In this document: piece after piece, positions 1-20,111 of the stretch
How positions within the stretch are numbered: the stretch's first letter is position 1
Layout of the letters: each line of letters begins with the position of its first letter
Assembly (NCBI GenBank): GCA_000004985.1
Contig: GG738950.1
DNA length: 20,111 nt
Direction: 5' to 3' (one strand)
From: Naegleria gruberi
Taxonomy: Eukaryota
Notes under the pieces: model-generated
The model's database searches: none
What the model was told of the DNA's origin: nothing
Seen by the model: only the letters and a program-made list of their open reading frames with translations
Program-made: the position numbers and the translations under genes

Positions 1-543
1 TTTGTATTTTTACTATTTTTAATTAAATTAATTGCACATTCTAAACAATCACCTTCTATTACTTTTATTTTTGTTATATTTTTATTATTAATTATTTTAT
101 TAATAGGTAATTGTAATTTTAAAAATGATGAATCTGAATAATATTTTACATTTTTAGCACTTTGAATAATTTCATTTTTATCTATTTTTATAATTTTATT
201 TTTACTATTATTTTCATTATTAATTAAATTATTTTCATTTTGATTTTCATTATTATTTTCATTATTAATTAAATTATAATAAGATTGTTTAAATATTAAA
301 TTAGTTTGAGATTGAATAAATCTTCTCATTAATTTTAAATTATAATTATAATCTTGATGAAATTCAAAATATTTTGAAAATTGTGAGGATGAAAAATTAT
401 ACTTTTCANGGAAATTCAATTAATTCTTCACTATATTCTTCTATATTTATATAATATTCATCTGGTATATCAATTGAATCATTTAATTTTAATGATGCTA
501 TTGATGTTGATGATGATGATATTTTTTGATCATTGGAAATCAT
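1..543 (-). CDS. hypothetical Asn/Ser-rich low-complexity protein, N-terminal part; start codon in the window, gene continues past position 1
   Basis: Minus-strand ATG (rc of 541-543) opens a stop-free reading frame, MISNDQKISSSSTSIASLKLNDSIDIPDEYYINIEEYSEELIEFP..., and an in-frame TAA sits 12 codons upstream of it. At the ambiguous base N (409) this frame meets TGA while an adjacent frame continues stop-free to position 1 (EKYNFSSSQFSKYFEFHQDYNYN...NENNNENQNEN...VIEGDCLECAINLIKNSKNT). Treating the N as a spurious 1-nt insertion (att gaa ttt cc-t gaa aag) joins both into one ORF. About 400 nt without a stop in ~80% AT DNA is unlikely by chance. Absent from the ORF track because it is partial and spans the N. 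Confidence 0.45.
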
Positions 544-1292
544 GATTCTGTTGATGATGAGGATGAGGTAGCACCACTTCTGTTATTTTTTTTTAGAGTT
601 GTGACTTACAAGTTGTTCGTAAACTGTTTTTCAATCCCTTAAGCCTCCAACTTTTTCGCTGGAGCCAGTACTTGTTTTGCTATTGCATAGCAAGCATAAA
701 ATTAGTACTTGACGATCATACTATTCATGAATTGTAATGTTTTTAATGGTTGTATTTCACTAGTAAATAATCAATTTGTCTTTTTGAAAAATATATAATT
801 AATTACAACAGCTTAAAAACCAATTTCACATGGCAATCTCTCTGAAATATATTGTATAGATACCAAAAAACGTAATTTATCAATTATTTTGTTATTTAAA
901 AACTTGTATTTTTAAATATTTATCCATTGAACTTGGTTCGTTCTCGGAAAGAAATTTGATGAAAAAGTATGGAAAGTAGTATCATTTTACAGATAATCTG
1001 AGTCAGTTTGAAAATTATACTATGTAGATAGTTTGCAAATGATTTCGAAATACTAACTGTAATGTGATATGATGGCAAAACTTAATTTTGGAATTAAGAT
1101 TCTCCCCTATTGATTTATTGAATTAACAGTATGAAATTGATACCAGATGTATATAAATGTGATTTAATGTATCTGGTATAGTTATATTTTTGTCAATAGC
1201 ATTCTTCTCTTTATACAATTAATTGTTTTTCAATGTTGGTCAAGCGCCATTAGATCATTTGTTTGCCTTACAAAACCGTAATTAATGTGTAA

Positions 1293-1364
1293 GGGACCAT
1301 GGTCTAGTGGTATGATTCTCGCTTTGGGTGCGAGAGGCCGTGGGTTCGATTCCCACTGGTCCCC
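1293..1364 (+). tRNA. tRNA-Pro(UGG): tRNA-Pro (anticodon UGG)
   Basis: 72-nt cloverleaf. Acceptor GGGACCA pairs with TGGTCCC and the discriminator is C. The anticodon arm is CTCGC-TTTGGGT-GCGAG with TGG at positions 34-36. The T arm is GTGGG-TTCGATT-CCCAC, a B-box-like GGTTCGATTCC. D and anticodon arms are nearly identical to canonical eukaryotic tRNA-Pro. A T-run TTTT at 1371-1374 follows. Confidence 0.85.
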
Positions 1365-2020
1365 TATTAGTTTTAATTTTAACTTTTGGAACATACTTCT
1401 TAATGCCAAGAATCATAATCTATTAAAGTTTGCTTTACTTGTTTGTTGGGAGCTCTGAATCAAAATGCGCAGCAAACAACTACATTTTTCATCATTGAGT
1501 CCACCACTAATGTTCTCAGATTAGAACGGAGTATAATTACAGTAATTTTATAACTTAATGTCGGTTCTGCTGTTTGCCCATTGTTGCGCAAACGTAACAT
1601 TACTCTAAATGTTCAAATGAACTTGAAAGCCTTTTTAGAGATTATATCTTGTTCATTGAAATCGTATTTTTACATATTTAGATTAGATCCCCAATCTCAA
1701 GTAACTCAACATTCAATAAAATGGCAATTTGAAAATTCAAAAAAGTGCACAACTCTATAAAAGTAGCTCAGGTTGGCTGATTGAAAGAGAACTCCATTCA
1801 TTGTACAATCATTCTATAACAGCAATAAAAAATGTCTCAACAAGAGTGTTGTTATCTTCCCTCAAGTATGGGAGAGCTAATGAACTTATTGATAGAATTC
1901 ATGTATGTACTAACCGACATTATGTTATAAAATTACTGTAATTATGAATCATCAACATCTAACATTTTATTCAAATATAGGAATAAGGATGAACAATTAT
2001 TTTGTCAATGTATCAATACA

Positions 2021-2311
2021 ATGTCTCATGACAAGAGAATTGAACTATTGAGTGCAATACTTGAATGTTGTACTAATAAATCAATACAAGATCATAATAC
2101 CAATGATAATAAGAATACCATTAATGAAATAATATCTAATGATAATAATAGTTGTAGTTGTACAAGTAATAGCTTAATTGCCTGTACTAATAATAATAGT
2201 AGTACTACTACAAATAGTATTAAGGGTATTAAAAAACAATGTAAAACAACATTGAAAAACAAGAAGAAAATAGCTCTTACATGGAAAACAGTTCGCTCAC
2301 AAACTTTTTAA
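2021..2311 (+). CDS. hypothetical small Cys/Asn-rich protein (96 aa)
   Basis: ORF with a genuine ATG at 2021 (MSHDKRIELLSAILECC...). The upstream ORF 1729..1941 begins with TTG and contains no in-frame ATG. It could join in frame through a GTAATT...ATAG segment (1938..1980), but that would be only 43 nt, so the single-exon model is preferred. I recognise no similarity to a known family. Confidence 0.3.
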   Translation: MSHDKRIELLSAILECCTNKSIQDHNTNDNKNTINEIISNDNNSCSCTSNSLIACTNNNSSTTTNSIKGIKKQCKTTLKNKKKIALTWKTVRSQTF

Positions 2312-2589
2312 TATTATTCTAAAAAACTAGATTTCTAAACAATTCAGCAAATAGTCAATGACAATATAATATACAATTGAGAATATATAACTCATTGTAA
2401 ACTTTAATCCAATTAGAAATAAGAGATCAATATCCTTCCGTAAAGATTCTCAACTTGTCTCGGAGAAAATCTTTTGAAAGATCACACAGGATCATATTGA
2501 TCCAATATCATTCACTTAATAAATGTTCATTGCGATCATTTGGTGGATGATCCTTTTATTATTAATTCAATATTGAACCCAATATTATT

Positions 2590-3018
2590 NNNNNNNNNNN
2601 NNNNNNNNNNNNNNNNNNNNNNNNNNNNNNNNNNNNNNNNNNNNNNNNNNNNNNNNNNNNNNNNNNNNNNNNNNNNNNNNNNNNNNNNNNNNNNNNNNNN
2701 NNNNNNNNNNNNNNNNNNNNNNNNNNNNNNNNNNNNNNNNNNNNNNNNNNNNNNNNNNNNNNNNNNNNNNNNNNNNNNNNNNNNNNNNNNNNNNNNNNNN
2801 NNNNNNNNNNNNNNNNNNNNNNNNNNNNNNNNNNNNNNNNNNNNNNNNNNNNNNNNNNNNNNNNNNNNNNNNNNNNNNNNNNNNNNNNNNNNNNNNNNNN
2901 NNNNNNNNNNNNNNNNNNNNNNNNNNNNNNNNNNNNNNNNNNNNNNNNNNNNNNNNNNNNNNNNNNNNNNNNNNNNNNNNNNNNNNNNNNNNNNNNNNNN
3001 NNNNNNNNNNNNNNNNNN
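2590..3018. other. assembly gap (429 N)
   Basis: Uninterrupted run of n. The ORF-track entries 2540..3031 (+) and 2562..3059 (-) are translations of Ns, not genes. Confidence 0.99.
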
Positions 3019-3043
3019 AGACTATCTATAGTTATATATAAAA

Positions 3044-5092
3044 ATGGTATTTGAAGCAAGAATAGATTTACCTACAATTGAATTAAATAGTAAATTATCA
3101 TTGGCAGAATTTATAATTGAAAAATGTAGAGAACATGGTGATAATATTGCCATGATTGATGGTACTTCACCTGATCCAAATTTACCTAATTGTACATTAA
3201 CATATAATCAAATGGCTGATAACATGTTAACTATTGGTAATAATTTAATAGATCAATTTAATATTAAAAAAGGAAATGTTATTGCTATGATTTTACCAAA
3301 TATACCTTTATTTCCATGTATATTTCATGGTATTGGTTATACTGGTATGTTTTTATACATTTATTTTATTAATTTTATTAATTTATTAATTTTATATTTT
3401 TATTTTATATTTTTTTTAATTTAATATTATATTTAATATTTAATATAATAGGTGGTATTATTACAACATTAAATCCATTATATAGTGTTGAAGAAATTAA
3501 TAATCAATTAAAAGATTCTAATGCTTGTATGATGTTTACATTACAAACATTTTTAGAAAAAACAATTTTAGCCTGTAAAGGAACTAATGTTAAAAATATA
3601 TTTGTATTAAATTATCAACCATCTGATCAATTTAATAATTTATTAAATGAAAATGATTTAATTAAATTAATTGATGCTAAAATTTTATTAGCAAAACAAA
3701 ATGTTGAAATGAGAAAAATTGATATTAATCCATTAGAAGATTTAATTGCTTTACCTTATTCATCTGGTACAACTGGTATGTTTTTAATTTATTTATTTTA
3801 ATATTTTTAATATTTATTTAATATATTTGTAATTTAAATATTAAATAATTTATTTATTTATAATATTTAATAATATAAATAGGATTATCTAAAGGAGTTT
3901 GTTTAACACATTATAATTTAATTAGTAATGTACTTCAAATTGGAGCTAAATATGAAAAATTAACTAAAAATGATGTAATTGTAGCATTATTACCATTTTT
4001 CCATATATATGGAATGACAGTTTTATGTAATTTAGCTTTATATGAAGGTAGTAAGGCAATTACAATGGCTAGATTTGATTTGGAAACATTTTTAAAAATA
4101 GTTCAAAATTATCAAGTGACTAGAACACATTTAGCACCTCCAATTATTTTAGCATTAGCAAAACATCCAATTATAGATAAATATAATTTAACATCTATGA
4201 AATATTGTTTAAGTGGTGCTGCTCCTTTATCTTCTGATGTTTCACAATTACTTTCTAATAGATTAGGTGTTATTGTTAAACAAGGTTATGGTATGACTGA
4301 AAGGTAATTTTTATTATTTAATTTTTTTATTTATTATTTAATTTTATTATTTAATATTTAATTTTAATTATATTTAATAATATTTAATTTAATATTTTAT
4401 AGTTCACCTGTTGTATCAGTATGTGGAGATACAAGTGATTTAATTAAAGATGGATCATCTGGATTATTAGTTAATAATACCAAATTAAAAATTATTGATA
4501 CAGAAACAGGTAATGAAATTACTGAATATGGACAAGTTGGTGAATTATGTTTTTCAGGACCACAAATAATGAAAGGTTATTTAAATAATGAACAAGCAAC
4601 TAAATCAACTTTAATTGATGGTTATTTACATACTGGTGATTTGGGTTATATTGATCAAGATGGTTTCATTTTCATTGTTGATCGTTTGAAAGAATTAATC
4701 AAATATAAGGGTATTCAAGTACCACCATGTCGTATGTACATTGTTTATTTTATACTAATAATATTTAATAATATATTACAATAATATATTTAAAAATAAT
4801 AATAATAGAATTGGAAGGTATATTATGTAAACATCCAAAGATTCTTGATTCAGCAGTTATTGGAGTACCAGATGAAGAAGCAGGTGAATTACCAAAAGCC
4901 TTTGTTGTTCTTCGTCCAAATGAAATCATGACAGAAGAGGAAGTTATGGAATTTGTTTCCCAATTTGTAACTCCACAAAAGAAGATTAGATTGGTTGAAT
5001 TTATTCAGGAAATTCCAAAATCAACTGCTGGTAAAATATTAAGAAGAATTTTAAAACAAAGAGAATTGGAAAAATTAAAGAATATTCAATAA
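3044..5092 (+). CDS. 4-coumarate-CoA ligase-like / acyl-CoA synthetase (AMP-binding, adenylate-forming superfamily), 5 exons, 552 aa
   Basis: Exons 3044-3344, 3452-3775, 3883-4303, 4403-4731 and 4809-5092. Introns are 3345-3451 (107 nt), 3776-3882 (107 nt), 4304-4402 (99 nt) and 4732-4808 (77 nt); all are GT...AG, >85% AT, and each junction restores the frame. Family motifs are present: the AMP-binding signature YSSGTTG|LSKGV across intron 2, GYGMTE|SSPV across intron 3, YHTGDLGYIDQDGFIFIVDRLKELIKYKG, and a C-terminal domain GVPDEEAGELPKAFVV...IPKSTAGKILRR that aligns closely with firefly luciferase and 4CL. ATG 3044 sits in an aaaaATG context and the stop is TAA 5090-5092. The N-terminus FEARIDLPTIELNSKLSLAEFI fits the 4CL N-terminal pattern. 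Confidence 0.85.
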
Positions 5093-5276
5093 TAAATTAA
5101 ATAATATTTTATACTTTATTTTACAGAATTTCAAATAATGGAGTTCTTACTTTTGGAATAATTTGGATAGATTTGAATTTGGAAATTTTGATTAAAATCA
5201 AAACTTATTAGATTAAAAGTGACTTGATTTCATTGTGTTTTCATTTTTGATTTATGCTTTTTGGCGATTTCTTCGA

Positions 5277-5606
5277 TTAAATCAACTTCACTCTTTGTAA
5301 TACCGAACGAGGGGATGGAAAATCCTCGATCCAAATCCCACGCTTTGCAGATGGATTGTTGGATCCATCCGCAAAGCCAAAATACCGTGTGATGTTGTGG
5401 ATCCTGTTTGGCGGAGGAGCCGCGTGGGATTTGGATGGCGGATTTTCCATCCCCTCTACCGAACCTATTTCCCCAGTTTTTTGTATTTTGGGTAATTCTT
5501 TCTGAACATCTCGTAAAATTGCTCTCACAATTTGTTGTTGTTTGATCTTTTCTTGATGATACTGTTCGTAATCAAATTCATCCTCTTGTTCAACAGGTTG
5601 TGCCAT
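5277..5606 (-). CDS. small acidic hypothetical ORF (MAQPVEQEDEFDYEQYHQEKIKQQQIVRAILRDVQKELPKIQKTGEIGSV...LQRVKLI) carrying an in-frame 156-bp insertion
   Basis: Minus-strand ORF, first ATG at rc 5604-5606 in an aaaaaaaaATG context; the track's 5624 start is a TTG. The stop is TAA at rc 5277-5279. With the 5309-5464 segment (element plus one duplicated-site copy) removed, the ORF reads as a 58-aa protein. With it present it reads 110 aa, because the insertion is 52 codons and happens to contain no stop. Whether the small ORF is a real gene is uncertain. Confidence 0.25.
   Translation of the reverse strand: MAQPVEQEDEFDYEQYHQEKIKQQQIVRAILRDVQKELPKIQKTGEIGSVEGMENPPSKSHAAPPPNRIHNITRYFGFADGSNNPSAKRGIWIEDFPSPRSVLQRVKLI
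5301..5464. mobile_element. MITE-like non-autonomous DNA transposon copy: 148-bp element (5309-5456) with 35-bp terminal inverted repeats, flanked by a perfect 8-bp target-site duplication TACCGAAC
   Basis: The left terminal repeat is 5309-5343, gaggggatggaaaatccTcGatccaaatcccacgc. The reverse complement of the right one (5422-5456) is gaggggatggaaaatccGcCatccaaatcccacgc, so 33 of 35 match. Immediately outside, 5301-5308 and 5457-5464 are both TACCGAAC, a direct repeat. The internal 78 bp are GC-rich, contain a nested 12-bp hairpin (ctttgcagatgg...ccatccgcaaag), and have no coding capacity. The element is much more GC-rich than its surroundings. An 8-bp target-site duplication is typical of the hAT, P and Merlin superfamilies. 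Confidence 0.55.
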
Positions 5607-5695
5607 TTTTTTTTGTAATTCCAAATCTGAAATCCAAATTACTCTTAGAATTATTCATTTTAAGATTTACCTTTCAAAAATTTCCAACTTTAAAA

Positions 5696-5793
5696 CAACT
5701 CAATACCCTTGTAAAGCACGTTAACAACTCACCATCAAACAACTCAATCATCAAGCAACTCTCATCAAGGCACTGCAAGATCAAGTCAACTCA
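5696..5793 (+). repeat. degenerate ~15-bp direct repeats with core CAACTCA (5 copies) inside a C/A-rich, G-poor tract
   Basis: CAACTCA or CAACTCT occurs at 5696, 5725, 5740, 5756 and 5787, spaced 15-16 or ~30 nt apart. It lies within the 5640-5990 tract, which on the + strand is almost entirely C and A. Confidence 0.4.
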
Positions 5794-5999
5794 CTTCTCT
5801 TCTGTCATTGACTAAGATTCAATCAGAACCTACATGTTCATCAAATATTCAGAACCTTCAATCTCAATCTCAAACCTCAATTAGAAACTCCTTTTCAACC
5901 TAAACAACCACAACAATTAAATCTCTTCTAGATGATTTCGATACAGTAATTGATCACTGGTATATTCCTGACAATAAGAAAAATACACTCAACCTTATT

Positions 6000-6465
6000 G
6001 TGTCAAATTCAGAACTCCAACAACAGCTAATCCAATATCTAAACTCTAGTTCCAAGCACAAGTACTTTGCCTCTCCAATTCTCTTTACCATCACAAATGC
6101 CTTAACTACCAAAGAAGATGCATCCCTTGTTAAAATCAAAACACACATCAGTTTTACTATTCTTCAAAAGAAGTACAAGATCCACCAAATGAGCCTTATA
6201 TTCAATCCAAAAGAAAAGATGTATAAATTAAGAATTGAAACTGACACTAAAACATCATTTAATCAATTTATTGAGAATGGTTTTGAACCTATCATTAGAA
6301 AGAAAGGAAACCCAATGGCAACCTGTAATTTCCCCGATCAAAGACGCAGTCAATGAGTTATGTAAAAAGAACACTATTCAATTTGATCCAAGACATCTTT
6401 TTATTAAGAAAAAGAACAAGGAAACCTACTCCCTTCAAATTGTTGAATATTTGCTAAAGAATTGA
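6000..6465 (+). CDS. hypothetical coding region read as two overlapping frames (ATG 6189..6356 and ATG 6277..6465); possible frameshifted gene or pseudogene
   Basis: Two stop-free reading frames, 118 and 76 codons, overlap by ~120 nt. Their ATG-initiated forms are 6189-6356 (MSLIFNPKEKMYKLRIETDTKTSFNQFIENGFEPIIRKKGNPMATC...) and 6277-6465 (MVLNLSLERKETQWQPVISPIKDAVNELCKKNTIQFDPRHLFIKKKNKETYSLQIVEYLLKN). The 6000 and 6235 starts in the track are GTG and TTG. No intron of plausible size joins them, and I recognise no family. Confidence 0.2.
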
Positions 6466-6689
6466 CTTCTACAAGTTTCATTTATGAAATTGAAAGCAAG
6501 CCAATCTTTAAACAATTCAAGGTTCAAAAAACTTGACAAATTTAATTATTGGTGTTAACAATAAACTAATATTACATTTTCCCTCCATCAAAATAATGGA
6601 TTATGATAATCGGTTGACTCATTCAATTTCATCTAACTGAATGTTTGAGGCTGTTGTAATTGAATGATCGGAGATTAGAATAAAAAAAA

Positions 6690-8171
6690 ATGCCAAAAAT
6701 CAATGATGTTAATAATCAATTACAATCATTAGAATGTAATAATTTAAATAATGATGAATCATTATCATCACTAATGAAATTATCATCCAATGATTGGTAT
6801 GAAATATGTAAATATATTTCACCATGTGATATATTTAGATTATCACAAATTAATACTATATTTTATTATTATTATTTTAATACTAATAATAATAATAATA
6901 TTAATAATAATATTAATAATAATAATAAATATAATTATATAACATTTGAATGGTATCCTAAAATGATAATTAATTCAATTATTAATCATTTAAAAGAAAT
7001 TAAATATATTGAACCATTATTATTTGATAATGAATTTAAAATAATTAGAGAAATTAATTTTAAAATACCTTCAAGACAATATTGGAAACAATTACTAAAA
7101 ATATATTTAAAATTTAATTATTTAATTTTATTAGATCAGGATAAAAATAATGTAAATAATTATGAATTTATTATTAATATTAAATCTAATCATTTTAAAT
7201 ATTTTTTTGAAAAATATAAAATTAATGAAAATATTTTAAATAATATTGAAAATAATTTAAATGAAAATTTAATTTTAAAATGTCATGGTTATAAATATGA
7301 TAATAATAATATTAATTTATTTAATATTGAAAAAATTATTATTAATCAAGAATTAAATCCAATTGATATTACTATTGCAATTGCTAATATTGAAAGAATT
7401 CCTAAAAATGGAACATTTCATAAAACTTTAAAAAATATTTTATATTTAATTTATCAAAGTAATGAAATTTCAAATAATGTAGAAAAGGCATTAATTAAAT
7501 ATGATCATATTATTAATCAAGAATTTATTTATCCAAATAGAAATATTTCCTTTAAAGTAAATAGATTAGATAAATTTAACAAAATTTATTATTGTTATAA
7601 ATTAAATTCATATCCTGCTACTATAAATATATTAAATAATCCATTTAGAATAATTCCAACATTTACTAAAAATATTTATTTTAAATTAATTGGATTTACA
7701 ATTTTAGATTTTATTTATTTATTTTTATTAATTTATTATTTTAAAATTAAATTTGAATCTGATACATATTCTTGGTTTAGACATACAATTGATTATTATA
7801 ATTCTGAATATTTTAAATCTGGTTCATTTATTTATAGAATATTTGATTATTTTCTATATTTAGCAATATCAATATCATTTTTATTTATCCCAATTAGTGC
7901 TATTATTCCATTTTTACAATTATTTGAATATTTAATGGATAGTGATTTTTTTAAACCACCTATTATTAGAGAAAGAGAATCAATTTATAATTTATTTGGA
8001 ATTTTTGAATTGTTACATGTTTTACAATATATTTATTTATTTATAAATATATGTTTAAATGCATATGGTAAAATTAAATTATTATATCATTCTATTAAAT
8101 TATCATTGAATAATTATTGTAAAAATAGTAATAATTGGTTTATTAAATTATTTAAAAAATATTTATTGTAA
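6690..8171 (+). CDS. hypothetical protein with an N-terminal F-box-like motif, an Asn-rich linker and C-terminal hydrophobic (likely transmembrane) segments; 493 aa, single exon
   Basis: ATG in an aaaaaaaaATG context, 1482-nt ORF, TAA stop at 8169-8171. The N-terminal stretch LSSNDWYEICKYISPCDIFRLSQINTIFY fits the F-box pattern (L..E.L..I.S.L...DL..L..V.K.W). A poly-Asn tract NNNNNINNNINNNNK follows. The C-terminal third has several ~20-residue hydrophobic stretches (FTILDFIYLFLLIYYF, LYLAISISFLFIPISAIIPFLQLF, LLHVLQYIYLFINICL). The gene is extremely AT-rich compared with neighbouring genes. Confidence 0.55.
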   Translation: MPKINDVNNQLQSLECNNLNNDESLSSLMKLSSNDWYEICKYISPCDIFRLSQINTIFYYYYFNTNNNNNINNNINNNNKYNYITFEWYPKMIINSIINHLKEIKYIEPLLFDNEFKIIREINFKIPSRQYWKQLLKIYLKFNYLILLDQDKNNVNNYEFIINIKSNHFKYFFEKYKINENILNNIENNLNENLILKCHGYKYDNNNINLFNIEKIIINQELNPIDITIAIANIERIPKNGTFHKTLKNILYLIYQSNEISNNVEKALIKYDHIINQEFIYPNRNISFKVNRLDKFNKIYYCYKLNSYPATINILNNPFRIIPTFTKNIYFKLIGFTILDFIYLFLLIYYFKIKFESDTYSWFRHTIDYYNSEYFKSGSFIYRIFDYFLYLAISISFLFIPISAIIPFLQLFEYLMDSDFFKPPIIRERESIYNLFGIFELLHVLQYIYLFINICLNAYGKIKLLYHSIKLSLNNYCKNSNNWFIKLFKKYLL

Positions 8172-8733
8172 TTTTACCAAAATAATACTCTCTTTACATC
8201 AATATAATGAATATTTAATATATACACTTTTTATTCCGATAAAGTCTTGAAACAATAAAACAATTTAATGTTTACAATCAATGTAATACAACCATAGAAA
8301 TAGAGTCATAAAAGTACCTCAACCATAGTAGTACCTTTTTTACCTCAATATTACTACAAAAGTTCCCAACATTTAATATTTCATCTATTACAAGTATCAC
8401 AAATAGCCTTCATCAAGGCCTTTGTATGATGCTAGATGAAACATTTCTCTAATAATTTCCATAAATGTTCCCGTCTATTTTGTCCGCTATTTTTCTCCCT
8501 TAAAAGAGTTTCAAAAATGTCCAAGCCTTCACCACCATCATGCAAGTGGAGATCAACAACACAAAAAAAAGAGTAAGTGTGCATTATCATGTTTATTTAT
8601 TGAATATTTACTGTTTTTGTGTGGGTGGTGATTCGGAATTATTATTTGCTTATGATCATGATTATTGATGAAACTTTGCTAAACTACATATTTCTATTTT
8701 GAAACTTGATTGTTGTTTTTATTAAAAAGAAAA

Positions 8734-10829
8734 ATGCAAAAGATTGGTTCAAATATTAAGAAAATTAAGAAGGGTTATTCATCATCCAACCCCCTTAGAA
8801 ATTGTATTAATAATACTCAACATTGTTCTTATTCCGATTATCAATCTCATCATTCATTTTCTAAAGATGTTATATTTACTAATGAAGTATGTTTAATATT
8901 CTCTCTAAAAATATTCATCTTACAATCATCATAATGTATCTTACTATTCATCATCATACAATCATATTATTATTGTATATATTATTTTTATCAATTAAGA
9001 GTGGTATTGATGTAATGAATAATGGATTATTAAATAAGGGAACATCATTTAGTAAAACAGAACGTGATAGATTAGGTATTAGAGGGTTAATTCCACCAAC
9101 AGTTTCAAATATAGATACTCAATTAATGAGATTAAAAGAAAGATTTAGTACCATTCAAACAGATATTGAAAAGTATCAATTTTGTACACAATTACATGAT
9201 CGTAATGAGACTTTATTTTACTATTTTATTGTAAATAATATTAAGGAATTAGCTCCAATTATTTATACACCAACTGTTGGAAAGGCTTGTGAAAACTTTT
9301 CACATATTTTCCGTAAACCAAGAGGAATGTTCTTTTCAACTTTAGATAAAGGTGAAATGAAATCAATGGTTTATAATTGGCCAGTTGAAGAAGTTGATGT
9401 TATAGTTGTAACTGATGGTGGTAGAATTTTAGGTTTAGGTGATTTGGGTGCTAATGGTGATGGTATTCCAATTGGTAAATTATCTTTATACGTTGCTGCA
9501 GGTGGTATTAATCCAGGAAGAGTTTTACCTGTTTTATTGGTATGTTTAATGATTTATATACATGTATATATTTAATATTCTTATTATTTAACCTTAATGA
9601 ATCTATTAATATATGAAATCAAATATATGAAATCAAACATAATATGAAATCAAATATATATGAAAATATAGGATGTTGGTACAAATAATGAAAAGTTATT
9701 TAATGATCCATTATATTTAGGATTGAGACAAAAGAGATTAACAGGACCTGAATATTATGAACTAGTTGAGGAATGGGTAGATGCCATAGTTTCAAGATGG
9801 CCAAATGTATTAATTCAATGGGAAGATTTTTCAAGTGATAAAGCAGATGCACTCTTACAAAAATATCGTGATAGAATTTTATGTTTCAATGATGATATTC
9901 AAGGAACTGCAAGTGTTATTCTATCAGGTGTTTTAAATTGTTTAAGAGCTACTGGTCAATCATTTTCAGATATAACAAAACAAAAGATTTTAATTGTTGG
10001 TTCAGGTGCTGCTGGAATGGGTGTTGTTTCTGGTTTGAAAGAAGCAATGAAAAGAGAAGGTTTAACTGAAGAAGAAGCATTGAAGAATTTTTATATTGTT
10101 GATAAAGATGGTTTATTAACAAGTGAAAGATTAAATGAAATGGGATCAACATTATCTGATACTGCAAAAATGTTTGCTTATGCTAGAAATGATATGAAAG
10201 AAGGATCATCACTACTTGATGTTGTAAAACAAGCTGAACCAGATATTTTATTAGGAATGTCAAGTCAACCTGGATTATTCTGTGAAGAAGTATTAACATA
10301 TTTTAATTCAGCATGTAAGAGAAAGGGAAAGACACCAATTGTATTCCCACTTTCAAATCCAACATCTAAGGCAGAATGTACAGCTGAATCAGTATTTAAA
10401 ATAACAGATGGAAATGCTATTTTTGCAAGTGGATCACCATTTAATCCTGTACCATTACCTAATGGACAAGTTATTCAAACATCACAAGCAAATAATATGT
10501 TTGCTTATCCAGGTGTTGGTTTAGCTGCTGTTTTATCAGGATGTAATACTATATCAGATAATATGTTTTATGCTGCTTCTAAATCACTTGCTGCAACTGT
10601 TTCAGATGAAGCATTGAAGAGAAAGGAAATTTATCCACATGTTGAAGATATTAGAGAAGTTAGTAAGAAGGTTGCAATTGGTGTAATGAGACAAGCATAT
10701 TATGAAGGTAATGCAAAGAAACTTAAACATTTACCAAAGGAATTTATTGATTCTGATATTGAAATGGATAAATATGTATCAACAAGAATGTGGACTCCAA
10801 AATATGTACCAATTGTCGTAAAGGATTAA
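8734..10829 (+). CDS. malic enzyme (NAD(P)-dependent malate dehydrogenase, decarboxylating), 3 exons, ~616 aa, with a Lys-rich N-terminal extension
   Basis: Exons are 8734-8886, 9000-9539 and 9672-10829. Both introns are phase 0, start GTATGT, end with AG, and measure 113 nt (8887-8999) and 132 nt (9540-9671). Family motifs are present: LLNKGTSFSKTERDRLGIRGLIPP, VVTDGGRILGLGDLGANGDGIPIGKLSLYVAAGG, |DVGTNNEKLFNDPLYLGLRQKR, QWEDF, CFNDDIQGTASV and IVGSGAAGMGV (a Rossmann-fold motif). The stop is TAA 10827-10829. Exon 1 encodes MQKIGSNIKKIKKGYSSSNPLRN..., with an optional upstream TTG at 8710. Confidence 0.85.
9611..9655 (+). repeat. intronic tandem repeat (~14 bp x3: atatgaaatcaaaY)
   Basis: atatgaaatcaaat / atatgaaatcaaac / ataatatgaaatcaaat inside intron 2 of the malic enzyme gene. 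Confidence 0.5.
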
Positions 10830-10978
10830 ATTATTTTTTTATATTTATTTATTCGAATTGAAATTGAATTTAACTTGTTAGAGTAGATTGAATTCATATA
10901 CCATATTAAGAATATTAACTTTAAAGGATGAATTGGTAACAATAGAAATTTGTTAATTTGATTTTAGAGAAGAAAAAA

Positions 10979-11677
10979 ATGGTAAAGACTACATCAACCA
11001 AATCATTATTTTCATCTTTATCATCACCAGACTCATCATTAACCTCTTCATCATCTTCAAATTTTGAATCTTTATTTGAAAAATCTAAAAGTCAATTTGA
11101 TCAAATTTCACTAGAATTTGAATTAATCCTAAATACTTATAAACTTAAATCACAAAAATTAGATCTCACTGAAAGGAAATTAACTAAAAAGGAGAAATTA
11201 TTGAAAGAGAGAGAATTACACCTTAATGAAAGAGAAACTATTGTAAAAGAACATGAAGAATATTTTAATTGTTTAGAAAAGAAATTATCAATCACCACAA
11301 CAATTGAAACTAAATTAGGAAAAAATCAAAAAGTTAAATTAGATATCGGTGGTAAAATATTTGTAACAACTTTATCAACATTAACAAGTGTTAAAGATAC
11401 ATTCTTTACTGGTTATTTTAATGATCATTTCAATCCAACCGTTGAAGATGATGATAATTCATTCTTTATTGATAGACCAAATGAACAATTTCATTTAATT
11501 TTAAATTATTTGAGAGGAATTGATATTAAATGTAAAATAGCAAGTTTAAATGAATGTGATTTAAATGATTTTATTGAAGAAATTGTTTATTATCAATTAA
11601 CACCTATATATGAAATATTGCCCTCCAATGGAATTGATATTTTGAGAACAAAATATTCCATTAATAGTAATCCTTAA
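10979..11677 (+). CDS. KCTD-like BTB/POZ (K+ channel tetramerisation T1-type) domain protein with an N-terminal Ser-rich and coiled-coil region, 232 aa
   Basis: ATG in an aaaaaaATGg context; the track's 10958 start is a TTG. The segment VKLDIGGKIFVTTLSTLTSVKDTFFTGYFNDHFNPTVEDDDNSFFIDRPNEQFHLILNYLRG matches the T1/BTB_2 consensus (V.LNVGG..F.T...TL....S.L..........D..G.YFIDRDG..F..ILNYLR.G). The preceding KLDLTERKLTKKEKLLKERELHLNERETIVKEHEEYF is heptad-like and charged. The stop is TAA 11675-11677. Confidence 0.7.
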   Translation: MVKTTSTKSLFSSLSSPDSSLTSSSSSNFESLFEKSKSQFDQISLEFELILNTYKLKSQKLDLTERKLTKKEKLLKERELHLNERETIVKEHEEYFNCLEKKLSITTTIETKLGKNQKVKLDIGGKIFVTTLSTLTSVKDTFFTGYFNDHFNPTVEDDDNSFFIDRPNEQFHLILNYLRGIDIKCKIASLNECDLNDFIEEIVYYQLTPIYEILPSNGIDILRTKYSINSNP

Positions 11678-12004
11678 ATAATAAACTTATTTTAGCAATA
11701 CCTTATTTAATAGCTAATCAAGGCCACGAATGAGAGAAGAAGATTTTTTGAAGCTAGCTTTCCAACAACTAAGAATTAACAGAGTTGGAACCAATCTTGT
11801 TCAATTACCTAATAAAATTGAGTGGTGGAGATCAAACATAGACCAAGTTCCCTTATTCGAAAATGCAGTCCAAAGAAACTAACTATTTAATCCAATAAGT
11901 TAAATAAATAAAATATCCATTCTTATATATCCTTCTGTTGATAAAATTATGAAAATTCACCAAGGCCCCAGTATCTGCTTAGTATTTTTACCTTAAATCA
12001 TGAA

Positions 12005-12010
12005 GGGGTT

Positions 12011-12041
<31 letters not shown>

Positions 12042-12077
12042 TGCAGAAGGTCTAGGGTTCGATTCCCTATGACTCCA
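12005..12077 (+). tRNA. tRNA-Ala(UGC): tRNA-Ala (anticodon UGC)
   Basis: 73-nt cloverleaf. Acceptor GGGGTTA pairs with TGACTCC and carries the Ala identity pair G3:U70; the discriminator is A. The D arm is AGCTCAGTTGGTAGAGC, an A-box match. The anticodon arm is TCTGC-TTTGCAT-GCAGA with TGC. The T arm is TAGGG-TTCGATT-CCCTA. Confidence 0.85.
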
Positions 12078-12081
12078 TTTT
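12078..12081 (+). terminator. RNA polymerase III terminator T-run (TTTT) directly after tRNA-Ala
   Basis: ccaTTTTgcac follows the discriminator base. Confidence 0.5.
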
Positions 12082-12159
12082 GCACAATTTTGTACATATA
12101 AAAATCTAGTTGATATAAACTCTTACTATAATTTATTCCCTTATAACACCTTAATGTAT

Positions 12160-12219
12160 TCCCGTGTAGGATACCTGGCTTTCACCCAGGAGGTCCGGGT
12201 TCAATTCCCGGCATGGGAG
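12160..12219 (+). pseudogene. tRNA-Glu (UUC)-like sequence with a 12-nt deletion of the D-stem 5' half and D-loop (probable tRNA pseudogene)
   Basis: The sequence TCCCGTG-TA-GGATA-CCTGG-CTTTCAC-CCAGG-AGGTC-CGGGT-TCAATTC-CCGG-CATGGGA-G is 60 nt. The acceptor stem, the anticodon arm with TTC, the variable loop and the T arm (B box GGTTCAATTCC) all match eukaryotic tRNA-Glu. Only 5 nt (GGATA) lie between position 9 and the anticodon stem, where about 17 are expected, so the A-box region is missing. TTTTT at 12229-12233 follows. It lies 82 bp downstream of tRNA-Ala on the same strand. Confidence 0.5.
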
Positions 12220-12316
12220 AATATGTTGTTTTTAAGGATTATAATATTAACAATAGCAAATAATCTTTGAATGCTAGAATTAGAATATAAATGTTTCGAA
12301 TTAATAAAATGAATTG

Positions 12317-12344
12317 TAACCTTTGTAATTCGATACAAAGGTTA
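12317..12344. repeat. perfect 11-bp inverted repeat with a 6-nt loop (taacctttgta-attcga-tacaaaggtta)
   Basis: Read directly from 12317-12344 in an intergenic stretch about 100 bp downstream of the tRNA-Glu-like sequence. Confidence 0.6.
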
Positions 12345-12881
12345 TAACTTAATAATAGGAGTAACCCTGATAATGAGATAGGTTCAAAATTCGAGTTTGG
12401 ATTTGTTATTTACAAATTTAACTGAATTGAAAAATACTTCCTCCTTTTTAATGATAAATGACATGGAAATGAAGTCACTTGCTTGCAACCATTCTTGAGT
12501 TGTTTCTTTGGATGGACTCCTTATCTGATGATAATCACCACTGTGGAATTTAACATCAAAAGAAATACGAAACAACAATACACCAGAAAGATTGCTATTG
12601 CTTTGATTTGTGTACAGAAAAGAACAAGTTGAATAATTCCTTTGTTCGCAACGAAACTCATATCAAAACTGTTTCGATAATAACATTTATGTTTGAATCA
12701 GCAGAACAGTTCAACTCAACTTTCCATCAAAATTAAACAGACCTGAATGACCAATTGGAAAACCACAAAAACTATGGAATTCAAGAAGGAGATAGAGAGT
12801 ATGAAATTATTTTATAGAGAAAGTTTGAGATATTCCACTTTTATTCGTTGAATTTCAAATCTAAAGTTATATGTAAAAATT

Positions 12882-12962
12882 CGCGGTCTACAGGATTCGA
12901 ACCTGTGCGGGTCGCCCCAATTGATTTCTAGTCAATCACCTTAACCACTCGGTCAAGACCGC
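12882..12962 (-). tRNA. tRNA-Ser(AGA): tRNA-Ser (anticodon AGA)
   Basis: The reverse complement reads GCGGTCT-TG-ACCGAGTGGTTAAGGT-GATTGACTAGAAATCAATT-GGGGCGACCCGC (long variable arm)-ACAGGTTCGAATCCTGT-AGACCGC-G. It is 81 nt and matches eukaryotic tRNA-Ser class II architecture. The anticodon loop CTAGAAA has AGA at positions 34-36. The minus-strand T-run TTTTT (plus-strand AAAAA at 12875-12879) sits 2 nt past the 3' end. Confidence 0.8.
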
Positions 12963-13669
12963 TTCACATCAATGCCATAAATATTGCTACAGAGATTATT
13001 TAGAGGTTGTATTGAGCTAATCATCCAAAAGAAATCCATTTGCTTCCTTATATTTGAAGTCATATAGTTTCCAATTTCCTTTCTTCCATGATAGTAATTA
13101 TCTATTGTGAGAGCATCCATTGCAAAATTCAAATTATTACGCAATCTATTGGATGCATAACCAAAAGCAGATGAAAATTGTTTAATTCCTGCCATAATAA
13201 CATCTTCATCATCCTTCAACTTGTCAGATATGTAGTACATAAAACTTGAATCACCATTCATTCTACATGAATCTATTGTATCCATAACAAACGATTTTGA
13301 GTCTCTCAACTCTTCAGAAGCATATTGGAAACAATTAGTAGTCTCACGGACAGCCATTGTCATGATAGAACGATCACCCAACAAATCTGAATCAAAATAT
13401 TTGACAACCTCCTCAGCCTTCGAATCCCAATCAATGATGGCCTTCTCAATGAATTCCTTTTTCTTTTTCAAACGATCGGATAAGAATCGATAGGTTGTAG
13501 GTGAATGTTCTAAAGCCTTTGCCATCCAATATTCATCATCATTATTAGGAAAATCATGTACTCCAAATACATATTCTATATCTTCCGGATTGACATTAAT
13601 AAATTCAGTGGTAATAAATTCTTCCATAGATAAATTTGCATAGGAAGAAGCTACTGGTTGTTCTGACAT
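12953..13669 (-). CDS. hypothetical protein with ~35-aa repeats resembling DUF4116-type repeats, 238 aa
   Basis: ATG at rc 13667-13669 after an A-rich leader. Three repeats of similar pattern, WMAKALEHSPTTYRFLSDRLKKKKEFIEKAIID / TMAVRETTNCFQYASEELRDSKSFVMDTIDSC / IMAGIKQFSSAFGYASNRLRNNLNFAMDALTID, match the DUF4116 repeat signature as I recall it (a..a.....L.YAS..L..d.efvl.A). The TGA stop (rc 12953-12955) lies inside the first 10 nt of the downstream tRNA-Ser(AGA). Confidence 0.5.
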   Translation of the reverse strand: MSEQPVASSYANLSMEEFITTEFINVNPEDIEYVFGVHDFPNNDDEYWMAKALEHSPTTYRFLSDRLKKKKEFIEKAIIDWDSKAEEVVKYFDSDLLGDRSIMTMAVRETTNCFQYASEELRDSKSFVMDTIDSCRMNGDSSFMYYISDKLKDDEDVIMAGIKQFSSAFGYASNRLRNNLNFAMDALTIDNYYHGRKEIGNYMTSNIRKQMDFFWMISSIQPLNNLCSNIYGIDVKRS

Positions 13670-13789
13670 TTTTTTTGTTTTTTATTAATAAACGATGAAC
13701 TTTGGCCTTTAACCAAAGGCTAAAAAGGTAACAAAGGTTCAGACTTCATAATTAGAATAAAAAACAAAGCATAAAATCAAAAATTCACA

Positions 13790-13870
13790 CGCAGACTGCA
13801 GGATTCGAACCTACGAAGGTTTCCCCAACAGATTTCAAGTCTGTCGCCTTAACCACTCGGCCAAGTCTGC
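13790..13870 (-). tRNA. tRNA-Ser(UGA): tRNA-Ser (anticodon UGA)
   Basis: The reverse complement reads GCAGACT-TG-GCCGAGTGGTTAAGGC-GACAGACTTGAAATCTGTT-GGGGAAACCTTC (variable arm)-GTAGGTTCGAATCCTGC-AGTCTGC-G, 81 nt. The anticodon loop CTTGAAA has TGA. A minus-strand T5 (plus-strand AAAAA at 13779-13783) follows the 3' end. Confidence 0.8.
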
Positions 13871-14012
13871 TACGATTAGATTAAAGAATTAATATATAAA
13901 GTTTGTATTAAGAACCTTGGTTCACCAATCAATTCTAATTTTGAATCTATTCTCAATTGTTTCAAGATGATAATGAAAGGAAACCCTCCCAGTTAAGTTT
14001 TTACAAAAAAAA

Positions 14013-15986
14013 ATGAACTCACTTCCTACAGACACAATTTTATACTTAATGGATTTTATGATCATTCCATCGGGTGAATATAAAAACATATTTTCATTAA
14101 ATCGACATTGGAAAGAAGCAACGGAGGAAAATCCTGAATTTTGGTTAAGACAATTAGCAGGCTTGTTTTTTATGATTTGTAAAGAAAAGGAAAATATTGG
14201 AGGTGATTCTAATACGGAATTGCCATCACCAACATCATCTTCATCCTCAACTTTGGATCAATCAAAGTCAATTACTACTGGTCATCAATTGTTTTCTATT
14301 CAAGGCTTGAATTATTTTCAATTTTATTGTAAATTCTTTTGTAATAGGAAAGGAATGCACCATTTAATGAAACATCAACCAGTTTTAAAGAAGATTTTTA
14401 AAAAAGTTGCTGATTTTCTTGTAATTATTGAAATGAGAGAACATAATGAAAAAATTGAAGATTTTAGTTTAATTAGAAAAACATTTCTAAATTTAAATTC
14501 GAATATTAAGGGATATGTAAAGACTAAATTTGAAAAGGAAAAATTATCAATGTTGACACATTCAAAAGTATTTGATTATTATCAACAATATCAATTCTTT
14601 TTTAAGGATGAATATGAAATTAATCAAGATTTAATTAATTCAAAAACTGATACAAGTTATGACGTATATTGGACCTATTTACTTTCATACACTAAAAGTA
14701 TTGAACAACAGAAAGGATTGGATCTATTACAATTGTTTCTAGATAATAATATTTATTCTAAACAATATTTTATTAGAAAGGTAGCAACTTTGATATTATT
14801 ATTGACACTTTCAGAAATAGAAGATGAATCATACCGAGAAAAAGTATTTGAATTATTATTGAAAATATTGAAGAAATATTTTCAAACTTCAATTGCTTCG
14901 AATTTTACTGCCAAGTATGAAAAGGGAAGCGAATTATTTTCATTCATGTTGTTTGATCCGTATGAAACGGCTAGAATTAAATTGAAATATATTGAGAGAG
15001 TGAAACAAGAAATTGCTCCAAGTATTGTTTCAAAAGGTTTTGACAAACAGGCAAAAGACCTCAAAATAATCTATACTCAAACTGAACTAATTGATCTAGT
15101 AGGAAGTACAGATTTTTATCAATTAATTGGATACATTTTACAAAATTTCCATTGTGATCCTGTTATGCTTGATAAAATACTATCACGTGCCATTAATAGA
15201 ATAACCATTTTAGAATTTTACAAACAATCAAAAATAACGTACAGCAAAGTTTGCAATTTGAAGTTTTTTATTTCCAATGATGATTTTCAGTTTGAATTTG
15301 AGGAGGTACTTCCTATTATACTTAAACATTACGAAACTGATGGAAAGGATATGAGGCAATTAATCAAAGATTTCCAAAAATCAACTGAACCATTTAATGA
15401 AATTTTACGATTAGGAAATAATTTAGAAATGTTGAGAATTAGGTTACGATACTTTTTCAAACTCTATTCTCAATTTTTTACAAAGGATCAAATCAAGATG
15501 TTCCTTAAACATGCCTATTTCCACTCTGGAATGATTGGACAAAGTCATAACATTGAGGTTACTAAAATCTTTTTCGAAGATTATCAATTGACTCCATCAG
15601 ATTGTTCAATGGTTGTAACCTCGATAAATCCGTCAATATTCAAATGGACTGAAGATATTCAGAATGCAGTCCATAATTTTCCATCCAAATTTACGCCACA
15701 TAAGAAACCTAAAGAATTTAAAATGCACCCAATTGTGAATCACATTCTTACTAGAAGGGATAGAGATCATATTGGTAATTTAGATGGATTTGTGGAAATT
15801 TGTGGAGATGATAGAGTTGTAATTCCTCTCCTTCTCGATCATAATGGAGCTTCTCGTGATGTCAAGCAACATATTTATGTAGATTATATGGAGCAAAAGA
15901 AAAAGGAACAAGCCTACAGATACGTAATCAAATACATCACCTTAAAGGAATTGATTAAGAGCCCAAATATGAAAATACTGTACTAA
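14013..15986 (+). CDS. hypothetical protein with an N-terminal F-box-like motif, 657 aa, single exon
   Basis: ATG in an aaaaaaaaaATG context; 1974-nt ORF, TAA stop at 15984-15986. The N-terminal LPTDTILYLMDFMIIPSGEYKNIFSLNRHWKEATEENPEFW matches the F-box consensus (LP.EIL..IF..L......L..V.K.W........LW). I recognise no other domain. Confidence 0.55.
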   Translation: MNSLPTDTILYLMDFMIIPSGEYKNIFSLNRHWKEATEENPEFWLRQLAGLFFMICKEKENIGGDSNTELPSPTSSSSSTLDQSKSITTGHQLFSIQGLNYFQFYCKFFCNRKGMHHLMKHQPVLKKIFKKVADFLVIIEMREHNEKIEDFSLIRKTFLNLNSNIKGYVKTKFEKEKLSMLTHSKVFDYYQQYQFFFKDEYEINQDLINSKTDTSYDVYWTYLLSYTKSIEQQKGLDLLQLFLDNNIYSKQYFIRKVATLILLLTLSEIEDESYREKVFELLLKILKKYFQTSIASNFTAKYEKGSELFSFMLFDPYETARIKLKYIERVKQEIAPSIVSKGFDKQAKDLKIIYTQTELIDLVGSTDFYQLIGYILQNFHCDPVMLDKILSRAINRITILEFYKQSKITYSKVCNLKFFISNDDFQFEFEEVLPIILKHYETDGKDMRQLIKDFQKSTEPFNEILRLGNNLEMLRIRLRYFFKLYSQFFTKDQIKMFLKHAYFHSGMIGQSHNIEVTKIFFEDYQLTPSDCSMVVTSINPSIFKWTEDIQNAVHNFPSKFTPHKKPKEFKMHPIVNHILTRRDRDHIGNLDGFVEICGDDRVVIPLLLDHNGASRDVKQHIYVDYMEQKKKEQAYRYVIKYITLKELIKSPNMKILY

Positions 15987-16033
15987 GTTCTAAAAGTGCT
16001 ATGTAATAAAAATTTCATGGCTCGCCACGTTTA

Positions 16034-16104
16034 CCGTCTCGGGAGGAATCGAACCTCCGTCAATGGATTCAAAGTCCACTATGCTACCATTACACCACGA
16101 GACG
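16034..16104 (-). tRNA. tRNA-Gln(UUG): tRNA-Gln (anticodon UUG)
   Basis: The reverse complement reads CGTCTCG-TG-GTGT-AATGGTA-GCAT-A-GTGGA-CTTTGAA-TCCAT-TGAC-GGAGG-TTCGATT-CCTCC-CGAGACG-G, 71 nt, with a perfect 7-bp acceptor stem. The D-arm and anticodon arm closely resemble eukaryotic tRNA-Gln (GGTGTAATGGT.AGCA...GGACTTTGAATCC). The unusual feature is C1:G72 at the start of the acceptor. A minus-strand T5 (plus-strand AAAAA 16010-16014) follows. Confidence 0.7.
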
Positions 16105-16317
16105 AGCACATTCATTTTGAAATTTTAACATTCATATTTAATATTCTTTTATCATTTTCTTGTTAAGCTCTATTCGCTACTATTATCTATTCGCATTCCA
16201 TCGATCTGTGGCCAGATCACGTTTCAAAGTTTCATATTAGGTCTTTTGATATTGAGAATCTTGTTGGACAACAATGCATTTCCAGCAAATACACAACTCC
16301 TGAAAAAAAGAAACAAC

Positions 16318-18077
16318 ATGTCTTCAATCCTTGTTGTCGGTGTTTTTGGCACTGATGGTAAACTCTCAACCACTGCTCAAACTATTTTTACCTCTAAATT
16401 CCAAGACAACAAATTCTTAAAGAACAATTCATGGGTTGGCACTGATCGTAGTGTTGAATTGTCCTTGTTGAATGTTGATGATGTTTTTGAGACTAGTTTC
16501 ACTCTCAGAAATACTATTGAAAAGATTGTTTTTGTTGGTGTTGCTCAAAAGGAAAAGAAGCCTACAGAAAATTCAAGTGTTTTTGAACTCTCATCACAAT
16601 ATAGTCAACAAGCTGTTGCTGATAGACATGAATTTGTTACTCTCAACCAATCTATTAGAAATCAAGTAACAACTCTTGTTGAATCCATCAAGAAGGATAA
16701 GAAGGATGAAAAATTCGTTATTTACTTTGATGATTTCAATGGTCATTCACAAGCTGTTGCTGAAGGTGCTGCTTTGGCTACTTGGAAATTTGATTTGGAC
16801 TTTGATAAGTTTTTGGCTCCAATCTTTGGTCGTGATGGTTTATTGTTGAATTCATTCAAGGCTCTCCCATCGGCCACTGAAAATGATCAAAAGCAATTCA
16901 AGACTGGTATTATTACTGGTAGCTCTCAATTGTTCAGTAGATATATTTTGGAACTTCCAGGTAAGTTTAATTTGATATCAAGTATTATTAACAGGATTCA
17001 TTTATTATCTATTATATACTACTTTTGATCATAATAATAATAATATTATAATTTTATAATTAATTGTTAACATCTGTATCTACACACAACAATATTCGGA
17101 ATGTCATATCATTGTCATACTATTTAGCTAACTATTGTACACCAATCAAATATTGTGATTTACTTAAATTGAAGATTGAAAAGTATTCATTGTTCGTCAG
17201 TCAAGAATTCCTCTCTGCCAAGAGTAAGATTAATGTCTACGATGAAGAATGGGCTAAATCAAAGGGTATGGGATCATTCCTCTCCGTTACTGCTGGTACT
17301 AGTGCTCCAGCTAGAGTTTTGGAAGTTGTCTATACTAACAATTCTCAAAAGAAGGCTGATGAATACGATTTGGCTATTCTTGGTAAGGGTATTACTTTCG
17401 ATTCTGGTGGTATTTCATTAAAGCCAGGTGAAGGTATGAAGGAAATGAAGGGAGATTGTGGTGGTTCATCTGCTGCTTTTGGTGCTGCTGTTGCTGCTTT
17501 GGAATTGGAATTGCCATTGAATATTATCACTGTTGCCATGTTGTGTGAAAATATGCCAGGTCCAGATGCTACCAAGCCAGGTGATGTTGTCATTGCTATG
17601 AATGGAAAGACTATTGAAGTTGATAACACTGATGCTGAAGGTAGATTAATTTTGGCTGATGGTTTGTGTTATTTGAGTGAAAAGCAACCAGAAGTTTTGT
17701 TGGATATGGCAACTTTGACAGGTGCTGTTATTATTGCCCTTTCTCATGTTACTGCTGCTGTTTACACTAATTCTCATGAATTATTTGCTGGTTTGGAAAA
17801 GGCCTCTTATCAAACAAATGATTACTTGTGGAGAATGCCAATTTTCAGAGATGAATATTTGGGTCAAATGAAGTCAGATGTTTCTGATTACAACAATATT
17901 GGAGGTAGACCAGGTGGTAGTTGTACTGCTGCTACTTTCTTGAGTGAATTTGTTGATTTCTCAAAGGTTAAGAAGTGGGCTCACTTGGATATTGCTGCTG
18001 TTACTCACACTAAGGCAGGATACACTGGTAGACCAACTCGTGCCATTGTTGAATATATGCAACAACTCTCAAAATAA
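16318..18077 (+). CDS. leucyl/cytosol aminopeptidase, peptidase family M17, 2 exons, ~530 aa
   Basis: Exons are 16318-16960 and 17128-18077. The intron, 16961-17127, is 167 nt, GTAAGT...TTTAG, phase 1, and restores ...ILELPG|ANYCTPIKY, matching the M17 NTPAN.LTP motif. Catalytic-domain signatures are present: AILGKGITFDSGGISLKPGEGMKEMKGDCGGSSA, CENMPGPDATKPGDVV, NTDAEGRLILADGLCYL and LDMATLTGAV. ATG 16318 lies in an aaaaaaagaaacaacATG context; the upstream extension in the track starts at TTG 16246. The stop is TAA 18075-18077. Codon usage, biased to ggt, gct and ttg, suggests high expression. Confidence 0.85.
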
Positions 18078-18109
18078 ATTATTTGATTTCCTCTTATTGA
18101 TGTCTTATG

Positions 18110-18115
18110 AATAAA
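18110..18115 (+). promoter_or_regulatory. candidate polyadenylation signal AATAAA downstream of the aminopeptidase stop
   Basis: gAATAAAcc lies 33 nt after the TAA; another AATAAA overlaps the stop codon at 18073-18078. Sequence motif only. Confidence 0.3.
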
Positions 18116-18321
18116 CCTCCAAGCTCAATTTCACTTACTATGCTGCCTACTACAACAATTCCACAAGACTTTTGTTGAATCCATGTATTTGAAATTCAAA
18201 TGTTGGCGATTGGGAATATTTTGGAGAATGGTTGAGAATTTAATTTATGTTCACTCACATAGAATTGTTCAATAAATAACGTTTGGTATTGATATAAGAG
18301 ACATTAATAAAGTTTCACGTT

Positions 18322-20111
18322 TTATTCTTCACCAATTTCATTGTGACCAATATTAAGTGATGTTAATTGTTTCATTTCACTTATGTATTTGGATCCTTCT
18401 ACACCAATTTGATTGTAACCAATATTAAGTGATGTTAATGATTTCATTCCACTTATGTATTTGGCTCCTTCTACACCAATTTCATTGTAACCAATATTAA
18501 GTGATGTTAATTGTTTCATTTCACTTATGTATTTGGATCCTTCTACACCAATTTGATTGTAACCAATATTAAGTGATGTTAATGATTTCATTCCACTTAT
18601 GTATTTGGATCCTTCTACACTAATTTCATTGTGACCAATATTAAGTGATGTTAATTGTTTCATTTCACTTATGTATTTGGATCCTTCTACACCAATTTGA
18701 TTGTAACCAATATTAAGTGATGTTAATGATTTCATTCCACTTATGTATTTGGCTCCTTCTTCACCAATTTCATTGTGACCAATATTAAGTGATGTTAATT
18801 GTTTCATTTCACTTATGTATTTGGATCCTTCTACACCAATTTGATTGTAACCAATATAAAGTGATGTTAATGATTTCATTCCACTTATGTATTTGGCTCC
18901 TTCTACACTAATTTGATTGTAACCAATATTAAGTGATGTTAATTGTTTCATTTCACTTATGTATTTGGATCCTTCTACACCAATTTCATTGGAATGTATA
19001 TCAAGTGATGTTAATTGATTCATTTCACTTATGTATTTGGATCCTTCTACACCAATTTGATTGTAACCAATATTAAGTGATGTTAATTGTTTCATTTCAC
19101 TTATGTATTTGGATCCTTCTACACCGATTTCATTGGAATGTATATCAAGTGATGTTAATGATTTCATTTCACTTATGTATTTGGCTCCTTCTACACCAAT
19201 TTCATTGGAATATATATCAAGTGATGTTAATTGTTTCATTTCACTTATGTATTTGGATCCTTCTACACCAATTTCATTGGAATGCATATCAAGTGAAGTT
19301 AATTGATTCATTTCACTTATGTATTTGGCTCCTTCTATACCAATTTCATTGGAATATATATCGAGTGATGTTAATGATTCATTTCACTTATGTATTTGGA
19401 TCCTTCTGCACCAATTTGATTGGAATGTATATCAAGTGATGTTAATTGATTCATTTCACTTATGTATTTGGCTCCTTCTATACCAATTTCATTGGAATAT
19501 ATATCGAGTGATGTTAATGTTTCATTTCACTTATGTATTTGGATCCTTCTACACCAATTTGATTGTAACCAATATTAAGTGATGTTAATTGTTTCATTTC
19601 ACTTATGTATTTGGATCCTTCTACACCAATTTCATTGGAATGTATATCAAGTGATGTTAATTGATTCATTTCACTTATGTATTTGGATCCTTCTACACCA
19701 ATTTGATTGGAACAATATTAAGTGATGTTAATTGTTTCATTTCACTTATGTATTTGGATCCTTCTACACCAATTTCATTGGAATGTATATCAAGTGATGT
19801 TAATTGATTTCATTTCACTTATGTATTTGGCTCCTTCTACACCAATTTCATTGGAATATATATCGAGTGATGTTAATTGATTCATTTCACTTATGTATTT
19901 GGATCCTTCTGCACCAATTTGATTGGAATGTATATCAAGTGATGTTAATTGATTCATTTCACTTATGTATTTGGCTCCTTCTATACCAATTTCATTGGAA
20001 TATATATCAAGTGATGTTAATGATTTCATTTCACTTATGTATTTGGATCCTTCTGCACCAATTTGATTGTAATGTATATCAAGTGATGTTAATTGATTCA
20101 TTTCACTTATG
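18322..20111 (-). CDS. leucine-rich-repeat protein (24-aa RNI-like LRR units, LTSLNIGYNQIGVEGSKYISEMKQ), C-terminal part; gene continues beyond the right window edge
   Basis: Minus-strand stop at rc 18322-18324 (...NIGHNEIGEE*). A continuous 329-codon ORF runs 18322-19311 and a 103-codon ORF runs 19790-20101, both made only of 24-aa LRR units with the pattern L..L.I..N.IG.EG.KYIS.MK., in which the conserved Leu, Ile and Asn positions of a typical LRR are clear. The intervening 19312-19789 is the same repeat but carries four 1-nt indels that break the frame. There is no start codon in the window. Confidence 0.6.
18325..20111. repeat. 72-bp tandem repeat array of about 25 units, with a 144-bp higher-order period toward the 3' end of the gene, coding for the LRR units
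   Basis: The consensus unit ttcacttatgtatttggatccttctacaccaatttgattgtaaccaatattaagtgatgttaattgtttca recurs head-to-tail from 18325 to the window edge. Units alternate between ...gttaattgtttcatttcac (EMKQ) and ...gttaatgatttcattccac (GMKS). The four 144-bp pairs nearest 18322 are nearly identical, and the upstream units are more diverged. Confidence 0.9.

Follow-up and report, generated by a model that had tools for sequence, protein, structure and literature searches.

Duplications of 8 bp at the target site fit transposons of the hAT, P and Merlin types and some MULEs, among others. Members of the hAT group usually carry the terminal motif YARNG and insert at a loose target consensus, nTnnnnAn. 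Non-autonomous DNA transposons with terminal inverted repeats (TIRs) and target-site duplications (TSDs) of 3-9 bp create introns in many protists (PMC9860276). In Rickettsia, the palindromic elements known as RPEs are palindromes of about 150 bp that occur within ORFs, where translation can turn them into in-frame peptide insertions (PMC10969869). For Naegleria gruberi, only a small fraction of the repeats is classifiable as known transposable elements according to a 2025 study (PMC12344493). Our literature searches found no described Naegleria MITE, introner or TIR element, and the literature searched made no mention of ENA project PRJEB11402.

The window analysed here, a stretch of 20,111 bp, is the whole of one small N. 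gruberi scaffold, and what it contains is consistent with a eukaryote whose introns are short and AT-rich. Like eukaryotic MITEs, the element described below is small, lacks transposase coding, has long TIRs, folds back on itself, is flanked by a perfect TSD and shows empty-site polymorphism. Unlike them, it is strongly GC-rich in an AT-rich genome and is located inside a coding exon and not in a gene flank.

The original prediction placed a 148-bp GC-rich unit with near-perfect TIRs at 5309-5456, and repeat analysis agreed with it, recovering both the inverted ends and a perfect 8-bp repeat around them. The left arm, GAGGGGATGGAAAATCCTCGATCCAAATCCCACGC, occupies 35 nt at 5309-5343, and the right arm at 5422-5456 is complementary to it at 33 of 35 positions (94%); the gap between the two arms is 78 nt. 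The termini read GAGGG.../...CCCTC, with GAGGGG as the longer reading at the start. Within the window the outer 17-mer of the TIR was found only at the two ends of the element, on opposite strands. Shuffled sequence gave a mean of 0.02 matches per shuffle, and two matches were obtained in none of 100 shuffles. GC content of the 148-bp core is 52.7%, compared with 27.8% for the window as a whole, where intergenic GC drops to 5-15%. The tetranucleotides GGAT and ATCC each occur seven times in the core. As RNA, the element strand folds as a single long hairpin (-93.2 kcal/mol, z = -11), and the corresponding DNA fold has -50 kcal/mol (z = -9.6). An internal sub-hairpin at 5342-5377, with 15-nt arms at 5342-5356 and 5363-5377 that are 93% complementary, was seen in the folds. 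Translations of the element had no match in Pfam, and the 148 bp contain no transposase ORF.

The direct repeat that had been claimed for the flanks was found by direct-repeat search exactly where expected. The 8-mer TACCGAAC (GTTCGGTA on the gene strand) lies at 5301-5308 and again at 5457-5464, and both copies abut the TIR arms exactly. By a rough estimate for this base composition, an identical 8-mer on both flanks would arise by chance with a probability of about 1e-5. A separate likeness was seen around the target. The region 5294-5307 (AGGTTCGGTATTACAAA, which codes for RFGITK) is similar to part of the small gene's 5' leader at 5612-5625 (AGATTTGGAATTACAAA), which also encodes RFGITK in the extended frame of the environmental contig introduced below; a match that good is expected about twice by chance in such a region, as a rough estimate.

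An empty orthologous site, the check named in the original prediction, was found in L001, an 862-bp environmental Naegleria contig from ENA metagenome assembly ERZ929261 that encodes the protein P0001. L001 is 96.2% identical to the window across 757 aligned nt and is collinear with about 6085-5150, a span that takes in promoter, coding region and 3' flank. On the gene strand, the site in L001 reads GGGGAAATAG-ATAAAAG-GTTCGGTA-TTACAAAG, while the window reads GGGGAAATAG-GTTCGGTA-[148 bp]-GTTCGGTA-TTACAAAG. L001 thus has a single copy of the 8-mer and has no element. The contrast with the two flanking copies in the window is the pattern classically left when a transposase inserts an element at an 8-bp staggered cut. 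This empty site is direct evidence, at the level of sequence, of transposition with an 8-bp TSD, and the comparison of the two alleles shows that the insertion is polymorphic among close relatives of N. gruberi. Naegleria-like genes are also present on L129, another contig (4 kb) of that sample.

A further reading, in which L001 would be a cDNA made from spliced transcripts of the window allele, was rejected. L001 is not a spliced transcript of that allele because promoter and 3' flank are present in it, together with 7 nt that are missing from the window. Further features of L001 and the window were seen outside the insertion site. The first 105 nt or so of L001 repeat its promoter and 5' leader (about 470-570) in inverted, slightly diverged form and are not collinear with the window; they stem either from a hairpin chimera of the metagenome assembly or from a genuine inverted duplication. 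Upstream of the gene, the window has 35 bp (5804-5838) that are absent from L001. The A-run before the ATG (5607-5615) has 9 A in the window and 8 in L001. The extra A puts an upstream ATG (MNNS...) out of frame in the window; in L001 this ATG is in frame, which gives a 92-aa call.

The empty site also bears on readings in which no transposon is involved, namely a native coding palindrome, a hairpin ncRNA or miRNA-like gene, or an assembly or contamination artefact. The hairpin is indeed very stable, the element is present as a single copy on a small gapped scaffold, and there is a weak Rfam match to a plant miRNA precursor model. That match was the only one in Rfam at a permissive cut-off, and no family reached threshold; its score was 25 bits, where the gathering threshold is 184, and it reflects the hairpin shape. 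A native feature does not account for an empty orthologous site together with an exact 8-bp duplication, a precise target duplication is not something that an artefact creates, and searches of plasmids, phages, prokaryotic genomes and viral contigs gave nothing similar to the element. An ancestral coding palindrome had been named as the finding that would undermine the transposon, and it did not come true. The palindrome is excluded as an old part of the gene because the empty site has one 8-mer and the element is flanked by two. Taken together, we regard an origin other than transposition as highly improbable.

The element lies within an annotated gene. The minus-strand ORF that crosses it (5277-5606, ATG at 5606 and stop at 5277) is identical to XP_002668806.1 / EFC36062.1 / NAEGRDRAFT_54594 (UniProt D2W4D8), a 109-aa 'predicted protein' of N. 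gruberi. In order, this CDS consists of 47 genuine codons, 3 codons from one TSD copy, about 49 from the element, 3 from the other TSD copy and 7 that are frameshifted. The genuine N-terminal part (MAQPVEQ...KTGEI, 5466-5606, minus strand) was delimited by protein match, alignment and codon usage. It differs from the empty allele by one amino acid, V5A, and its codon-usage score is +10.3 in frame compared with -12 and -23 in the other frames. The conserved C-terminal coding segment, FGITKSEVDLIEEIAKKHKSKMKTQ*, is located at 5230-5307 on the minus strand. Its 78 nt (5307-5230) are identical between the window and L001, and in the window allele its frame differs from that of the upstream ORF. 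As far as the two alleles can tell, the 109-aa protein XP_002668806.1 is a read-through chimera of gene and transposon that has lost the conserved C-terminus.

The original prediction described the insertion as an in-frame exonisation that had extended a 58-aa ORF instead of truncating it. The element and one TSD copy together have 156 nt and contain no stop in the minus-strand frame of the ORF, and this part of the claim held. The length before insertion comes to 57 aa and not 58 by arithmetic (109 - 52), and judged from the frame of L001 it was about 75 aa (P0001, 75 aa from MAQP). The alleles differ by a net 149 nt, and not 156, because L001 has 7 extra nt (ATAAAAG, gene strand) directly upstream of the target 8-mer. 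The downstream frame is therefore shifted and the C-terminus lost, so that the sequenced allele is frameshifted by the missing 7 nt, even though the inserted 156 nt are open in the frame used. In the window, the junction without the 7 nt falls at 5464-5465 (minus strand) in the L001 alignments, and its position is ambiguous by 1-2 nt owing to AG microhomology. The L001 protein continues ...KTGEI-DKRFGITKSEVDLIEEIAKKHKSKMKTQ (75 aa from MAQP), its C-terminal run being ...GEIDKRFGITKSEVDLIEEIAKKHKSKMKTQ, and the window ORF ends LQRVKLI* at 5277 with the seven frameshifted codons. As judged from the two alleles, it is the 7-nt loss and not the insertion that breaks the gene. Without that loss, the insertion would have brought an in-frame gain of 52 residues and left the tail in place, because the element is also open in that frame.

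Which of the two frames is the real one was assessed by codon usage, with log-odds trained on about 2,500 codons from confident genes of this window. In a control the true frame was top-scoring in 98.7% of windows from real genes. The last 22 codons of L001, in the TKSEV...KTQ frame, scored +7.4, compared with -10.5 and -9.3 in the other two frames, and +7.4 was reached by just 0.6% of 22-codon non-coding windows. An AlphaFold model of P0001, built from the single sequence (mean pLDDT 70), has a helix at 30-60, a loop at 61-71 that holds the insertion point, and a helix at 72-88 which is the disputed tail. We conclude from these results that the ancestral protein probably had two helices and about 75 aa, and that the element would have landed in the loop connecting them. 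The polarity of the change is read from one empty allele together with coding-potential arguments.

The 7-nt difference sits just outside an intact TSD copy, a position that ordinary integration does not predict. It would be expected there if it were tied mechanistically to a transposition event, and the two alleles can accordingly be read in the reverse direction. The element would then be ancestral and would have been lost by the environmental strain, with the 7 nt left as a footprint; the ancestor would have had 57 aa and the insertion would have been in frame. The choice concerns the ancestral ending, which would be ...GEIDKRFGITK... if there was both an insertion and a deletion, and ...GEIGSVLQRVKLI* if the 7 nt are an excision footprint. 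A footprint of +7 nt is typical in size for elements with 8-bp TSDs. However, footprints normally retain TSD sequence, and ATAAAAG has no resemblance to the duplicated GTTCGGTA. Moreover, the frame made by the 7 nt is coding-like over 22 codons and encodes a predicted helix, which is unlikely to arise by accident (the 0.6% given above). We therefore think excision very unlikely. Under the preferred reading, an insertion and a loss of the 7 nt that may have come before, with or after it, palindrome-stimulated slippage is a plausible source of the loss.

Homologues of the small protein are scarce. A search of 5.8 billion sequences returned only P0001 besides the protein itself, and exhaustive HMMER with the 109-aa model against 1.84 billion cluster representatives likewise recovered P0001 and the model itself and nothing more. 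Among these 1.84 billion representatives, the element in this frame was contained in no other predicted protein. The small protein had no Pfam match in any of its versions.

Like introners of other protists, the element is a non-autonomous TIR DNA transposon with a TSD in a protist coding exon (PMC9860276). If it were spliced out as a spliceosomal intron, a near-normal protein with the conserved C-terminal helix would be made. Splicing at any of three GT...AG pairs that enclose the element would restore the conserved frame (5459-5293, 167 nt; 5464-5286, 179 nt; 5464-5271, 194 nt), and the sequence of the C-terminal coding segment is fully preserved (100%); TIR/TSD introners are documented elsewhere in protists (PMC9860276). 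On the other hand, about one third of random GT-AG pairs would restore the frame, and the candidate splice sites are poor in comparison with local introns. The candidate donors GTAGAG and GTTCGG differ from those of the six introns read in the window, whose 5' ends are GTATGT, GTAAGT or GTAATT. The 3' ends of introns were TAG in all five that were read (four in the 4-coumarate-CoA-ligase-like gene and one in the malic-enzyme gene), and these five introns are all extremely AT-rich. The hairpin of -93 kcal/mol would hide splice sites, the predicted products of splicing are all absent from a collection of 15 billion proteins, and the introner papers found make no mention of Naegleria. Removal of the element by splicing seems unlikely to us.

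The core of the element is open in five of the six frames. It contains no TAA, TAG, TTA, CTA or TCA trinucleotide, one TGA, and one TA dinucleotide. Five open frames were obtained in 0 of 20000 mononucleotide shuffles, 3 of 20000 palindrome-preserving shuffles and 28 of 20000 dinucleotide shuffles. The gene predictor read straight through the element because it is nearly stop-free. This state may simply follow from a build of GGAT-type motifs, the motifs being candidate transposase-binding repeats, or it may come, as for RPEs (PMC10969869), from a survival bias for copies that are tolerated in exons. A bolder possibility is a GC-rich Naegleria family of stop-free palindromic MITEs that reside in coding exons, either as translatable peptides, which would make them the eukaryotic equivalent of RPEs, or as new introns, and whose lack of stops on both strands would be selected and would not just follow from GGAT-rich composition; we hold this to be improbable.

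Like RPEs, the element is open in most frames and is inserted in a predicted inter-helix loop. Unlike RPEs, which are bacterial and unrelated in sequence, it is known from one copy, and the host frame here is broken by the accompanying 7-nt loss. The host is the eukaryote N. gruberi, and a TIR pattern with 24 specified bases had no match in 185,579 prokaryotic species genomes. The likeness to RPEs is functional only.

The same TIR pattern had no match in IMG/VR viral contigs, and plasmid and phage BLAST gave no match to the element. The 17-mer of the TIR had five matches in IMG/VR, which is chance level. In metagenome contigs, the matches listed were chance single arms of 17-23 nt, with no second arm among them. 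No second copy of the element was found within the 20-kb window or in the 4-kb L129, and no transposase is encoded in the 20-kb window. Like non-autonomous elements of the hAT group, the element has an 8-bp TSD, although such a duplication is not exclusive to hAT, and it has short repeated subterminal motifs (GGAT/ATCC) that are candidate transposase-binding sites. Unlike them, it has GAGGGG ends and not YARNG, and its target fits one of the two specified nTnnnnAn positions in either orientation (TACCGAAC / GTTCGGTA).

The small gene is convergent with the 4-coumarate-CoA-ligase-like (4CL) gene, which ends at 5092. Other genes in the window encode a malic enzyme, an M17 aminopeptidase and BTB, DUF4116 and LRR proteins. 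Six tRNA genes are located at 1293-1364, 12005-12077, 12160-12219, 12882-12962, 13790-13870 and 16033-16105; the one at 12160-12219 was called by Rfam only (46 bits, 60 nt) and not by ARAGORN, and could be a shortened gene or a pseudogene. A second, unrelated inverted-repeat unit lies at 1533-1945, downstream of a tRNA-Pro gene by about 170 bp. It is AT-rich, 413 bp long and has 34-nt arms (ATAATTACAGTAATTTTATAACTTAATGTCGGTT and its reverse complement) matching at 33 of 34 positions, with no clear TSD; it may be another non-autonomous TIR element. Tandem genes with 24-residue LRRs occupy the minus strand from 18322 to 20101, up to the scaffold end. They are part of a large LRR family of N. gruberi, whose relatives are spread over many scaffolds of this species, and similar LRR proteins occur in metagenome bacteria, some of them in Ank/LRR-rich genomes resembling those of endosymbionts. 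An assembly gap of 430 N at about 2590-3020 lies just upstream of the 4CL-like gene. Being small and gapped, the scaffold may represent an alternative haplotype, with the same region lying on a larger scaffold as well.

In our view the 148-bp unit is likely a non-autonomous cut-and-paste (class II) transposon of the MITE type that disrupted a small gene, the 109-aa model being a read-through product. A transposase supplied in trans would recognise the 35-nt inverted ends, and possibly the repeated GGAT/ATCC motifs too. It would make an 8-bp staggered cut at GTTCGGTA, within the coding region of a gene for a small Naegleria-specific two-helix protein, and gap repair would leave the 8-mer duplicated. 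With the 7 nt abutting the duplication missing in the sequenced allele, translation would cross the element in another open frame and meet a stop 7 codons past it, so that the conserved C-terminal helix would not be translated. The published 109-aa model is thus probably the product of a disabled or altered allele and not an adaptive exonisation. The insertion is an ordinary and apparently uncatalogued MITE-like polymorphism, and the element is probably a further example of a known transposon type.

The reference-proteome entry XP_002668806.1 / D2W4D8 is shown by these comparisons as a chimera of gene and transposon with a wrong C-terminus, an instance of GC-rich stop-free elements in AT-rich genomes being taken into gene models. 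The polymorphic site is usable as a PCR marker for strain typing. For N. gruberi itself, the locus provides sequence-level evidence of recent cut-and-paste DNA transposon activity in the lineage, and the element would be an entry point toward finding an autonomous partner.

Follow-up and report, generated by a model that had tools for sequence, protein, structure and literature searches.

The window, that is, the whole stretch of 20,111 nucleotides of Naegleria gruberi DNA analyzed here, ends in a long tandem array of LRR-coding units whose reading frame is repeatedly broken. This raises the question of whether the array belongs to a decaying gene or to an intact gene that has been garbled in a draft assembly, and of what kind of protein the gene encodes. 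Tandem Repeats Finder (TRF) detects one array with a period of 72, 24.8 copies, 89% matches, 1% indels and a score of 2592; its coordinates are given in Table 1 together with those of the other features. The coding strand of the array is the minus strand. Because the array runs off the end of the window, the 5' part of the LRR gene is located outside the window. The last LRR is placed directly at the stop codon, indicating that any other domain of the gene must be N-terminal.

Units were defined by cutting the array at the invariant motif AAATACATAAGTG, which yields 24 units and, where the window ends, a partial one of 67 nt. The unit length is 72 nt with four exceptions, and the last unit, which is closed by the stop codon, has 66 nt. 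The reading frame of the array shifts five times, and every segment is open in its own frame, containing neither in-frame stops nor substitutions that break the consensus. Translation of the array gives perfect 24-aa units of the form KYISEMKQLTSLNIGYNQIGVEG(S/A), and the three minus-strand frames combined produce an unbroken series of these 24-residue units. The array protein matches LRR_6 and LRR_8 of Pfam with E-values of 7e-64 and 3.6e-58, respectively. The sequence LTSL(N/D)I(G/H/Y)(Y/S/H)N is present in 25 of the 25 units with a period of 24 aa, and the array consists of tandem units within the 20-30 residues and with the LxxLxLxxN motif that define the LRR superfamily. The region corresponds to the C-terminal part of a genuine protein-coding LRR gene, with at least 25 units. 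A coding LRR array on the minus strand, as proposed in the first-pass annotation of this DNA, is borne out by TRF, translation and Pfam. The array of at least 25 consecutive units described there is also present, but more precisely it consists of 24 complete units and one that is truncated by the end of the window.

Table 1. Positions of the LRR-coding array, its broken units and its flanking features in the window
Feature	Position	Strand	Basis or detail
M17 leucyl aminopeptidase gene	16327-18077	+	canonical 167-nt intron GTAAGT...TAG, 19.8% GC
244-bp spacer on which the M17 aminopeptidase gene (+) and the LRR gene (-) converge with their 3' ends	18078..18321		
TAA stop codon	18322-18324	-	protein C-terminus ...LNIGHNEIGEE, then stop
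72-bp tandem array of 24-aa GALA/GL-type LRR units (24 + one partial), type assigned from sequence	18325..20111	-	TRF, unit dissection, Pfam LRR_6, RipG4 match
Intact 3' reading frame, unit 10 (past the indel) to unit 24	18322..19374	-	translation, AF2 model
Listed ORF from an internal ATG, 329 aa	18322..19311	-	ORF list
144-bp higher-order repeat, units 17-24; GMKS..NIGYNQIGVEGS alternating with EMKQ..NIGHNEIG(E/V)EGA	18325..18894	-	difference matrix
Unit 4, 73 nt	19756-19828	-	+1 site 19801..19810, string AAATCAATTA
Unit 5, 71 nt	19685-19755	-	-1 site 19709..19716, ATTG-TTCC
Unit 8, 71 nt	19470-19540	-	-1 site 19515..19522, AAACATTA
Unit 10, 71 nt	19327-19397	-	-1 site 19372..19379, AATCATTA

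The unit of 72 nt, or 24 aa, has the length of the GALA/GL repeat, and its pattern N-(Q/E)-I-G-(V/I/A/E)-E-G-(A/S) shows the GALA/GL residues at positions 5, 6, 9 and 10 when Asn is taken as position 3. The Ile residue is present in all 25 units, the first Gly in 23 of 25 (Ser in the other two) and the second Gly in all 24 units that reach this position, and position 10 is occupied by Ala in 8 units and by Ser in 16. Position 16 is an invariant Met. This is intermediate between the two patterns, since GL-LRR has Leu at this position and in GALA proper no apolar residue is conserved there (PMC2244805). The GALA/GL-LRR pattern has been assigned to the CC-LRR subfamily by Kajava et al. (PMC2244805). 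Judged from its sequence, the 24-residue repeat belongs to the CC-LRR subfamily and is of the GALA/GL type.

Among 215 solved structures matched by sequence, 9j7j (RipG4, E=4.9e-39) and 4xa9 (E=6.8e-25) rank first and second, and in the alignment with 9j7j about 12 units are matched in register and without gaps. An AF2 model of the intact 3' reading frame, obtained with an alignment of 30 homologues, has a pLDDT of 96.5 and a pTM of 0.92. In this predicted model, a 3-residue strand and an 8-9-residue helix recur every 24 aa, forming a solenoid with one beta-strand per unit and a concave face. Foldseek gives the LRR domain of RipG4 (9j7j) as the best fold match of the model, with a TM of 0.81, an rmsd of 2.4 Å and 29% identity; ribonuclease inhibitors are the next fold matches. 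A single-sequence AF2 run was discarded; it reached a pLDDT of 86 but was all-beta and had no structural match. The earlier description of the repeat as an RNI-like LRR is correct for the fold, which is RI-like with a TM of 0.83-0.88 normalized to the query, but not for the subfamily, which is GALA/GL: the alternating 28/29-residue repeats of the RI type are not found, the unit being strictly 24 aa throughout.

Only 18 of the 72 columns are variable among the units, and the changes are nearly all non-synonymous and confined to ten codons. The variable residues are x5 (D/N/Y), x7 (H/Y/G) and x8 (S/Y/H) of LTSLxIxxN and those of N-(Q/E)-I, G-(V/I/A/E)-E, (S/A), S-(E/G)-M and (K/N)(Q/S). The x5, x7 and x8 residues of an LRR unit are situated on the concave, ligand-binding face. 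The difference matrix reveals several sets of identical units (2=9; 6=15; 7=14; 19=21=23; 18=24). The double units of the 144-bp higher-order repeat are 97-99% identical, and the four double units adjoining the stop codon show only 1-4 nt differences per 138-144 nt. The identical units and the 144-bp period show that the array has been homogenized by unequal crossing-over or gene conversion, and such exchange between units keeps the array homogeneous. Homogenization by unequal exchange had been read from the letters before, and the identical units and the near-identical double units beside the stop codon agree with it.

The array contains exactly four 1-nt indels, which give units 4, 5, 8 and 10 lengths of 73, 71, 71 and 71 nt, respectively. 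The K/N-Q/S-L codons have three intact forms, KS (AAATCATTA), NQ (AATCAATTA) and KQ (AAACAATTA), and the KS and NQ forms can be aligned as two compensating 1-nt shifts. Unit 4 (AAATCAATTA) is half-way between KS and NQ/KQ and has both extra bases, and outside its indel site it is identical to units 6 and 15. Unit 8 (AAACATTA) is KQ on its left side and KS on its right side. Unit 10 (AATCATTA) combines a left side of NQ with a right side of KS and has neither extra base. Unit 5 corresponds to units 7 and 14 minus one G and with an A>C change; its break joins a NIGYN-type left half to a DIHSN-type C at the place where both sequence types diverge. The diagnostic strings of the broken units, in minus-strand sense, are GAAATGAAATCAATTAACATC (unit 4), AATATTGTTCCAATCAAATTG (unit 5), GAAATGAAACATTAACATC (unit 8) and GAAATGAATCATTAACATC (unit 10). 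A further diagnostic k-mer of the 73/71-nt units is AATATTGTTCCAATCAA, and the intact counterparts of the broken-unit strings are GAAATGAAATCATTAACATC, GAAATGAATCAATTAACATC and GAAATGAAACAATTAACATC.

In a chance test, every single-base deletion and insertion in the intact units was enumerated for half-way strings. Such strings arise from 3.5% of the deletions and 0.6% of the insertions, and three of the four observed indels are half-way strings, the probability of at least three of four being 6.5e-5 under random indels. The indels are thus tied to the mixing of repeat subtypes. A first chimera test, in which out-of-register joins were allowed, was uninformative, 96% of the possible deletions having passed it. 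The indels are not generic but are placed at subtype junctions, and the breaks are subtype chimeras. Units 8 and 10 are a single substitution apart, and the -1 state and a private CTC+ATA combination occur in each of the two. The first-pass annotation had reported four independent 1-nt indels. The four indels are indeed found at the strings that it quoted (+ strand 19371, 19513, 19704 and 19799), but their independence is improbable in view of the state and the combination shared by units 8 and 10, and they are probably not four independent events.

As the cause of the mixing of subtypes, a mis-registered consensus or a collapse in the draft assembly is somewhat favored over a real, recently broken pseudogene. 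On this explanation, the frame breaks would be chimeric units arising from the mixing of the KS, NQ and KQ subtypes and not decay mutations, the mixing would have occurred when, in a gapped draft, a consensus was made of reads that were out of register by one unit or more, and the true gene would be intact. The window is interrupted by a sized gap of 429 N at 2590-3018 and by a lone N at 409, indicating that it derives from a draft scaffold, and the array runs off the end of the window. In agreement with an assembly origin, each sub-frame is fully open and conforms to the LRR consensus, at most 1-2 substitutions besides the indel separate the broken units from intact ones, and the indel-to-substitution ratio is about 1:1, unlike that of neutral decay. 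However, in unit 5 the deletion does not correspond to a chimera joined in register, and the -1 state with the private CTC+ATA combination in units 8 and 10 looks like a broken unit inherited through a 144-bp duplication, in which case the event would be real. The half-way strings are expected both from real gene conversion and from a consensus of mis-registered reads, so that the two cannot be told apart by where the indels lie. Collapse or error of the assembly, which was also the cause preferred at first, is still the leading candidate in the light of the 429-N gap and the lone N.

The breaks may instead be real and mark a recently inactivated pseudogene in which units of the KS, NQ and KQ subtypes underwent gene conversion or unequal crossing-over within the gene, and this reading carries a substantial though lesser probability. 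Exchange end-points that fall between the two compensating 1-nt differences would create chimeric 71/73-nt units, and such exchange gives exactly the half-way strings. At best, a 5'-truncated LRR-only ORF starting at the internal ATG (Table 1) would be left. The -1 state and the private haplotype shared by units 8 and 10 are expected of a duplicated broken unit, and the placement of the indels outside homopolymers, together with the clean rest of the window, excludes generic sequencing error. Several N. gruberi paralogue models stop abruptly a few residues past an LRR strand, which is a weak hint of birth-and-death turnover. Against this, three to four separate rare events would be needed within 0.5 kb, each with end-points within about 4 nt of the 72-nt unit, while point substitutions stay near absent and all sub-frames stay open. 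The assembly is moreover a gapped draft, in which arrays of this kind are a classic site of mis-assembly, and L002, the locus of a metagenome paralogue, has a natural end with neither a frameshift nor out-of-frame LRRs. If the breaks are real, they could mark a hyper-recombining LRR locus, which would be an F-box/LRR receptor gene with rapid turnover or else a store of donor cassettes, but this is unlikely. Exchange between subtypes would then reshuffle the concave-face residues x5, x7 and x8 and occasionally yield frame-broken cassettes, and such a locus could evolve in conflict with intracellular bacteria (Legionella and its relatives) that bear GALA-type LRR mimics of the host.

Causes other than an artefact or a real pseudogene are quite improbable even when they are taken together. 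Generic errors in base calling or homopolymer length that have nothing to do with the repeat structure are very improbable: each indel is formally a length change of a 2-3 nt run, but the array has no homopolymer of 4 bases or more, and ORFs with 16-18 runs of at least 5 bases remain open (6690-8171, 14% GC, 16 runs; 14013-15986, 18 runs). The neighbouring ORFs contain 56 homopolymer runs of at least 5 bases in total and are all open, and the M17 aminopeptidase aligned to its orthologue is frameshift-free. The other coding sequence of the window, about 8.3 kb, is free of frameshifts where about 18.5 indels would be expected at the rate of the array (P about 9e-9), and three of the four indels fall on the single 10-nt site of the subtype shift differences (P=6.5e-5). 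Bypass of the breaks by very short introns, programmed ribosomal frameshifting or insertional RNA editing to give one long protein is hardly credible, as had already been said of introns and frameshifting, because GT at position 11 and AG at position 64, the formal removal of whose 53-55 nt restores the frame, are present in every unit and would make splicing unspecific and delete 18 of the 24 residues of the repeat, because both +1 and -1 shifts would be required with stops about 10-30 codons past each shift, and because the 71-73-nt units have a uniform composition of 29% GC with no insert as against a verified window intron of 167 nt (GTAAGT..TAG, 19.8% GC).

The nature of the protein was approached through its relatives. 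The nearest proteins are N. gruberi 'predicted proteins' with 47-78% identity to the array over the aligned repeats (P0121, 47% over 88% of the query; P0130, 72% over 39%; P0145, 78% over 32%). The N-terminal region of the paralogues contains the motif FSDDxCFEIxSFxDxxFILxNCxLISKQWFNVIxER, which is followed by LRRs of the 24-residue type of the array. In Pfam, this motif narrowly misses the thresholds of F-box-like, with 23.6 bits against 24.3, and of F-box, with 20.4 bits against 20.5, and all 10 of the 10 PDB matches of the N-terminal profile are F-box proteins (E=0.05-1.3). The motif is likely to be a divergent F-box. No F-box-like N-terminus is found anywhere in the window, and no other LRRs are found in it outside the array. 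Since the window has no F-box-like N-terminus and the LRRs extend up to the stop codon, any partner domain must be located upstream of 20111. By homology with the N. gruberi paralogues, the missing N-terminus would most likely be a divergent F-box. The protein would then serve as a substrate receptor of an SCF ubiquitin ligase, in which the F-box would dock on Skp1 and the concave LRR face would bind the target through x5, x7 and x8.

The placement of the LRRs at the C-terminus fits either an F-box-LRR or a NACHT-LRR protein and excludes an LRR-Roc-COR one. As in SCF receptors, in which the LRRs are C-terminal to the F-box, the LRRs of the window reach the stop codon and those of the paralogues come after the motif. 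A ROCO protein, in which Roc-COR follows the LRRs, was rejected, the stop codon being directly after the last LRR. A few metagenomic homologues have Ras/Roc domains (P0124, P0128, P0136 and P0149). A NACHT or NB-ARC Pfam domain is listed for 0 of the 120 closest homologues. The innate-immunity or NACHT reading offered earlier is without support, the nearest relatives being F-box-like/LRR proteins.

The family members inspected have about 4-15 repeats, and the window copy with at least 25 is atypical. Odd C-terminal tails are seen in N. gruberi models (..FIITIVLVMKEPSS, ..DIGDNPNW and ..LFIGAIREQ), and these tails are suspected to be out-of-frame readings of LRRs. The locus L003 was set aside as bacterial. 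A metagenome scan for the repeat unit with 3-5 nt left free at the variable site gave 0 matches. A literature description specific to the Naegleria F-box-like/GALA-type LRR family was not found. As a whole, the explanation that the locus is a Naegleria GALA/GL-type LRR gene with an F-box by homology, whose breaks are subtype chimeras made by the assembly, has about an even chance of being right.

The neighbouring genes are eukaryotic and bear on the host. The M17 aminopeptidase is 78% identical to that of Naegleria lovaniensis and 68% identical to that of Willaertia magna, and a malic enzyme encoded in the window is 80% identical to that of N. lovaniensis and 61-63% identical to that of Willaertia. 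The identities of 78% and 80% to N. lovaniensis confirm the amoebal host suggested earlier and assign the window to Naegleria or an organism very close to it. An N. gruberi orthologue of the M17 aminopeptidase or the malic enzyme is absent among the matches listed. There is no LRR gene beside the M17 aminopeptidase of N. lovaniensis, and so the position of the LRR gene is not conserved. The 694-aa neighbour of the N. lovaniensis M17 aminopeptidase is unrelated to the window ORF at 14013-15986.

For annotation, these observations mean that gene callers will split or drop the LRR gene and that the breaks are no basis for a pseudogene call before the reads have been checked. A coding repeat whose subtypes differ by compensating 1-nt shifts contains an inherent trap: any mixing of units, whether in the cell or in the assembler, leads to frameshifts at one predictable site. 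Naegleria has a sizeable F-box-like family with GALA-type LRRs, the repeat type of the Ralstonia RipG and Legionella LegL effectors, and the window gene is an unusually long and homogeneous member of this family. The family is the eukaryotic counterpart of RipG and LegL. A eukaryotic origin of those bacterial mimics has been proposed (PMC2244805), and the repeat type common to the Naegleria family and RipG/LegL makes the family relevant to this origin.

Among known systems, the F-box-like/LRR paralogues of N. gruberi (NAEGRDRAFT_58930; P0121, P0126, P0130 and P0145, annotated as 'predicted protein' or 'LRR_RI domain-containing protein') are of the same genus-level lineage and have the unit (G)AK(F/Y)ISEMKQLTSL(D/N)I..N.IG.EG in common with the window copy. 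Like the window copy, they carry LRRs to or near the C-terminus. However, they have about 4-15 fairly diverged repeats, whereas the window gene has at least 25, many with identical DNA sequences, and its assembled frame is broken. Ribonuclease inhibitor is likewise a horseshoe with a strand and a helix per repeat (Foldseek TM 0.83-0.88 normalized to the query), but its repeats alternate between 28 and 29 residues as against strictly 24 in the window, and the identity is 16-19%. SCF receptors of the FBXL (F-box/CC-LRR) type, such as Skp2, are alike in the proposed architecture and mechanism. The canonical CC-LRRs of FBXL proteins have 26 residues and conserved Cys residues, whereas the repeat of the window gene has 24 residues and its F-box is putative. 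The GALA/RipG effectors of Ralstonia solanacearum (RipG4, 9j7j) and LegL1 of Legionella (4xa9) have the 24-residue unit N-x-I-G-x-x-G-A in common with the window gene. RipG4 and its kin differ at position 16, where GALA has no conserved apolar residue and the window repeat has a conserved, GL-like Met. RipG and LegL1 are secreted bacterial effectors that mimic host F-box proteins, whereas the window gene is a eukaryotic nuclear gene with intron-containing neighbours. In RipG, the LRRs come after an F-box, and this architecture agrees with that of the Naegleria paralogues (PMC2244805).

The 429-N scaffold gap and the lone ambiguous base mark the window as a gapped draft assembly; they also depress the apparent GC content in the profile of positions 2000-3500. 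By their YSSGTTG and GYGMTE motifs, the five short ORFs that follow the gap read like exons of a gene for an AMP-dependent synthetase/ligase. The spacers between them are AT-rich (14-20% GC), and the first two ORFs read on into GTATGT. The 5' end of this synthetase/ligase-like gene was probably lost in the gap.

Features of the window other than the LRR array and the M17 aminopeptidase gene
Feature	Coordinates	Strand	Remark
Single ambiguous base	409		
Scaffold gap	2590-3018		429 N
Short ORF 1	3044-3424	+	
Short ORF 2	3529-3801	+	
Short ORF 3	4014-4307	+	
Short ORF 4	4569-4784	+	
Short ORF 5	4811-5092	+	five ORFs span 3044-5092
493-aa ORF	6690-8171	+	open throughout at only 14% GC
Malic enzyme gene	8889-10829	+	interrupted by ~150-nt intron
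BTB_2 (potassium-channel tetramerisation type) domain protein	10958-11677	+	E=7.6e-18
Protein with five DUF4116 repeats	12953-13669	-	E=1.5e-32
657-aa ORF	14013-15986	+	

The product of the 493-aa ORF is Asn-rich and of low complexity, with hydrophobic segments at its C-terminal end, and has no Pfam match; an ORF of this length is unlikely to have arisen by chance in DNA this AT-rich. A 14-17-bp tandem repeat (9608-9665) sits inside the malic enzyme intron, and the closest homologue of the enzyme is that of N. lovaniensis, with 80% identity. An N. gruberi orthologue is absent among the listed homologues of both the malic enzyme and the M17 aminopeptidase. The malic enzyme gene and the 657-aa ORF enclose the BTB_2 and DUF4116 genes. 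The 657-aa ORF has neither a Pfam match nor an identical protein record in the look-up, and it shows no relationship to the 694-aa orphan gene flanking the N. lovaniensis aminopeptidase.

Several N. gruberi F-box-like/LRR protein models (P0126, P0130, P0145, P0187 and P0200) end only a few residues past an LRR beta-strand, in tails that are not LRR sequence. Two such tails, ..AKFIITIVLVMKEPSS and ..DIGDNPNW, resemble a repeat read out of frame, and, judging from the tails of the protein models, frame-broken arrays could be common across this family.

Outside Naegleria, many of the closest relatives of the LRR repeat come from bacterial groups known as inhabitants or associates of eukaryotic cells (Legionellaceae, Rickettsiaceae), from 'Solimicrobium' or from metagenome bins; locus L003 is also bacterial. 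Ralstonia RipG7, a member of the GALA-LRR effector family, is also present in the homologue list. This set of relatives is in keeping with the proposal that eukaryotic hosts and the bacteria living inside their cells have exchanged GALA-type LRRs.
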